Assembly (NCBI GenBank): GCA_963751455.1
Contig: CAVVUN010000012.1
Span: 160,001 to 224,000, forward strand
Origin: Nitrospirota bacterium
GTDB lineage: Bacteria; Nitrospirota; UBA9217
Length of the DNA stretch: 64,000 nucleotides
Direction: 5' to 3'
In this document: one piece after another, positions 1-64,000 of the stretch
Numbering within the stretch: position 1 is the stretch's first letter
How the letters are laid out: the number at the start of each line of letters is the position of its first letter
Position numbers and translations under genes: made by a program
The notes under the pieces: generated by a model
The model's input: only the letters and a program-made list of their open reading frames with translations
Told to the model about the DNA's origin: nothing
The model's database searches: none

Positions 1-2665
1 ATCCCGCCCGGTAGTCGCCGAAGTGGGGCCCGAGAACCATGCCGAGCCTGACGTAGCCGAAGCACGATCCGTCGCTGTTGCCGTGCTCGAGGCTGAGGTT
101 CACCATGCGACCGGCGATGAGACAAAACAGGCGGTAATCGGTGAACAAGGCTGGCGAACTGGCCCACGTGAGGACGTCCAGCGTCGCTCCCCATTCCGGC
201 TCGGGCATCGGGGGCAAATCGATGAGTTCCTCGATCGGGCGGCTCCCGAGCTGTCTCCACATGCGCTCGTATTCCCGGCGTACCTCTTCCGCAGTCGGGT
301 GCGGCGACCAGTTGATGCCGAGGCGCCGGAGGTATTCGAGGCACGCCGAAACGCCGCGGTCGCTCCGATCCATAGTGGTGTAGAGAGCCACCTGCGCGCA
401 GGCTACGGCAGCCGCGTCGATGATGTTCCCGGCACGGCGCGTGAGCATCGTGAGCCGATTCTCCGCCGCCATAAGCTCTCCGGTCAGGTACTCGCATTCG
501 GCCCGGTGAAGCTCGAGCGAGAAAATGAGGTCGTACCGCCGGTCCCAACTGTCCTCCGCAAGCAACGCTCTGCCCGCGGTGAGATACTGCAGCGCAGAGG
601 CATAGGCCGTCGACGCCTTGGCGCGCTTGGCGGCGACAAGGTTAAGCTCGGCCACCCGCTCTCGCTCCTCCCCCGACGTGATCAGCGCCATCCCGTGGTT
701 GAGCTGGTTCACGACGTCGAAGATATGCTCCTCGATTGCCTCTTTTGACAGTTGAGACACCATGAGCCGCCCGATCCGGAGGTGCAGCCCCGCCCGATCC
801 TTTTCAGGCACGAGCGAATAGGCCGCCTCTTGAACCCGGTCATGCAGAAACATATGGATACCATTGAGGCGCACAAGCAAACCTTCCTTGACCGCCTCGC
901 CAAGGGACTCCCGGGTCTCCTCGTCCGGCATCCTGCTGATAATGGTGAGGGTGCGAAGATCGAACGTGTTGCCGATGCAGGCTGCAAGTCGCATCTCCTG
1001 CAGAGTTCTCTCTGAGAGCCTTTTCAGTTTTCCGACCATAAGATCAACCACATTGTCTGCGTAGCCCTTGTCGCGGATACGGAAGATGTCCCATTTCCAG
1101 CCATGTTCCGTGGTGTCGAATTCCACCAGCCCTTCATCATAAAGTGTTTTCAAAAACTGAATCACGAAAAAAGGATTGCCCGCTGTCTTTTCATAAACCA
1201 GCTTCGTCAGCGGTTCAACCCGTTGTTTATCGGAGCGAAAGGCGTCGGTCAGGAGATTACTCAGGTCATCCATTGACAAAGGAGAAAGAGTGACGGATCT
1301 CACAATCGTCCCGCTTTTGCGGATATCGTCCAGGGACGAGATCAAGGGATGCGAGGAACTCACCTCGTTATCCCGAAAGGCTCCGATCTGAAGTAAATAT
1401 CTTGACTCCGGATGGGTGATGATATATTCGAGGAGTTTAAGGCTGGCTGAGTCTACCCATTGAAGGTCATCGAGAAAGATGACAAGAGGATGTTCCTTCC
1501 TCGCAAACACATCGACGAATTGCCGGAAGAACATGTTGAACCGGTTCTGCGCTTCAGACAGCGGAAGTTCAGGAACAGGCTGCTGTTTGCCGATGATCAG
1601 CTCGACTTCCGGAATAACATCAACGATAAGCTGACCGTTCATGCCGACAGATTCCTGAATCCGTTGCTTCCAGCCGGCAATCCGTTCCTCGCTCTCGGTC
1701 AAAATATGACGGATCAGTTCGCGGAAAGCTTCGGCAAGCGTTGAGTAAGGAATATTGCGTTTGAATTGATCGAATTTGCCGGAGATAAAAAAGCCGCGCT
1801 CACGGACAACTGGCTTGTACAATTCCCGGATGAGCGAGGTCTTGCCGATGCCGGCATAGCCGGCAACCATTATCAATTCGGGCGTCCCCCGCTCGACTAC
1901 GCGGTTGAATGCGTTCATGAGCGTTTCGATGTCCCTTTCACGGCCATAGAGCTTCTGGGGGATCAGCAGTCGGTCTGATATGTCCTCTTCTCCCAGGGGG
2001 AATGGTCGGATCTTTTTCGTGGCTTCCCATTGTTCGAGGCATTTATCGAGGTCGGCTTTCAGGCCCGAAGCCGTCTGGTAGCGTTCTTCAGCGTTCTTGG
2101 CGAGGAGCTTCATTACGATAGCGGAGAGCATGGAGGGAACTTCCGGAAGGACGTCCCCTGGCGGCCGTGGAGAGCAGGCGATGTGGCAATACACCCATCC
2201 TAAAACATCTTCGGCCTGGAACGGCAATTTCCCGGCGAGCATCTCATAAAATAAAACGCCGAGCGAATACAAGTCAGTGCGATGGTCGACAGGACGATTC
2301 ATGCGGCCCGTCTGCTCGGGGGAGATGTATTCCGGCGCTCCCCCGCTCACCCCACCCTCTCCCCTCTGGGGGAAGTGAAGGTTCGTATAGGAAGGGACAA
2401 AGTGTGAGGGGCCGACCTGAGAGGCTGCTGAGAAGCCGGTGATCGTGACGTCGCCGTTTTGCGGATTGATGAGGATAGTACGGGGATTGAGATTATAATG
2501 GATGATATTCTGCTTGTGCAGCTCTGCCACCGCAGCGGTACTCTTTATTGCAAAATGCAGGAATTGTCCCGGTTCCATGGGCGCGCCGGGGAGGGTATCG
2601 AGCGACTGCCGCGTGATGTCTCCCATCCCGCTTGTTTCACTGTTATTGTTACCGACGTCCTTCAT
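1..2665 (-). CDS. Ser/Thr kinase-like + AAA ATPase multi-sensor protein, N-terminal part; runs off the left edge of the window
   Basis: Manual translation from ATG 2665 (RBS GGAGGG). Motifs EYISPEQTGRMN, Walker A GYAGIGKTS and VLGPHFGDYRAG are in the same frame. Absent from the ORF track because the stop lies outside the window. Confidence 0.85.
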   Translation of the reverse strand, partial: MKDVGNNNSETSGMGDITRQSLDTLPGAPMEPGQFLHFAIKSTAAVAELHKQNIIHYNLNPRTILINPQNGDVTITGFSAASQVGPSHFVPSYTNLHFPQRGEGGVSGGAPEYISPEQTGRMNRPVDHRTDLYSLGVLFYEMLAGKLPFQAEDVLGWVYCHIACSPRPPGDVLPEVPSMLSAIVMKLLAKNAEERYQTASGLKADLDKCLEQWEATKKIRPFPLGEEDISDRLLIPQKLYGRERDIETLMNAFNRVVERGTPELIMVAGYAGIGKTSLIRELYKPVVRERGFFISGKFDQFKRNIPYSTLAEAFRELIRHILTESEERIAGWKQRIQESVGMNGQLIVDVIPEVELIIGKQQPVPELPLSEAQNRFNMFFRQFVDVFARKEHPLVIFLDDLQWVDSASLKLLEYIITHPESRYLLQIGAFRDNEVSSSHPLISSLDDIRKSGTIVRSVTLSPLSMDDLSNLLTDAFRSDKQRVEPLTKLVYEKTAGNPFFVIQFLKTLYDEGLVEFDTTEHGWKWDIFRIRDKGYADNVVDLMVGKLKRLSERTLQEMRLAACIGNTFDLRTLTIISRMPDEETRESLGEAVKEGLLVRLNGIHMFLHDRVQEAAYSLVPEKDRAGLHLRIGRLMVSQLSKEAIEEHIFDVVNQLNHGMALITSGEERERVAELNLVAAKRAKASTAYASALQYLTAGRALLAEDSWDRRYDLIFSLELHRAECEYLTGELMAAENRLTMLTRRAGNIIDAAAVACAQVALYTTMDRSDRGVSACLEYLRRLGINWSPHPTAEEVRREYERMWRQLGSRPIEELIDLPPMPEPEWGATLDVLTWASSPALFTDYRLFCLIAGRMVNLSLEHGNSDGSCFGYVRLGMVLGPHFGDYRAG

Positions 2666-2842
2666 GTCCCTCCATTCTAAGTTTCAGAGAGTCACGAGAA
2701 ACTTCTTTAAAATCTTTGTCCTCCGTATACGGTATTATACCTCTTGAACGCTTGAAACTGCATTACATGGCAAGCGTCTGCGACGGAGGACGATTACCCC
2801 TGGCAGCGGATCAAAAGCGGTGAACGGAAAAACAGCTGGATG

Positions 2843-3026
2843 TAGCGTCTCTTAAATAGATGGTGTTATAAGATAGAGCGACAAATCGCCCCTTATCTCG
2901 TCATTCCGGCTTGTCCGGAATCTTTCCACCCATTCAGAAGGATTCCCGACGCGCTTCGCTTGCGGGAATGACCGTCTTGGGAAAGTGACTATGGCCGCAA
3001 TAACACCATTCGTTTGTGAGACACTA
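2843..3026. mobile_element. MITE-like element 1 with internal GTCATTCC-type REP palindrome
   Basis: Imperfect terminal IR TAGCGTCTCTTAAATAGATGGTGTTAT / ATAACACCATTCGTTTGTGAGACACTA. Internal CGTCATTCCGG...GGGAATGAC. Confidence 0.7.
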
Positions 3027-3028
3027 CA

Positions 3029-3288
3029 CTAGTACACCGTAAACTTGGTTCTTACCTCGTCATTCCGGCACGGTTTAAGCCGGAATCCAGGGAAATTTTT
3101 CTTTTACAGTAACTACTCATGTTTTTCTCGCACGAAGCCACAAAGGCACGAAGAAAACTTTAATTTCCGGGTTTGAACCAAAAGACGGATTACCTTTTAA
3201 AATCATACTGGACCCCGGCTAAAATCATGCCGGGGTGACGTGAGAAAGAGGTGCAATACAATCAAGAACTAGTTTTACAGTGCACTAG
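3029..3288. mobile_element. MITE-like element 2 with internal REP palindrome
   Basis: Terminal IR CTAGTACACCGTAAACTTGGTTCTT / AAGAACTAGTTTTACAGTGCACTAG. Internal CGTCATTCCGGC...GCCGGGGTGACG. Confidence 0.7.
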
Positions 3289-3432
3289 CAGGCTGTTAAA
3301 AAAGTCTTTTAGCCGTCTTTGCGAGCGTAGCGAAGCAATCTCGCAGTTAATAAATCAATAAGTTCGAGATTGCCGCGTCGCGAAAAGCGCTCCTCGCAAT
3401 GACGTAACCGGTGTTTTTCAACAGCCTGCTAG
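3285..3432. mobile_element. MITE-like element 3 with internal GCAATC-type REP palindrome
   Basis: Terminal IR CTAGCAGGCTGTTAAAAAA / TTTTTCAACAGCCTGCTAG. Internal GTCTTTGCGAG..GCAATCTC..GAGATTGC..CTCGCAATGAC. Confidence 0.75.
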
Positions 3433-6236
3433 ACGAGCAATTTTTCAAATTCCCCGGCCGGAAGAGGTTCGCTGAAAAGGTAGCCCTGCATTTCATCACA
3501 GTCTCTTGAATCCAAAAACGACATCTGATCTTCCGTTTCCACTCCCTCCGCCACCACTTTCAGCTTCAGGATGTGCGCCATCGCGATTATTGCATTGATG
3601 ATCGCCTGATAATCACGGTCCTTGGTCGAATAGGCGATGAAAGACTGGTCGATCTTCAGCTTGTGAATAGGGAGTTTTTTCAAGTAGCTCAATGAAGAAT
3701 AACCCGTCCCGAAGTCATCGATGAAAAAGTGGACTCCCAATGCGTTCAACCTGTTCACGTTGCCGGCGGTGAGCTCCGTATCCTGCATCGCGATTGTCTC
3801 GGTAATCTCGATGCCGAGACATTCCGGACGCAGGTTCGTCTCCTTCAATATATCCGAAATCATTTCAGCCAGGCGCGGCTGCTGAAACTGACGGGCTGAA
3901 AGATTGGTCGTTATATATTGCGGCGCATGTCCGGCCGCCTCCCATGCCTTGAGCTGTTCGCACGCGGTTCGCAGCACCCACTGGTCTATCTGGATTATCA
4001 ATCCGATTTCTTCCGCAAGGGGGACAAACTGCATCGGGCTGAGAAGTCCCATTTCCGGATGGTTCCAGCGGACCAGCGCCTCCACGCCGGTCAGCTTCCG
4101 CGTCTTTATGTTCTGCTGCGGCTGATAATATACGACAAGCTCGCCTCGCTCAACGGCCTGGCGAAGCCTGTTCTCGAACCGTATCCGATCGAGCGTCCTG
4201 ATGTTCAAAGCGACGTTGAAGAACTGGTGATTATCTCTTCCCTGGTCCTTTGCGTAATGCAGCGCAATATCCGCGTTCTTGATCAGGGCCTCCGCGCTTT
4301 CACCGTCATCCGGGTAAAGGCTGATTCCGACGCTGGCAGTCAAGCGGAGCTCATGGTGATTAATACGGAAAGGCTTTTTAACGGCTTCCATCAGTTTTTC
4401 CGATATTCTGGAAGCATCTTGAGGATTGACAAGGAGGGGCAGCAGTATAAGGAATTCGTCGCCTCCGATCCGGGCGATTGTATCGAATTCCCGCACACAG
4501 CTCTTCAAACGGACTGCGACATCCTGTATCAGCTTATCGCCTGCCGCATGTCCGAGCGAATCATTGACGTTCTTGAACTGGTCGATATCCAGGGACAGGA
4601 CTGCAAGCTTCTTCCGGACGCGCTGTGTCTGGAGTATTTCATGATTGAGAATATCCAGAAACCGGGCCTTGTTGGATAGACCGGTCAGGAGATCATGGTA
4701 TGCCTGGTATTTAATGGTCTCCTCCGCCTGTTTGCGTTCCGATATATCAAGTATCACCCCGTCGATATAGAGAGGTGCGCCGTCTGCGTCGCGCACCGGC
4801 CTCCCCCGCTCGACAAAATATTTGATGCCCCCCTGTTTGTGCTGGAGCCTGTATTCGACTTCGAAAGGTCTGTCGCTGTCGATCGCTCGTGTCACTTCGC
4901 CGGTCACCCTCTCCTTATCATCACGAAGAATAAAAGGATCGATGGAGCACACCTCGCCTTTTTCCAGTTCCCCGATCGAATAACCGGTCATCTGCTCAAC
5001 CATCTTGTTGAAAAACTGCATCCTGTTTTGTTCCCTCAGATATAGACGGTAGACTATCCCCGGCAGATTCTCTGCGAGTGTCCGGTATGACCCTACGCTC
5101 TCTCTCAGTTCCGCTGTGCGCTCGTCCACCCTCAGCTCAAGCTCATCACGCGCCCTCTCGAGTTTCCCGGTTGCGTACTCGACTTCTTCGGTAAGGCGCT
5201 GAAAGCTCTTATCGAGAATCTCGAGCTGGTCGCCCTTGCTGAACGCCGCGGAAAGACCGCCCAGCTTCTTTTCCGAGAAGTCCGCTATGCGTCTTGTAAG
5301 GCGCTGAACCCGGCGGGTAATCCCCGACATGACGGCCGAGAAGATAACGATGAACAGCAGCGTCAATCCGATCCTGTTCCTTCGCCCCGCGGCGAGGACC
5401 TCCGTGCCCAGGGCCTCATACTCTTTCTTCGATATAAGGGAGGCGAACTCGACAAGAAGGTCGGATGATCCGATATCGAAAAAAGATTTTCCCATAACAA
5501 GATAGTTGCGTTCCGCCTCGCTGAAGATCGTGCCGCCGGGAAGGACGTCGGGCCTGTTGCTTGCGATTACTTTCGCTTCGGACATAAGAACTACGATGCC
5601 CTTTGCCCCGGCAAACCCCTGTGAGTCGGCAAGAAAATCGTCATCCAGGGGGCTTGCAAACATGAGTATGGCCTTTATGCGCCTGCCCTCACCCCCTCCC
5701 TGTTCAAGAATCGGCCCTGCCGTGATGACGAATGGCGTGCCGTCGATACTGGTCATGAGGCTCTGGTTGGAGCTCAACGCCCTCAGGAGACTACCGGGTT
5801 TAAGAAGCGGCTGCGGGAGAGGTTTGGCAATACCCTGATAGACTTCCCGTACGTTTCCGTCTTCGTCCATGAGTATGGCGTAGGAGACGCGGACAAGCCG
5901 CCGCAGTACTGACGGAGCGGGCATCCAGGGGGGGAGCTCATTGTTATAATATTTCATCCTTTTTGCCGCTTTCAGGTCTCTGCCCGACAGGTAATCGGTA
6001 AAGCGTCTCTGCGATATGGTGACCTCCACCGCAGCATTGTAGGCATTGACGTAGTTGTCGAAGCGGACCCTGGCCTCCTGTGCCTGGACAGCCAGCTGCC
6101 TGTTTAGCTGGGCCTCAAAGATGCTCTGGAGTCTCTTGTTTTGAGTGTATTCGAGCAGTCCCCAGGAGAGAAGCGCCGCAGAAACGGTGAGCAGGATAAT
6201 CTTCGGGGTGAGAGGGATTCGCCTGAGAATAGTCAT
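3429..6236 (-). CDS. Membrane-bound PAS-GGDEF-EAL diguanylate cyclase/phosphodiesterase
   Basis: Two TM segments around a periplasmic domain, PAS/PAC, then GGDEF, EALVRW and DDFGTGYSSL motifs. Confidence 0.92.
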   Translation of the reverse strand: MTILRRIPLTPKIILLTVSAALLSWGLLEYTQNKRLQSIFEAQLNRQLAVQAQEARVRFDNYVNAYNAAVEVTISQRRFTDYLSGRDLKAAKRMKYYNNELPPWMPAPSVLRRLVRVSYAILMDEDGNVREVYQGIAKPLPQPLLKPGSLLRALSSNQSLMTSIDGTPFVITAGPILEQGGGEGRRIKAILMFASPLDDDFLADSQGFAGAKGIVVLMSEAKVIASNRPDVLPGGTIFSEAERNYLVMGKSFFDIGSSDLLVEFASLISKKEYEALGTEVLAAGRRNRIGLTLLFIVIFSAVMSGITRRVQRLTRRIADFSEKKLGGLSAAFSKGDQLEILDKSFQRLTEEVEYATGKLERARDELELRVDERTAELRESVGSYRTLAENLPGIVYRLYLREQNRMQFFNKMVEQMTGYSIGELEKGEVCSIDPFILRDDKERVTGEVTRAIDSDRPFEVEYRLQHKQGGIKYFVERGRPVRDADGAPLYIDGVILDISERKQAEETIKYQAYHDLLTGLSNKARFLDILNHEILQTQRVRKKLAVLSLDIDQFKNVNDSLGHAAGDKLIQDVAVRLKSCVREFDTIARIGGDEFLILLPLLVNPQDASRISEKLMEAVKKPFRINHHELRLTASVGISLYPDDGESAEALIKNADIALHYAKDQGRDNHQFFNVALNIRTLDRIRFENRLRQAVERGELVVYYQPQQNIKTRKLTGVEALVRWNHPEMGLLSPMQFVPLAEEIGLIIQIDQWVLRTACEQLKAWEAAGHAPQYITTNLSARQFQQPRLAEMISDILKETNLRPECLGIEITETIAMQDTELTAGNVNRLNALGVHFFIDDFGTGYSSLSYLKKLPIHKLKIDQSFIAYSTKDRDYQAIINAIIAMAHILKLKVVAEGVETEDQMSFLDSRDCDEMQGYLFSEPLPAGEFEKLLV

Positions 6237-7240
6237 CGATCCGGCTCCCCGACCAGTTCGTTTCCCTTGAACTTCCAGCCGGCCTTCCTGAGTTTCGATG
6301 CAGGCGCAATCCCTGATTTAACCGGATCGATGCCCTCGACGGCCCTGAGCAGGTACTCCACGAGGGCCTTCGCCTTTTCGTTTTCAACACCCTTGCCCTC
6401 CCACGTCGTTATATTGTACGTGCGGTAGAATGGGTATTTTTTCGCAGCCAGCGCTTCCCCATCGCCCGGAGAATGACCGTCTATCCTCAACGGCTTAACT
6501 GCGCCCATGTTCCGGTAATGCTCGACCATGCCTAACGTTTCCCAGCCTATCGCCCCCTTGTTTGTTGCGACTGCGGCTATCATATCGGGCATGGAGCCTA
6601 CTTCGTACAGTCTCGGGCTGAAAAGGTCTTCATTTTCAAGAAGACCTCGCCAATGGCCTGGTCTCAGGGGACAGTGAAACCTTGCTACGGGTTTAATTGT
6701 CAGAGAAGGTCCCTTTCCGTTGTCCGTTGTTTTCAACTCGGACCAATTGTGTATCTTGCCGCGAAATATATCCCGCAACTCCCCGGAGGAAACGTTGTCC
6801 ACGTGGTTTTCAGGATGTACCAGAAATGCCTTGGCTACAATGCCAAGCGTATGAAATTTCAGCCCCGGCAGTCTATCCTCCTTTCCCGGAGGGCAGCAGA
6901 AGCCGCCTACATCGACTGCCTTTCGGCTCAGCATTCCGGCCGATATGCCGCAGGTCCCTTCCTTTACGGCCACCCTGATTCCCTTTTCCTTTCCGAATTT
7001 TTCGATCAGCGGCAGGATCATACGGTATACGTCCTGCTCAAGGGTAACAGCTATGTCCGCCTTCCCTGCCCATTCCTCGTACCGTATCTGCTTCGCTTTC
7101 CAGTCGGCTGGCATTTTGAATATTGAAGAAGGGTCAGTAAACGAAGGTCCGGTTAAGGGATCGACGTCTTGCGCCTGAACAAGAGTGCCTAGGAAAATGG
7201 TACTCAAAATGAGGAGCTGTCTGACACTGTGCATTTTCAT
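6233..7240 (-). CDS. Periplasmic substrate-binding protein (PstS-like PBP fold)
   Basis: Signal peptide; LRDIFRGKIHNWSEL and KYPFYR motifs typical of the PBP_like_2 family; ATGA overlap with the downstream gene. Confidence 0.75.
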   Translation of the reverse strand: MKMHSVRQLLILSTIFLGTLVQAQDVDPLTGPSFTDPSSIFKMPADWKAKQIRYEEWAGKADIAVTLEQDVYRMILPLIEKFGKEKGIRVAVKEGTCGISAGMLSRKAVDVGGFCCPPGKEDRLPGLKFHTLGIVAKAFLVHPENHVDNVSSGELRDIFRGKIHNWSELKTTDNGKGPSLTIKPVARFHCPLRPGHWRGLLENEDLFSPRLYEVGSMPDMIAAVATNKGAIGWETLGMVEHYRNMGAVKPLRIDGHSPGDGEALAAKKYPFYRTYNITTWEGKGVENEKAKALVEYLLRAVEGIDPVKSGIAPASKLRKAGWKFKGNELVGEPDR

Positions 7241-7525
7241 TTCTCTCCCTCATGACCCGGAAACAGACAGGGCCAAAAAGAAAACCATCAGTCGATCAGC
7301 AGTGCGTATTATCATATCCTTACTCGATAAGACCTATAAAACAAAGCTGATCCTGATTTTACCCAAGGCTCACTAATTTTATTTTATCACCAAAAAAGGA
7401 GAAAGAAACGCAGGTGGAATTGTTCCGGCAAATTGTCAAAAAAACGAAGCCGGGCATAAAACGATACCATGTGATAAAGACAGCCTGAGAAGAAAAAAAC
7501 GGCGGGTAACAGAGCCACTCGACAA

Positions 7526-9650
7526 TCAGCCAAGAGTAACTTCTTTTGCTTCACTATCCAGAATGTGCCTCACCGTAGAAAGAAGCGATGATGGTTGAAA
7601 CGGTTTCTGCAGGAATCCATCTATGTCTCTGATCTCTGCTTTTTCGGCAACATAGTTCGTGTAGCCGGATACGGCCAGGATCTTGGTTTTCGGGCGGATG
7701 GTCTTGATTTGTTTGATGAGCTCCCTGCCGTCAAGATTCGGCATGACGATGTCGGTGATAACCAGCGCTACCTGATGTTCCCGGAACAGTTCCAGGGATT
7801 CCTTTCCATCCCTGGCCGTAATCGCCTTGTAGCCCTGGTGTGCGAGGATGTCCTGCATCGCATACAGCATGTCCTCTTCATCATCGACGACCAGGAGCGT
7901 TTCGTCCCCCCTGAGGTTCGCCGTGACTTTTTCCGCTCTTTTTTCAGCGTCCATAACCGGCAGATAAACGGTAAAGACGCTTCCCTTGCCGACCGTGCTC
8001 TGCAGGTCGATGTATCCTTTGTGTTTCTTGACCGCACCGTATACCATCGAGAGGCCCAGCCCTGTTCCCTTCCCTCGTGGCTTGGTCGTGAAGAAGGGTT
8101 CGAAAATAGCGCTCTTGAGGTGGTCCGGGATTCCCTCGCCGGTATCCGTTACGCTGAGTAATACATAAGGCCCCGGCGGAATAAAAGACGGCGTACCGGG
8201 CGTCCCTTTCGCGATCTCCCGGTATGCGGTCTTGATCACGATGCTTCCTTCTTTCCCCGGCATGGCGTCACGCGCATTGACGACGATGTTCATGATGATC
8301 TGCTCGATCTGATTGATGTCGCCCTGGATGAGCGGAATATTGTTGTCGAGTTCAACGGACAGCCTGACCGTCTTGCCGACAACCCGCTCAAGCAGTTTCA
8401 CGGTGTCGTAAACCACTTCGTTCACGTAGAGCGGCAGGAACTCGTAGGTGCTTTTGCGGGCAAAGCCGAGAAGTTTCGAAATCATCTGCCCGGCCTTTAT
8501 GGCTGTATTCTCGATGACTGCCCAGACTGCGCACGCCCCGAGTGTCCAAGCCTTCGCTTGATTGGGCGATTGCCGTATTGCCGAGGATTATGTTCAGGGA
8601 ATTATTGAAATCGTGGGCAATGCCGCCGGCAAGAACGCCTATGGATTCCATTTTCTGCGACTGGAGCAGATGTTCCTGCAGCTGCTTTTTCTCGGAAATG
8701 TCCCGGCAAAAGGACTGTATATACAGCTCGTCGTCGATAACGATCGCTTTTGAACTGACCTCGACGGGGATACGGGAGCCGTCCTTCCTCAGGTGTTTTG
8801 TTTCAAAAACGACCGGCTTGCCGCCCAGTATCTGCCGAATTCTTGCGGTCAGAGCCTCGATGCTGACCTCCGATTCCAGCAGCCGGATGGAGACGCCTTC
8901 CAGTTCGTCCCTTGACCGGCCGTGCATTTCGCATGCTGTCCGGTTTGCGTTTACGATGATGCCGTTCCGGTCGAGGACAATGATGCCGTCGGTCGCGTTC
9001 TCGAAGAGCGAACGGTGCCAGAGCTCGCTCTTGTTCAGCGCTTTCATCGCCTGCTCGAGCTTCGCTTTGTCCTCGATAAGATCGTATTGAAGGCTCAGCT
9101 CGTTCATCATCACGCTTCTGGCTCAAGGTCCGCCAGGAGAGGGCAAGCATGAACGTACAGATCATGAAAATATTGTTGGCGATAAAAACATCGAGGGCGC
9201 GGTGATCGTATCGAAGAAGAAGATGGGGAGCAGATAGATCAGATAGATGGTGATGCCGACGGACAGGGAAAGGAGAAAACCGTACGGTATCAGGCCGAGG
9301 GCAGCAATGATGAGAAGGCACAGGCCGGCGTAGTACGGCGAGGAGTGCCCGCCGAACTGCAGGATCATCGTCTCGATGACCATGGCGGACAGGAGGGTGC
9401 ACACGGTGATAAGGGTGTACTGATAGCGGATGCTCCTTTTTGCCTTGTTCAGGTAGTATCCGCCGACAAGGACCAGTCGTGATGCCCGCCCGGTACAGCC
9501 ATGAAGCGCTTCAGGTTTTCCGGCGTCATGAAGTAATCGGCGATCCCGATAAAAGGAAAGAAGATGATGCCCGAGCAGGAGCATCTTGCTGATCCAGTAC
9601 TGGACGCGCAGGGAGATCTGCTCGTTCAGGTATTTTTCCTTCTCCACCAT
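7526..9650 (-). pseudogene. Multi-TM PAS hybrid histidine kinase (HisKA-HATPase-REC), split by several frameshifts
   Basis: Consecutive ORFs 9162-9686, 8803-9402, 8388-9113 and 7526-8485 give TM sensor (SSPYYAGL), PAS, SQKMESIGVLAGGIAHDFNN, GKGTGLGL and REC. The shifts may be sequencing indels. Confidence 0.8.
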
Positions 9651-10457
9651 GCGATCATTATACTCACCGATGAAAGAGGATGTCAAAAAAGCTCGGCCGG
9701 ACGTCCCTTTGAGGGGAGTACCCGGCCGAAAAATAATTCTAAGAAAAAGGTTTTAACTGCAGGCATGCATGCAATGCACGGCCGCTGATCATGGAATGTC
9801 TGGCAATTTTGAAGCTTTTCCAAAAACCGCGGGCAGCTCTGACGCGAAAGCCGTCGTCGAGCATGCCGCCATAGATCATGAAATAACGTAAATCTGGAAG
9901 CAGCACGGCCGAAGGGGAAGTGCTGCCGGAGCCGTCTGAGCCGCGCTAGATGCTTAAGTTCCAATTGGGCATGCAGAGACGGCCGAGTGCGGGGCGCCCA
10001 AAAAAAAACAAAGGATCCTGAACATCATGCCATGGAGTTCACGATCTTTTTCTTTTTTCTGCACCGCCGTTCGCAACGCCGCGCAGACATGACAGGCTAT
10101 CTTTCAGTTTTGCATAGTTATAAAGCTGTCCCTTGCGCTGAGCTTCGCACGCGCATGCACGATTTGTGGTTTGCGACTCTGCTACCGGTCATGTAAAGCG
10201 CGGACGACCTGCACCCAACGACTTCGAGTGCGCAGCGCGAGCGTAGGGCGTACTCACGGGATGCATCGGGGTATGGGAAAGACGAGCAACAAATAACAAG
10301 AAAAATTCTCTGGTTCACGATCCTTCCTCAACGGCGGTGCAGAAAAAGAAAAAGGATCTCGAACATCAGAGATGATCAAGGCGCTTACGCCTATAACATC
10401 GACAAAAGATTGTCGATCTTTAAAAAGAATTTAATGCAAAAACAGGATTATATTGCG

Positions 10458-10726
10458 CTCGCAAAGGAAGGCCAAATCGCCGGGTTTAAAACCAGACTTA
10501 AAGCTACTTTACGAACCAACATCTTGAGTTTTTAGTCGAGTCAAAACCAAAACCCAATTTTCACACAAAGCCACGAAGCCACAAAGAAGAAAACTGAATT
10601 TTTTGTCTTTCTCCGTGTCTTAGTGGCTTCGTGTGAGATCGTTTTAAGGTTTTACTTTTGCTTTATTGGTCTGAGGCGTAAGACCTCATAAAAGTTTTCT
10701 TTGCGTTCTTTGCGGCTTTGCGAGAG
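10458..10726. repeat. Nested imperfect inverted repeats (CGCAAAG/CACAAAG-type REP-like family)
   Basis: Outer CTCGCAAAG...CTTTGCGAG; inner TCACACAAAGCCACGAAGCCAC...GTGGCTTCGTGTGA. Confidence 0.6.
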
Positions 10727-10835
10727 ACGCCTTTGACTTTTTGTTGTTATTTCTGTCCCGAAGGGACCATGTCTGCCGGGCGAAGTCCCGGCCGACACAT
10801 AGACTCTTATTTCTTTAAATCTTACAGCTTCTGGT

Positions 10836-11876
10836 TTATCTGCTTGCAGTCATGAAAATGATCACTTCTGAAGCATCGCGAACGGTGGTGATAGATTTCT
10901 CCGGTATGCCCGCCTGTAACAGGGTATTGTGACTTTCTTCCACGGTCCGCTGATGAAAGCCGTCCCAGTCCACGAACCAGTGATATTCCTGTGCCCGGTA
11001 GCGGCGGCAATCCTTAAAAGACGTGATGAGCTTCCCTCCAGGATTAAGCAGACCGTAGAGGGAGGACAGCAACGGGACGAGAACGTCGTCCTTCAGGTAA
11101 TCGAAGAAACCTACGCTGTAAATGATGTCCTGCTGCCCGAATTCCTTGAGATTCCGTTCGTGGTTTATCATCTTGAAGGCGTTATATTTACGATAAACCG
11201 TCTGCTCCGGCGGTATGCCCGCGTAGCCGATCCGGTCCCGGGAAAAGGCAAGGGCATCGGAATCGTAATCGACAAACGTGAACCGCGCTCCCGACGCCAC
11301 GATCTCAGGAGCCAGTTCGAAAACCTCGCGGCAGGACCCGCAGGCAAGATCAAGCACTTTTGGAGCGAGCCTTCTGCCGAATTCCTTCTTCAAAAGAGAC
11401 CGCAGCATATTTTTCCTGTCCCTGACCGCGCCGGGGAGCGTTGTCCCGAGAAAATAGCGGTCAAGATAATAACCCACGCCGTCAGACTTAGGTATGTTTC
11501 GGTAGACACCCTCCAGAGTTTCGAAGTCCCCGGCGTACCCCCGCGGCCATGTCCTGGCTCGGCTCATGAAATAACTTTTTGAGAAAAGCTCCCCGGTCCG
11601 CTCCCGAAACGAGATCTGCGCTTGTTTTATTGCAGCCTTGTTCAAGTTGACGCTGTGTTCAAACTCCTCACAAGCATCGCCCATCTCTATAATCGCCTTT
11701 GTTGTAGCGATAAGAAGCTCGTCCAGGCTCGCGTGGGCCTCTGCGCTCCTTCGGTCAACATACTTCAATTGTATTATGAACTCATCAATAGCCCTATTCA
11801 GGCGATCGCTGTTCAGTTCCTTTTGTTCCCCCGCCAGTGCCGTATGTAATCCTACTTTGTGACTATATTTTTCCAT
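10836..11876 (-). CDS. Class I SAM-dependent methyltransferase, PhcB-like
   Basis: WPRGYAGDFE motif, SAM motif VLDLACGSCRE, YSVGFFDYL, LNPGG. Confidence 0.75.
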   Translation of the reverse strand: MEKYSHKVGLHTALAGEQKELNSDRLNRAIDEFIIQLKYVDRRSAEAHASLDELLIATTKAIIEMGDACEEFEHSVNLNKAAIKQAQISFRERTGELFSKSYFMSRARTWPRGYAGDFETLEGVYRNIPKSDGVGYYLDRYFLGTTLPGAVRDRKNMLRSLLKKEFGRRLAPKVLDLACGSCREVFELAPEIVASGARFTFVDYDSDALAFSRDRIGYAGIPPEQTVYRKYNAFKMINHERNLKEFGQQDIIYSVGFFDYLKDDVLVPLLSSLYGLLNPGGKLITSFKDCRRYRAQEYHWFVDWDGFHQRTVEESHNTLLQAGIPEKSITTVRDASEVIIFMTASR

Positions 11877-12009
11877 AGAACCTCCTGTAACGCGTTTCTT
11901 TGAGCCTTAGGGTACCAGGGTAAAACCGCGTAAAAGTCCGCTGGTCCATCGAAAATCAGCCCATCGGGCAAAAGGCTAGAACAGTTTAAACAATAGTTTT
12001 GCAAAAGTC

Positions 12010-12025
12010 GGTGATTGAGATCACA
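12010..12025. promoter_or_regulatory. Crp/Fnr-family-like site between divergent genes
   Basis: GGTGA-N6-TCACA, one mismatch to TGTGA-N6-TCACA. Confidence 0.4.
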
Positions 12026-12148
12026 TTCTTCCATCTAAGTACTGAAATATTTTTGTCGTACAACAATTCAAAAATACAGGAGAGCTTGCTTTTTCAGTTC
12101 TCCGTTCTCCAATTTCTATAGGTGTAAGATTATAAAGAGAGGTACACA

Positions 12149-14225
12149 ATGAATAAGACGCGCGTTCTTATTATCGAAGACGACCTCCTCGCGGCTGATA
12201 CTTTAAAAGAACTGCTGTGCGGAACAAAGCCGCTCCGCTTTTTCCTGCACAGCAGTCGAGAGTCTGTCTCATGGGCTTGGCTATCTGAAAAAAGGACAAT
12301 TCGATATCGTTCTGCTGGACCTCGGTCTCCCGGACAGCACGGGAATTGAGACTGCATCCAGAGTCAGAATGCAGTTCCCGAAAATACCGATCATCGCGCT
12401 TACGGGCCTTGCCGACGAAGACACGGCCGTGAAAGCGCTGCGCATGGACATCCAGGAGTATTTAATTAAAGGGCAAACGAACAGCGCTCTTCTCACCCGC
12501 TCCATACGCTATGCGATTGAACGGAAGCAGGCGATCGAGGAATTACGCGAGAGCGAGGAGCGGCTGCGCGAAGCTTTTGCTCACGCGCCCGTGGGAATGG
12601 TCCTGACCGATCCGGATGGACGGTACCTGTATACGAACCGCGCGTATCAGGAGATTGTGGGATACAGCGAGCAGGAGCTGCGCCAGCCTGATTTCGATTT
12701 CAGGCGGCTTACCCATCCGGAAGATGTTGAAGATAATATCCGGGCAATGAAGCGGCTGCTTTCGGGGGAAATACCGGCTTTCTTTATTGAGAAACGGTGT
12801 GTCCGCAAGGACGGCGGTATCGTATGGGTACGGTTAAGCACGTCAATACGCCGCGACGCCGAGGGCCGCCCGTTTCAGCTTGTTGGCCTTATTGAAAATA
12901 TCGATGAACGCAAACGCCTGGAGAGCAGAATACAACATATGGCGCATCATGACTCCCTGACGTGCCTGCCTAACCGGCGTCTTTTCCAGGAGGTCGCCGG
13001 CATCGAGCTGGCGCAGGCGCGAAGAAACAGAAAGAAGCTTGCGACGTTCTTTCTCGATCTCGACCGCTTTAAGGAAATCAACGACACGCTGGGGCATAAA
13101 ATCGGTGACGAACTGCTCATGGAAACCGCCGCCCGGTTGAAGGCCGTCATCCGAACGTCCGATACGGTCGCCCGGATCGGCGGCGATGAGTTTAATCTGC
13201 TGATCCCCGATATACGTCACCCCGAATACTCTTCGGAAGTGGCGCAGAAAATTCTGAACGAAATACGAAAACCTTTCAGGATCAGGGGCCATGAACTGAA
13301 CATCACCGCGAGTATCGGCATCAGCATCTATCCCGACGACAGCGAGGAGATCGACACGCTCCTGCGCTACGCGGACATTGCCATGTACTATGCCAAGGAA
13401 CACGGCAGGAACAGATATCAGTTCTACAACCCGGTCATAAATACCCGTTCGCTCGAACGCTCTAATTTCGAGGCCAGCCTTCGCCGCGCCATCGAGCAGG
13501 CGGAGTTTCGCCTCTATTTCCAGCCCCTCGTCGACATCGTGACCCGCAAAATCGTTTCCGTCGAAGTGCTCCTGCGATGGCAGCACCCCGAACGAGGACT
13601 GCTTTTACCGGGACAGTTTTTTCGAGAAGCAGATGACAGCGGTCTGATGGGCGAGATCGATGAATGGGTGCTGAAAGCCGTGAGCGTCCAGATAAAGACC
13701 TGGCTGAACGAGGGGCTTTCGCCTGCTTGCATTACCATGAACGTCTCTGCGACGCAGTTTAAAAGCCCTGATTTTGTAAGACGAATCTCCGGTATTATGG
13801 TAGAAACCGGGCTGCCTCCCCAATGCCTGGCCATCGAGATTGCCGAAGCAACGGCGATGGAAAACATAGAAAACACAACCGAACTCGTCCAGGAGCTGAC
13901 GAAAATAGGCGTGAATGTATCGATCGATAATTTCGGCACCGGATACTCTTCCCTGAACCATCTGAGGCGCTTGCCTGTCCGGAAATTGAAGATTGACAGG
14001 TCCTTTGTCCGGGACATTACCACGAACTCCGATGACCAGGCAGTCGTAACAGCAGTGCTGTTGATGGCGCATACGATGAAGTTGAAGGTCGTGGCCGAAG
14101 GCGTGGAGGGCATTGATCAGCTCAAGTTCCTGCAAACGCTCCAGTGCGATGAGGCGCAGGGATTCTTGTTCGGCCGGCCGTTGCCGGCTGAAAGAATCGG
14201 GGAATTGGTGGGTTCGGCAAAATAA
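12149..14225 (+). CDS. REC-PAS-GGDEF-EAL protein with a +1 frameshift in a T5 run at ~12239-12243
   Basis: REC start MNKTRVLIIEDD continues in a second frame as FDIVLLDLGLPDS into ORF 12369-14225. GGDEF, EVLLRW and DNFGTG are present. Confidence 0.88.
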
Positions 14226-14397
14226 AGTAAGGCGGAAAGGGCCTGGCGGAACATGGGTCAAAGAGTACCGGACTGATAGTGGAAGAGAACGTTGAGCGTA
14301 ACGTACTTTGATACGATTATTCTTCTCATATCACAGCAACCATGACCAATAATATTGAAACACACGTTCAGCGTTGCGGCATACCTCGCAAAATCGG

Positions 14398-15426
14398 TTA
14401 ATACGCGGGCTTCTTCAGGGACCTGAAACTTACAAGGTTCTGCTGTTTCTCATCCCACAGATTCAGAGAAAACGACTTGAGGCTTTTGCGGATGGTCAGG
14501 GGCTTCACGGTTTGCAAAATGTGCGATGCATCGTAGCACTCCTGCAGCTTATAGTTGGGAATTCGGGGCAGAACATGGTGAACATGGTGGAGCCCGATAT
14601 TGCCGCTGAACCACTGAAGCACTTTTGGGAGCTTGTAGTAGGAGCTCCCTTTCAAAGCAGCCTTCACCGGGTCCCAGTTCTCGTGGCGGGACCAATACAC
14701 TCCATCGAACTGATGTTGAACGTAGAAGAGCCACACACCCATGGCCCCTCCAACCAGGAGTACCGGCAGCTGAATCAGCAGATAGGTTCTGAATCCGATC
14801 AACAGGCCGGCTGCTGAAACGATCGCTAAAAGAGCCAAACTGGTAACTATCGCACTGCGGCGCTCTTTCTTCCCGTCCCACAGGTGGAACAATCTCTGCG
14901 CAATTAAAAAAGAGTACCCCGGGCCGATTCCGAGAAAAACCAAAGGATTGCGATAGAGCCTGTAGGCCCATTGCATCTTACGCGAAGAAGCCTGATACTC
15001 CTCAATCGTCAATGTCCAGACATCACCCACACCCCTGCGATCCAGGTCCGCATAAGAGCCATGGTGGACGAGATGATTGTGCTGCCAGTAGGTAAACGGC
15101 GTAAAAGTCAATATGCCTGTCACATACCCCACGACCGTATTGGCCCGCTGCGAGGTGAAAAAGGAATTATGGGTGCAATCGTGGAAAATGATAAATATAC
15201 GCACCAGAAAAAGGGACGCGAGGAAAATGAGCGGAAAGATCACCGCAAAAGGATATTTTCGATCCAAGAGGTAAACGAGGATCATCCACAACGCGATGTA
15301 AGGGATTAAGGTGTTGATCAGCTGCAGGATCGACTGTCGCAGGTCGGCTTTGGCGTACTGCGACACTGTTTTCCGCAAAGAGTGGATTGTCATTGTATCG
15401 GCGATTCCGCCTGCATCCTCAAGCAT
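14398..15426 (-). CDS. Membrane fatty acid desaturase (Bacillus Des-like)
   Basis: His boxes HDCTH, HLVHH and HHVHH, plus FYVQHQF; RBS GGGGAGG before ATG 15426. Confidence 0.92.
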   Translation of the reverse strand: MLEDAGGIADTMTIHSLRKTVSQYAKADLRQSILQLINTLIPYIALWMILVYLLDRKYPFAVIFPLIFLASLFLVRIFIIFHDCTHNSFFTSQRANTVVGYVTGILTFTPFTYWQHNHLVHHGSYADLDRRGVGDVWTLTIEEYQASSRKMQWAYRLYRNPLVFLGIGPGYSFLIAQRLFHLWDGKKERRSAIVTSLALLAIVSAAGLLIGFRTYLLIQLPVLLVGGAMGVWLFYVQHQFDGVYWSRHENWDPVKAALKGSSYYKLPKVLQWFSGNIGLHHVHHVLPRIPNYKLQECYDASHILQTVKPLTIRKSLKSFSLNLWDEKQQNLVSFRSLKKPAY

Positions 15427-15506
15427 ATCGCACCTCCCCAGGGAAGAAGCACGACGACCAGGCTTTCCCGCACGTCTATAATACAAGTATAATATAAACA
15501 AAGTTA

Positions 15507-15650
15507 GTGGAGCCCCCTCCGGCAGGAGCCGGAGGCTCCCTTGAACAACGCGACCTCCCGGGACTGCGCACTCGCGCTTACCGACTCGCAAGTGCGAGTA
15601 AGCGCTTTCCACCCCCGGCGGAGCCGGGGGATGCCAAGTCGCGGGATTGC
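15507..15650. repeat. GC-rich multi-hairpin element, possibly an IS200/IS605-derived non-autonomous remnant
   Basis: Hairpins CCTCCGGCAGGAGCCGGAGG and CCCCGGCGGAGCCGGGG resemble IS200/605 subterminal palindromes; CGCTTAC..GTAAGCG lies between them. Confidence 0.4.
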
Positions 15651-15726
15651 TGTAATTTCCTGTAAACTTAACAACCCGGTCTTGCAACTCTTTAACTTTT
15701 CCGGATGCCGGCGGAGGGCAGATTAA

Positions 15727-17244
15727 CCTTAACGTTGCATAAAAAATCGCTATGCGGCCCGTTGCAATCGGTCGAGATAATGCAACAACCCCTTTTTGAC
15801 TCGTGGATTGGCGTTCATTGTCAGAGTTAGCTTGCCGCCGGGCTGTGTCAGGCGGCCGGCACGCTGTATAAGTGTTCTTCGCAGGGTATTGGGCTCCGTG
15901 AACTCCCAAAGAGCGGCCCGTTTTTCGGTGGTGCCCCGGTCGGGTTCATGCGCGACCATGTGAAGTTCCTTCAGGAGATTGTGCGAGATGATCGCCGACA
16001 TCATGTATAGCTGATTTCCGTGCAATCTTCTCACAGCCACGTAATCCATATTGCACTGGGACTTTAGCTCTCCAAGGATGTTTTCCTGAGAACCGCGGCC
16101 CTGATGGAAGTTCAGGACTTTCTTCACCGTCGTTGTTTTGTTTGTAACGATCACCTTGAAGTCAAACCCGTATTCGTGCGGCGTGAACATATCAAGCTGC
16201 ACCGGCTCTTTTGACTGCTTTTTGGCTTTTTGACGAATAAAAAGAAAGCGGAACCGGCTGTCCCAGCTTTTCGGCTTCCAGGGTGTGTCGAAATAGGAAA
16301 CAACGGAATCGTAACGCCTCCAGCGTTTTTTGGCTTCGATCATGTGTTTGAGTTCGGAGAACCGCTCAAAGGGGACCGAGATGGTGAACTCAATTCCGTC
16401 GCGCTCCAGCGCGCCGACGATTTCATCGCTGAAGAAAGCGCTGTCCATGCGCACTTCGATGACGATATCCGAACAGGTTGCACGCACCTGTTCGATGCAC
16501 GCAAGGATGAACGCCCGGGCGCCGTTGGAATCATGTACGTTACCCGAACGGGGCAGGACGTCAAGGACCATGCCCAACTGAGCGATCATGCAGAAAAGCG
16601 GATAATAGCTTCTCTGCCCTTTTTTCTTTTTGTTGAAGCCTACGGCGGCACCCTCAGCCCATCGGGAGGTCGAGAGCACAGAGCCGTCGAAATCAAGCGT
16701 CACGCGACGAAGCTTCAAACCCTGTATGCGGGAGAGCGACATTTCCCGGCAGAACCGACGAAGATTCAAAATGTCCTTTGCGTCGACCGTCATCAATGCC
16801 CGGCTGATCGTGGAAACGTCCGGCATTTTTCGGAGGCCCAGAAGACGAAGCGCCATAAGGTCGTCCTGATAGTATTCGATGTCGCGGAGTTTCCGATAAC
16901 CCAGCATCAGATGCACGATCAGCACGAGCGTAATGACGTGATTGCCGAAGATGGCGCTCGACGGTAGATGATCAAAGCAGCTTTTCAAGCGGGCTTTCAG
17001 ATTCAGCTTCGTGAAGAATGCCTGAATGATAGCAAGGCCCGCGTAGGAAGTGAGCTGTTGATCCTCGAACTTCAGTTCCGGTATTTTGTGAACGCGGCTT
17101 AGAACCTGTGCTTTACTGGACTTCACTTTCAGTGGCCTCCTGCTTGAGTGAAATAATGATATCGCAGGAGCACTATATCCAATAATGAAGCCTGTTTCCA
17201 GAGGTTTCTGCATATTTTCAAGAAATGTTTATGCAACTACAAGG
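15727..17244 (-). mobile_element. Complete IS1380-family insertion sequence
   Basis: TIRs CCTTAACGTTGCATAAA / CCTTGTAGTTGCATAAA, flanked by a TTAA direct repeat (15723-26, 17245-48). Confidence 0.9.
15750..17126 (-). CDS. IS1380-family DDE transposase
   Basis: LTSYAGL, TLDFDGS, RMDSAFF and RGSQENILGELK motifs; GTG start with AGGAGG RBS. Confidence 0.92.
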   Translation of the reverse strand: MKSSKAQVLSRVHKIPELKFEDQQLTSYAGLAIIQAFFTKLNLKARLKSCFDHLPSSAIFGNHVITLVLIVHLMLGYRKLRDIEYYQDDLMALRLLGLRKMPDVSTISRALMTVDAKDILNLRRFCREMSLSRIQGLKLRRVTLDFDGSVLSTSRWAEGAAVGFNKKKKGQRSYYPLFCMIAQLGMVLDVLPRSGNVHDSNGARAFILACIEQVRATCSDIVIEVRMDSAFFSDEIVGALERDGIEFTISVPFERFSELKHMIEAKKRWRRYDSVVSYFDTPWKPKSWDSRFRFLFIRQKAKKQSKEPVQLDMFTPHEYGFDFKVIVTNKTTTVKKVLNFHQGRGSQENILGELKSQCNMDYVAVRRLHGNQLYMMSAIISHNLLKELHMVAHEPDRGTTEKRAALWEFTEPNTLRRTLIQRAGRLTQPGGKLTLTMNANPRVKKGLLHYLDRLQRAA

Positions 17245-17355
17245 TTAAGAGTCAGTTCGGGCATTGGAGAAGGGTGTTGACACTGCACGGCTAAACAGGT
17301 AAACTATCCTCCATTCATTCAGCTTTTATTTCAGACGGTTTACAGGAGGACAGCC

Positions 17356-17559
17356 ATGGAAAAACCGAGCAAATCCGCAGAATCGCTGAAGGAGATCATC
17401 AACCAGGCGATCAGCGACCTCGAGATCACGCCTGCCGAATACGACAAGATCATGCACGCTGCGCACGCTGACGGGCATATCGACAGGGAAGAAAAGGCTT
17501 TGCTCGCCCAGTTCCATGATATGATCAACAACGGCACTATCAAGAGGGTGCGCGGATAA
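17356..17559 (+). CDS. Small helical hypothetical protein (ADGHIDREE, EF-hand/TerB-like)
   Basis: Strong RBS AGGAGG; 67 aa. Confidence 0.7.
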   Translation: MEKPSKSAESLKEIINQAISDLEITPAEYDKIMHAAHADGHIDREEKALLAQFHDMINNGTIKRVRG

Positions 17560-17633
17560 GGAAGCGTGCTCTCCGGCTTCAATTCGCCCTTCTGCCGCGC
17601 CTCGCTTGCTTATCAGATGAAAAGTTTTTAACA

Positions 17634-17699
17634 ATCTATAGAAACCACAGGTACGTAGATTAAGATAGTTGTGATCTTATCCGTATTCATCCGTGGTTT
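17634..17699. repeat. ATCCGTG-type REP-like element; related copy at 18458-18533
   Basis: The two copies share CTATAG.AACCA.AGGT...TTAAGA.AGT...TCTTATCCGTATTCATC.GTG and flank the receiver gene. Confidence 0.6.
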
Positions 17700-18065
17700 C
17701 CTGCCTTGACCTCATCGCTCTTCTGCATAGGATAATACCGTCTTAAGCATTACCCTTGTATTCATACTTCTTCCTTCACGACGACTGCGGACTACACCGG
17801 TTCGCAGTTAAAAAACCGCCTCTCGACTTTCCTGCGATTTCTTTCTAAACTTTAAACAGATCTGGGAAGTGCACTGCCTTCCGTTGAGCAAATTATTAAA
17901 AGAATGCAGGATAACTCTTTTCCCTTTTATTTTCTGCAATACAAATCACGAAGAGTTGACCGGTTTCTTTCTTTAAAAACCGTTGTTGACTTTGCACTTC
18001 GCAAGTCTTAATATGCCCACCCATTCTTCAATAAGTTCATTATTTTTTAAGGAGCTCTTTTAAAC

Positions 18066-18452
18066 ATGCTGAAAAAAGTTCTCATAGTTGATGATTCTGA
18101 ACCACTCCATCAGATTTACAAAATTACTCTGAAGCGTTACAAATGCGAGACCATCAGCGCATTAAGAAGAGAGAGCGGACTGGAGAAACTCACCGAGCAT
18201 CCCGGTGTGAACCTGATATTTGTCGATATGAACATGTCCCTGTCACGCACGAGCGGTCTTGAATTTATCAAGAGCGTCAAAGCACAGGAAGCCTACAGCA
18301 ATATTCCCATTGTTGTCATAAGCACCAGAGGCAGAGAAAATGACGCAGCGGAAGCTCTTCCCTTTGCGAACGCAAATCTGGTAAAGCCGTTCACTTCGAA
18401 TGAAGTACACAGGCTGATCGAAAAGCTGTTCCCCCGGGCTGCTTCTGCCTGA
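18066..18452 (+). CDS. Single-domain response regulator (CheY-like)
   Basis: VLIVDDS, FVDMNM, ST and VKPF motifs. Confidence 0.9.
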   Translation: MLKKVLIVDDSEPLHQIYKITLKRYKCETISALRRESGLEKLTEHPGVNLIFVDMNMSLSRTSGLEFIKSVKAQEAYSNIPIVVISTRGRENDAAEALPFANANLVKPFTSNEVHRLIEKLFPRAASA

Positions 18453-18565
18453 ACCCAACCTATAGGAACCATAGGTAAGCACAGGTTAAGACAGTCGGTC
18501 TTATCCGTATTCATCTGTGTTCATCTGTGGTTTAAAATCGCTATGCTTCATGCACGGTTTGAAGC

Positions 18566-18715
18566 TGCTTGCGGCCAGCGTTTATGGCCCTTGATTCCCG
18601 TCTCGCGTTTGAGGCGAGATGGTATATAACGGGTCTATAGCTCACCCTTGATTCCCGTCGCACGACTTGCACCCAGCGCATACGAGTGCGTAGCGCGAAT
18701 GCAGGGCGTTCTCAG
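18566..18715. repeat. Dispersed structured repeat; inverted copy at 57463-57600, partial copy at 10206-10256
   Basis: GCGGCCAGCG..GGCCCTTGATTCCCGTCTCGCG..GCGAGATGGTA and CACCCA.CG..CGAGTGCG.AGCGCGA..G.AGGG.G shared between sites. Confidence 0.7.
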
Positions 18716-18931
18716 TTCGATGGTCGACAAAGGGTCTAAGCAGTGCTCAGCGCGAATGCAGGCTGTGTTGATCCGTGGTTACATAGACGTTATCCCGCCT
18801 AATGCACCTCGAACCGATTTCTTATGTACTAAATTACTTTTTCATCCATAGGGCTTTCATACCCATGTTCAATTGACTTCAAAATTCACGGCGCTATATT
18901 AAACCACGGCCTGTTCATGAGCCCTGAAAAC

Positions 18932-19062
18932 AAAGGCCGTTTCTATCACGACGGGAGATTCGCAACACTTCTCGCCGTCGTCAATCATTACAATCGGTCC
19001 TGAGCTTGGGGTTGAGCGATACGGAAAAAAGCGATCTGGTTGAATATCTGAAATCGCTCTAG
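18932..19062 (+). pseudogene. C-terminal remnant of a cytochrome c peroxidase-like protein
   Basis: Translates as KGRFYHDGRFATLLAVVNHYN, then a frameshift, then LGLSDTEKSDLVEYLKSL*. Confidence 0.65.
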
Positions 19063-19126
19063 AGGGGATGAGGCCGGCCCGCTTCGGGCCGGCTCGATAC
19101 AGTCAGGATAACCGGCTGGGTGCTGC

Positions 19127-19624
19127 TCACTGCTTCTTCTCCGTGCCGCACCCCGGGTCCTTGTTCCGTTCCGCCAGCCGCAGCTCATGCCTGGCCTTGG
19201 CCTCGCAGTACCTGCGCCGTTCCTCCTCGGTTTCAAGGACAAGCGGCGGTACGGGCGCGGGCTTTCCCTGTTTGTCGATGGCAACGTAGGTGAGGTACGC
19301 CGACGCGGCATGACGCACGTTGCCGGTCATCAGGTTCTCGGCTTCCACGCGGACGCCGATCTCCATCGACGTCCTCCCTACATAATTGAGAGTCGCCTTG
19401 AAAAAAAGAAGATCGCCGACAAAGATGGGATCGTGGAAGTCCATGCGGCCGATGGACGCCGTGACAACGTTGCAGCGGGAGTGGCGGGCTGCCACCACGC
19501 CCGCGGCCTCGTCAATGGTCTTTACGACAACGCCGCCGTGGACATTCCCCGCAGGGTTCGCGTCCTGGGGGATCATCATCTGGGCCATCGTGACGCTGCT
19601 GTCAGATACGCGTTTTCCTTCCAT
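19127..19624 (-). CDS. Acyl-CoA thioesterase (hotdog fold, YciA-like)
   Basis: PQDANPAGNVHGG and VGRTSMEIGV motifs. Confidence 0.92.
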   Translation of the reverse strand: MEGKRVSDSSVTMAQMMIPQDANPAGNVHGGVVVKTIDEAAGVVAARHSRCNVVTASIGRMDFHDPIFVGDLLFFKATLNYVGRTSMEIGVRVEAENLMTGNVRHAASAYLTYVAIDKQGKPAPVPPLVLETEEERRRYCEAKARHELRLAERNKDPGCGTEKKQ

Positions 19625-19964
19625 GTAAGCTCCTTCCGGCAGCTACGGCTGTCATATACAATTATATCCTAAGCCAAAGCTACCCGTAACTAAAACACAG
19701 ACGATTTCGTTACTCTGAACCAGCCCCTGCAAAGCTGGCATTTTCAGATCTGCCGGCACACAATCCCGCGATATGCTGATGACGAAATATAGTTGAGCTC
19801 GGCTGAGCGCTTTTCTCTTGTGCGTCTTCGGTATGCTGAAACCACGGCTTTGAGCATGCTACAATAAATAAAAGAAAAATGTTTCGATTTTTTGATGACA
19901 AGCACATCTACGTTAGTTGTGCTTCATCATGGATATTTGCATGAAGATAAAGAAAATACGAACC

Positions 19965-21515
19965 ATGCGTAAAGACGTCGAATTCCCGCTGCCGTTACAG
20001 GGCCTTCCTCAGGAAGGCTCATCCTGCCTTCTCCGCTCCCTTGAACAGAAAAAAGCGGAACAACTTACGGGAACGATGGCGGAAAACTACGGGAAAAAAC
20101 TGGGGATGACCAGGCGGGAATTTCTGCGTTCCGGAGGCGGCATGGCCGTATGCTTCATGGCTATGAACTCGGTTTTCGGCCATTTTTTCTCCGTTGACCG
20201 GGCGGAAGCCTTCGACCCGGGGTTTGCGGAAGCCCGGCGTAAATCCCTCTCGGACCAGCTCATCTTTGACGTGCAGACGCACTTCGTGAGTCCGCATTAT
20301 TCTTCCAGGTCCCTTCTCGGCTTGCGGGAACTGGCAAAGCAATGGAACCCGAAGCTGCGCGGGGAAAAACAGACCCTGGACAAAATCCACTTCGATAATT
20401 ATTACAGGGAAATATTCGAGCAGAGCGATACGAAAGCGGCGCTTCTCACGAGCGCTCCCAATGACGACCCTGATCTGTGGTTTCTTCACAATGATGAGAT
20501 CGCAGCAACAAGGGAAAGAGTAAATGCCAGGGCTGGCGGAAAAATCATGTTTTCCCATGCGGTCTTCACGCCGGGACATCCCGGGTGGATGGACGAACTC
20601 GACCGGGCCATTGATCAGTACAAGCCCGATGCCTGGAAGGGCTATACTGTCGGCGCGCCGGCGTCGTCCTCAAAATACCCCTGGCGCCTTGACGATGAGA
20701 AGCTTGTATATCCGGCATATGAGAAGATGCTGAAGGCGGGCATCAGGAATGTATGCATCCACAAAGGACTGCTGCCGTCGTCATACAGGAAAAGGATGCC
20801 TGATACCTGGAAGTACGGCGGTGTGTCCGACGTAGGCAAGGCCGCAAAGGACTGGCCGGGAATCAATTTCATCATCTATCATTCCGGACTTGAGCACGGG
20901 GCGCCCCCCACCGCGCGTGAAGTCGGGGCGTTTGAAAAATCCGGGTCTATTCCGTGGATAAGCGATCTTGCAGCGGTGCCCGAAGCATACGGGGTCACTA
21001 ACGTTTACGGGGAAATAGGATCGACATTCGCCATTTCTGCGATCAGTCAGCCCCGTTACTGCGCGGGCATCCTGGGAACGTTGATAAACCTGAAAACGGC
21101 GGTTCGGGACACGGGAAAACCGGTAACAACGGATAAAAGCGGAAGAAGAATCAACTTCTCATTATGAAAAAGATTTATCCATTTGGTGAATGGCTCATGC
21201 TTGAATTTTTAATATTTTATCCGCCTTTTCCGCCGTTATCCGTGTCCAACTGCTGTTTCTAGGATAAAAGGGCTTGGGCCGCGCGGGGTCATCTGGGGCA
21301 CCGATTCCGTATGGTACGGGTCGCCGCAATGGCAGATCGAGGCCTTCCGTCGGCTGGAAATCCCTGAAGATTTACAACAGCGGTTCGCATTCACGCCTCT
21401 TGGTCCCGCAGAAGGTCAGGTGAAGAAAAGCATCTTCGGAGATAACGCGGCGGGTCTTTTCGGGCTTCAAATACCGCGCGCAATGAGTAAGCGAAGCGGA
21501 TTAAGCACGGGTTGA
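19965..21515 (+). pseudogene. Amidohydrolase-family protein interrupted by a MITE
   Basis: FDVQTH, WKGY and CIHKGL motifs. After the insertion the frame resumes as IKGLG..VIWGTDSVWYGSPQWQIEAFRR to TGA 21515. Confidence 0.88.
21089..21263. mobile_element. 175-bp MITE with CC-initiated TIRs and ATAAA target duplication
   Basis: CCTGAAAACGGCGGTT / AACTGCTGTTTCTAGG; ATAAA at 21084-88 and 21264-68. Confidence 0.9.
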
Positions 21516-21519
21516 AAAA

Positions 21520-22992
21520 TCAGTTATGCGCGGGCACCCCGTCATCCCGAAGGAGGGTGTGTGCCGCGCGGTGCCTGTGAGCGACAGCCGGATTTTTAGA
21601 TGTCTCCCTCGCGCTCATGACTGCCTGGCGCTCGTCCAGCTTAAAGGACTCTATCCTTCCCTGCAGCTGTTCCGCCTCGGAAGACAGCTTTTCCGCTGTT
21701 GAGGTCATTTCTTCGGCTGCAGAAATATTCCGGACGATTACGTTATTCAGCTGCACAACGGCCGAATTTATCTGCTCCGCCCCCGCGGCCTGTTCCTTCG
21801 AAGCCGCGGAAATCTCCTGCACGAGTTCCGCTGTCTTCTGGATATTGGGCACAAGCTTCGTAAGCATTGCACCGGCCCGCTCTGTGATCTTCAGGCTCGA
21901 GGTAGTCAGCATGCCGATATCTTTGGCAGCATCCTGGCTCCGTTCCGCCAGCTTTCGGACTTCCGCTGCTACAACGGCAAAACCTTTCCCGTGCTCGCCT
22001 GCCCGGGCCGCCTCGATAGCTGCGTTTAAAGCGAGGAGATTGGTCTGCCTCGCAATCTCCTCCACCACCGATGTCCTGGCGGCAATGTCTTTCATGGCCA
22101 CTACCGTTTTAAAAACCTCTTCTGCGCTTTCGAGCGCATCCCGGGCCGACATTTGGGCGATCTTTTCCGTCTCGGACGCATTACCGGCATTCTGCCGGAT
22201 TGTGGCGTTCATTTCCTCAATCGAGGATGAGACCTCCTCGGCGGTGGCCGCCTGCTCATTCGTGCCCTGGGACATGACGGTTGAACTCCGGGTTATCTGC
22301 TGCGCGGAGGCCGTGGTGCTCTCCGAGCTCTGCTGAAGGCTGACCACCAGCTGCTTGATGTCCGCAATCATCTTGTTCGCCGTCTTTCCGAGATCGCCGA
22401 TTTCGTCTGAGCTGTCGGCAGCGACGCCTTGCGACAGGTCGCCCTGTGCCACCCTGGTCATGGTTTCCTTGAGCGCCTGGAGCGGCCGCACGATCATGCG
22501 ATTCAGGAAATACATCAAAAGCGCGGAGGCTGCGGCGAGGCTGACAAGACCCACGATGCAGAGAAACAGGATATCGCGCATCAACATGTCGAATATTTTT
22601 TCCGTGGAAAAACCGAGGACCACCCTGCCGGCCGAAACTTCGGAAACCAGAATCGGGCGTTCGACTTCAACACGGTGTTCGGAGATTTTGTCCCGTTTGA
22701 GGGCACGCAACGGCTTGCCTTCCTTATTCAGTATCGAGATGTATTGTATCTCTTCTTCTGACATCGCTTTTTGCAGTATTTCGTCCAGAAGCGTGTAATC
22801 CATGGTCAGGAGCGTGTTGCTCGCGATGCCGCTGATCAGGTTTGCCGCCGTACCCGCCTTGCTGCGGGCGCTGATCATTGATTCTTTAAAATGATCGAGG
22901 TAGAAAAATGCGAAGATGCCGGCAACCGTGACGGTCATAAAGCACATCACCAGCGCGGCAAGCTTCGCTTTGAGAGTTGTGAACAGAATCAT
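21520..22992 (-). CDS. Methyl-accepting chemotaxis protein
   Basis: Two TM segments, HAMP, and the [38 protein letters not shown] signature. Confidence 0.95.
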
Positions 22993-23020
22993 AGCTTTGT
23001 TCCTCCTCCCCGAATATGAC

Positions 23021-23815
23021 CTATCTTACTCTTACCAGGTTCTTTTCGATGATCGACTGACCCTCGGGGGAAAGGATGAAATCAATGAATTTTTTCGCGT
23101 TTCCCGTCGCCTGGCCCTTAGTGACCAGATTTACTTCGCGTGAAGCCAGGTATTTCTTGTTTTTGACGTTCTCCGAGGTGGGAAGCAGACCGTCGATCCT
23201 GATTGTCTTGACCTTATTCGTGTCTATGACCGCGGTGGCAAGAGGGCCGACCGCTCCCGGGGTATTCTGAACGGTTTCGCTGAGCGTCTTCATGGGCGAA
23301 ATGATGGCCCCCTCGGCGTACGGCTCCTTGCTCATCATGATCTCCTGGAACTCTTCCCTGCATGCGCAGCCGGGGGTGCTGATCACGACCCTGATCGGCT
23401 GGTCCTGGCCGCTCACTTCCTTCCAGTTCCTGATTTTTCCCGTGAGAATGTCCTTCACCTGGCTCGACGTCAGATTGTCAACAGCTATGCTTTTGTTCAT
23501 GACGAGGCCCACTGCTCCGTACGCGATCTTGTATGCAACCACTCCCTGGCCGATCTCCTCCTTCTTGAGATCGCGGGATACGCCTCCCAGCTCGACAGTC
23601 CCGGCCACCACTGCCTTGACGCCCGCACCGGACCCTCCTCCGCTGAGCCCGATCTTCAAACCGGTTTTCTTTTCAAAGATCGGGGCGGCCTCCTTCATGA
23701 CGCTTTCCAGGACCGTTACTGAACCGGCGTAGGTCAGGTCGATCGCTCCCGCCTGGCCGGCATAAGAAAATAAACAAACCGCAATACCAAGAACAACAAT
23801 CATTAGGTTTTTCAT
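23021..23815 (-). CDS. PstS-like substrate-binding protein
   Basis: Signal peptide; AGSVTV, GGGSGAG and GKIRNWKEV motifs. Confidence 0.85.
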
Positions 23816-24034
23816 CGCATTTCTCCTTATCTTCTAACCGCCGGATAATCGTAACAGGGCCTTCTCGTCATCCCAAGCGGACCGTACATGTTAATATGAG
23901 AGTCGGCATTATTTACAATGAGGCCTTATCGAGCATAATGATGAGGGGCATTCCCGATTTGTTCGCAGTGATTAATCCGCGCGAAGCAATACGTAAAGGA
24001 AAGGGGCACGTCTGCCCCTTTCCTCATTTATCAT

Positions 24035-24550
24035 TTAATCGTCATAAGCGCCGGCAGCGCTGTATGAATAAGGAAGTCCGTTAACAGCCCAACCGTTCTT
24101 TGTGCGGTAACCGCGGGAATCCGCGCCGCCCTCAAAGCCGGTAAGCATGTTCGCGGCCTTGTAGCCCGCAGCTTCAAGGGCTATAGCTGCCTTAACGCTC
24201 CTGGAGCCGCTCCTGCACATCGTAATCAGAACAACGTTCGGATTGTCCTCAAAAATACCTTTTACATCACGCAGAAAAGATGGATTTACCACGAGCGACC
24301 CGGCTATGTCCTTCTCGTAGGGGACATTCACTACTTTTCCTTCCAGGGCCGCGCCTTCTCCCAGTTTGTTTTTGCCGGGATGTCCAACCCATGTCCATTC
24401 CTCTGCCGTCCTTACATCAAGAATAAACGTACCCGGATCGCTTACAGCTGATTCATACGCTTGTTGAGGAGTAACATCTTCATATGCGTACGACGTCACT
24501 GCCAAACCTAATACGAGTAAAGCAAGCGAGAGCAATGCAACTTTTTTCAT
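24035..24550 (-). CDS. Exported rhodanese-domain sulfurtransferase
   Basis: LDVRTAEEW and active-site CRSGSRS; signal peptide. Confidence 0.9.
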   Translation of the reverse strand: MKKVALLSLALLVLGLAVTSYAYEDVTPQQAYESAVSDPGTFILDVRTAEEWTWVGHPGKNKLGEGAALEGKVVNVPYEKDIAGSLVVNPSFLRDVKGIFEDNPNVVLITMCRSGSRSVKAAIALEAAGYKAANMLTGFEGGADSRGYRTKNGWAVNGLPYSYSAAGAYDD

Positions 24551-25104
24551 TTTTTTCCATCCTTTCGCAAATTAATTTTAATAAACTAAACTAAGTGTTC
24601 GCCAATGTCTTATCCTCACCTCCTGCCCGGCGCTATTAGTAAAGTAGTAAAACACTAGCAAATGAAAAGCAGTCTGTCAAACCATAGTATTAGTTTTTAT
24701 CTAATTATATTTTTATAGGCTTTTAGTTGTAGGCAAAAACTGTACAAAGTAAATTTCCAGAGAAATAAGCTTCCAAAACAAATATTTGGGTCCAAATGAA
24801 TGGTAATATGAAAATCTGAAAAGATCAGTATTTCTATATTAATTGCACAAAGAAGCAAAAGAGTGCGCTCTTCTGGCTTTTTGTGCCGCCGAAAACGTCG
24901 TGTACTTTTAAGCTTGAGAGCCGTCTAACATCAGGTCATGCAGGGTTTCGGAAGCAAATAAACCGGGTGGTTTGAATGGGGAATGTACTGACGTTGAGAG
25001 AACGAATGTCTTGAATCAAAAATCGCGATTGTTTTAATGTGTCATGGTCAAGAACAACTTGGTGTACATGAACCTCGCCACCACCAAATCGAATGCTGGC
25101 AGCC

Positions 25105-25120
25105 TGTGACTTAAATCACA
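25105..25120. promoter_or_regulatory. Crp/Fnr-family binding site
   Basis: Perfect TGTGA-N6-TCACA upstream of 25190. Confidence 0.65.
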
Positions 25121-25189
25121 TCACCTTTTTGTCTTAATGTCTATTCTATCTTTAGTCGTACGAAATTGATTGTTAGGAGGACTTTGACC

Positions 25190-26248
25190 ATGAAGAGATC
25201 TCTTTCCGTGATGCTTGCAGCCGCAATCGTAACTGCCGCGATCCTGTACTCGTGTAATGGAGGAAAGACCGGAGCCGGCTCAGGAACAATCGGTCTTTAT
25301 CTCACTGACGATATGTCGCTCTTCAGCCAGGTGACCGCAACCATCAACAAGGTACAACTCATCAATACCGGCAATGAATCAGGTTGTGACCTGCTGGCCG
25401 CCCCTGTCGCTATAAATATCGCCAACCTCGCGGACAGGATGCAGTTGGTAGATGCGACGCAGTGCGCTGCCGGTCCGTATAACCGGTTCCGGCTGCAATT
25501 TGATAAAAGCGTGCAGTTGATGAGCGGAACAACGGGGACTCTCGCGATCTGCTCGTTCACGTCTTACATGGACGAAGGGCATGAAAATCAGCCGAATATT
25601 CTTAACTGTGATCCGGGCACCGGTATCTGCACCCTCGATGTAAACGGGGCGGTGAATGTGCTTGCCGCGCAGGACAACAAACTCGCGCTCGACTTCGATC
25701 TCAAGAATTTCAATGTCGTGAATTTCGGTATGCCTGATTGCGCGGTCACCATGAAGGTCTCGCCCCTCACTCCGAGCCAGATGCGTCAGCACGGCAGCGA
25801 AGCGATTACCGGAATTATTTCCAGCCTCGACACGGAGACCATGACGTTCGACCTTACCCGGGGCAACAGGACTTTCAGCGTTCTCTATTCCGGAATCACA
25901 GCCTCCAGTCAGCCGGATCTCAATACGCTGCTTCAGCGTGCGCAGGCGGACGGCTTGAGGACCCTGGTGACAACGTCAGGCATTGATCTCGGAAATAATT
26001 CTCTTACGGCTTTAACGATAGCAGTGAAGGTCGAAGGGACAGTCTCCGGCCTGGCGAACGCAATCTTTACCGTGAATTATGGGACGGCCGGAAACATCAG
26101 CGTGAATTCCGCCAATGCTGTTGTGGCAGGCGCTATGACGGACGGTTCATGGGTGAATGTAAAATTGATCGGTCATGACGCCATAAGCCATAATTTTATT
26201 GCGAACAAGGTTGAGGTAGAGAGTCCGGGAATGACAACGGAAAATTGA
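25190..26248 (+). CDS. Lipoprotein, DUF4382-like
   Basis: Lipobox LYSC, LYLTD, LALDFDL; RBS AGGAGG. Confidence 0.7.
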   Translation: MKRSLSVMLAAAIVTAAILYSCNGGKTGAGSGTIGLYLTDDMSLFSQVTATINKVQLINTGNESGCDLLAAPVAINIANLADRMQLVDATQCAAGPYNRFRLQFDKSVQLMSGTTGTLAICSFTSYMDEGHENQPNILNCDPGTGICTLDVNGAVNVLAAQDNKLALDFDLKNFNVVNFGMPDCAVTMKVSPLTPSQMRQHGSEAITGIISSLDTETMTFDLTRGNRTFSVLYSGITASSQPDLNTLLQRAQADGLRTLVTTSGIDLGNNSLTALTIAVKVEGTVSGLANAIFTVNYGTAGNISVNSANAVVAGAMTDGSWVNVKLIGHDAISHNFIANKVEVESPGMTTEN

Positions 26249-26372
26249 TCGGAGCGGATATCCATCCGATTCGGCCGGCAGATCGGGCAGTGGAATGCCC
26301 TGCTCTGCCGGTTTTTTTTGCCCCGCGGAAAAACGCCGGTATGTTGGGGCTCTGCAGAAGTTGAGGCGAAGG

Positions 26373-27306
26373 TTAATTGACCGCGCTTTGGGATTGTCGG
26401 CCCGGCCCGGGCCCTTTCCCGCCGGCTTGTTCCGCTGCTTCCTTCCGCTCAGTGGCGGACCAGTCGTTCAGGCTGTGAGCAGTGTTATGGCAGTTTACGC
26501 ATCTCGGAAACTTCGCCCTGAAGCTGGCCGGATGACGAATCCCGTGGCACTTTTCGCAGGTCGGTATTTCCGTATGCTTTTCCTGGTGACAGCGGGCGCA
26601 CGCTATCCGGTTGTGCTTCGAAGTGTTCCCGCCCAGAAGAGCGGCCTCTTCCAGGTGACACTGCCCGCAGTATTTTGAGGGCATGTCCGCGGGATACGTG
26701 AAGAACTTCGGCATGTGCACGCTGTGGCAGTTCTTGCAGCGCGCAATAACGGTCCCGGCGTGGGGTGTGTTGTGGCACTGTGCGCACTCCGGCTTCTTCT
26801 TGTGGACGTCATGGCAGAAAGACACACCCGAGCGCAGTGTGCCTGCTTGGATTATCGCTCAGCTGCCGAACCTCGACTCCATGGCAGTTGAAACAGCCGG
26901 CTTGAGCGCTAAACGTTATATTCAGCGGAGTATGCGGATTTTTGTGGCAATTGAGGCAGCCGGGCACCTCGAAATGGGACTTCCTTGTTTTCAGATGGCA
27001 CTTCGTACATTCGGCAATCGGCTTTTCCACTTCCGGCGGATGACCGGTATGGCAGCCTATGCACGGGACGCTTCTGTGTTTCCTTCCCGCTGAAGCGATA
27101 TCATTCACCTGGTCGGGATGACAGTTCTTGCATTCTTCTTTTTTATACACGACTGCCGGTTTAGGGGCTATCGGTATATTAGCGGCTGCACGCTTATTAG
27201 GGGCTGCGGGTTTATTAGGGATTGCAGGCGCACCAGGTGAATAAACCGATATCCCAAAAAGTAATATCAGCGCAATCAGTTTTCCTGCTTTTACCCCTTC
27301 GTCCAT
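26373..27306 (-). CDS. Multihaem cytochrome c (12 CxxCH) with one frameshift at ~26818-26820
   Basis: 5 CxxCH in the upstream ORF and 6 in the downstream ORF; CVFCH is restored across the junction by removing one base. Confidence 0.85.
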
Positions 27307-27540
27307 GCAACCCATCCCAAAGCAGACCTTTCGTTTCCGACTGATAATCAAAAAAGAGGAGCAATTCGAGACCGGATTATGTCACAGTTTTTAAAAGCAG
27401 TCAACCGGCAGCAGGGCCAATTAACCCGCAACGGCGCGCCCGGTCTTCATATGCCGCTTAACATGGGGGATGTTGCAACATTCTGGGGATTTTATGTTAT
27501 TGATTGACTTATACTGCGGATTCTTTCTCGCGAACGGAGG

Positions 27541-27615
27541 ACCATTCGTGGTGAGCTTGTCGAACCATTCATGGTGAGCCTTGCCGAACCATTCGTGGTG
27601 AGCTTGCCGAACCAT
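27541..27615. repeat. Three tandem ~23-24 bp REP-like units
   Basis: ACCATTCGTGGTGAGCTTGTCGA repeated three times with variation. Confidence 0.8.
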
Positions 27616-27619
27616 CAAT

Positions 27620-28000
27620 TCAGGCGACCGCTCCCTTGGCCGCGCACTCCTGGTTCTCTTTTTTCTTCCCCTTCTCTTTTTTGCCGTTCAACATCCGATA
27701 CCGGGTCCCCCATTTGTGCATGGCTTCCAGAATCGGGCTCAGGCTTTTGCCGATCTCCGTCAGGGAATATTCGACGCGCGGCGGGACTTCCGCGTAGACT
27801 TTGCGCCGGAGCAGATTGTCTTCTTCCATCTGCCGCAGCTGCTGGGTGAGCATCTTCTGGCTGATGCCGTGCACGCCCCGGGAAAGTTCTCCGAAGCGCT
27901 TCGTTCCGGTAAAGATCTCCCGCAGGATCAGAACCTTCCACTTGTTGCCCAAAAGCGCCAACGTGATTTCCACCGGGCATCCCGAATGTTCCGTGCTCAT
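27620..28000 (-). CDS. HxlR-family winged-helix regulator
   Basis: CPVE, GNKWK, ISQKMLTQQLR and VPPRVEYSLT motifs. Confidence 0.95.
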   Translation of the reverse strand: MSTEHSGCPVEITLALLGNKWKVLILREIFTGTKRFGELSRGVHGISQKMLTQQLRQMEEDNLLRRKVYAEVPPRVEYSLTEIGKSLSPILEAMHKWGTRYRMLNGKKEKGKKKENQECAAKGAVA

Positions 28001-28196
28001 ACTGGCCTCCTCTTATTCCTTTCCTCAATACTTACTTTTTGGTAAGTACATAACAAAATAGTGCCTACTTGCTATTAGAAAGTAACTGGCTTAACATACG
28101 CCAACCGATCGGGAGAAGCAAGCGAAAAAGGGCGGGCAGCCGAACGCGCGCGGCCAGATGTCCGCCCCTGTTGAAATCATGAAAAGGAGAACACAC

Positions 28197-28418
28197 ATGA
28201 ACAGCAGCAAACCTGTAGAAATGGAACTGGAAGCCGGCACCTATTACTGGTGCTCTTGCGGACAAAGCGGCAAGGGACCTTTCTGTAACGGATCTCATAA
28301 GGGGTCCGGCAAAACACCGGTTCAATTCAGCGTTGAGGAAAAGAAAAAAGTATAGCTCTGCAATTGCGGACGCACCAGGACAGCGCCGTATTGTGACGGA
28401 ACACATGATAAAAAGTAA
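28197..28418 (+). pseudogene. Tandem CDGSH iron-sulfur domain protein with in-frame TAG at 28353-28355
   Basis: WCSCGQSGKGPFCNGSH...KKV*LCNCGRTRTAPYCDGTH in one frame. Confidence 0.85.
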
Positions 28419-28451
28419 ATTGGGTCGGGTTCGTAAATACAAGGAGATATA

Positions 28452-28895
28452 ATGTTGAATAGAATATTTAAGACGGAAAATGACACTGCGGCCCTGGTTC
28501 TCAGGGTCCTGCTCGGGATCGTGTTTCTCCCTCACGGGATACAAAAGGTCCTGGGATTATTCGGAGGAAATGGCTTCAGCGGCACCATGGAATTCTTTAC
28601 CGGGACCCTTGGCATCCCGGCCGTGTTCGCCTTCCTGGCCATCGCGGCCGAGTTTCTCGGTGCACTCGGTCTCATTGCCGGGTTTTTCACCCGCGTAGCA
28701 GCTTTGGGCATCGGCATCATGATTACTGTGGCTGCCCTCATGCTTCACGTCCAGAACGGGTTTTTCATGAACTGGTTCGGCAATCAGAAGGGAGAAGGGT
28801 TCGAATACCACATCCTTGCCGCCGGGATGGCACTGGCCCTCGTGCTCAGGGGCGGCGGAAAATGGTCGCTCGATCGGCTCCTCGCGAAGCAGTAA
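28452..28895 (+). CDS. DoxX-family membrane protein
   Basis: HGIQK, AEFLG, GEGFEYH and GGGKWSLD motifs. Confidence 0.92.
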   Translation: MLNRIFKTENDTAALVLRVLLGIVFLPHGIQKVLGLFGGNGFSGTMEFFTGTLGIPAVFAFLAIAAEFLGALGLIAGFFTRVAALGIGIMITVAALMLHVQNGFFMNWFGNQKGEGFEYHILAAGMALALVLRGGGKWSLDRLLAKQ

Positions 28896-29025
28896 GTGGA
28901 CAGAGAAAAGCGGGCCGTTCATCTGAACGGCCCGCTTTTGTTCGGTCTCCCCGGGCCTGAACAGGATACGTTAGTGCCAGGAAAAGATCGTCGTTTCTCA
29001 TTTTACTGACTTTTTTTCTCTTATA

Positions 29026-29055
29026 TTCGCAAAAAAAAGCGGAGAGTGGTATATT
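29026..29055 (+). promoter_or_regulatory. Sigma70-type promoter of ncRNA copy A
   Basis: TTCGCA-18 nt-TATATT with extended TG; the same boxes occur at 37360-37389. Confidence 0.65.
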
Positions 29056-29061
29056 AATTTC

Positions 29062-29363
29062 AAGGCGCTGCCAGACCAACACTGGAAAGTGTAAACGTGT
29101 TTTATCCTCCGTTGAGGGCGTGAAGCGACTGACTTGGCGTGATCGATTAATCGGAAAGCAGTGGCGCCAAAAGCGCTATTAACTGCCGGTTCAAAGATTA
29201 CGGAAAGTTGGAAGTCAAAAGCCCCGCGACCGAAGGATGTACGGTGAAGCCAGCGGGAACGGTTCTGAATTTGCGAAAGCAAAGACGGGAGTGTGAACGC
29301 GAGGAGCACTGAATATTCCAAGGTTCAACAGCAGGAATAAGATGCGGGTCAAAGCAACGCCTT
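29062..29363 (+). ncRNA. Putative large structured ncRNA, copy A (family not recognised)
   Basis: 5'/3' ends pair (AAGGCGCTGC / GCAACGCCTT), many internal helices and GNRA-type loops, paralogous to 37396-37702 with covariation. Confidence 0.75.
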
Positions 29364-29381
29364 CTGACTCATTCCCCATTC

Positions 29382-29413
29382 AACCGCCGAGGTCCAACCT
29401 TGGCGGTTTTTTT
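29382..29413 (+). terminator. Intrinsic terminator
   Basis: AACCGCCGAGG-loop-CCTTGGCGGTT followed by a T-run. Confidence 0.85.
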
Positions 29414-29545
29414 ATTCACAAATAATTGCACGCGTAATTGCTGACTGGTGTATTGAAAGGTGAGATAATTTCAGTAGAGCGATCCATCATCCGTGAGCGC
29501 GCGCTGCACGTCGTCGAAACATGCTGTGCCGGGATCGAAGAAGCA

Positions 29546-31492
29546 ATGATGAAGCGGAAAATGAAGAATAACGGGATTCAATTTACCGGGATGCGATCCG
29601 GAAAGAAATTGACCCCTCTCCTGATTGCGCTGCTTTACACGGCCGTCGGGGGGATTTGGATCCTCACCTCCGACAGCATCGTATTCATGATAAGCAGGGA
29701 CCCGGACATCATTACCCGCCTTCAGACCTACAAAGGCTGGTTCTATGTCGCGATAACCGGCTCGATGCTCTTTTGGCTGATTCACCGCTATGGTAATAAA
29801 CTTATGCGGGCCATGGACATATTGAGCGAGAGCGAAGAGCGGTACCGCATTGTTGTAGAGACGGCGCTTGATGCCATCATTACCATTAACGCAGAAAGCA
29901 CGATAGTATTTGCCAATCCTGCCGTAGAAAGGATTCTCGGTTATTCAAACGCTGAAATCGCCGGCCGGAAACTGGATATGCTCATGCCGGAGCGGTTCCG
30001 GCAAAGACACTATGACGGCATTAAACGGTATAGAGAAACAGGGAAAAGACGAGTGTCCTGGCAAAATGTGGAATTTCCGGGATTGCATAAGAGCGGCAGG
30101 GAGATACCTCTCGAGATCTCTTTTGGTGAATTCATCAAAAACCGCGAGCTATTTTTCACCGGTTTTGTGCGCGACCTCAGTGACCGAAAACAAGCCGAAG
30201 AAACGATTAAATATCAGATGTACCACGACCTTCTGACCGGCTTGCCGAACAGGGCACTGTTCATGGACCTTCTGAATCATGAAATAACCAAGGTTCAATT
30301 GACACGGAAGAAACTCGCCGTGTGTTTTTTGGATCTAGACCAGTTTAAGAACGTCAATGATTCGCTGGGACATGCTGCCGGCGATGCTCTGATAAAGGAT
30401 GTCGCAGCCAGGTTAAAGAGCAGTTTGCGCGATTTCGACGCGGTCGCGCGGATAGGAGGCGACGAATTTACGATACTGCTGCCCTTTCTGAACCATTCGG
30501 CGGACGCGTCCAGAATCGCGGATACCATAATGGGGGCCTTTAAAAAACCTTTTATCATCGACGGCCATGAGCTCAGTTTAACCGCGAGCATGGGCATCAG
30601 CCTTTACCCTGAAGACGGCGAAGGCGCGGAGTCCATTGTTAAAAATGCGGATATTGCTTTGCATTATGCAAAGCACCTGGGCCGGAATAATTACCAGTTT
30701 TTCAATACCGCTTTGAACATCAGGACGCTTGAGCGGATTATTCTGGAAAACAGGCTGCGTCAGGCGGTGGAGCGCGGAGAGCTGGTTGTGTATTATCAGC
30801 CGCAAATGGACATAACGACGCGGCGGATAATCGGCGCGGAGGCGCTCGTTCGATGGAACCACCCGGACTTGGGACTGCTGCAGCCGATGCAGTTCATCCC
30901 TATTGCCGAAGAAATAGGATCCATCATTCAAATTGACCAGTGGGTCATGCGTACCGCATGCAGGCAACTCAAGGTCTGGGAGGCAGCCGGACACGGACCG
31001 CAGCATATAACGATCAATCTTTCAGCCCGGCAGTTTCAGCAGCCGGGGCTGCCCGAATTGATCTCAGCGGTACTGGAAGAGACGAAACTCCGCCCGGAAT
31101 GCCTCGGAATCGAGATCACCGAGACGCTTGCCATGCAGGATACGGAATTGACCTCGCGTAACCTGCTCAAGTTGAACTCCATGGGCGTCAGGCTTCTCAT
31201 CGATGACTTCGGCACCGGATATTCTTCATTGAGCTACTTGAAGAAACTGCCTATTCATAAACTCAAGATCGACAAGTCCTTTATCACTGACCTTACCAGG
31301 GACCGCGATTATCAGGCGATCATCAATGCGATAATCGCGATGGCGCACATTCTGAAGATGAAAGTGGTTGCAGAGGGCGTCGAAACGGAAGATCAGATGT
31401 CATACCTGCATTCAAAAGACTGCGATGAAATGCAGGGATACCTTTTCAGCAAGCCTGTCCCTGCCGGGGAATTCGAAAAATTACTTGCGTGA
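29546..31492 (+). CDS. TM-PAS-GGDEF-EAL protein
   Basis: Two TM segments, FixL-like haem PAS (LMPERFRQRH), GGDEF, EALVRW, DDFGTG. Start codon uncertain. Confidence 0.92.
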   Translation: MMKRKMKNNGIQFTGMRSGKKLTPLLIALLYTAVGGIWILTSDSIVFMISRDPDIITRLQTYKGWFYVAITGSMLFWLIHRYGNKLMRAMDILSESEERYRIVVETALDAIITINAESTIVFANPAVERILGYSNAEIAGRKLDMLMPERFRQRHYDGIKRYRETGKRRVSWQNVEFPGLHKSGREIPLEISFGEFIKNRELFFTGFVRDLSDRKQAEETIKYQMYHDLLTGLPNRALFMDLLNHEITKVQLTRKKLAVCFLDLDQFKNVNDSLGHAAGDALIKDVAARLKSSLRDFDAVARIGGDEFTILLPFLNHSADASRIADTIMGAFKKPFIIDGHELSLTASMGISLYPEDGEGAESIVKNADIALHYAKHLGRNNYQFFNTALNIRTLERIILENRLRQAVERGELVVYYQPQMDITTRRIIGAEALVRWNHPDLGLLQPMQFIPIAEEIGSIIQIDQWVMRTACRQLKVWEAAGHGPQHITINLSARQFQQPGLPELISAVLEETKLRPECLGIEITETLAMQDTELTSRNLLKLNSMGVRLLIDDFGTGYSSLSYLKKLPIHKLKIDKSFITDLTRDRDYQAIINAIIAMAHILKMKVVAEGVETEDQMSYLHSKDCDEMQGYLFSKPVPAGEFEKLLA

Positions 31493-31633
31493 ATGCCGGG
31501 AAAAATAATACTTCAATTTGATTCTACAGCCTTCTTTTTTTACTAAGGAGTATATCTTATCATTAATTTTCTACTCGTTCCCTCTTGCTTCTACTTTTTT
31601 TCTTACTTTTTCGTTCTTACTTCTCTATTTTTT

Positions 31634-31649
31634 TGTGATTTCAGTCACA
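31634..31649. promoter_or_regulatory. Crp/Fnr-family binding site
   Basis: Perfect TGTGA-N6-TCACA upstream of the PilZ gene. Confidence 0.65.
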
Positions 31650-31716
31650 GTTAAATAATACTAAAGAATTATAAGTAATCAGGGAGTAAAATTACCAAGG
31701 GGGAAATGAATTTTAC

Positions 31717-32424
31717 ATGAAGAAGATCATTATCGCGGACCGAATCTGGCAGGGAGTAGGTTTCGAAGTCTATCCGGACAGCGAGGATATCCAGGTATTC
31801 AAAGCCTATTCAAATGAAGATGTGCTGAATCTTCACCGGGAAAACAAGGCGGACCTGATCATCACTGAACTGTATGGAACCGGCATGAGCACGGCCCAGC
31901 TCTGCTCTGTGATCAGAGAAACCCCGGATCTTAAGTACGTTTCTGTAATCGTATGCCGCAAGGACAATGTTATTGAAATTGCTCAAAGCCAAAAGTGCAG
32001 GGCCAACGTGGTTTTGACACTGCCGCTCCGGCCCGGCGTTCTGCGCCGTGCCGTGCAGCAGCTTCTGACGATTCCGGTAAGGGCCTTTTACCGTATTCCG
32101 TTCAGCGCCCGCTGCTCAAAGCTGTCTGCGAGTGGTTCCTTCCAATGCGAGGCAGAGAATATCAGTATCACCGGCATACTTATTCAAGCAAAAGCGGATC
32201 TGAACCAGGGCGACAGAATCAATTTTACACTGAGCCTGCCCTATGTGGGATCTTTTGAAACTCAGGCAGAGGTGATCAGAACGGTCAAGACCGCGGGTAA
32301 TCGGCGCCAATATGGTCTCCGCTTTTCCCGGCTCGAACCCACGGCGCGGTACGCGATTAAGACGATCGTTGACTTGATAACATTTAAGCTGCCTCAGAGA
32401 TTTCCAGGGAGTGTATTCAGATAA
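31717..32424 (+). CDS. Degenerate receiver + PilZ domain protein
   Basis: REC-like N-terminus; RAFYR (RxxxR), NISITG and YGLRF PilZ motifs. Confidence 0.8.
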   Translation: MKKIIIADRIWQGVGFEVYPDSEDIQVFKAYSNEDVLNLHRENKADLIITELYGTGMSTAQLCSVIRETPDLKYVSVIVCRKDNVIEIAQSQKCRANVVLTLPLRPGVLRRAVQQLLTIPVRAFYRIPFSARCSKLSASGSFQCEAENISITGILIQAKADLNQGDRINFTLSLPYVGSFETQAEVIRTVKTAGNRRQYGLRFSRLEPTARYAIKTIVDLITFKLPQRFPGSVFR

Positions 32425-32544
32425 GAAAGCTACACAGCGCGTGGTCACGGGAGTAACCGGCTTGCCTGGAAATCGTCGATGCCTATCTCTTCAGCTATGT
32501 GCATGGGCCAGCCGGGCTCCGTGAATTAAGGGCGGCACATGACA

Positions 32545-33372
32545 CTAAGATCTGCCGGACCTGATCGTCGTACCCGCGCCAGGGACAGTCCCTGTACCCG
32601 GGGTAGTCCCTGTACCCGGAGTGGGTTGACCGCCTGGCGTTGGCTCTGTTCTCCCGCAGGCGGCATCCTCTGCAGCACGGGCCACGGCGAGAGCGCCTTC
32701 CAGGGCCGCAACCGCGGCTTCCGCTGCCTGCAGGCCGGCTAACGCACTTGCATAGGCCGCCTCAGCAACTGCCGCCGCAACCGCAGCTGCGGCAGCCGCG
32801 AGGACAGCGGCAAGCAATCCCGGCAGGTCCCAAATCGCAACAGCGCCGATGGCGGCAATCGCGGCATTCCTTGCGGCTCGGGCATTCAGCATGATGCGGC
32901 GGCGCCGTTCCACCCGTTCCCGCTGCGCGTCCCGTTCCGCGCGCGCTCGAGCAAGCGCGGCTTCGGCCGCCTCACGGGCCGCGGTTGCAGCCTTACAGCT
33001 CAGGTTGCCCACGTCGATATCAAGGCCCTGTCCTATCTGCCCGGTAACGCCTGACACACCTCCAGCCGCTGCAGGCGCCTCCTCGCAACCAGAAAGGCAG
33101 ATTGCCAGGGTGCCGACTCCGGCCGCGGCCGCACCCACGATGGCGCCGATTATGGCGATGACGATACCTAAAACAGTGCCGAGACCGCATCCTACCAGAG
33201 CAGCGATGATCGCGGAAAGACCGCCGGTTGCAACGGCTATGGGCGCATCAATTATTTCAGCGGCGCCCACTCCGATAAGACAGGCAATCACCGCGCCGGC
33301 AAGAAATCCGATCCCCGCACCGAACAGCGCGGCAATAATCGCGTTAATGATGCATCGTGTTCGACAATCCAT
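32545..33372 (-). CDS. Ala/Gly-rich multi-helix membrane protein with TPGTGT tail repeats
   Basis: Long ORF with RBS GAGG; hydrophobic hairpins, coiled coil and 18-bp tandem repeats. Confidence 0.65.
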   Translation of the reverse strand: MDCRTRCIINAIIAALFGAGIGFLAGAVIACLIGVGAAEIIDAPIAVATGGLSAIIAALVGCGLGTVLGIVIAIIGAIVGAAAAGVGTLAICLSGCEEAPAAAGGVSGVTGQIGQGLDIDVGNLSCKAATAAREAAEAALARARAERDAQRERVERRRRIMLNARAARNAAIAAIGAVAIWDLPGLLAAVLAAAAAAVAAAVAEAAYASALAGLQAAEAAVAALEGALAVARAAEDAACGRTEPTPGGQPTPGTGTTPGTGTVPGAGTTIRSGRS

Positions 33373-33434
33373 GGCTTCACCTCGCGAAAAATTATTTATC
33401 GTTGCTAGCGCATTCTAGCGTCCGCGCCGGCGGC

Positions 33435-34331
33435 TTACGGGCGGCGCGCACATGCCGGCTCTTCCGGCGCGGCCCGGCAGAGCGCGCTCAAAACATCCTC
33501 TTCACTTGCGGTTTCGCGTTCGCAACTGATGCTCGCAATGTCTTCGTGGACGGCAACGGAGTCGCCGGGATTGAGGTGTTCGAACCTCTGCCCTATGGGC
33601 CGGTTCAACGTTACATTAATTGTATTTCGTCCGACGTTTTTGAGCTCCCGTGCGTGAGCGCCGTAGCACGGCTGGTCCACGGTACAGTCGAGGAAAGATT
33701 GCCGCAGCCGGCCTGAAAACTCCCACCCGGAACGGAACTGAATCTGAGCCGCCACAAGATCGGAGGGCCCACCGCCCGGCGCCGGTACCAGGAAATGATG
33801 GGTCGTAACCTGTTCCTCCGGCATGTTCGGCTGCTCCTCGAGGGGGCCCGATGCCCGGCGGTATCGAAGAACGCAAAGGTCGGTGTCTCCTACTGCTCCA
33901 CGGGCGGCAAAACTCTTTCGTTCGCTCCAGAACGCAAGCTCGTCTCCGTTTCGACGGTACAAAACTTTGAATCGGACATCGACAACCTGCTTGTCGAACA
34001 GGAGATAATCGCGGCCGATCATGAATTTCGCGTCGAATGGCGACCTGAGGGGCAATGAAACGGACGTCTCCGCTTCCGGTGAGGTCAGGAGAATGTTTCC
34101 ACTTCTCCAGAAAAGCGCGGGAGCATGCTCGAAGGTCGGTCGAACGCCGAACTCGGCTTCAATTCGTGTCACCTCTGTCTCATCCGGATCGATAACGGCA
34201 AAGACATGGCCTATTTGAGAATCGGCCTCCAGGGGACCTATCTTCGGTACTGTCTGGTGACAGCCGCAGAACTGAATCATGCAGGCCACGAGAAGGAGCT
34301 GGGAAAAGAGAGCGGCGCGATCGGTCATCAT
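33435..34331 (-). CDS. Hypothetical exported or lipoprotein
   Basis: 298-aa ORF, signal-like N-terminus with Cys, RBS AGGAG. Confidence 0.6.
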   Translation of the reverse strand: MMTDRAALFSQLLLVACMIQFCGCHQTVPKIGPLEADSQIGHVFAVIDPDETEVTRIEAEFGVRPTFEHAPALFWRSGNILLTSPEAETSVSLPLRSPFDAKFMIGRDYLLFDKQVVDVRFKVLYRRNGDELAFWSERKSFAARGAVGDTDLCVLRYRRASGPLEEQPNMPEEQVTTHHFLVPAPGGGPSDLVAAQIQFRSGWEFSGRLRQSFLDCTVDQPCYGAHARELKNVGRNTINVTLNRPIGQRFEHLNPGDSVAVHEDIASISCERETASEEDVLSALCRAAPEEPACARRP

Positions 34332-34686
34332 TGTTGGAATCTCCTGTTTGAACGCTTAACCGTCGGGTATAGTACTTTTGGATTTCCAGCAGTCGCATTA
34401 AAGAGATCTATTAATAGTATAATGCGGTCGGGTTAAAAAGTGAGACGTTGCGGATGTTATTGCTGTTTGATATATTGAGGGCGTTCCTTCGAATTATTAT
34501 TTAGAAGCGGCCCTCACTCCGGATTGCTTCCGTACCGCGCAACGGTCCTGTGGAGGCGCTCCTCTTCCACGAGGAGGACGAGGAGACAGGCGAACTATGT
34601 TTTGGCGTACGCGCGGCCAATATGCCCTGCTGTTGCCGTCACGCGGGCAAAGACAAATCGCACATAATCAGGCTGTCGTTTTCGAT

Positions 34687-35637
34687 TCAGGCCGCGCACT
34701 TTCGGGCAGCGACCCGGCGCTCAAGTGCAATGCGGTCCCATTTGCCGAGATCGGCAGCGGCTTCATAGGTGCTCTGCAGGAATTCGAGGAGCATGTCGTC
34801 CGGGGCTTTCGCGTTGCGGACGATGTCGTACGGCAGAATGAATTCCCGGAGATCGCTGCTGTAGAACGCCTCGCCCGGTTGGACTCGTGCTGTGGAAAAT
34901 CCGGCCGGCTGAGGATAGGCATAGGAATAAAACGCGGGATATGGAACAGGACCTCCGCCCGGCCAGAACCCGCAGCTGCTTACTTCGTGCGAATACGCCT
35001 CCCGCGTGACCCAGTCCGGCAGGTGCGGAATGCCGCCCGGATGTTCAGGTGCTTTTCGTCCCGAAAATCTCGTAACTGCGAGATCAGGGCCGCCCCAGAA
35101 AAAGTGAACCGGGCTGCACTTGCCGATGAACCGTGCGCGAAATTCCTTGAACACACGGTCGGCCTGTACGAGGATCCGCCAGAACCGGTTGGCATACCCG
35201 GGATCATAGGCCCAATGGATTTCGTCGCTGTCAAACGGAATAGGGTCCGCAACCTCGTTCGGTACTTTACATATACGCACCTGCAAGCCGAGTTTTTCCA
35301 TGGCCTCCATGAGCCGCGCATAGAAAGCCGACACCGGCTGCGGTTCGAGCGCAACCCGGCCAACACCGCCGTCGCTCGTCTGGACGGTGAGATGATGCCC
35401 GATGAAGTCGAAATCGATTTGGAAAGTCCGCCTGCCGTAAGGGATAGGCGAAGTAGTGAGTCCCCTGGCCGTGACATACAGCGTTACAGACCAGGAGTGA
35501 TTGGCCCACGGACTTTGAATTAGCCGGATCTTGCCGACAATCTGGGTCCACATATGCAAAGTCGCGTAGGTCTCGCTCCAGGCCTGGAGCGGCAGGCCCG
35601 GCCATGTTTCAAACTGTGAAGCATTCCGTATATTCAT
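34687..35637 (-). CDS. DUF5996-family protein
   Basis: TLHMWTQIVGK, SPVHFFWG, EAYSHEVSSCGFWPG and AFYSYAYP motifs. Confidence 0.85.
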   Translation of the reverse strand: MNIRNASQFETWPGLPLQAWSETYATLHMWTQIVGKIRLIQSPWANHSWSVTLYVTARGLTTSPIPYGRRTFQIDFDFIGHHLTVQTSDGGVGRVALEPQPVSAFYARLMEAMEKLGLQVRICKVPNEVADPIPFDSDEIHWAYDPGYANRFWRILVQADRVFKEFRARFIGKCSPVHFFWGGPDLAVTRFSGRKAPEHPGGIPHLPDWVTREAYSHEVSSCGFWPGGGPVPYPAFYSYAYPQPAGFSTARVQPGEAFYSSDLREFILPYDIVRNAKAPDDMLLEFLQSTYEAAADLGKWDRIALERRVAARKCAA

Positions 35638-35836
35638 TTTTCCCCTGAAAACCCCTCACCCCAGCCCTCTCCCACTTATAGTCCAAGTGTATCTCGTATT
35701 TGTTGTGGTCTTTGAGCATGAGTGTACGTGATGATGATACTTAAATCGAATTGACATCGCACTGGCGAAATATTTAATATGATGGGAGAAATCTGCGAGG
35801 ACCGGACTTTCTCCTCGTTGATGAAGGAGATGCAAT

Positions 35837-36121
35837 GTGAAAAGTGTAATCAAGAACAGGACAACGCTGATATGCGGGCACCTCGACCAGATCCGCGCGG
35901 TCCAGCCCCATACCATGGAAGGCTGCGAGGATTGCCTGAAGCTGGGGAGCCGGTGGGTCCATCTCCGGCTCTGTCTCTCGTGCGGCCACGTGGGATGCTG
36001 CGATTCTTCGCCAAACCGCCATGCGCGCGGGCATGCCCACGCCTCAGGACATCCGATTGCTCAATCCTTTGAACCGGGCGAGGACTGGCGCTGGTGCTTC
36101 TTCGATGAGATTGAGGTGTGA
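35837..36121 (+). CDS. UBP-type zinc finger protein
   Basis: CEDC..WVHLRLCLSCGHVGCCDSSPNRHA..EPGEDWRWC. Confidence 0.92.
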   Translation: MKSVIKNRTTLICGHLDQIRAVQPHTMEGCEDCLKLGSRWVHLRLCLSCGHVGCCDSSPNRHARGHAHASGHPIAQSFEPGEDWRWCFFDEIEV

Positions 36122-36479
36122 GCCGAGGTTGCATTTTGTTCGGGCGTCATGCGCTCGAAATCCGGTACTGAATTTAAGCCGACGTTCGGCTGAACGCCGG
36201 CTTTTTTATCGAAGTTAGGTCTTGGTTATATCCAGATGGGTGAGCCCGCACGGGATAAAGATTGACATCGAAAGGATGTAGGGATGTTGACGACTGCAAA
36301 AATATTGACGAGAAAATTATGGATGACCCTATAGCTTCAACTCAGTTTTGAAGGAAACTCTGTGCAAACTTAAAACCCGGGAGCCTCTTCTTTGCACTTG
36401 ATGATGCATGCCAATGAAAGAAGCGGCCCCTTTGATTTCTATTCTTTTTCCTGTTCTTTACGCCTTTCCCAACGACACT

Positions 36480-37070
36480 TTAGAACACAATTGCACGACA
36501 GTTATCTGTCTGCGGCCAGCTGGTTTGGCTGACATTCCTCTTGGCCGGGAATAGGGCGGGGTCCCCTGGCGCGGGGTCGTACAACAGTTGATATGAGATG
36601 GTATTGGCTTCCGACGCGCCATTGGCCGCACCGGTCGTGACCACGGCAACCGCGAGTCCGTTAATGCCTACCGTCTTGCCTGCGGGTATGAGAGTCGGAA
36701 CGGCCGTGAAAACACCGAGATCCTGCGCAAAGGTCAAGTTTGTTCTGACGAAGGCTTTAGGACTGCTGCCGGCTACAAAAAGTCGGGCTGGGTCAAAGTT
36801 AAAGTTCTTGCTCGAGTTCGTATTTCTAATCTCGACGATTCGAAAGACTACATATGCCTGGTTCGGACCCACACTGACCACGTTGATCGGACCGGCACCA
36901 CCCGGGCCGGACGTCTGCTGGTATCCGTTGCAAGCCCCCACCTGGTCAAAAACGATGCTTGCGGAATCCTCGATCAGAGGGCCTCCTCCCGGCTTGGGAG
37001 GACAACCGGTAAGAACCAGTCCCGCCACGACTGAAAGAAAAAGTGCACTTAATAGTCTTTGCCGAAGCAT
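36480..37070 (-). CDS. Hypothetical lipoprotein
   Basis: Lipobox LTGC; beta-rich mature part. Confidence 0.7.
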   Translation of the reverse strand: MLRQRLLSALFLSVVAGLVLTGCPPKPGGGPLIEDSASIVFDQVGACNGYQQTSGPGGAGPINVVSVGPNQAYVVFRIVEIRNTNSSKNFNFDPARLFVAGSSPKAFVRTNLTFAQDLGVFTAVPTLIPAGKTVGINGLAVAVVTTGAANGASEANTISYQLLYDPAPGDPALFPAKRNVSQTSWPQTDNCRAIVF

Positions 37071-37395
37071 AGAGCGCCTCCTTTACTGCGGAATTGAAAG
37101 CTATTAAGTTCATATAACTATATTTATGTATTGTCAACCTGGGTAAGTTGAAAGCGGCCTGCGGACGTCGGAGTGACATCATACACTCCCCTTATTCCTA
37201 TAATTATAAGAAATGATCAAGCCTGGCCCCCGAACGGCTTTCGGGAAAGAATAAAATCTAACATTAGTCCTGACTCTCATCAGCATCGCTCGTAAAGAGC
37301 GACGTTAGTGCGAGGAAAAGATTGCTGTTTCTCATTTTTTTTACTTTTTTTCACTTATATTCGCAAAAAATAGCGGAGGGTGGTATATTCATTTT

Positions 37396-37702
37396 AAGGC
37401 GCTGCCAGACCAACACTGAAAAGTGTAAACGCATTTATTCTCCGTTGAGGGCCTGAAAGCGACTGACTTGGCGCGATCAAAAACCGGAAAGCCATGACGC
37501 CAACAGCGTTATAAAACTACCGGTTCAAAGATTACGAGAGGTCGGGAAAGCCGAAAGCTCCTCGACCAAAGGACGTGCGGTGAAGAAGGCGTAAGTTCTT
37601 CCGGGTTTGTGAAAGCAAAAACAGGAGGGTGAACGCCAGGAGCACTGCATGTTCCAAGGTTGTTCAACGGACGCAATAAGATGCGGGTCAAAGCAACGCC
37701 TT
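37396..37702 (+). ncRNA. Putative large structured ncRNA, copy B
   Basis: Paralogue of 29062-29363, with its own promoter (37360-37389) and terminator. Confidence 0.75.
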
Positions 37703-37720
37703 TTCTTCATACTCCAATGC

Positions 37721-37752
37721 AAAACCGCCAGGAATATCCTGGCGGTTTTTTT
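37721..37752. terminator. Bidirectional intrinsic terminator
   Basis: AAAACCGCCAGGA-loop-TCCTGGCGGTTTTTT between the ncRNA and the convergent adhesin gene. Confidence 0.85.
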
Positions 37753-37823
37753 ATTTTCTGTGTCAAAAAACTCGTTCCGGAATTCAAGACCGGTTCATGA
37801 GATGTCGTGCCGGCATCGCATCA

Positions 37824-40109
37824 TCAATCGACGATGAGCGTCGTGGTGCCTCCGAAAGAACCTTTCATCCTGGCCGTAATGTCTACAGTCCCCGGGCTCA
37901 CGCCTTTCGCAAGTCCCTTGTTCTTTGGTGGTTTATTTACGATCGTAGCGACAGCCGTGTTTGATGAAGACCAGGTAAGAGCTGTGGACCTGGAAAGGTC
38001 CCGTGTCGATCCATCTGAATAGTTCCCGGTCGCGGTGAACAGCAGGGTCGTCCCGGCTTTCAGGGTCTGATTCGCCGGCGTTACGTCGATGCTCATCAGC
38101 GCGGCCGAGGATACGGTGACCGCGGTCGATCCCGTTACGCTCGTCCCGGCGAATGCAGCGCTGATCATGGTCGTGCCTACTGTGAGGGGCGTCACGAGTC
38201 CCCGGGAGCCGTACGCATTGCTCACGGCTGCCACGGACTTGTTCGCCGGCTTCCACGCCACCTGGAAGGTAAGGTCCTGGGTGAATCCGTCGGAGAAACT
38301 TCCTGTTGCCGTGTACTGCACGGGTGCGCCGATTGCGAGACTCGCATCGGCCGGCGTAATGGTAATGGAGTCCAGAGTAGCCGCCGTGACAATGAGCGTC
38401 GCGGTGTTTGTCAGCTGCCCCAGCGCGGCAGTGATGGTGGTCGTGCCGGCGCCGATTGAGGTCGCCAGCCCTTTACTCGCGTCCGCGTTGCTTATGGCCG
38501 CGACGGAGCTGTTCGATGAGCTCCAGACCACCGACGCGGTGATGTCCTGTGTCGTATTGTCGCTGAACGTTCCGGTCGCAATGAACTGTTCCGCGGTTCC
38601 GAGCGCGACCTGGGCCGCGACCGGTGATATGCTGATGGATGTCAGCGACGCCGGGCTGACGGTAAGTGTCGATGATCCCGGCACACCATCGAACCACGCG
38701 GTAATGGTCGTTGTGCCCGGCGCAACGGGTACGGCAAGTCCGTTGGAGCCCGCTGCGTTGCTGACCCCCGCAACCCCCGTGTTCGTTGAGTTCCAGGTGA
38801 CCAGCGGCGTCAGGTCCTGAACGGATCCATCGGAGTAGACACCGTTCGCGGAGAACTGGAGAACAAGGTCGACCGGGATGGTCGGATCAGTCGGTGTAAC
38901 CTCGATCGAGACCAGCGACAGCGCGCTCACCGTGAGCTCCGTGCCGCCTGATATGTTGGCGAGCGTCGCCGTGATCGTGGCCGCTCCGGCCCCGACTGAG
39001 CCGGCAAGTCCCTCGGACCCCGGCGCGTTGCTGACCGTTGCAACCGTGGTTGATGAAGAACCCCAGAGGGCTGCCGCGGTCAGATCCCGGGTAGTGTTGT
39101 CCGAGTAGGTGCCGATAGCCGTGAACTGCTGCGCTGTTCCGAGGGCGATCCCCGTTTCGGCCGGCGTTACGTCGATCGAGACAAGCGTTGCGGTGGTCAC
39201 GGTCAGCGTGGTGCTGCCGGAGATTGACCCTGCCGTTGCCGTGATCACGGCCGAGCCCGCGGCTACGGAGGCGGCGAGCCCATGGGAGCCGGCGCTATCG
39301 CTTACCACCGCAACTGCGGTATCCGATGAGGTCCAGGTAACGGACGAGGTCAGATCCTGGGTAGTGTTGTCCGAGAAGGTGCCGATAGCAGTGAACTGCT
39401 GCGATGTTTCGCAAGCGATCCCCGGTGCTGTCGGCGTTACGTCGATCGAGACAAGCGTTGCGGTGGTCACGGTCAGCGTGGCGCTGCCGGAGATTGACCC
39501 TGCCGTTGCCGTGATCACGGCCGAGCCCGCGGCTGCGGAGGCGGCGAGCCCACGGGAGCCGGCGCTATTGCTTACCACGGCAACCGCGGTATCCGATGAG
39601 GTCCAGGTAACGGACGAGGTCAGGTCCTGGGTGGTGCGGTCGGAATAAATCCCGGTTGCAGTGAATTGCCTTGTTGTGGTGAGCGCGATCCTCGGCGCTT
39701 GCGACGTTACTTCTATCGATACGAGCGTAGCGGTCGTCACGGTCAGCGTGGCGCTGCCGGAGATTGACTCCGTCGTTGCCGTGATCACGGCCGAGCCCGC
39801 GGCTACGGAGGCGGCGAGCCCATTGGAGCCGGCGCTATTGCTTACCACGGCAACTGCCATATCCGATGAGGTCCAGGTAACGGACGAGGTCAGGTCCTGC
39901 GTGGTGTTGTCGGAATAAATCCCCGTTGCAGTGAACTGCCTGGTTGTGTTGAAAGCGATCCTCGGCGCTGTCGGGGTTACTTCTATCGAGACAAGGGATA
40001 CTGCTCCTGCGGTAATGCTTGCGCCGCCCTTTGACTTACATCCGAACGCAAAACTCAAGATGATTGCTGCACATATCAGGCCGTAAAAGCTCATGCTGCA
40101 TTTTCTCAT
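37824..40109 (-). CDS. Lipoprotein with 8 bacterial Ig-like (Big_2) repeats, Lig-type adhesin
   Basis: Lipobox AFGC; eight ~90-aa units SIxVTP...QFTAxGxxSD..QDLT..VTWxSS. Confidence 0.9.
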   Translation of the reverse strand: MRKCSMSFYGLICAAIILSFAFGCKSKGGASITAGAVSLVSIEVTPTAPRIAFNTTRQFTATGIYSDNTTQDLTSSVTWTSSDMAVAVVSNSAGSNGLAASVAAGSAVITATTESISGSATLTVTTATLVSIEVTSQAPRIALTTTRQFTATGIYSDRTTQDLTSSVTWTSSDTAVAVVSNSAGSRGLAASAAAGSAVITATAGSISGSATLTVTTATLVSIDVTPTAPGIACETSQQFTAIGTFSDNTTQDLTSSVTWTSSDTAVAVVSDSAGSHGLAASVAAGSAVITATAGSISGSTTLTVTTATLVSIDVTPAETGIALGTAQQFTAIGTYSDNTTRDLTAAALWGSSSTTVATVSNAPGSEGLAGSVGAGAATITATLANISGGTELTVSALSLVSIEVTPTDPTIPVDLVLQFSANGVYSDGSVQDLTPLVTWNSTNTGVAGVSNAAGSNGLAVPVAPGTTTITAWFDGVPGSSTLTVSPASLTSISISPVAAQVALGTAEQFIATGTFSDNTTQDITASVVWSSSNSSVAAISNADASKGLATSIGAGTTTITAALGQLTNTATLIVTAATLDSITITPADASLAIGAPVQYTATGSFSDGFTQDLTFQVAWKPANKSVAAVSNAYGSRGLVTPLTVGTTMISAAFAGTSVTGSTAVTVSSAALMSIDVTPANQTLKAGTTLLFTATGNYSDGSTRDLSRSTALTWSSSNTAVATIVNKPPKNKGLAKGVSPGTVDITARMKGSFGGTTTLIVD

Positions 40110-40504
40110 GGTGGACCCTCCGTTTGATTTATTGGGTTTGGATGATAAGGCTCAATACATAAAGTCAAAGTGCAATCTAAAGGTACCTATTTTCCGTATC
40201 GGGAAGCAAAGTGAAGAGGATATTTTTAAGACAATAGCCTGATTTGTTCTTTAATTCCTTGGTATAGATATATTGTAATATCATAAAATAGTTTTGTCAT
40301 ATTTCTACGAAGAAGAACGCAATAAAAAAAGCATGCGATTAACTGGTGAAAGGAAAGCGAACAATAAATAGCGATTGTTGTGAGGAATTAGTTCGATATG
40401 TGGGTCTTATCTTGCCCTTATGGTCTTTCAGGGAGAAGGATAGGTGAAGTTACCGCGGACACAACGGAGAGAAACTAAAATGGTAACTACTCAGGTCATT
40501 TTTT

Positions 40505-40591
40505 ATCCGCAGATTACGCAGATTTCGCAGATAAAAACAAAACCAGAATTCCGGTTTTAGAATCTGCGTCAATCTGCGAAATCTGCGGATA
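40505..40591. repeat. CGCAGAT-type triplet inverted repeat
   Basis: ATCCGCAGATTACGCAGATTTCGCAGAT...ATCTGCGTCAATCTGCGAAATCTGCGGAT. Confidence 0.8.
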
Positions 40592-40774
40592 GAAGGGCTT
40601 TTTCTTAGATTTGTCTTAATGCTGTTCTGAAAAGAAGCTGAATAGTTACCTAAAATGGTACCTTTCAAGATTACTGCATGTTCCATAAAAAAACCGCCAG
40701 GGTTAATCCCGGCGGTTTTTTCTTTCATTTCATTTCGATACGCCCCTTTTCGTTCCAGTCCAGGGCAAGTCAAT

Positions 40775-41833
40775 TCAGGACACGATGCCCCGGATCTGTT
40801 TTTCATCGGGTACGATATTGAGGTGCAGCTTTTCCACACCCCGGAGAGCAACCATGGGATAGGTGACGCCGACCTTCTCCTCGGTCAGGATCCTGTGCAG
40901 CTCGTCAATGCCCGGGACCGGCGTCCCCCCGAAGCCCACGATGATGTCCCCTTTTCGCAGGCCTGCCCGCATGGCCGGGCTGTCCGGTTCGATCGCTTCG
41001 ATCATTACCCCTGTTTCAAGGGGAAGACCATGGAAACGTACGACGCGGCGCGGAAGCTGTATGTTCTGACCGCCCAGCCCGATAAAGCTGCGACGCACCC
41101 TCCCGTATTTCATCAGGCTCGTAACAACGAATTTGGCTGTATTGATGCTGATCGCGAAACAGATCCCCTGGGCGGGCGTGATCGCCGCGGTGTTCACCCC
41201 GATGACTTCCCCGCGGGACGTGACCAGTGGTCCGCCCGAATTTCCCGGATTGAGCGCTGCATCAGTCTGGATCACGCTGTCGATCAGCCTGCCGGAGAAT
41301 GAGCGCAGGGAACGGCCGAGCGCGCTCACCACACCCGCGGTCACGGTATATTGAAAACCAAAGGGATTGCCGATCGCGATAACAAGCTGACCGACGCGGA
41401 CTGACTGTGAATCTCCCAGGCGCGCAGCAGCAAGGTTCGAAGCATCGATCCTGATTACGGCAAGGTCCGTTCCCGGATCGTCCCCCACCTTGTCCGCGCG
41501 AAAACGACGTCCGTCCAGAAGGCTCACCTCGATCCGCTCAGCCCCATGCATCACATGGCTGTTGGTAAGAATGAAGCCGTCGGGCGTAAAAATGAAGCCC
41601 GATCCGCTTGACTGCAGCTCCCCGGGACCCTGCGGCGCGTGGCTGTTGCTTCGCACCGGCTTCCATACCTCTATGTTTACGACCGAAGGGCTCACCTTAT
41701 CTGCTGCGCCCACCACGGCCCGGGAATATGCATCCATCACCTCTTTTTCACTGTCCGGCAGCGACTGGACCGAAGACTGGTCAAAGCTCACAGAGTCATT
41801 CAAAAGTTTTTCAATCACGCTTTTCATATTCAA
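40775..41833 (-). CDS. HtrA/DegS-like S1C serine protease with PDZ domain
   Basis: GSGF, LTNSHV, DLAV and QTDAALNPGNSGGPL motifs. Confidence 0.95.
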   Translation of the reverse strand: MNMKSVIEKLLNDSVSFDQSSVQSLPDSEKEVMDAYSRAVVGAADKVSPSVVNIEVWKPVRSNSHAPQGPGELQSSGSGFIFTPDGFILTNSHVMHGAERIEVSLLDGRRFRADKVGDDPGTDLAVIRIDASNLAAARLGDSQSVRVGQLVIAIGNPFGFQYTVTAGVVSALGRSLRSFSGRLIDSVIQTDAALNPGNSGGPLVTSRGEVIGVNTAAITPAQGICFAISINTAKFVVTSLMKYGRVRRSFIGLGGQNIQLPRRVVRFHGLPLETGVMIEAIEPDSPAMRAGLRKGDIIVGFGGTPVPGIDELHRILTEEKVGVTYPMVALRGVEKLHLNIVPDEKQIRGIVS

Positions 41834-41974
41834 CTCCTCTCATGCATAGTAACACTTCTGTCAAGAGGGAGATCGCCCGGCTCCTGAAACATCAGCATTC
41901 AGAGAATATCCGGTCCTTTCCTACGACATTGATAACCGTGAATGTAAAGGAAGGAGTGCTATACTCTAACCAAT

Positions 41975-43096
41975 ATGCAGATGCTATTTTTAACATCGAT
42001 CGCCGTCATTCTTGCGCCTTTGATCGCATTTGCCGAAGGCGTAAATTTCACGACTGAGAGAGGCAGCGTCTACTCGGCGGGCGGGAGTGTTGCGATCGCG
42101 GAAAGCGCCCCCAATGATATTGTTGCGGCAGGAGGGAACGTCAGCATAAGCGGCGATGCTGGAAACGAAGTGCTTGCAGCGGGCGGATCGATTACGATGT
42201 CCGGAAAAACCGGAGGAGACGCGCGAATAGCCGGAGGAAGCGTCGTGTTGGCCGGCACAATCGAAGGCGAGGCTGTTATCGGTGCAGGAAAAATAAATCT
42301 GCTGCCCAAAGCCATAATTAGAAGCGTCCTTATCGCTGCGTCCGGAGACATCACGATCGATGGGACCATAGGCGGAGGCGCAAGAATCTTCGCGGGCACG
42401 GTCACAATCAACGGGACGATCAATAAGGACGTGGATATAAAAGCCGAACACCTCGTTATCGGAAAAACCGCAAAGCTTAACGGCAATCTTCGCTATGAAG
42501 GGCCACAGGAGGCAAGGATAGACCCGGGGGCAATGGTGAGGGGGGAAAAGATATTCAAGAAAACGGAATTCAAGCAGCCGCACGAAAAATTCATAAAATT
42601 TGCGGCGGCCTTATGGGTCTTAAAATTACTTGCGGTCATGACGGCGGCCATCGTCATCTTCCTTCTGCTGCCGGAAAAAACCACGGAAGTGACGGCCCTT
42701 GGTGTGAACCGGTTCGGTCACGAACTACTTGTCGGGTTCCTCGTGTTTGTCGCAATTCCCGCCTTGATACTGCTGCTGTTTATCACAATACTGGGTTCGT
42801 TCCTCGCACTGTTGACCGTCTTTTTTTACATTGCCTTTGTCCTGTTGTCCACCGTATTCGGGGCCCTCATTTTCACCCGTTTGATCAGCGGCAGGGTCTT
42901 TAAAAAAACAGCGCTTTCCTGGCCGATAATCCTGGCGGGCGTCATGCTCTACCAGGTCATCGGCCTGATACCCTTCCTCGGATGGCTTTTCAAATTTGCG
43001 TTTTTCCTGGCAGCACTGGGTTCCCTGTCACATCTCGTGTATTCCGCAAAAGATAACCGCTCTGCCCTGCCGCCAGGTGCACAAACTTCCTTCTAA
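41975..43096 (+). CDS. Bactofilin-like beta-helix + multi-TM membrane protein
   Basis: Repeating AGGxVxI(xG) units followed by about five TM helices. Confidence 0.75.
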   Translation: MQMLFLTSIAVILAPLIAFAEGVNFTTERGSVYSAGGSVAIAESAPNDIVAAGGNVSISGDAGNEVLAAGGSITMSGKTGGDARIAGGSVVLAGTIEGEAVIGAGKINLLPKAIIRSVLIAASGDITIDGTIGGGARIFAGTVTINGTINKDVDIKAEHLVIGKTAKLNGNLRYEGPQEARIDPGAMVRGEKIFKKTEFKQPHEKFIKFAAALWVLKLLAVMTAAIVIFLLLPEKTTEVTALGVNRFGHELLVGFLVFVAIPALILLLFITILGSFLALLTVFFYIAFVLLSTVFGALIFTRLISGRVFKKTALSWPIILAGVMLYQVIGLIPFLGWLFKFAFFLAALGSLSHLVYSAKDNRSALPPGAQTSF

Positions 43097-43356
43097 TGGA
43101 CCTCTTCCCAGGGATTTAGACCAGCTTGATCCATAGACGAATTTCAATTTTCAGGTCTGACCCCGGAGGCCACCCATTCGATGAAGTTGAGGTGTGAACC
43201 GAAGCTTGGGATACAACCCCTGATTCCCATCTCCTGTTCCCTCAAGGAGGATGGATACCTGAATCGAAGCCGACTTTTGACTGAACGCCGGCTTTTTCCC
43301 TTCCTTGCTATTTTCTGCCGGAGACCCTATAATAATTGAAGCGCTTTCCCTCTGTC

Positions 43357-44520
43357 ATGAAAAAAAGCCCGCGCGACTTTCTTCAGAAAGCCTGGATGAC
43401 CCTGTCCGAGGCATCTTCATTCTTCCGGCGGAACAACGACCTGACCGCCTCCTCCTCGCTCGCTTTCTCGGCCACCCTTGCGCTCATCCCCGCCCTGTTC
43501 CTGCTTACGTTCCTGCTCGGCGCAATCGTCGGATCGTCCGCCCGGGCGCTCGCGCAAACGCGTGAGTTCATTACCCAGCTGATTCCCGCGTACAGCCAGG
43601 TGATCCTGAAAGAAGTGGACTTTATCGCCCGCCATAAGCGGGCCATCGGCATGCTGAACCTGTTCGTATTGTTCTGGAGCATTACTCCGCTGGTCGCCGA
43701 TATGCGGGTCTCCGTGGGCGCAATCTTCCGGAAAAGACCGACCAGGCCCTTTCTTCTTGAGAAGCTCTTCGACGCCGCCATCAGCATGGTCTTCCTGGTG
43801 GGGCTCGCTGCGGTTGCCGTCGCTGGCGTGGCGTTCACGATCATAAAACGGATCCAGCCGCTGCGGCAGATGCCCGGCAGCCTCAACGATGTTGCCTTCT
43901 TCGTAGTGGTCATTGGCGTTATCTGCGCCCTCTACTTCACCTTCTCGAAGCGCGCACGGTTCTTCCATCTGCTCGCGGGTGCTCTTGCTGCCTCCCTGCT
44001 GTGGTTTGCGCTCCGCCCGGCCTTTCACCTGTTTCTCACTTTTAACCCGGGTTATGGGTTCGCTTTTGGTTCGTTCAAATCGCTGTTCGTCATCTTCATC
44101 TGGATCTACATCTCGATGGCCCTGTTTCTGTTCGGCGCCGAGATCGCGGCAAGCCTCGGGAGGAACGAGTCGGCCAGCCTCAAGGGTCTTCCGGAAGACA
44201 GCACTGTTCCCCCCGGCGTTCTTTATCGCCGCATTGTCCGTTTCGAAAAAGGGAGCGTTGTTTTCAAGGAGGGGGATCCCGGAAGCGGGATGTTCTGTGT
44301 GCTCAAGGGGAGCGTATCAATCCGCAAAGGCGGGACGGAGATCGAGGTGGTTCCTCAAGGCAAGAGCTTTGGCAGCGTGTCATCCGTCCCGCCGTCTGTT
44401 CATCACGTGACCGCCCTGGCGCTCGAGGACCTGGAGCTGGAACATCTTCAGGGCCAAGTCTTTTTCGTTGCATCATCATCTGTGATGACACAGGAAGCAA
44501 TTTCAAGGAATAAGACTTGA
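43357..44520 (+). CDS. YihY/BrkB-family membrane protein with partial cNMP-binding domain
   Basis: YGFAFGSF and LFLFGAEI, then VFKEGDPGSGMFCVLKGSV. The C-terminus is replaced by a repeat element. Confidence 0.85.
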   Translation: MKKSPRDFLQKAWMTLSEASSFFRRNNDLTASSSLAFSATLALIPALFLLTFLLGAIVGSSARALAQTREFITQLIPAYSQVILKEVDFIARHKRAIGMLNLFVLFWSITPLVADMRVSVGAIFRKRPTRPFLLEKLFDAAISMVFLVGLAAVAVAGVAFTIIKRIQPLRQMPGSLNDVAFFVVVIGVICALYFTFSKRARFFHLLAGALAASLLWFALRPAFHLFLTFNPGYGFAFGSFKSLFVIFIWIYISMALFLFGAEIAASLGRNESASLKGLPEDSTVPPGVLYRRIVRFEKGSVVFKEGDPGSGMFCVLKGSVSIRKGGTEIEVVPQGKSFGSVSSVPPSVHHVTALALEDLELEHLQGQVFFVASSSVMTQEAISRNKT

Positions 44521-44525
44521 CACCC
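44449..44525. repeat. ~75-bp GGGTCAAGTC...GACTTGACCC hairpin element; copies at 53392-53465 and 55164-55237
   Basis: Three near-identical copies with terminal IRs. Confidence 0.8.
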
Positions 44526-44595
44526 CACGCTTCTTCGCTTTTCCCATTCTTATAGGGATCTTTATGAACTCAGAGAAACAAATGAGAACACGCTG

Positions 44596-44808
44596 ATGGA
44601 AGAATTCAAGCTCGAAAACAGCGAATTCATCCAACTGAACAACCTGCTCAAGGTCATCGGGTTGTGCGATTCCGGCGGGATGGCAAATGTTGCGATTGCA
44701 GAAGGCCAGGTCAGGGTCGACAGCAAAGTGGAGCTGCGTAAACGAGCCAAGATCCGCTCGGGGCAGATCGTGGAATTCGAGGGAAGGAAAATTATTGTTC
44801 GATCATAA
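44596..44808 (+). CDS. ybcJ: S4-domain RNA-binding protein (YbcJ-like)
   Basis: FIQLNNLLK..SGGMA..VELRKRAKIRSGQ. Confidence 0.85.
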   Translation: MEEFKLENSEFIQLNNLLKVIGLCDSGGMANVAIAEGQVRVDSKVELRKRAKIRSGQIVEFEGRKIIVRS

Positions 44809-44975
44809 TACAGCATCTAACTTCAAAAAAGTCGCAAGCCCATTTCGGTCACAACGTCTCTCGAAAGTTTGCGCAAGAGTTTGTGAGTGCTGATGTCTAT
44901 TAACATGAGTCTGTTTCGGGACGGGTGGTTATTTTACCTTTTAAAAACTTATGACCTAGGGGCGATTGTGTAATG

Positions 44976-45767
44976 CTACCATCCTCCTGAGGCACCGCCT
45001 CCGCCTCCACCTCCGCCGCCTCCACCACCGAAACTGCCCCCGCCAAATCCTCCAAATCCACCGCCGCCAAATCCGCCGCTTCCGAAATCACCATTACCTC
45101 CACCGATCCATACTTCTCTTAATTTCTTTTTGTTTTTTTCGACAGGGCAACGAACAAAAATAAATATAAATGGTATTAATAGCAAAATCATGAACAAAGT
45201 ACCTATTATATTTATTTGCGATTCATCGCCCGGGTGATAACCTGTAATAGGAATAGCAATAGGTGTTTTTCCGCCCGGTTGGTTTAATATTGTCATGCTC
45301 AAAGCCTGTATCGCTTGAGATATTCCGATGCTATAGTCCCCCTTTTTAAAGTTAGGAACCAGGTACACTCTTCCGAACGTTCCTACAACACTGTCCGGCA
45401 ATACACTTTCAAGCCCGTACCCGACCTCGAATCGATATTTCCTGTCTTTTACAGAAACAACGATAAGGACTCCGTTGTCCTTGCCCTTTTGTCCCAGTTT
45501 CCATTTTTCTTTTGTATTGAATGCGAACTCCTCAATGCTCTGACCATCCAGGCTCCGGACTGTAAGAACGAGCACTTGTGCAGTGGTGCTGCGTTCAAGA
45601 TCCTGGAGCGATGTATTAAGTTGATGACGAGCATCGTTTGTAAAGATTCCGGCAAGGTCTACTATGTAATCACGTGGCACTTGGGGAGGTTGCGGAGTCG
45701 AGGCACTGGCGTGAAAAACAATGACAGTTGCGAGGATAAGCGCAGATAGGGCTAGTCTTTTAAACAT
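44976..45767 (-). CDS. TPM-domain protein (YgcG-like)
   Basis: WKLGQKGKDNGVL, EVGYGLE and a Gly-rich GGASGGW tail. Confidence 0.92.
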   Translation of the reverse strand: MFKRLALSALILATVIVFHASASTPQPPQVPRDYIVDLAGIFTNDARHQLNTSLQDLERSTTAQVLVLTVRSLDGQSIEEFAFNTKEKWKLGQKGKDNGVLIVVSVKDRKYRFEVGYGLESVLPDSVVGTFGRVYLVPNFKKGDYSIGISQAIQALSMTILNQPGGKTPIAIPITGYHPGDESQINIIGTLFMILLLIPFIFIFVRCPVEKNKKKLREVWIGGGNGDFGSGGFGGGGFGGFGGGSFGGGGGGGGGGGGASGGW

Positions 45768-46506
45768 GGAGATCGTCAATGATTTTTTCAACGGATTCCA
45801 GCACGCTATAATATTCTTCAAATAAGGAAAGCAGCTCTTGTTCGGTGGGCTTAATAGTTCCGGCCTTGAGCATAAGAAGTTTTTTGAAGATGTCGGTTTC
45901 TATTCCAGTCGCAACTCCGAGCGCGTTTATCACATCGTTTCTCGGTATGGACGGTTCCTTGCCGAGTAGAAAGACGATCGCCCTGAAAAGGGCCATAGTA
46001 CCCGTGATGGACCTGACAAGACCTCCGGCCAGATGTTCCTTCTGACCGAATGAGGAAAGGTATCCTTGCCGTAATCCGAAAAGCTTTGTCTTAATATCTC
46101 GCTCGCATTGCAGACGGAGAGATTGCTTCTCAATCTTTATATTGCTGAAAACATCTTCGCCATAGATTGTTTTGTGCATCAGTTTGAAGTCGAGAAATTC
46201 AACAGGGAATGCGTCAATGGATTTTTGGATGTACTCCGTGGTCATCAGAAGTGGTGCAGCGATCCGCTTCTTTGCGTATTTTTTTCCGAGCGGCGCAAGA
46301 AACGCAATAAACTTCAGGTCCATATTTTGAAGGATAACTACTGAATTGATGTCCGACAGTTTTTCATCGTAGTCGGGCATCACAGCGCTGCCGACAATAT
46401 GCATGGAATGAACGTTCTGCGGATACTCTTGGGTGATCTCTTCCACCATCGACGCTATTTTGTCAGCAATGGATGGAACTAGCCCGGAAAAGATTGGTTT
46501 TGCCAT
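45760..46506 (-). CDS. Nucleotidyltransferase-like protein (LemA/TPM-operon associated)
   Basis: GSAV..SDIN, DAFPVEFLD and LRLQCE motifs. Confidence 0.75.
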   Translation of the reverse strand: MAKPIFSGLVPSIADKIASMVEEITQEYPQNVHSMHIVGSAVMPDYDEKLSDINSVVILQNMDLKFIAFLAPLGKKYAKKRIAAPLLMTTEYIQKSIDAFPVEFLDFKLMHKTIYGEDVFSNIKIEKQSLRLQCERDIKTKLFGLRQGYLSSFGQKEHLAGGLVRSITGTMALFRAIVFLLGKEPSIPRNDVINALGVATGIETDIFKKLLMLKAGTIKPTEQELLSLFEEYYSVLESVEKIIDDLHV

Positions 46507-46753
46507 AGTGTGTCCTATTATATTCACAGGAAGATTTCACTATCAGAAAGCGATACGCAACGGGTGCAACAACGTCCCCTTCGGGGTTCTTGACGGTTCC
46601 GGCTGAAATCTTAGTGGACGAAGACGGTTGAGCTATCTCCGGTTGCTGTTGCTCCCGTCAGCGGATGAAGGGACTAAACTGTTACCTTTCCGCACGTTCA
46701 AGCAAAGGCAAGTACACTTCGGACGGAATGTCCCCACGATGCTGAGGTAATAA

Positions 46754-49700
46754 TTAGTGTTCCAAAACAATTCGAATAGTTCTTAGTAGCTCTTCCATTT
46801 TAAATGGTTTCTGTAAAAAGTGAGAACAGTACTGCTTCCAAAGGATTTTGTCATGTTCAACATCATATGCACTCATTAGAATGATCTTTGCATTCTTGTT
46901 AACTTTCGAAATTCTCTGTGCTGTTTCAGGTCCACTAAGTTTCGGCATTAACATGTCCATAATGACAATATCTATATCCGTTGCTCGACTGTATTTTTCA
47001 AGTGCCTCTACGCCATCATACGCGGATACTATTTTATAGCCTAAATTAGACAAAGTAGCTACTATCATCTCATGCAATACGGCTTCATCTTCAACGACAA
47101 GAATTTTCTCTGATCCTGAAAGAGGTTGATTTATATCGACTTCAAGACTCTCTTTTGAAGACAATACTTGAGCTTTGGGAAAGTAAATCTGAAATGTAGT
47201 ACCCTTACTAAGTTCACTAATGACGTTGACGAAGCCGCCCAAACTTTTCATTATCCCATAGACTATAGATAAGCCCAATCCTGTGCCTTTACCGACATCC
47301 TTCGTTGTAAAAAAAGGTTCGAATATCTTTGATGAAACTGACCGATTCATTCCGATGCCTGTATCCGTTACGGATACCATTACGAAATCACCAGGCGGGA
47401 GGGTCGCTCCTTCGACAAGTGCGCTATTGAGCGATTTTAAATTATCCACCGCAATTTCAAACATGCCACCGTTCGGCATAGCATCACGAGCATTCACTGC
47501 CAGATTTAATAGCACTTGTTCAATTTGGGCAATGTCGCCATTTATTGGCCATATATCATCACCCAAATCAGTCTTGATTTTAATAGTTTCAGGGAACACA
47601 CGCGTCAAAAGCTCCATTAACGAGTCGATTATATCTGGAAGATTGACGGTAGTCTGCTCAATACCTCCCCGGTCGAGAGCGCCTTTCCTTGCAAACGCAA
47701 GGAGACTACGTACTAAATTACTTGCACGATCTGTTGTTTCGCTCACCCGCTCAAATATTTGTTTTAAATCTCCTATCTGATCACCAGCGACTTTACTTAA
47801 CGCTAGTGACGTATAACCTGAGATTGTCACAATCAAATTTGAGAAGTCATGTGCAATCCCCCCTGCAAGTTGCCCAACCGCTTCCATCTTTTGAGCTTGA
47901 AGTAGTTGACGTTCCAAATTACGAACTTGATTTTCCTTCTCTTCTCCATACATAATGCTTTTCTCGATTAACTCTTCGTCTGCTCGGCTAAACTTAACTT
48001 GTTGAGCATAATGTAATTTTAGGAAACGAGCTCTTTCGAGTGGAATTAATGTTCTGAGATTATTGCAAATACTTCGTTCATGCTCCATAACTTCAAGGAT
48101 TCGTCTAATCTCTCGCTCTTCATCAGAAATCCAATGATCTATTTGAGGAATCAAATAGTCATGAGTCAATTCGTAAGACGAACCCAGTTGGCCTTGCACA
48201 ACTCTAACGAGACGTTGATATACTAATATGTCGAGAACTGCTTTTATTTGCTCGACCGTAGACATTGGTTCAAGTTGAATTAATAGAGAATCCAAATTGA
48301 GATGTTTTCTTAAACTATCAGGGCTGACGAAACATTTGAGGATTTCACGGGCTACGTCTCTATCAGTATGTCTGAAACTGCTGAGAACATATCCAATGTA
48401 ACTGGATAACAATTTCTCTGCACCACCAAGATCCTTATAAACACCTATGTCGATCTTTTTACACTCGACTGGTAGGGCCTTGAATACAGCAGTGCAGACT
48501 ATCTGAAGCTGAGTCGGCTCGACTCCTTCACGGTCGAGATCAGTTATTACTCCATGAACAAATGAGTCATCACATTGAAGCCCCACAGATTGAGCGGGGC
48601 GTCGGATTGCTACCTCCGCGGAGGATGATTTCAGCGAAGTCAAATGATAGCGATTGTTGAAAACATCAGGGATTATATGAGTTAAGTCGTTTAGACGAAC
48701 GAAATAATCTTCACGAACGGAAAGAAGAACGTGACATTGCACCATTTCATGGTTAATGATTGTTTTTAAAAATTCGCAGATTGGATCAAATGAAGATTGT
48801 TCAAAATCTTTGAACATTTGTTCGACTTGATCAAGCAATAGTACAAATGATTTGCGAGAAAGACGAACTTTATCCAATAAAATATTTGCTGCTTCTTTTG
48901 GCACCGCTACCAACCTATCCAGTGACGTGCTTAGTAATTTGTCACATTCTACAAGAATAGATTCCAATTTTGGATCAGTAAGGCGGCAATAAATAACAGT
49001 ATAGTCGCGGTCAAGGAGTTGGGGAAATACACCTGCTTTAAGTAAAGACGTTTTTCCTACTCCTGACTGCCCAAACAATATTAATAGTTTATGTGCAAGA
49101 AGAGATTGAAGGATAGAAACTGTTTCCTCTTCGCGACCGAAAAAAAGATCCTTATCTTGTACATCGTAATAGTCCAAGAATTTGTAAGGGCATGGATGAA
49201 TAACCGGGGTTTCTGAAGTAGTTGATGTATGTCTTCTCCCTTTTAGGGTATTAACCTCTTTAATCAGCTTTAGTAAAAGTGCCTGTAACTCAGCATAATG
49301 ATTTTTAGATTCGTAAGGAAGTATGGTTATATTATATTTATCTTTGAATAATTTAGGGAGAATTTTCCCGGCGTTTGGAACGAGAGCAAAATGTCTTCTT
49401 CCGAAACCTTTAAAAACTGATACCTGCTCATTTAATATTAAATTCAAATCGGGATCACGAAGCCCATATCCAATAAAAACAAGGGTCTTCATAGTAAAGT
49501 AAGCTGAAAGAGCAGTGCGATATGCAGGATGATGAATAATATCTTGATAGTCGCGATGTGTGAGGATGATTGTATCCACATCATCAACATGACCATGCAT
49601 TTTTAAAATGAAAAATTTCTTGTCGCTTGTCAGTCGTGCAAGTTGTGCAATATTTTTTTGAGTGTAAACTGGGGGAATACCGTTATCCCTGTTTTTCACA

Positions 49701-50077
49701 AAAACCTGCTCCAACAATGTATCATAGTTTGTAGTTAAAATTGCGCTAAAAGGCAGCTGATAAAGCAATTGATGTGTCGCATTTGGTTTTAAAGTTACCG
49801 ATTGAAAGATTCTTTGAATAAAATCTCTGTAGAGAGATTTACCAAGACGTGAACTGCATTCATCCGCCACTTCTGAGAATAAACCATCTTTTAATAGTTC
49901 TCGGAGTTCATCTCCTTCCTGAAATTGAAAAATGTTTTGCTCGCATTCTTTTATTAGTAGCTCAAGAAGTTCCTTCCAAGTGGGTAGGCCCGACGCAACA
50001 GACAGCCCCGAGCCGACCACTGCTACAGCCTCGCCTGAAAACAGAGCATCTAATAAATCTTTAGGAAAGCTTTGCAC
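46754..50077 (-). CDS. SIR2-like domain - STAND (nSTAND1-type) NTPase - histidine kinase - receiver fusion
   Basis: GSGLS/TTNYD/KMHG/FIGYG; GQSGVGKTS/LDQVEQ/YELTHD; AHDFSN/NARDAM/GKGTGLGL; VEDE/DMLMP/KPF. Confidence 0.9.
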   Translation of the reverse strand: MQSFPKDLLDALFSGEAVAVVGSGLSVASGLPTWKELLELLIKECEQNIFQFQEGDELRELLKDGLFSEVADECSSRLGKSLYRDFIQRIFQSVTLKPNATHQLLYQLPFSAILTTNYDTLLEQVFVKNRDNGIPPVYTQKNIAQLARLTSDKKFFILKMHGHVDDVDTIILTHRDYQDIIHHPAYRTALSAYFTMKTLVFIGYGLRDPDLNLILNEQVSVFKGFGRRHFALVPNAGKILPKLFKDKYNITILPYESKNHYAELQALLLKLIKEVNTLKGRRHTSTTSETPVIHPCPYKFLDYYDVQDKDLFFGREEETVSILQSLLAHKLLILFGQSGVGKTSLLKAGVFPQLLDRDYTVIYCRLTDPKLESILVECDKLLSTSLDRLVAVPKEAANILLDKVRLSRKSFVLLLDQVEQMFKDFEQSSFDPICEFLKTIINHEMVQCHVLLSVREDYFVRLNDLTHIIPDVFNNRYHLTSLKSSSAEVAIRRPAQSVGLQCDDSFVHGVITDLDREGVEPTQLQIVCTAVFKALPVECKKIDIGVYKDLGGAEKLLSSYIGYVLSSFRHTDRDVAREILKCFVSPDSLRKHLNLDSLLIQLEPMSTVEQIKAVLDILVYQRLVRVVQGQLGSSYELTHDYLIPQIDHWISDEEREIRRILEVMEHERSICNNLRTLIPLERARFLKLHYAQQVKFSRADEELIEKSIMYGEEKENQVRNLERQLLQAQKMEAVGQLAGGIAHDFSNLIVTISGYTSLALSKVAGDQIGDLKQIFERVSETTDRASNLVRSLLAFARKGALDRGGIEQTTVNLPDIIDSLMELLTRVFPETIKIKTDLGDDIWPINGDIAQIEQVLLNLAVNARDAMPNGGMFEIAVDNLKSLNSALVEGATLPPGDFVMVSVTDTGIGMNRSVSSKIFEPFFTTKDVGKGTGLGLSIVYGIMKSLGGFVNVISELSKGTTFQIYFPKAQVLSSKESLEVDINQPLSGSEKILVVEDEAVLHEMIVATLSNLGYKIVSAYDGVEALEKYSRATDIDIVIMDMLMPKLSGPETAQRISKVNKNAKIILMSAYDVEHDKILWKQYCSHFLQKPFKMEELLRTIRIVLEH

Positions 50078-50458
50078 TTTTTGGCCTCAAATTAAAAGGT
50101 AATTCACTTTGTCATGTGGGGTCAAATCATATGACAAGTATTATTGTATGGGAGGTTTTGGCGGATGGGATAACTTCTCAATGTTGTTCTCCCGAGACTT
50201 TGCGCAGGCTAAAGGCGGTTCTCCTGATGAGGCGAGAATAACGTATTTTAAAGTAAGGGGCAAGGGAAAATATAAGGGGGCTTGCACAGTTATTAAAGGA
50301 TTCTGGGTGTTGCGAATATTTGAGCTCACCCATATTCTTCTGACCCTACATTCAAGGCGAAGATCGGGCCGAGATGCCGCCAGGAGACAGTAGAGTACGA
50401 GGACTCTTGAGAGTCAGTCAAGTCTTTCTCCGTGCATTTGCATATCGGCCATTTCAGA

Positions 50459-51178
50459 TCAAATGTTCGCTTGTAAGGTAATGAAATCTTCATCCAAATT
50501 TAATTTGTTCCTAAATTGCTTAACTCGGTTGGGCATGCCCGACAAATCTGAAAAAGTATCGATAAACTGGATTGCTGTCTCAACACCCCACTTGGCACAA
50601 GAATAACTCATGCATTTCATAGAAATTAAGTGTGCACCTTCATCGGCAAAAGGGCTACACTTAAATCTTGAAAGTATATCCTTTAATTCAATTCGTTTAT
50701 CTTCAGGCTCAAAATCCCAGTTTGGCTTAAAATGAGTTAATTCGTTTCTTATTATTATCAGACAATTGGCATCCTTATAAACCTGCTCCTTCTCAAAATC
50801 GTTATTAATATTCATAATGTTCAACGCCTTAAGATATTTTTTTAGAAGTGGCATAGCTTCTATTCCATTCCGGCCCCAGAATTTTTTATCGTAATTCTCA
50901 GTCTTTCCTCTTAACAGGCCGCCATGGTCAATGAATAATTCATTTATGTTAGCTTCGAGTGCAGCGGTAGATGCCATTATGGAAGCGCTTGCGTATGATC
51001 TAATCTCAGTAAAAAACTCACCGAATGGCTGTCCCAAGTTCTCGTGCTCAATTACTCCCACTCTGCGAGCAAAGAGCACTGCCGATATTAAGTGTTGTAA
51101 GATGAAGCTGCTGATAGAACGGCCATGAGCTTCTACTTTGAGCATCGGACGCACTGAATTAATATTCATTTTTTCCAT
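50459..51178 (-). CDS. Putative HEPN-like protein
   Basis: ALEANIN and RNELTH (Rx4H) motif; AT-rich. Confidence 0.55.
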   Translation of the reverse strand: MEKMNINSVRPMLKVEAHGRSISSFILQHLISAVLFARRVGVIEHENLGQPFGEFFTEIRSYASASIMASTAALEANINELFIDHGGLLRGKTENYDKKFWGRNGIEAMPLLKKYLKALNIMNINNDFEKEQVYKDANCLIIIRNELTHFKPNWDFEPEDKRIELKDILSRFKCSPFADEGAHLISMKCMSYSCAKWGVETAIQFIDTFSDLSGMPNRVKQFRNKLNLDEDFITLQANI

Positions 51179-51247
51179 TTGATCCTTGCGTTGTAACGAA
51201 GGGCGACAACTTTCGTTGATACGCGAAATGCTTTCCCCTTTTTCGCT

Positions 51248-51988
51248 TTACTGCACCTGCGGCGAAGCAGGCTGGATAACTTCATCTTTCGGTTTTGGCT
51301 TTGCTTTTCTTTTTCTCGTGATCTTTACATCACCGATATCTTCCCAGGTTTCCTTAGAGATCATCTTCCTGATGTTATCCACCAATTCCTGCTCATCCAC
51401 TCTGATGCCGTGACTATTTTTTAAGCACGCCCGAATTACTTTTAACGTACTTTCATGAAATACGGCACGGACGATACTCCTTGGCGAAAGAGTTTTTACT
51501 TTTTCATAAAATTGTTCTATCTCTCCCTTCAGAACGCTTTTCCTATGCAGGATTCCCAGTACCTGTGCAGCCTCTTTAATATCGCACTCTTTAAGATCGA
51601 CTGACAGAACGAGATCACTCTGTATCCCTTCATCAAAACTTAAATGGTAAAGCTGCCAATAAATACCGTTCGTTAATAAGACCCATGGAACTCCTGAATT
51701 GGCTGCATAGTTTTCTGCTTGTTCTATATGTTTTTCTTTCAAAGCTATTCCGGCTTGCTTAATTTCAATGAAAAATTTCACTTTCCCGTTAAGCTTGATC
51801 GCATAGTCTACATTTCTTTCCTTAACGACATGCTCTCTCGATATTTCAGTAAACACATCGTAACCCAAAACATCTTCGAAAAATTTATTAATACGTGTTG
51901 AGGTCTCCGCTTCATTAATGCCTTGATCGTGCGCTTGTTGAAAGATCGGCAGAAATTTTTTCAAGTCCTTCAAAATATCGATAGGCAT
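51248..51988 (-). CDS. Type I restriction enzyme HsdR N-terminal-like PD-(D/E)xK nuclease
   Basis: NEAET, LGYD, VDYAI..IEIK, QAENYA and LTNG motifs. Confidence 0.85.
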   Translation of the reverse strand: MPIDILKDLKKFLPIFQQAHDQGINEAETSTRINKFFEDVLGYDVFTEISREHVVKERNVDYAIKLNGKVKFFIEIKQAGIALKEKHIEQAENYAANSGVPWVLLTNGIYWQLYHLSFDEGIQSDLVLSVDLKECDIKEAAQVLGILHRKSVLKGEIEQFYEKVKTLSPRSIVRAVFHESTLKVIRACLKNSHGIRVDEQELVDNIRKMISKETWEDIGDVKITRKRKAKPKPKDEVIQPASPQVQ

Positions 51989-52110
51989 TAGAATACCCCC
52001 TGGTAAAGAAAATTTATTTCTTGTAATCGCAGCAAGTTTGGTAAATTGGTCCTACTCCTACGCGCAATGATCACGCGGGCCTCGCATATTACCTGTACCG
52101 CCAGCCCAAG

Positions 52111-52827
52111 TTACGGTGTCGTTTTTTCTCTCTCTTCTCTCAGAGTCTGCTGCATGGCGCTTGCTACCAAGCCTGCTGGAATGGCAATTACTCCTATTCC
52201 GACAATGAGAACCACGAAAGTAAATATTCTTCCGCCTGCGGTTACGGGATACGCGTCGCCGTAGCCTACTGTTGTTAGTGTTACTACAGCCCACCACATA
52301 CTATGGAAAATCGACTTAAATGCTTCTGGTTGAGCTTCTCGCTCGAAATAATAAATGCCCATTGATGCAAAAAAAATCAGAAATACACAGGCAATGATGA
52401 AAATAATTAACTCTTCTCGTATCATCCCTAAAGCCCGGCCGAATCGTTTAATAGCTTTGCTGTAGCGGAACAACTTTAACAAGCGGAACATTCTAAAAAG
52501 CCGGAGAACGCGAATGGATCGAAGATCAACCCCGGCCGTTACATAGAAAGGAAGCACGGCCAGCAAATCAACCATTCCGTAGAAACTGAAGATGAATCGG
52601 AGTTTCTGCCTGGTCACATAGATGCGAAGCAGGTATTCGATAGAGAAAATTATGACTGTAATTAATTCGAGGTACGCGAGAACTTTACGCGTTGTGGCAG
52701 TAAGATCAGGAAGCGTTTCAATGCAGAAGGAAATGAGCGAGACAATGATGAGCGCCTGTATAAAGAAGGCGAAAGCACGCCCGGCCTTCGTATCGCTCTC
52801 TTCGATTATTTGTCGGAGGTTCATCAC
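52111..52827 (-). CDS. Voltage-gated-type potassium channel (ion transporter)
   Basis: S4 RxLRxxRxxR, WWAVVTLTTVGYGD filter. Confidence 0.95.
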   Translation of the reverse strand: MMNLRQIIEESDTKAGRAFAFFIQALIIVSLISFCIETLPDLTATTRKVLAYLELITVIIFSIEYLLRIYVTRQKLRFIFSFYGMVDLLAVLPFYVTAGVDLRSIRVLRLFRMFRLLKLFRYSKAIKRFGRALGMIREELIIFIIACVFLIFFASMGIYYFEREAQPEAFKSIFHSMWWAVVTLTTVGYGDAYPVTAGGRIFTFVVLIVGIGVIAIPAGLVASAMQQTLREEREKTTP

Positions 52828-53056
52828 ACCTCAATTTGCAGAATTTGACAGCAAACCAGGGGACATTATTGTTATTTTGATAAAATTTCAGAGAACGCTG
52901 CTATCTTTGATGGGTGATCTGATTATATGCTTACGCATGTTGTTGTCAACAAATATGTTGTTTAAGTCTGTATTAAATGGGCGTTGATTTTCGGATTTCG
53001 AATTGCGGATTGCGGAATGTTGGTGAACAGACGGAATTGCGACGAAAGCGGCCTGA

Positions 53057-53375
53057 TTAATCCAGCTTAATGCTTCTCAGCTGTTCCGCAGCATCTTCAG
53101 GGGCGATGGTGTTTACTGACGGGCCTGATCCCATTTCGAACCCTGTCGGGATGTTCGTCCTCGGGCAGATTTCTATGTGCCAATGGAAAAACGAGGTGCT
53201 CCCCGCATATTCTGGACCGTGGGGCACTGAATGGATGAAGAAATTATACTGCGCTCCGCTCAATCTGCTGTTCAGTCTCGCCATGGTCCTTTTGAAAAGA
53301 ACGGCCAGATCTGCAAGGTCCTGATCGCTTGACGAGAGAAAATCAGCGGAGTGTGCAAGCGGCAGAATATGAGCA
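53057..53375 (-). pseudogene. galT: 5'-truncated galactose-1-phosphate uridylyltransferase fragment
   Basis: YNFFIH..HWHIEICPR..GFEMGSG..PEDAAEQL; truncated next to the hairpin repeat. Confidence 0.75.
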
Positions 53376-53563
53376 TCTTCAGAGCATCTTCAGGGTCAAG
53401 TCTTTTTCGTTGCATCATCATCGTTGATGACACCGGAGTCGATTTCAAGGAGAAAGACTTGACCCTGTGCCTCTGCTCCGTTCGCCCTCGGCTTGTCGAA
53501 GGACAAACGGAGGATTTTTTAACAGCGGCAAACGAGTGACCGATATTTTATTTCAATTATCTT

Positions 53564-53749
53564 TCAGGCGCTCTTCGTGCGGGTGCTTTTGTACCGCTCC
53601 AGGCACGGCTCACATACGCCGTCATGCTCGGACCAGCCAGGGAAGTCCCGCTTCATCCGGCTGATTACCAGTTCGTCGGCTGTACGGTGCAGCTCATAAA
53701 GCAACGCAGGAACTTTCTTTTTACACAATGGGCACTGTATCGTCTTCAT
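53564..53749 (-). CDS. Small CxxC...CxxC protein
   Basis: CPLC and CEPC motifs; RBS AAGGA. Confidence 0.6.
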   Translation of the reverse strand: MKTIQCPLCKKKVPALLYELHRTADELVISRMKRDFPGWSEHDGVCEPCLERYKSTRTKSA

Positions 53750-53822
53750 AGCAAAATTCCTTTTCGTTCATTACGACAGATTAAAAAACACTGAATCTCG
53801 ATTCTCCTTTTCAAATCTTTAG

Positions 53823-54014
53823 TTATTTGCACGCCTTACAGCTGGAAAAGCCGAACAGGGCATAGGGCGGGCACCAGCCGATCAGGCCGGTCGCAAGCGG
53901 GACAATTCCAAGACAGGCCCATGCTGATTGAGGCCCCGTAAAGGCCAGGGATAGAATAGCACTGCCTGCGATAATCCTGATTATTCTTTCAACTCCACCA
54001 ATGTTCTTTTTCAT
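53823..54014 (-). CDS. DUF2892 (YgaP-like) membrane protein
   Basis: KNIGGVERIIR..GWCPPYALFG. Confidence 0.92.
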   Translation of the reverse strand: MKKNIGGVERIIRIIAGSAILSLAFTGPQSAWACLGIVPLATGLIGWCPPYALFGFSSCKACK

Positions 54015-54276
54015 ACTGTCCTCCTTAAATAATTTTCGGCGCCGGCATGACTGCCGTACCGTTCTGTTGTACGGAAGATATCAGAAAGGACTAATGGAGT
54101 CTGTGACTAAGTCACAAAGAAGCTGAAAAAGAAAGACCTGGACGAGGGAGGTGAAATAGATATTCAAGGGCAGGACATCAGAGGGATTAGCCGCAAAAAA
54201 GCACAAAAGGCACAAAAGAGAAAATTCACTTTTGCGAATCCTGCGCAGCTTTGCGGGCCAAATCAAGGAAGGAGCT

Positions 54277-54909
54277 TTATTTTTTCAAAAGTGTAATCAT
54301 ATTCCGTGAGAGCTTGACAAGCAGGCTGCGTTCGAAGTCCTTCAGCAAGCGGCTTACGACCTCGCGTGAGGTGCCCAGATCATTTGCGATCTTCTGGTGC
54401 GTGATCTCGATCATGCCGTTCTCCGATTTTTCAACAAGGTAGTCCATAACCCGCTCGTCCATCCTCCCGAAGGCAATTTCTTCCACCAGTTCCATGACCA
54501 TTGTCATTCGTTCGGTCATTATGGAAAAGACGAAATTTCTCATCTGGTCGGATTCTGCCACCATATGCCGGAAATTCTGCGACGGGCAAAGCATGAGGTC
54601 AGTCTCGCTAAGGGTCAGGGCATACGCAGGATAGGATTTCCCCGAGAGGATGCACGATGCATTCAGGATGCAGGTCTCGCCCGGCCCGATCTCGTAAAGC
54701 GTAATCTCCCTGCCTGTTTCGCCGATTTTGTAAACGCGGATGTCTCCGGAAAAAACAAAGGCTATCGCTGAGCAGGCATCGCCCTCGCTGTAAAGCCGGC
54801 TCCCGGCCGGCACCTTTTTGCGGCTGCAGGCAGATAAAAAATCCTGCAGCAGCCCTTCGCTCACGCCCTTGAATGCGGGAAACGTTTTTAGGAAGTCATT
54901 TTGTTTCAT
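54277..54909 (-). CDS. Crp/Fnr-family transcriptional regulator
   Basis: GREITLYEIGPGETC and HTH THQKIANDLGTSREVVSR. Confidence 0.95.
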   Translation of the reverse strand: MKQNDFLKTFPAFKGVSEGLLQDFLSACSRKKVPAGSRLYSEGDACSAIAFVFSGDIRVYKIGETGREITLYEIGPGETCILNASCILSGKSYPAYALTLSETDLMLCPSQNFRHMVAESDQMRNFVFSIMTERMTMVMELVEEIAFGRMDERVMDYLVEKSENGMIEITHQKIANDLGTSREVVSRLLKDFERSLLVKLSRNMITLLKK

Positions 54910-54987
54910 AGCGAGAGGTATCTTAAGGGGAAGAACAATATTTGTCAATTAAAGATGAAGAGTTGAGGGTCAGGTCTACTTTGATGG

Positions 54988-55237
54988 GAGATCGCGGCGA
55001 GCCTCGGTAAGAACGAGTCGGCCAGCCTCAAGATCCTTCCGGAAGACAATACTGCTCCGCCCGGAGTTCCCGATCGCCGCATTGTCCGTTTCGAAAAAGG
55101 AAGCGTTGTTTTCAAGGAGGGGGATCCCGGAAGCGGGATGTTCTGTGTGCTCAGAACATCTTCAGGGCCAAGTCTTTTTCGTTGCATCATCATCTGTGAT
55201 GACACCGGAGTCGATTTCAAAGAGAAACACTTGACCC
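54988..55237 (+). pseudogene. Degenerate duplicate of the yihY 3' region
   Basis: Near-identical to 44140-44307 followed by 44441-44521, with an internal deletion. Confidence 0.85.
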
Positions 55238-55416
55238 TATTTATTGCGAAGAGGATGCATGAAGGGACGAAGATAATCCAGAGTTGTTTTTTCGGATTTC
55301 AGTATAAACGCCGATAAAAATGCCGCCATGTTAAATGTAAGGATCTGACCATATGATGTTTGCTCAAATAAAGAGCACGCTCCTGATCGGAGCGGGCTCT
55401 TTTGTTATAACCCTCA

Positions 55417-55653
55417 TTACTCGGGTTCAGGCAGGGGCTCGTTCATGGCCATATCCTTGATAAACTGGTCCACCTCTTCCCGGGCGATAATCCCATCCAG
55501 CGGCAATGCAAAGACTGTTTTTTTCATTCGGCTGTCTTCAGTATCCCCGGGTTCTATCATATCCACATCTACGACCGTCATCTGAACCGGTCCTGTTGCG
55601 TAAGCATCAATCACAGCTCCACTCTTTACTTTGAGAATGATCTGGTCGCTCAT
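55417..55653 (-). CDS. Small acidic hypothetical protein
   Basis: RBS AGGAGG; 78 aa. Confidence 0.65.
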   Translation of the reverse strand: MSDQIILKVKSGAVIDAYATGPVQMTVVDVDMIEPGDTEDSRMKKTVFALPLDGIIAREEVDQFIKDMAMNEPLPEPE

Positions 55654-56272
55654 CGTTCCTCCTTTCCGATTCGGCCCCTACTCGTTCAACGAATGCGGAG
55701 CCCATATTATCAAGATATGACGATCGAATTGCCGCGACTGTCATTCTGATCCTTGAGGCTCACTGAAAAGCGGGGCACGATCGTCACATTTAATGAATAT
55801 ATCATTTTATTTTTCGATTTGTCGCTTCTCACAAAGAATATAGGCATTTAGCCGCAAAGATGCTCACAATGCGCAAAGGAATATTTTTTATTTGGCGTTT
55901 TATGTGCCTTCGGAAGTAGCTGAGAGTAATCTAGAAATAAAACATCGGAACGACTGCTGAATGAGACACCTTTTGCTATCTATAAAAGCGAAAGGGGAAG
56001 GCACGGTGAGAACCAGTTATAAATAAGTAGAGCATGAAGATAAACTTCACAGCCAATAAAATCTTCTGTTAAGAATAAGCCGCTGACGTTGACATAGGCG
56101 ATGCTTTTCGAACTGTGCGTAAATAATTTGTTTAATCCATTGTTTTTGATAAAATTACATGCTACCGTTTAACTAGTATCTTGTTCTCTCCCTCACTGTC
56201 GGGAGTCATCCTGGAAGCAACGAGGAAGTAAAACTGAATCTAAAAACCGTCATTTACGGAAGGATAGAAACT

Positions 56273-56599
56273 ATGCCGCTCTATTTATCGAAATTCAGCT
56301 ACACGCCGGAGACGTGGGCCAGGTTGATCCGCAACCCGGAGGACCGCCGAAAAGCCGCTCAAGCGTACATTGAGTCGGTCGGCGGGAAACTGCACGGGTT
56401 CTGGTATGCCTTCGGTACGCACGACGGCTACAATCTGTGGGAGGCTCCCGACAACATCTCCATGGCCGCGGTTGCGTTGGCGATAAGTGGTGGAGGTGCA
56501 CTCAGCTCGTTCGAAACGACAGTCCTTTTGACCGTCGACGAAACCATGGAAGCCTTGCGCAAAGCCGGGCAAGTGCAATACCGGGCGCCGGGCGCTTAG
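56273..56599 (+). CDS. GYD-domain protein
   Basis: ESVGGKL..YAFGTHDG..EAPD..ETTVLL. Confidence 0.88.
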   Translation: MPLYLSKFSYTPETWARLIRNPEDRRKAAQAYIESVGGKLHGFWYAFGTHDGYNLWEAPDNISMAAVALAISGGGALSSFETTVLLTVDETMEALRKAGQVQYRAPGA

Positions 56600-56675
56600 C
56601 AGTTCTCTTTAGGCTGGAATAAATTCTGAAAATAGCTGACATTGGCTAATTGTTCGGTATCATTTCGGCGGCAAA

Positions 56676-57239
56676 TCAGCGGCGGCGACGGATGGTCCGG
56701 AAGGTCACCGAATAGCGAAGAGAATCTACATCCGGGATACTGTGTTCCCACTTGATACGAGAGATGCCGCGGAGAAGGTAGGCGGAGCGTGGTTGGGCCG
56801 TAAGCGAATATCGCTCCCATGTCGAGTCGATTTTTCGCCTTAGCCGGAAGATGCAGGGCGAGACGAGAGAAATGCCGATTACGTCGCCGAAGACCGCTTT
56901 GTCCACGTGCCATCCAATACCTGCGCCAGGGCGGTACTCAGTGATCAGCGCGTGAGGCAGTTCTTCAGCAGCCAGATCCGCGAACCGGGCGGCGCGGTCT
57001 CTCAGCCTTATGAGGAACGCGGGGATCGGTTCTGCCGGGACCAGCCTGTGCGATTCGAAATCGTAGTCCCAGCCATAAGAGATCGTACGCCGCTTTGCGA
57101 TATAGCCCTGGAATTCAAACTCCTTAAGCGGAAGTTCTTTGATCCGTTCTGCAAGCTCCCGCTCCTCGTCAGGCGGCACGACCTCTTCTTGGTAACGGAA
57201 TCCTTCTGGCTCTGCTTGACCTGTTTCCTTCATAATCAT
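56676..57239 (-). CDS. AlkB-like 2OG-Fe(II) dioxygenase
   Basis: YRPGAGIGWHVD, WEHSI and RYSVTFR motifs. Confidence 0.92.
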   Translation of the reverse strand: MIMKETGQAEPEGFRYQEEVVPPDEERELAERIKELPLKEFEFQGYIAKRRTISYGWDYDFESHRLVPAEPIPAFLIRLRDRAARFADLAAEELPHALITEYRPGAGIGWHVDKAVFGDVIGISLVSPCIFRLRRKIDSTWERYSLTAQPRSAYLLRGISRIKWEHSIPDVDSLRYSVTFRTIRRRR

Positions 57240-57904
57240 GAACCCTTCCGCCTTCTGTTTGTAATTATCTCTCTATCTTGAGTTTAACAAAGACGGCTCT
57301 TCTTTTTTTATCCTGGTTAGACGTCACCCGGCGAAAATCTTTTACGGCATGCTCGGTCGTCCTCGTTACGATAGAAATTTCTTTGTCCACTAGCCCCTCT
57401 CCCTTCTGGGAGAGGGACTGGGTGCGGGCGGAAACAGCCTGCATTCGCGCTTTGCACAATACTTAGACTCATTGTCGTACCATCTCGCTGAGAACCGCGA
57501 GACGGGAATCAAGGGCCTCATAAGCGCTGGCCGCAGGCTCGCCAACCTTCGGGCTCAGACACCCTGCACTCGCGCGCGGCACTCGTGAACGCTGGGCTCA
57601 GACAGTCCGAAATGTTTAACCCTCGGATTCGGTCGCATGCCTATATTTTCGGATGGGAATTCCGACCGCAACGTCTTCAAATCGAAAAACTACCTTCATA
57701 AAACCCGGAAGACCCCACAAAAAGGTGCCAGCATTATAAACTCCCCCCTGGAGGCCGAGGACAGAACCATCCGCTTCCCCGGTTGTTTGAAAAGACGAGC
57801 AAAAATAGCGACGTTCTCCCATGCCAGGAAACGATGCGCACCGAGACAAGCAGATCGAATACATTTCCAGTGATTTACCCCGTCCGGTGTTCTATAATAG
57901 ACCC

Positions 57905-58732
57905 ATGGACAGGAAAGACTATTACAAGATACTGGGCGTAAGTGAGACTGCAGCGCCCGACGAAATAAAAAAAAGCTATCGCAATCTTGCATTCCGCTAT
58001 CATCCTGATAAAAATCCGGGCAGTCAGGAGCTGATGAAGGAGATCAATGAAGCGTATGCCGTCCTATCCAACCCGGAGAAGAGGCGGGACTATGATCATC
58101 TGAGGCAGAGTTTCGGCTCCACAGCGAGGGACCGGTTCAGACAGACCCATACGGACGAGGACATCTTCCGGAACTCGGACATCAACCAGATCTTTGAAGA
58201 ATTCAGCAGGATTTTCGGATTCAGCAGACCTGAAGATATCTTCAGCGGCAATAATTTTTACGGTCGCAATTACAGAGAGTTCAAATTCAAAGGCCCCGGC
58301 GTTTCCGGCAGGGGCTTCTTTTTTTTCGGACCACTGGGAAATGCCTATCGTTCCGATAGAGGGACCGCGCAAAAGGGTTCATTGGCCTCTAAAGTCATGC
58401 TGAAGGGACTCGAAATGTTCCAGAAGATGGCGGCAAAGAGGCTGGGCATAGTCCTGCCGGAAAAAGGGAAAAACCTTGGCGATTCACTCGCGGTAACGCC
58501 GGAGGAGGCTTCCTCCGGAGGAAAGGTCAAGTACATCCTCAATCAGCCCGGTAAATCCAGGGAAATCCTCATCACCGTTCCGCCTGGGATCGGAGAGGGG
58601 CAGAAGATCAAACTCAAAGGTCTGGGCGAAGAGGGAAAGCACGGGGGTGAAACAGGCGATCTTTTTCTCAAGGTCAGGATTCGCCGGCCCTTTTTTGAAT
58701 TCTGGAGAAAGCGGAGCGAACGGAGACGATAA
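57905..58732 (+). CDS. DnaJ-domain protein (CbpA-like)
   Basis: [21 protein letters not shown] and C-terminal KLKGLG..GDL. Confidence 0.92.
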
Positions 58733-58839
58733 AGCTTCTCACCCTGAGAATCGAGCTCCCTGCAACTTATGAAAAGTCAAACATTATAGACCCTGCTGTT
58801 CTTGCGGCACAAGATGCTGTTGTTGTTATTGAAGCGCCC

Positions 58840-60275
58840 TTACCCCGCCGGCTGAGGCACCGATCCTGAGTAAAACGGCGCGCACTTTTCCCGCTGAATG
58901 AATTTCCTCGCGCTCTTGAGGGCGTTTGACATTGGCCCGGTAATTGACTTAAGCGCGCTTGCCTCGATCTCCGGCTTGAGCAATGGTCCATGCACTTTCT
59001 GCCTGTACACAGCGCACCCCCGCTTATCAAGCACTGCTACGGATGTGTCAATAAGCCGGTCGTTGACGAGATTCAATCCTCCCCTCATGGCGATCCTGTG
59101 CTTGTTTGAAGCAAGGGCCACATCCGACGCTTCCGCAATGCCGTGATCGACTTTCCAGATTGCAACGAGTTTTTTGATGCTCCCTTCTCCGCCTCGTGAC
59201 TCTTCGTGATACAGACGTCCGAAATTATAGCTCTTGGTGAGCAACGGTCCGAACGGGCCCGCAAGTAAGAACGCCCCGGCGTCCACAAGGTTGAAGTTCT
59301 GGCAGCGCTTGAATTTTGAGACAAGGGCATCGATATTGGCGCCGGAGAACGTAACATTTTCGCCTTTCAGGGAAACGTCGCCGCTGAGCGACCGTTTCAT
59401 CTCATCCATGCTCTTCCCCTTTGCAGTCAGGTTCGCGGAAAAGTCCGTCAGCCCTTCTATGGTTTTTGCAGGGATGTTTTTGGGCGAGAATTCCCGGATA
59501 AGGTCTGCGATTCTGAACCGGCTGAGAGCACAGAACACCCGGTAACGAGGGGCTGCACCCGTCGCGTCCAGGTGCAAGCTCCCTTTCCCGCTCCCCCCGA
59601 AAACGTTCATCCTGGCCCGTTCGATATCGAACATTCCCCTTCTTCCTGTTATTTTCATCGCGATGTTCGATACGGCGAGGTTGTTGCTCTTGACTGTCCT
59701 GCACCTGATATCCCCGGTGAATGAAATGTTCCTGAGCAGCTCCGCTGAATCCGACCCGCTGTATGAAACGTTTCGGAGGGTCAGATCAAGGCGTTCCGCT
59801 TCAATCTTTTCTCCGGATAACTTATCTGTAAAAACAAGCGTCCCCTGAAAGATGGACGACGCCGGTATCGAAAGCGGTTTTTCCGACGGCGCCGGCCCTG
59901 GTTTGTCAAAATTGAACGTTCCGTTCCGGTAACGGACTACGGACATGGCCGGCCTCACGAACTCGACCCGTCGTATCCGGACTTCGCCCCGCGCAAGGGG
60001 AATGAGTTCCAGGCCGATCGTCATCTTCTCAATAGTGGCGACATTGGTTCCCTTGTTTCGGACGCTGACGTCCTCCATCGATATCGCGAACCCGGGAGTA
60101 AAAACGATGCCCATCCTGCCGTTGATCCGGACATCCATTCCCGCAGCCTGCGAGGCAGCTGCTTCGACCTGCGGTTTAAAGGTTTTGATTTCGAGCAGGA
60201 GAGCCGCGATGATCGCTGCAACAAGGACGATTACGATCGTTGCTATAAATATTTTTTTTTCTTCTGTACTATCAT
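58840..60275 (-). CDS. AsmA-family protein; probable start ATG 60275 is out of frame by one base in an A9 run
   Basis: N-terminal TM then beta-taco-like repeats (LSGDVSLKGE). Confidence 0.75.
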
Positions 60276-60448
60276 TTTTCACATTCGTCGAACTTGACAA
60301 CGTAAATTTTGATTTGACGTTGGAATGGGTAGCGAGAGGGCGCAATGCGGATCTCCTGCAAAACTGCAGTTGATGTTATTTTACGGGAGGGTTGGGGAAA
60401 AGTATGTGATTTCGATTACGGAGGTCGATGATATTTTTCCGGGGAACC

Positions 60449-60597
60449 AACTCAGGGGTCTGGGAGAAGAGGGAAAGCCCGGGGTGAACAGGCGATCGTT
60501 CTCTCAAGGTCCAATTCGCCTGTTTTTTTTGAATGCTGGAGAAAGCGGAGCGAACGGATACGAGAAAGCTTCTCACCCCTGAGAATCGAGCTCCCTG
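60449..60597 (+). pseudogene. Degenerate duplicate of the dnaJ-like gene 3' end
   Basis: Direct repeat of 58611-58762. Confidence 0.85.
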
Positions 60598-60671
60598 GTT
60601 TATCGGTGGCTCCATTCGATGACTCTTGATCAGTTTTCTCTACTCTACCTAAATGTTCGGTATCGCATTTT

Positions 60672-61931
60672 TTACAGCTCCCACGGGTACCCGATGAAAA
60701 TGCTCGGTGCAATCCCTTCGCTTCCTGTTGCCAGATCGGCCCTGAACACAACGCCGGATGCCGTTATCATCCGCAGCCCGACACCGGTCGTCGAACGCCA
60801 AGTGTCCCCGAGTTCGCTCCGCTGATCAGCGACGCTTCCCGTTTCGTAATAGAGCGCAATCTGCCATGACGTCCTCACGTCCTTCATTATGAAAATATCG
60901 TACGGCGTCGATTCGTCCGTCAGGTTCCAGCGGACTTCAGAGCCGAAGAAGAGGGTATGCGCGCCCGAGAACCGTCCCGCGGGATACGACCGGAGCTGAT
61001 TGAATCCGCCAAGCGAGCGCGCGGTCCCGTAGGTGTTGTTCGCGACGGTATTGTACAGAAAATCCTGGCAGAGCTGCCGCTCTCCGGGATCCGCGATCGA
61101 GCCGCAATCAACGCCCTGCTCCGTTGCGACGAGTGCCGCGTTCGTTTCGCCCTGTCGCACCACGTGGGCGTCCGAGCGGAATAAGTTGAACACCCAGGTG
61201 CTCCGTTTTCCCAGGGAAACATAGGCAGTCGCATTATAGTCCATGACATAATAACGCGGCCCGTGTTCCAGGGGCGGACTGGAAGACCAGTTGGTGTCTA
61301 GCCGTACCCCTCTTCGCGGGTCCCGATAATCGTCCGTCAGATCGATCCGCGTGCCGAACATGCTGACGTACCCCCGTTCAACAGCCGCATTCTCCGCTTC
61401 TATGATGACATTGCCGGCCCGGTCCCGGATGCTCCTGAGCTGCTGTGTCCCATGGTAATATGCTCCGTAAAATTCCAGCCGGCGCTCCAGAAATGTCGCG
61501 GTAAGACGCGTCCCGATATAGGCCATGCCTCCCATCTCTATATTGGTAAAATCATTCTTCCCCGACTTCATTCCCCGCTGGCTGTAGTTCTGGGCCGTCG
61601 CTGCGCTCAGTCCGCTGTAGCCCGCATCAAGAATAAGGTTTTCAGGCAGGACCTGGACATCGGCGACGCTCAGGGCCAGACCTCTTACGTCCCCGCCGAA
61701 GACCATGCCATAGGCATCGGTCGTCGTGTTCTTGATGTTCATCAGTCCTCCGACCACACCAATCCCCTGGCCGATCCCCGGCAGACTGTAGGGATAGGGG
61801 AAAAGGGCGTAGCCCAGGGTTGTCTCGAATTGAGGTTTTCGCCGGTCCGGGATCGAAAGAGCATGAGCAATCGGTGCGACAAGGGAAACAACGATCAGAC
61901 CGATGATGAAACCGAACAATTTTCTTTTCAT
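60672..61931 (-). CDS. Omp85/BamA-TamA-type outer-membrane beta-barrel protein
   Basis: Signal peptide; LGGFNQLRSYPAGRF (VRGY-like), GVGLR and FRAD. Confidence 0.75.
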   Translation of the reverse strand: MKRKLFGFIIGLIVVSLVAPIAHALSIPDRRKPQFETTLGYALFPYPYSLPGIGQGIGVVGGLMNIKNTTTDAYGMVFGGDVRGLALSVADVQVLPENLILDAGYSGLSAATAQNYSQRGMKSGKNDFTNIEMGGMAYIGTRLTATFLERRLEFYGAYYHGTQQLRSIRDRAGNVIIEAENAAVERGYVSMFGTRIDLTDDYRDPRRGVRLDTNWSSSPPLEHGPRYYVMDYNATAYVSLGKRSTWVFNLFRSDAHVVRQGETNAALVATEQGVDCGSIADPGERQLCQDFLYNTVANNTYGTARSLGGFNQLRSYPAGRFSGAHTLFFGSEVRWNLTDESTPYDIFIMKDVRTSWQIALYYETGSVADQRSELGDTWRSTTGVGLRMITASGVVFRADLATGSEGIAPSIFIGYPWEL

Positions 61932-61935
61932 AGTT

Positions 61936-62142
61936 TTATTTCTCCTTTAAACCGCGAACTTTCGCTTTGATCTTTGAGCTATTTCCCGGCGCTTCCTTCT
62001 CCGCCAGATCGAGGATTCTAATAAGTTCCCCGGCGCACGCAAAACTCTTAATTTGACCGCGTTCTATAAACTCGACCTGACCCGCGGCTTTGCCCGGATT
62101 CCTTTTATCGCGTCGATAGATCCGTATTACATAGCTGTCCAT
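61936..62142 (-). CDS. Small hypothetical protein (SYVIRIYRR..GQVE type)
   Basis: RBS GGAG; lies downstream of the BTAD regulator. Confidence 0.65.
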   Translation of the reverse strand: MDSYVIRIYRRDKRNPGKAAGQVEFIERGQIKSFACAGELIRILDLAEKEAPGNSSKIKAKVRGLKEK

Positions 62143-62376
62143 ATTTTCTCCGCTTCCTGGGTAACCGTGAAACGATGGGACAAACTAAAATAGAATTAAA
62201 TCAACTGGGGGACACAATACGGTGCACGTACCCACGGATTACCCACGCATTGCCATGAATTTTTGGCGTAACGATATGCAAGTGAATTCAAGGAATTAAG
62301 AGCAATACTGAGAAATTCGGGGATGAAAGAGAAGGGACTTATTAAGAAAAGATTTAAAGATAGGCGAAGAAAGGGC

Positions 62377-64000
62377 CTAGGTGTCCTGATGGAGGGAAGA
62401 ATAGATCTCTTGCGTGCGCCTGGAAGGTTCGAGCCCCAGCGCATCACGCAGGGCGGAACGGCAGCGTTGGTAGGTTTTGGCGGCTTCGGCCCGGTTACCC
62501 AGCTTGTCATGGCAGATCATGAGATGCTGATAGAACTCCTCGGATGCCGCGTCTTTCTCGAGCCCGAGCTCGAAACAATCGACAGCTCTTTTCCATTCGC
62601 CGTCATGCTCATACTGTTCGCCCGCTTTCGTTATGAGCCGGAGAAACTTGCTTCGCAGACGCTCGCGCGTGACTGCGCTCCAGGGATGGCGGGTGTCAGC
62701 AGGAAGGAAATTACCTTTGTAGATCGTCATGGCCCTTTCGAGCCGCTGCAGCGCTGCAGATTTATCTGCTTTGCTTTTTTCGTCATCACTCTGCATTGCC
62801 GTTTCAAACGCCCGGACATCCACCCAGCATTGCCTGAGATCCAGGCTGACCTGGCCGTTATGAAGAAGAACGACACTATCGCGCCCGATCAACTTCCGTA
62901 AACGCTGGAGTGCCATCTCAAACGACTTATGCGCCAGGTCCCCGGTTGCTTCAGGCCAGAGCTCGTCAACGATCCTCTCCTCACTCACATCCGCCCCCCC
63001 GAACGCGATCAGCACCTTGAGGAGGTCCAGGGGCTTTTTCTGCACCTTGCCTGAAAACTCCACGGTCTTGTCGTCGACAAGCAGTTTGAATCCGCCAAGG
63101 GTCAATATTTTTATTGGCCACGGCCAATTGTCGAGATGGAGCGGAGGGTCGTCGGGGACGAAGTTATAGGTACGGATCATTTTTTTCACATGTTCAATCT
63201 CGATATCCGACTCCAGCGCTCTCAAGCAGAGGCCGTACATGCGAGGGACGGGCGGCCACTCGAAACTGAAAACATATCCTTTTTCCCTGCCGAGAGCCAG
63301 ACCGTCTTTCAATAACGCCGTTCCTTTTTCCTGATTGCCGTCTTCAAATAAATAAGAGGCTTCGGTCAACAAACAGATAAATTCAAGAAAACCGCTTTTT
63401 ATCCCACGGGCTATCCGGTAACTCTCAGCCAGATGCTCTTCCGCCTTTTCCTTCTTACGCGCTGAGCGCAGGACCAGCGAAAGCGTACAATGACTGATGG
63501 CCTCCGGGTACCATAAGCCCATGGCCACTGCAATCGAATGCGCTTCCTGAAAATGAATTGCCGCCGCAGAAAGCTGCTTGGTTAATACAAATCTCCTTGC
63601 GAGCTGCCGATGATAATAATACCTGTCAAAAGGACGCGCCCGGTCAATCGTTGTTCTGAATTTTTCAATCATTGCTTCGGCGTTCGCGTTGTCGTTCCTG
63701 TCCATACATGCACCTATCCCCATGACCAGGAGCATATGATCCCACATGTGGACGCCGCTGTCGTTCGCCTTGTTCAGCCCCTCCAATACCGTCTCATACG
63801 AATCGCGCAAAGAACCGCTTGCACGCGAGAGCCAGCCGTCCGACATGCTGACGAGAATGTCGGCAAGAGGAGACAGCCCTTTCGTCGAATCCGCAATGCG
63901 TCTCATGATTTCGACTACGTGGTCCGCCTCGATAAATTCTCCCGTCCAGATATCAAAAGAAAGAAGATAGAAAGCTGTTATTATCCTCAAGCTGCTGTCT
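62377..64000 (-). CDS. Large transcriptional regulator with TPR, wHTH and BTAD domains (5' part outside the window)
   Basis: IKILTLGGF, LWPE, RLRK, WVDV..F, YKGNFL and EEFYQHLM..YQRC..LGLEPS. Confidence 0.9.
   Translation of the reverse strand, partial: DSSLRIITAFYLLSFDIWTGEFIEADHVVEIMRRIADSTKGLSPLADILVSMSDGWLSRASGSLRDSYETVLEGLNKANDSGVHMWDHMLLVMGIGACMDRNDNANAEAMIEKFRTTIDRARPFDRYYYHRQLARRFVLTKQLSAAAIHFQEAHSIAVAMGLWYPEAISHCTLSLVLRSARKKEKAEEHLAESYRIARGIKSGFLEFICLLTEASYLFEDGNQEKGTALLKDGLALGREKGYVFSFEWPPVPRMYGLCLRALESDIEIEHVKKMIRTYNFVPDDPPLHLDNWPWPIKILTLGGFKLLVDDKTVEFSGKVQKKPLDLLKVLIAFGGADVSEERIVDELWPEATGDLAHKSFEMALQRLRKLIGRDSVVLLHNGQVSLDLRQCWVDVRAFETAMQSDDEKSKADKSAALQRLERAMTIYKGNFLPADTRHPWSAVTRERLRSKFLRLITKAGEQYEHDGEWKRAVDCFELGLEKDAASEEFYQHLMICHDKLGNRAEAAKTYQRCRSALRDALGLEPSRRTQEIYSSLHQDT

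Follow-up and report, generated by a model that had tools for sequence, protein, structure and literature searches.

A structured RNA family of about 305 nt in the Nitrospirota family UBA9217, with two paralogous copies that may encode a trans-acting protein scaffold

The window analyzed here, a stretch of 64,000 nucleotides from a Nitrospirota genome, holds two copies of a structured RNA of ~305 nt, both on the + strand. They belong to a family present in 63/64 genomes of the GTDB family UBA9217 (Nitrospirota), at one to five copies each, which has no Rfam entry and for which literature searches returned no published account. The window loci are best read, with a probability of about 0.45, as extra copies of a class-wide gene whose product, a closed Y-shaped rod, would act in trans as a stable protein scaffold or titrator and not as an enzyme or a cis-regulator. 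Among 91 copies, 58 are divergent from trpE (hereafter the core copy); those of the window are dispersed paralogues of another clade, clade B, without boxA leader and with their own terminator. The host genome contains five copies and one 3' remnant.

Two paralogous copies and their signals

A sequence-only reading of this DNA had described two diverged copies of a stand-alone RNA gene of unrecognized family, each with promoter boxes and a terminator, and this description has held. Copy-to-copy homology extends over 28968-29416 and 37302-37755 (80.8% identity over 459 nt), while the P1-closed bodies, at 29064-29361 (298 nt, from folding and family alignments) and 37398-37700 (303 nt), are 83% identical. 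Both are preceded by the same sigma70-type promoter, TTCGCA-18-TG-TATATT, in which a weak -35 box (TTCGCA) is associated with an extended -10 (29026-29055 in copy 1 and 37360-37389 in copy 2), and both are followed by an intrinsic terminator composed of a hairpin and a U tract (29382-29412 and 37721-37751). The distance from the end of the -10 to P1 is 8 nt in the window copies and 6-9 nt in most clade-B copies. At about -80, on the 5' edge of the duplicated unit, lies a conserved element (28970-28988 and 37304-37322) whose 19-nt match is found, within the genome, solely at these two copies. A related motif occupies the same position in other clade-B copies, and the element is a possible regulator site. 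The promoter and terminator signals point to stand-alone transcription of a structured RNA.

As the sequence-only reading had also stated, the copies differ by indels and share no conserved ORF. A protein-coding gene was rejected: only 123/1028 indels are multiples of 3, and Pfam gave no match for the 107-aa ORF that overlies copy 1 on the minus strand. Membership in any Rfam 15 family was similarly rejected, as the covariance models gave no match at the gathering score over the whole window, the matches at E<=10 all being sub-threshold and mostly located over the terminator or promoter. A tRNA/tmRNA search at the window was negative. RNase P RNA, tmRNA and SRP RNA, judged absent from the outset, gave no family-model match at the two loci and have canonical genes elsewhere in the genome. 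An rRNA fragment or 5S derivative was discarded too, the host 16S, 23S and 5S being full length and the longest word in common with rRNA 11 nt.

Fold, covariation and architecture

The predicted consensus fold is Y-shaped and comprises a trunk, a single small side hairpin and a single three-way junction from which two long arms extend. In copy 1 (+ strand), the P1 helix (29064-29071 with 29354-29361) is followed by the side hairpin P2 (29079-29092), the trunk, arm A (about 29116-29224) and arm B (about 29228-29325), the latter with a GAAA tip at 29270-29283. Folding z-scores were -6.33 for copy 1 and -5.75 for copy 2, with 0/100 shuffles equally good. P1, a near-invariant 8-bp helix which joins both RNA ends, has a 5' strand identical in 85/91 copies, and almost all near-invariant positions of the 91 copies are in this terminal helix. 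Double compensatory branch events reached 87.1 among 61 core sequences (8.8+-3.1 expected; 0/150 simulations) and 13.4 among 21 clade-B sequences (4.5+-2.0 expected; 0/150 simulations). The tree-aware G-test gave no single base pair at E<0.05, and in MI and per-pair G-tests the signal was dominated by phylogeny; the tree-aware covariation speaks for the Y-shaped fold as a whole. Broken pairs in clade B occur at the null frequency (141.7 vs 145.6 under the null), and clade-B copies may thus be under weaker constraint.

Both compensatory changes named in the sequence-only reading (GTGGCGC/GCGCTAT vs ATGACGC/GCGTTAT and GGATGT/ATATTCC vs GGACGT/ATGTTCC) are seen in the sequence, and its list of helices stands for the most part. 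In 20 clade-B sequences, with the mis-anchored P12 row excluded, P1, GACC/GGTC, ACACT/AGTGT, CGYRTTT/AAGATGCG, CCGTTGA/TCAAC, CGYGATC/GATTACG, AAYCGG/CCGGTT and TTTGY/GCAAA are mostly paired. The exception is CTTGG/CCAAG, which is without family-wide support, one of its pairs being formed in 2/20 clade-B sequences and the others in 13-20/20; its 3' strand is better suited by GACC/GGTT (19-20/20). The proposed ribozyme-like multi-junction complexity was not supported, as the consensus has a single three-way junction and invariance sits in P1, not in the junction core. A catalytic role, whether as a ribozyme or as the RNA of an RNP enzyme, is improbable for this and other reasons: while the size of the RNA, its essential-gene-like retention across the class and the rRNA-type leader of the core copy would suit such a role, paralogues are no more than 61-83% identical in their interior, the host has a canonical RNase P, and there is no similarity to Rfam ribozymes.

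Another alternative, doubtful though less so than a ribozyme, is that of an architectural molecule made of RNA alone, like raiA, ROOL, GOLLD or OLE, which would fold or oligomerize through A-rich internal loops and apical loops, proteins being secondary. Half of the unpaired bases are indeed A, GNRA-type tips are common in the family, and the conserved loop of arm A is complementary to the junction strand over 7 bp, with 72-97% pairing among core copies. This loop-junction helix, however, shows no clear covariation (on a noisy per-sequence count) and is in competition with two helices that have support. The distal half of arm A, or the P2 hairpin, is missing from some copies, and no pseudoknotted core was found. 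The RNAs raiA, OLE, ROOL and GOLLD are, like the present family, stand-alone large structured bacterial RNAs of unknown function (PMC12968392; PMC12286853), and raiA also has a conserved closing P1, its most conserved peripheral part (PMC12968392). In contrast to raiA, which measures ~200 nt, the family is of ~305 nt and Y-shaped, without supported pseudoknot core; it further differs by having no Rfam match, by its 1-5 copies, its confinement to one Nitrospirota class and its boxA leader. The raiA motif itself, described in PMC12968392 with P1, P3-P6 and two pseudoknots, was rejected for lack of an Rfam match and of any supported pseudoknot.

Distribution, core locus and apparent spread

All 32 high-quality UBA9217 genomes, including one of 1.7 Mb, contain the RNA, and the sole genome without it is 68% complete. 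A single copy is present in 41 genomes and two to five in 22, with lengths of 266-335 nt. Outside UBA9217, the distribution rests on sequence profiles and a covariance model of the 3' part, and so concerns homologues detectable in that way. With the first profile, 0/123 genomes of other Nitrospirota matched; a wider profile gave partial matches only (<=21 bits), of which 20 were examined, none with an Rfam match, and 7/7 checked lie inside ORFs. The 3'-part model gave only short matches outside UBA9217 (<=24 bits), with one 51-nt match among 151 genomes from the phylum to which a Desulfobulbaceae record belongs. No match was found at the trpE loci of 25 other-family genomes, in viral contigs by three pattern scans (0 matches) or in plasmid and phage collections by blastn, and 50 pattern matches without profile match, 44 of them inside ORFs, were attributed to chance. 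In a metagenome scan for boxA and the 5' end, 1/120 stretches was a family member, among the matches listed.

The retention of the RNA (63/64) is comparable to that of 6S (60/64). A further candidate function is that it binds RNA polymerase, as 6S, Ms1 or CoRP RNA do, and stores or retunes the enzyme. Its long closed duplex and its paralogues are in line with this, and PMC11077062 documents lineage-specific stand-alone RNAs of such kind which escape sequence searches. Like 6S, Ms1 and CoRP, the family is stand-alone and lineage-specific; unlike them, it has a three-way junction and no large central bubble, and a canonical 6S coexists with it in those 60 genomes. Since, moreover, PMC11077062 reports one abundant polymerase-binding RNA type per species, this function appears distinctly unlikely. 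6S RNA itself, a ~180-nt unbranched hairpin with a central bubble, was rejected, the family being longer and branched and the RF00013 match lying elsewhere.

The core copy, which has a leader of 45-70 nt, is directed away from trpE without overlap. A boxA-like leader motif is present in 58/58 first trpE-divergent copies, compared with 1.5% of shuffled leaders, a count made with a pattern derived from those same leaders, and the identical motif is found 3' of the promoter in both rRNA operons of the host genome. It matches the boxA of B. subtilis, which binds NusB according to PMC13753749, and NusB is present in the host. With boxA placed between promoter and RNA, the core copy carries an rRNA-type transcription signal, from which we infer, by analogy with PMC13753749, Nus antitermination of its transcript. 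The order of promoter, boxA and helix joining distant ends is likewise that of rRNA operon leaders (PMC10250234; PMC13753749), except that the family product is not rRNA. No boxA was found downstream of the promoter in the window copies, to which the Nus step is therefore not applicable. A U tract lies immediately 3' of P1 in 55/58 core copies.

The location of the core copy, with Hfq in 63/64 genomes and the U tail, could suggest an Hfq-dependent base-pairing regulator, or a cis or antisense regulator of trpE. Nearly all of the RNA is nonetheless paired, it is directed away from trpE, dispersed copies have unrelated neighbors, with no gene shared among them, and no antisense match >10 nt to rRNA was found, which leaves little probability to such regulation.

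The sequence-only reading had also raised a mobile RNA gene. This fails for the core copy, fixed by trpE, and stands only for the clade of the window copies, which appears to spread between genera as DNA including its promoter: across genera, clade-B copies are more similar than core copies (0.82 vs 0.69, in 21/21 pairs). Together with the terminal inverted repeat and the presence of two copies near transposase genes, this could indicate a non-autonomous, selfish DNA element, with a repeat that mimics an RNA stem. Such an origin is largely refuted and very improbable, however, given the fixed single core locus, the G-U wobbles and compensatory changes along the whole length of the arms, and a copied unit which reaches 80-100 bp past the terminal repeat and takes in promoter and terminator. 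Inspection of the window copies by eye showed no target-site duplication. A MITE or retro-element was rejected on the extent of the unit and the core locus.

Candidate partner and proposed function

The Hfq profile gave at least three matches in 55/64 UBA9217 genomes. The extra Hfq-like pair forms a conserved two-gene operon in 13/13 loci examined, and the product of its first gene is predicted to contain two Sm folds (pLDDT 88-95 across the two domains). A predicted complex of two tandem-Sm and two single-Sm proteins scored 0.86, the best control reaching 0.00, a score which may reflect likeness to solved Hfq hexamers and which concerns the proteins, not the RNA. The mark used was reached by 116/157 solved complexes and 2/215 mismatched pairs; runs agree in >=90% of contacts and the partner pLDDT is >=87. 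A heteromeric Hfq ring is predicted for the extra operon. The RNA shows the features sought for an Hfq- or Sm-ring-bound RNA, namely a helix followed by a 3' U tail and, in the host, a predicted Sm-fold ring. The ring is a candidate partner, linked to the RNA by co-occurrence only, which was encountered while another idea was being tested; RNA genes and hfq-like genes are not neighbors. Three Hfq matches are also found in other Nitrospirota families (f3, 7/9; f6, 3/3; f7, 1/1) where RNA profiles gave nothing convincing, and the extra operon may also occur in families in which the RNA was not found.

In the proposed scaffold mechanism, the core copy would be transcribed by the Nus antitermination complex like rRNA, which would protect it from Rho and aid the pairing of its ends. 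The terminal helix and the 3' U tail would then constitute a protein docking site, for which the best candidate is the extra Hfq-like ring and the alternative ordinary Hfq, while other factors could be recruited or sequestered by the long arms. Additional copies with different promoters, the window pair among them, would raise or tune the RNA dose. A copy number of one in most genomes and two to five in others is a pattern typical of sponge RNAs: CsrB/RsmZ and CrcZ/CrcY are multi-copy, trans-acting and under different promoters, and CrcZ titrates Hfq. The family resembles them in copy number and promoters, and presumably in acting in trans, and differs by having no repeated single-stranded motif. 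A CsrB/RsmZ sponge was rejected (GGA 7.8 vs 7.0 expected; CsrA not found in the 100%-complete host genome), as was a CrcZ-type Hfq sponge, runs of (ARN)3, the motif of the Hfq distal face, not being enriched (0.25 vs 0.41 per copy). Sm/LSm-bound RNAs and Y RNAs are structured, have ends that pair and carry a U tail. The family shares these features, and a heteromeric Sm-fold ring is predicted in its host genomes; unlike those RNAs, it is bacterial and its binding is a candidate one. A bacterial Y RNA was rejected, a Ro60 (TROVE) gene being present in only 1/64 UBA9217 genomes.

Large structured RNAs are a rarity in bacteria, and the ones whose function is known (RNase P, SRP, tmRNA, 6S, introns) do central jobs. 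Across a class of uncultured, sulphate-reducing subsurface bacteria, the present family is retained with a steadiness close to that of 6S, yet it is uncatalogued. It offers two handles rare among orphan RNAs, an rRNA-type boxA leader and an unusual candidate partner, the predicted heteromeric Hfq ring; and as RNA and proteins are small enough to be made in vitro, structure and binding are testable without culturing the host. It is conceivable, if rather unlikely, that the RNA forms a small-RNP-like housekeeping particle, in which a 305-nt RNA made with the rRNA antitermination machinery would be associated with a heteromeric Sm/Hfq ring dedicated to it and built from three different Sm domains. 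If true, this would be a bacterial counterpart of the Sm/LSm RNPs of eukaryotes, re-tuned by horizontally spreading paralogous RNAs.

Window copies and distribution of the family

The two diverged copies described in the sequence-only reading were borne out: copy 1 (29064-29361) and copy 2 (37398-37700), both on the + strand, align together with their flanks over 459 nt at 80.8% identity, each carries a terminator and a promoter with an extended -10 as had been claimed, and indels across the family show no triplet bias, in line with the stated lack of a conserved ORF. Their neighbors are ordinary and unrelated to one another, namely doxX and a GGDEF-EAL gene for copy 1 and a gene of unknown kind and an Ig-repeat gene for copy 2. 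Both copies fold far better than shuffled sequences (z -6.33 and -5.75, respectively). Rfam 15 gives no gathering-score match anywhere in the window, and the matches at E<=10 are sub-threshold only. The suspected new RNA class is judged to be real, and this family of large bacterial ncRNAs appears to be new. No description was found in the open-access literature, supplementary motif tables of ncRNA screens and preprints aside; a prior unlisted mention is possible. Among known RNAs, raiA (PMC12968392) and ROOL, GOLLD and OLE (PMC12286853) are some of the nearest parallels.

BLAST gave relatives in 7/36 genomes of the UBA9217 family. A profile built from 50 copies detected the RNA in 63/64, including all 32 high-quality ones, with one match in 41 genomes, two in 11, three in 7, four in 2 and five in 2, part of the extra matches being partial. 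A pattern scan using one genome per species returned 94 stretches, 44 of which match the profile. Among the 80 scan loci with listed titles, 34 match and 33 of these are labeled Nitrospirota; the remaining one is labeled Betaproteobacteria, yet its matches are identical to those of a genome from the family. One record among the matching loci is assigned to f__UBA9217 in the supplement of PMC11033732, and its genome matches just as a member of the window's family does, which gives the family its name. In that paper the class is described as aquifer-rich and as having Wood-Ljungdahl genes and dsrAB. Samples of other Nitrospirota families, a second phylum, and phages, plasmids and viral contigs, searched with sequence profiles, a 3'-part covariance model, patterns or BLAST, gave nothing convincing.

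Two clades and their genomic placing

In a tree of 73 copies, a 46/27 split with support of 100/100 separates core copies from a dispersed clade that holds the window copies. In 58 of 91 distinct full-length copies (the core; 17 partial matches are omitted from this set), trpE lies divergently within 310 nt, and four further copies within 1.5 kb of trpE are tandem or nearby extras. That the RNA is a base-pairing regulator or a regulator of trpE is judged very unlikely. The host genome has five copies, 61-83% identical to one another: two in the window, two in tandem at trpE and one short form of 250 nt. At G000:C12:350590-351300 (L072), its core copy, which has a boxA and diverges from trpE, is on a long branch and is followed by the tandem copy, diverged and without the side hairpin; a remnant of the gene's 3' part, terminator included, lies 10 kb past the window (G000:C12:234260-234400, L003). 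In another genome (L037 and L040, G001:C90), three tandem copies, each with its own promoter-like sequence, adjoin trpE, and a fourth lies ~7 kb away. In some other Nitrospirota families (L215, L221, L223), the trpE-divergent site taken by the core RNA in UBA9217 has two tRNA-like genes.

Dispersed copies move as a unit of ~500 bp comprising the RNA, 80-100 bp upstream and the terminator, which indicates copying at the DNA level. Across genera they are more alike than core copies (0.82 versus 0.69; higher in 21/21 pairs, from eight of the nine genomes with both kinds, one being removed by a filter), a pattern that suggests horizontal spread or stronger constraint. Selfish DNA, as an account of the family, is considered extremely unlikely.

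The window has other repeats. A 94-bp palindromic intergenic repeat (40501-40594), REP- or MITE-like, has 178 BLAST matches in the genome, some identical. Duplicated gene remnants, along with an ~85-bp imperfect palindrome present three times, occur at 44140-44521, 53379-53466 and 54988-55238, within and next to a stretch of low GC (46-52 kb, 38-43% GC). A 150-bp repeat (58611-58762 and 60449-60597) has six matches in the genome, and a GGDEF-EAL coding region is duplicated inverted at 77% identity (3436-4739 and 30182-31485). At another locus (L344:1533-1800), a stretch unrelated to the family is strongly folded (z -8.2) and closed at each end; it contains a short ORF of hydrophobic character, has no Rfam match and resembles the mRNA of a type I toxin-antitoxin system.

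Structure and transcription signals

The consensus comprises P1, a helix of 8-9 bp joining the two ends, another short helix, a small hairpin to the side and a trunk leading to a three-way junction, from which extend two long arms interrupted by A-rich internal loops. In 20 related copies, most helices predicted from the two copies recur, CTTGG/CCAAG being an exception. In an alignment of 40 core copies made from sequence only, 87.8% of cells form pairs (81.7 when shuffled, 29-44 when slid), and both sides change at 54 of 86 pairs, versus 32.4 when shuffled. Our own tree-aware count gave 87.1 double compensatory events in the core clade (8.8+-3.1 expected) and 13.4 in the dispersed clade (4.5+-2.0 expected). 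In our own per-pair test, used instead of R-scape, no individual base pair is significant. The + strand folds better in 26/31 copies tested, and G-U is commoner than A-C in paired columns. That this RNA architecture suffices by itself for function appears unlikely. Near-invariant bases fall almost all within P1, and a ribozyme is viewed as a very doubtful reading.

All 58 core leaders, mostly 45-70 nt long, contain a boxA-like motif (1.5% of shuffled leaders), and 55/58 core copies end in a U tract directly 3' of P1. By contrast, 22 of 28 other copies have a separate hairpin terminator; the boxA pattern occurs in five of these 28, one being a short-flank core copy and four having it upstream of the promoter. 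The same motif lies downstream of the promoter in both rRNA operons of the host, and a variant of it immediately precedes the SRP RNA gene (G000:C3:410493). The motif matches the Bacillus subtilis boxA shown to bind NusB (PMC13753749); boxA and end-joining helices have a role in rRNA (PMC10250234). From these signals we infer that the core RNA may be made like rRNA.

Known classes were set aside. Canonical genes for 6S, RNase P, tmRNA and SRP, as well as 5S, 16S and 23S, sit elsewhere in the host genome; for a CsrB-type sponge, there is no enrichment of GGA and a search for CsrA found none; for Y RNA, Ro60 occurs in 1/64 genomes. CrcZ and Sm/LSm RNPs, along with CsrB and Y RNA, were also considered for comparison. 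Canonical 6S is present in 60/64 family genomes, which, given PMC11077062, makes a polymerase binder less likely, and we regard it as improbable.

Proposed mode of action and a candidate partner

The reading we favor, at a probability of roughly 0.45, is a stable RNA that would act in trans as scaffold or titrator, with P1 and the U tail as its recognition site and its dose tuned by paralogous copies. A more specific version, in which a dedicated Hfq-like ring is the partner, is unlikely. At least three Hfq matches, corresponding to the ordinary hfq and a two-gene operon, were found in 55/64 family genomes, and the operon was present in 13/13 loci fetched. In the host (G000:C1:435397-436292; L414:3898-4790), it lies upstream of lnt-like and prfB-like genes, so called by reading of translations. 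Its first gene encodes a 160-aa protein with two predicted Sm folds, the second alone being detected by sequence search, and its second a 134-aa protein with a single Hfq-like domain; the single-Sm protein has a conserved C-terminal segment. A predicted 2+2 complex forms a closed ring of six domains, with a score of 0.86 against 0.00 for the best control (contacts agree >=90%, partner pLDDT >=87). The mark it passes is reached by 116/157 solved complexes and 2/215 mismatched pairs, and the pass may stem from likeness to solved Hfq rings. Against the link, three Hfq matches also occur in families in which this RNA was not detected (f3, f6 and f7), ARN motifs are not enriched in the RNA, and the RNA and Hfq-like genes are not neighbors. 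The Hfq-like two-gene operon merits study on its own.

Follow-up and report, generated by a model that had tools for sequence, protein, structure and literature searches.

The gene at positions 46754..50077 on the minus strand of the window, by which is meant the whole 64,000-nucleotide stretch of a Nitrospirota contig analysed here, encodes a 1107-aa protein combining a SIR2 domain, a STAND NTPase and a complete hybrid histidine kinase in a single chain. Judged by sequence comparison, it is a member of a small family, the count of which is a lower bound, in which one SIR2 clade is fused to CckA-type kinases. We give roughly an even chance to the reading that the gene is a single-gene mobile anti-phage NADase of the Avs5/NLR type, with a captured hybrid kinase serving as a bait or guard sensor in place of the repeat domain. 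No description of a SIR2-STAND-kinase fusion was found in the open full-text literature searched (SIR2 or sirtuin with kinase, receiver or STAND; nSTAND1), in line with an earlier note, made from the sequence alone, that did not know this architecture as a described system. One survey names TPR-like repeats, WD40 propellers and FGE-like domains as STAND sensors in its accessible text (PMC13581612). Its supplements appear to be without domain annotation, since the word 'kinase' occurs nowhere in them, and the family could still be among its 359,879 sequences.

Domain organization of the protein

The open reading frame starts with GTG and contains no internal stops. All Pfam domain calls for the product lie above the curated cut-offs, and its parts are arranged as follows.

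46754..50077, minus strand: whole gene, 1107 aa; SIR2, nSTAND1, helical bundle and long helix, HisKA, HATPase_c and receiver, in this order
49244..50077, minus strand: SIR2 domain, aa 1-278 (Pfam SIR2_2 at 112-252, E 1e-29)
48104..49189, minus strand: nSTAND1 NTPase module, aa 297-658 (Pfam nSTAND1, E 6e-44)
47876..48103, minus strand: post-STAND helical bundle leading into a continuous predicted helix, aa 698-762 (DSSP on the AlphaFold2 model)
47681..47875, minus strand: HisKA/DHp domain, aa 735-799, with phospho-acceptor H743 (Pfam HisKA, E 4e-7)
47171..47539, minus strand: HATPase_c catalytic domain (CA) of CckA type, aa 847-969 (Pfam, E 1e-20)
46775..47104, minus strand: receiver, aa 992-1101 (Pfam Response_reg, E 6e-20)

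Pfam and motif inspection confirmed what the earlier note had read from the ORF, a SIR2-STAND-histidine kinase-receiver chain with intact motifs. The SIR2 domain contains GSGLS, TTNYD (N117) and KMHG (H161), the NTPase module Walker A GQSGVGKTS (K342) and Walker B LLLDQVE (D416), the kinase the H-box AHDF (H743) together with the N, G1, F and G2 boxes, and the receiver D997/E998, D1041, S1069 and K1090. The STAND module is of the nSTAND1 type (151.6 bits), the nSTAND3 model reaching 21.8 bits, below its cut-off of 27.2 (Pfam). No PAS or repeat family was detected by Pfam in the 1107 residues, and the protein has no TM helix, because the highest 19-residue Kyte-Doolittle mean is only 1.39; the claimed lack of TM or PAS input is thereby borne out. 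The same holds for the AT-richness of the ORF: GC content is 0.36-0.43 in all five gene segments (GC3 0.27-0.38), compared with 0.50-0.53 for the contigs of the genome.

In the AlphaFold2 model of the whole protein (mean pLDDT 88, pTM 0.55) one predicted helix (aa 698-762) runs from the post-STAND bundle into DHp helix 1. A Foldseek search gave a match to EfAvs5 (9jap, E 3.9e-14). The PDB profile matches of the SIR2 domain include ThsA (6lhx, 6e-31), KomC and DSR2, and its superposition on DSR2 (8wyc_C) gave a Z of 26.6 and an rmsd of 2.6 over 254 residues. By sequence, no solved relative of the STAND part was found (best E 0.11), and an ESM Atlas search with aa 1-800 returned no usable match. 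The catalytic domain superimposes on CckA (5idm_B) with a Z of 22.6 and an rmsd of 2.0 over 162 residues, and the kinase part is 36-39% identical to CckA structures; the NCBIfam CckA model scores 363 bits, under its cut-off of 1000, and the protein stays below every equivalog cut-off listed. PADLOC matched 21 families, with no Avs model among them. We infer that the SIR2 domain may be an effector of the ThsA/DSR2/KomC NADase type and the nSTAND1 module an oligomerisation switch; the HisKA/DHp domain is a candidate sensing surface.

Misassembly was considered and rejected. It is very unlikely because four other complete, independent homologues have every junction in common with the window protein (P0003, 47% identical; P0004, 46%; P0005, 44%; P0122, 46%), and GC is uniformly low across the segments. 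A recent fusion with a kinase of the same genome was likewise dismissed, the best native kinase being only 39% identical over the kinase-receiver part.

Family, phylogeny and variant architectures

The kinase-fused SIR2 domains (n = 15) form one clade with a support of 100/99, and so do the nine kinase-fused nSTAND1 copies (SH-aLRT 100). Monophyly of the 18 kinase cores was rejected (p-AU 0.0005): this family has changed its kinase repeatedly, the cores are of more than one origin, and the tree places several of them among ordinary PAS kinases. In P0127, SIR2-nSTAND1 was joined to a kinase a second time, independently. Leaving kinase fusions aside, the closest relatives are SIR2-nSTAND1 proteins of about 29% identity ending in FGS, HEAT or HSP70 domains; the kinase therefore occupies the C-terminal slot, which upholds the earlier placing of the hybrid kinase in the sensor position. 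Among the best matches listed, members of this SIR2 clade always end in a kinase, fragments excepted.

The domains differ in how far they can be spared. The earlier note had noticed neither that STAND is dispensable nor the repeated replacement of the kinase and the hypervariable DHp region of one branch. STAND is absent from several members, most of which keep the post-STAND bundle or helix; its LERAR-type motif was found in P0007, P0009, P0010, P0013, G463 and G036. The receiver is absent from three Nitrospira clusters (of 18, 10 and 2 members) and from P0127, and PAS domains lie between the N-terminal domain and the DHp in P0006, P0011 and P0125. T[TS]NYD and KxHG are kept in 20/20 representatives that include the SIR2 domain, the phospho-His in 19/20 and the receiver Asp in 14/14. 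Broken or shortened copies also occur: a frameshift in G036, three 545-aa alleles, the probably split P0239/P0006 and the SIR2-only P0240. General decay of the kinase was tried as an explanation and discarded: on an ordinary-kinase profile full-length members score 235-371 bits, the held-out background 303-424 and the best native kinases at most 350; clearly low scores are confined to the Nitrospira cores (156 and 179 bits).

Genomic context and mobility

Two genes lie upstream of the fusion gene in the window.

50459..51178, minus strand: upstream neighbour, 239 aa, no Pfam family, carrying an RNxxxH motif
51248..51988, minus strand: upstream neighbour, 246 aa, with an HSDR_N nuclease domain (restriction-enzyme N-terminal; Pfam HSDR_N_2, E 2e-8)

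The RNxxxH motif of the 239-aa product is one that we take to resemble those of HEPN RNases, and an Atlas match (HEPN_RiboL-PSP at 0.82) is a lead for this protein. The 246-aa product matches REase_MTase_IIG in PADLOC (E 2e-10). The fusion gene stands downstream of this HSDR_N gene, within a low-GC stretch, and its own neighbourhood is a weak candidate for a defence island.

The homologues add to this picture, the neighbourhood comparison comprising five loci with DNA, two of them orthologous. At L001 the gene lies directly upstream of Drt8 (DRT8 reverse transcriptase; PADLOC E 2e-117), in an element of ~19.9 kb that carries an integrase and a Toprim-AAA primase and is flanked by the 3' end of tRNA-Pro, repeated perfectly over 46 bp. 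At L081, where ~500 bp of downstream DNA are covered, a D12 adenine methylase gene comes next. The Nitrospira copies are inserted between PilZ and cstA. Among nine further genomes both anchors of this slot were found in seven, two of which have it empty (~495 bp) and five with inserts of 2.9-8.9 kb; PADLOC matches were obtained in three of the five inserts (HEC-08 at 4e-70 with PDC-M30A/B; PDC-M04A at 4e-15; a GajA/Old-type ATPase at 1e-24). The defence leaning of the earlier note thus gains support from the closest SIR2 relatives and from these defence-type neighbours. The window at 36-61 kb and the DNA around the four homologues yielded no further kinase or receiver gene, which makes none at 5/5 loci.

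The family is patchy, horizontally mobile and spread over unrelated microbes. It was found in 2/134 genomes of the genus of the Nitrospira copies, in 1/115 of the family of G503 and in 2/401 of the window's own phylum (G000 and G036). No family-level match appeared in 401 genomes of the phylum of G500, where one match reached 179 bits compared with 375-474 for full-domain members, nor in the phyla of G502 and G501 (401 genomes each). Pattern scans of genome and metagenome contigs gave a complete family gene in at least two of at least 160 loci. Between the G463 and G036 copies dS is 0.14-0.22, compared with 0.95-2.0 for six neighbouring genes.

Other vehicles were looked for as well. Viral carriage is not supported by IMG/VR, in which 44 SIR2 loci were found, the best at 36% identity and none at family level. 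For plasmids, 345 records gave low-identity partial matches, none covering 80% of aa 1-725. An integron cassette is not indicated, with no attC-like site seen by eye between the upstream genes and no Rfam family in the window at 42.5-57.5 kb.

Selection and the variable DHp patch

The G463/G036 copies, the one DNA pair from which dN/dS was obtained, gave 0.16 for SIR2, 0.21 for the linker, 1.05 for the DHp with the start of CA and 0.60 for the CA core, and the contrast between SIR2 and kinase substitutions in this pair is significant (Fisher p 7e-5). In Nitrospira, then, SIR2 is under purifying selection and the DHp region is not, a signal that belongs to this STAND-less, receiver-less branch only. 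Three close Nitrospira alleles differ at 2/130 sites of the CA core, at 8-11 of 60-64 DHp sites and at 7-18 of the next 40 residues; ordinary kinase pairs with a CA core difference below 5% (five pairs, three independent groups) have maxima of 4.7% and 5.1% for the DHp and the next stretch. At aa 416-455 of the Nitrospira alleles there are 20 non-synonymous and 3 synonymous changes, which does not establish a dN/dS above 1. The G463 clade has Asn in place of the phospho-His, and three Nitrospira alleles end before the G2 box. In the window protein the DHp together with aa 801-846 is the least conserved stretch by segment identities. In six full-length members the DHp patch exceeds that of background kinases in variability by a moderate margin only (identity 19% vs 39%; CA core 49% vs 62%). 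Relaxed selection or recombination would account for a DHp dN/dS of about 1 just as well as diversifying selection would.

Proposed mechanism and alternative explanations

If the captured kinase is a bait or guard sensor, the resting protein would be a dimer held by the DHp, its SIR2 inactive. The DHp would be moved either by a phage protein binding or draining kinases of the host or when a phage alters the nucleotide or phosphorylation state of the kinase; the continuous helix would pass this movement to STAND, which would oligomerise and bring the SIR2 domains into an active assembly, so that NAD+ would be destroyed and the infection aborted. In STAND-less members the DHp helix may act directly on SIR2. 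The bait or guard reading is supported by the SIR2 domain, which is closest to the defence NADases ThsA, KomC and DSR2. According to the accessible texts, the FGS in the C-terminal slot of effector-nSTAND1 proteins is a proposed invader sensor (PMC8195603), the phage protein PIT4 binds to histidine kinase domains (PMC10714779) and the SIR2-STAND protein EfAvs5 is activated by filament formation (PMC11897194). Against a bait speaks the full-length form, in which all kinase and receiver residues are intact: a bait and nothing more could do without them. They would, however, also be intact after a recent recapture from genes of the host. Moreover, an N-terminal domain followed by a helix and DHp, sometimes with PAS, is equally how an input domain is normally arranged, and the G036 copy is frameshifted.

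The logic of Detocs could instead operate within one chain, which we regard as unlikely: STAND or an inserted PAS would sense, H743 would autophosphorylate and pass the phosphate to D1041, and the receiver, once phosphorylated, would release or cluster SIR2, the protein still being an anti-phage NADase. The near-complete conservation of His and Asp argues for it, the predicted helix from the STAND bundle to the DHp is the usual input-to-kinase link, and Detocs and Ambrosia, as presented in the accessible text of their reports, show kinase-to-receiver phosphotransfer gating a defence (10.1101/2023.01.24.525353; 10.1101/2025.09.30.679545). Phosphorelay-gated NAD depletion, one of the two options of the earlier note, may apply to the full-length protein, but it cannot be general because members lacking the receiver exist, and one clade lacks the His. 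Furthermore, the receiver is not joined to the effector as in DtcC, no buffer receiver gene lies nearby, the STAND itself lacks a ligand-binding repeat, and a fixed contact co-evolved between receiver and SIR2 is made less likely by the different origins of the kinase cores. The other option, a signalling kinase in which SIR2, with or without STAND, reads NAD+/ADP-ribose or infection and sends a non-lethal alarm to the host network by phosphotransfer, is quite improbable. SIR2 does occupy the usual input position, stacked with PAS domains in some members, several family cores are placed among ordinary PAS kinases, and the 68 matches to the kinase-core profile in the window genome mean that partners could be remote. 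This option is weakened, however, by the lack of a cognate regulator near 5/5 loci and by the constraint on the Nitrospira SIR2 in proteins whose kinase is missing the receiver, the G2 box or, in one clade, the phospho-His; the NADase residues are kept throughout, and the genes are mobile, patchy and found in defence slots. Of the two options, the evidence favours SIR2 as effector.

Highly doubtful is a chimera that is selfish or nearly neutral: a mobile toxin cassette made of SIR2(-STAND) would recombine again and again onto kinase genes of the host, and the kinase would sense no phage but serve only as a scaffold for dimerisation or as a cap resembling an antitoxin. The broken or shortened copies, the DHp dN/dS of about 1, compatible with relaxed selection, and the rarity of the family would suit it. 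On the other side, several lineages have all five parts together at 44-47% identity, with junctions in frame, no member of the SIR2 clade among the best matches listed ends in a non-kinase domain (fragments excepted), the fusion arose a second time in P0127, and close alleles vary mainly in one patch and hardly at all in the CA core.

Some plant NLRs carry integrated decoys, that is, repeatedly captured copies of host signalling domains that are possible targets of pathogens. It is a tentative suggestion, on balance doubtful, that the family is a bacterial counterpart, a NADase-armed STAND family repeatedly capturing host hybrid kinases, with the DHp surface as bait for phage proteins by which two-component signalling is attacked or hijacked. 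If so, bacteria would keep watch over their phosphorelay network as plants do over kinases, and the arms race would be fought on the hypervariable DHp patch, a pointer to undiscovered phage kinase inhibitors. More broadly, a working kinase in the STAND sensor slot would mean a new kind of infection sensing, through the cell's own signalling hardware and not a phage structural protein, and would link two-component signalling to NAD-depletion immunity within a single gene. The natural deletion series (with and without STAND, receiver and phospho-His) already tells which parts are expendable, and the Nitrospira allele series is a possible route to a phage ligand.

Comparison with known systems

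The protein resembles Avs5 (AVAST type 5), in which, by the accessible text on EfAvs5, an N-terminal SIR2 and a central STAND are followed by a C-terminal module in the sensor position (PMC11897194). It differs in having nSTAND1, whereas the STAND of Avs5 is given there as nSTAND3 (STAND NTPase 3 family), and in its HisKA-HATPase-receiver end, the Avs5 sensor clustering with SAMD9 in the accessible text of the survey (PMC13581612); some of its relatives, moreover, have no STAND. With the effector-nSTAND1-FGS conflict proteins (Kaur et al. 2021, PMC8195603), as far as the accessible text describes them, it shares the NTPase clade and the order effector-NTPase-C-terminal module. Unlike them, it has a complete hybrid kinase in place of the FGS lectin, with no FGS, TPR, HEAT or WD40 by Pfam, and the kinase-fused SIR2 and STAND domains form clades of their own; the accessible text of PMC8195603 mentions no histidine kinase in that slot.

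If the defence reading holds, the combination of two-component parts with a metabolite-destroying effector recalls Detocs. By the accessible text of its report (10.1101/2023.01.24.525353), Detocs consists of three genes (DtcA TPR-kinase, DtcB receiver and DtcC receiver-effector), and its named effectors are PNP, nuclease, TOPRIM and TM/hydrolase; the window protein is one chain with STAND and SIR2, it contains no TPR family by Pfam, and in its family the receiver is dispensable. No Dtc model was among its PADLOC matches, from a library that may lack Detocs models. A fusion of a histidine kinase with a Schlafen RNase in ParA-effector systems, known from computation only, also joins a kinase to a toxic effector in a predicted immune setting, but the accessible text gives it another effector, a required ParA partner gene and no STAND (10.64898/2026.10.19.760177).

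ThsA, DSR2 and KomC have the closest solved SIR2 domains by sequence and fold, with the same catalytic Asn and His motifs. The PADLOC match to ThsA, however, covers aa 2-235 only, no SLOG/STALD or Macro domain is matched, and no TIR (ThsB-like) gene was found by Pfam among the nine other window genes scanned. The Dsr matches end by aa 278 and the structural alignments span ~255-270 residues, with no match to the DSR C-terminal domain, in contrast to DSR1/DSR2, which have a long helical middle and C-terminal sensor domains. The likeness to plant integrated-decoy NLRs is one of analogy, their integrated part not being homologous to the kinase here. Like the hybrid kinases of the CckA/ShkA/VirA type, the protein has the order DHp-CA-receiver with all boxes intact; unlike them, it has no TM, PAS or periplasmic input, and its kinase is orphan, mobile and placed behind an NADase-type domain.

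Domain layout and predicted structure

The gene had been described in the earlier note as a four-domain fusion of SIR2, STAND, histidine kinase, and receiver with intact motifs, and this description is confirmed: all its Pfam domains score above the curated cut-offs and every named catalytic motif is found.

Window 46754..50077, minus strand: fusion gene, ORF of 1107 aa
aa 112-252: SIR2_2
aa 297-658: nSTAND1
aa 735-799: HisKA
aa 847-969: HATPase_c
aa 992-1101: receiver

The 1107-aa protein has no TM helix, and Pfam finds neither a PAS nor a repeat family in it. Its AlphaFold2 model (64-row alignment, pLDDT 88) has a pTM of 0.55, which makes the domain packing uncertain; a single predicted helix (aa 698-762) leads from the bundle following STAND through the phospho-acceptor His743. 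The top Foldseek match is CckA, with EfAvs5 next. In structural alignments, the SIR2 domain matches DSR2, KomC, and ThsA (Z 25-27) and the catalytic domain matches CckA (Z 22.6), in agreement with a profile search of solved structures.

Family members and rarity

Complete homologues of the same layout are P0003, labelled Acidobacteria (47%), P0004 (46%), P0005 (44%), and P0122 from locus L001 of a Nitrospirae MAG (46%); the fusion is a family and no accident. P0292 matches at 52% across aa 1-944 with no receiver seen, its sequence probably being cut short. P0008 and P0124 are partial members, and P0239 and P0006 are probably pieces of a single gene that carries a PAS insert, as their contigs are equal in length and their ranges complementary. 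At least eight SIR2-kinase proteins lack STAND (P0007, P0009-P0013, P0125, P0126), and 588-aa SIR2-kinases with neither STAND nor receiver form at least three clusters, of 18, 10, and 2 sequences, one member being labelled Nitrospira sp. All family counts are lower bounds, the homologue searches scoring only candidates that share most words. P0126 (720 aa, SIR2-kinase-receiver), on a 3055-bp contig, is labelled Candidatus Hodarchaeales archaeon, and may reflect transfer to Asgard archaea or else mis-binning.

The family gene is rare: it occurs in 2/134 genomes of the Nitrospira genus g27, in 2/401 of the phylum to which the window belongs, and in one of the 115 from the family of genome G503; three other samples of 401 genomes each contained no family-level member.

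History of the parts

Fifteen SIR2 domains fused to kinases make up a single clade (100/99), in which STAND-less members occupy three places; nine kinase-fused STANDs also group in a single clade. Most STAND-less members retain the helical bundle that follows STAND, which suggests that these members lost the NTPase core. The cores of the kinases are not monophyletic: a 124-row quick tree has eight changes, at least two of them forced by starred branches, and monophyly has a p-AU of 0.0005 on a 48-row quick tree, although long branches could affect both results. Among relatives with no kinase, the nearest carry FGS (lectin), HEAT, or HSP70 as their terminal domain. P0127 (923 aa) is a separate SIR2-nSTAND1-histidine kinase fusion of another kinase type and without a receiver; in the SIR2 and STAND trees it groups with FGS-bearing proteins, independently of the main clade. 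Taken together, these trees and domain ends argue that hybrid kinases were attached to a conserved SIR2(-STAND) module on more than one occasion, in the C-terminal slot proposed as the sensor position of nSTAND1 proteins in the available text of PMC8195603.

Three SIR2-nSTAND1 proteins (P0130, P0136, P0140) terminate with HSP70, and a Trans_reg_C winged-helix domain is present in many nSTAND1 proteins (P0158 and kin); these are further host housekeeping or signalling domains on the nSTAND1 scaffold.

Genomic context and mobility

Context was examined at five loci with DNA (L001, L081, the window, and the Nitrospira genomes G463 and G036), none of which has a further kinase or receiver gene in the DNA flanking the fusion gene. 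The L001 gene lies in an element of ~19.9 kb that is delimited by a perfect repeat, 46 bp long, of the end of tRNA-Pro; the element also carries an integrase, a Toprim-AAA primase and, directly downstream of the fusion gene, a Drt8 reverse transcriptase. This element looks like a phage satellite with defence cargo. In L081 a D12 methylase follows the fusion gene at the contig end.

L001:7845-20810 with L227:1-9179: tRNA-Pro element of L001
L219:7213-10300, L172:11561-14781, L228-L236: PilZ-cstA slot entries

In the window, the focal gene has a GC content of 0.36-0.43 in every segment, compared with 0.50-0.53 for the genome contigs, and the closest native kinase is only 39% identical to its own; it was therefore probably acquired as one unit. 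Upstream of it are a nuclease gene (HSDR_N) and an ORF of 239 aa (50459-51178, minus strand) whose RNxxxH motif resembles that of HEPN RNases. This ORF matches no Pfam or NCBIfam family and groups with three unnamed clusters in the ESM Atlas (0.96-0.97); it is possibly a stand-alone defence nuclease. A 166-nt segment in two copies (91%; 44140-44305 and 54988-55153) flanks the 10.8-kb block containing the fusion gene. After each copy comes a palindromic repeat from an 88-nt family (44437-44524, 53379-53466, 55151-55238), whose arm has matches elsewhere in the genome too. The duplication may mark where an acquired block begins and ends, or be a REP/MITE-like element. A 487-aa ORF at 15750-17213 (minus strand) resembles an IS1380-type transposase.

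The G463 and G036 copies are flanked by PilZ genes and cstA. Both anchors are present in 7/9 further g27 genomes fetched; two of these seven slots are empty and five hold inserts, three with PADLOC matches. The slot is variable, containing HEC-08, PDC-M30/DUF5131, DUF3800, an Old/GajA-type ATPase, and small toxin-antitoxin-like ORFs. The single ORF scanned in each of the L234 and L236 inserts had no PADLOC match; two unassigned slot ORFs, of 443 aa (L234:6108-7439) and 586 aa (L236:774-2534), are candidate defence genes.

Selection and variation

Between G463 and G036, dS is 0.14-0.22 in the fusion gene, far below the 0.95-2.0 of six neighbours, which indicates recent horizontal transfer. In this pair dN/dS is low for SIR2 (0.16) and the linker (0.21), and higher for the catalytic core (0.60) and for the DHp together with the first part of the catalytic domain (1.05); SIR2 vs kinase gives a Fisher p of 7e-5. 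The phospho-His is replaced by Asn in G463 and retained in G036, where a one-base frameshift precedes the kinase. Three of the 14 aligned alleles end short of the G2 box. Three close alleles differ at 2/130 sites of the catalytic core, at 8-11 of 60-64 in the DHp, and at 7-18 of the following 40 residues, compared with near or <5% in the latter two stretches of ordinary kinase pairs (n=5) at like core distance. Among six full-length members, too, aa 801-846 is the least conserved segment (19%), its excess variation over background kinases being modest. SIR2 appears as the part kept by selection and the kinase as the part replaced, trimmed, and diversified.

Proposed mode of action

This pattern and the genomic contexts make it probable, across the defence readings, that the fusion is an anti-phage NADase; the chances are even that the kinase is its sensor. 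At rest, the dimer would be held by the DHp. Disturbance of the kinase module by a phage would travel along the long helix to STAND, which would oligomerise, with loss of NAD+. Beyond the domain layout, we infer every step. The output is modelled on EfAvs5, whose SIR2 is activated by filament formation and inhibited by ATP according to the accessible text of PMC11897194, and the input on the phage protein PIT4, which binds to kinase domains (PMC10714779, available portion). It is rather doubtful that the fusion is a bacterial NLR with an integrated decoy.

The earlier note had offered either phosphorelay-gated NAD+ depletion or a sensor signalling through two-component chemistry. This reading is partly supported: its NADase effector gains support from the selection on SIR2; a phosphorelay inside the protein, resembling that of Detocs (10.1101/2023.01.24.525353, as far as its available text goes), is unlikely, and a signalling input to the host somewhat more so. 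The phospho-His is present in 19/20 and the receiver Asp in 14/14 representatives, which counts against viewing the kinase as dead throughout the family. Least probable is a selfish chimera.

Relation to known systems

The focal protein belongs to neither Thoeris nor DSR, nor to Detocs, nor, by the available text of 10.1101/2025.09.30.679545, to Ambrosia. The SIR2-STAND-kinase fusion is not described in the accessible parts of PMC7159879, PMC9503650, PMC11564622, and PMC13092281. The terms 'two-component', 'receiver', and 'response regulator' are absent from the main text of a 2026 STAND survey (PMC13581612), the available portion of which names TPR, WD40, and FGE as sensors; a kinase-Schlafen fusion is noted in the accessible part of a 2026 preprint. 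The layout is that of nSTAND1 proteins, but their FGS or repeat end is absent here. The focal protein would work in a similar way to Avs5, but differs from it in STAND type and sensor and is therefore not a member. The hybrid-kinase fusion would be a new variation among SIR2-STAND immune receptors.
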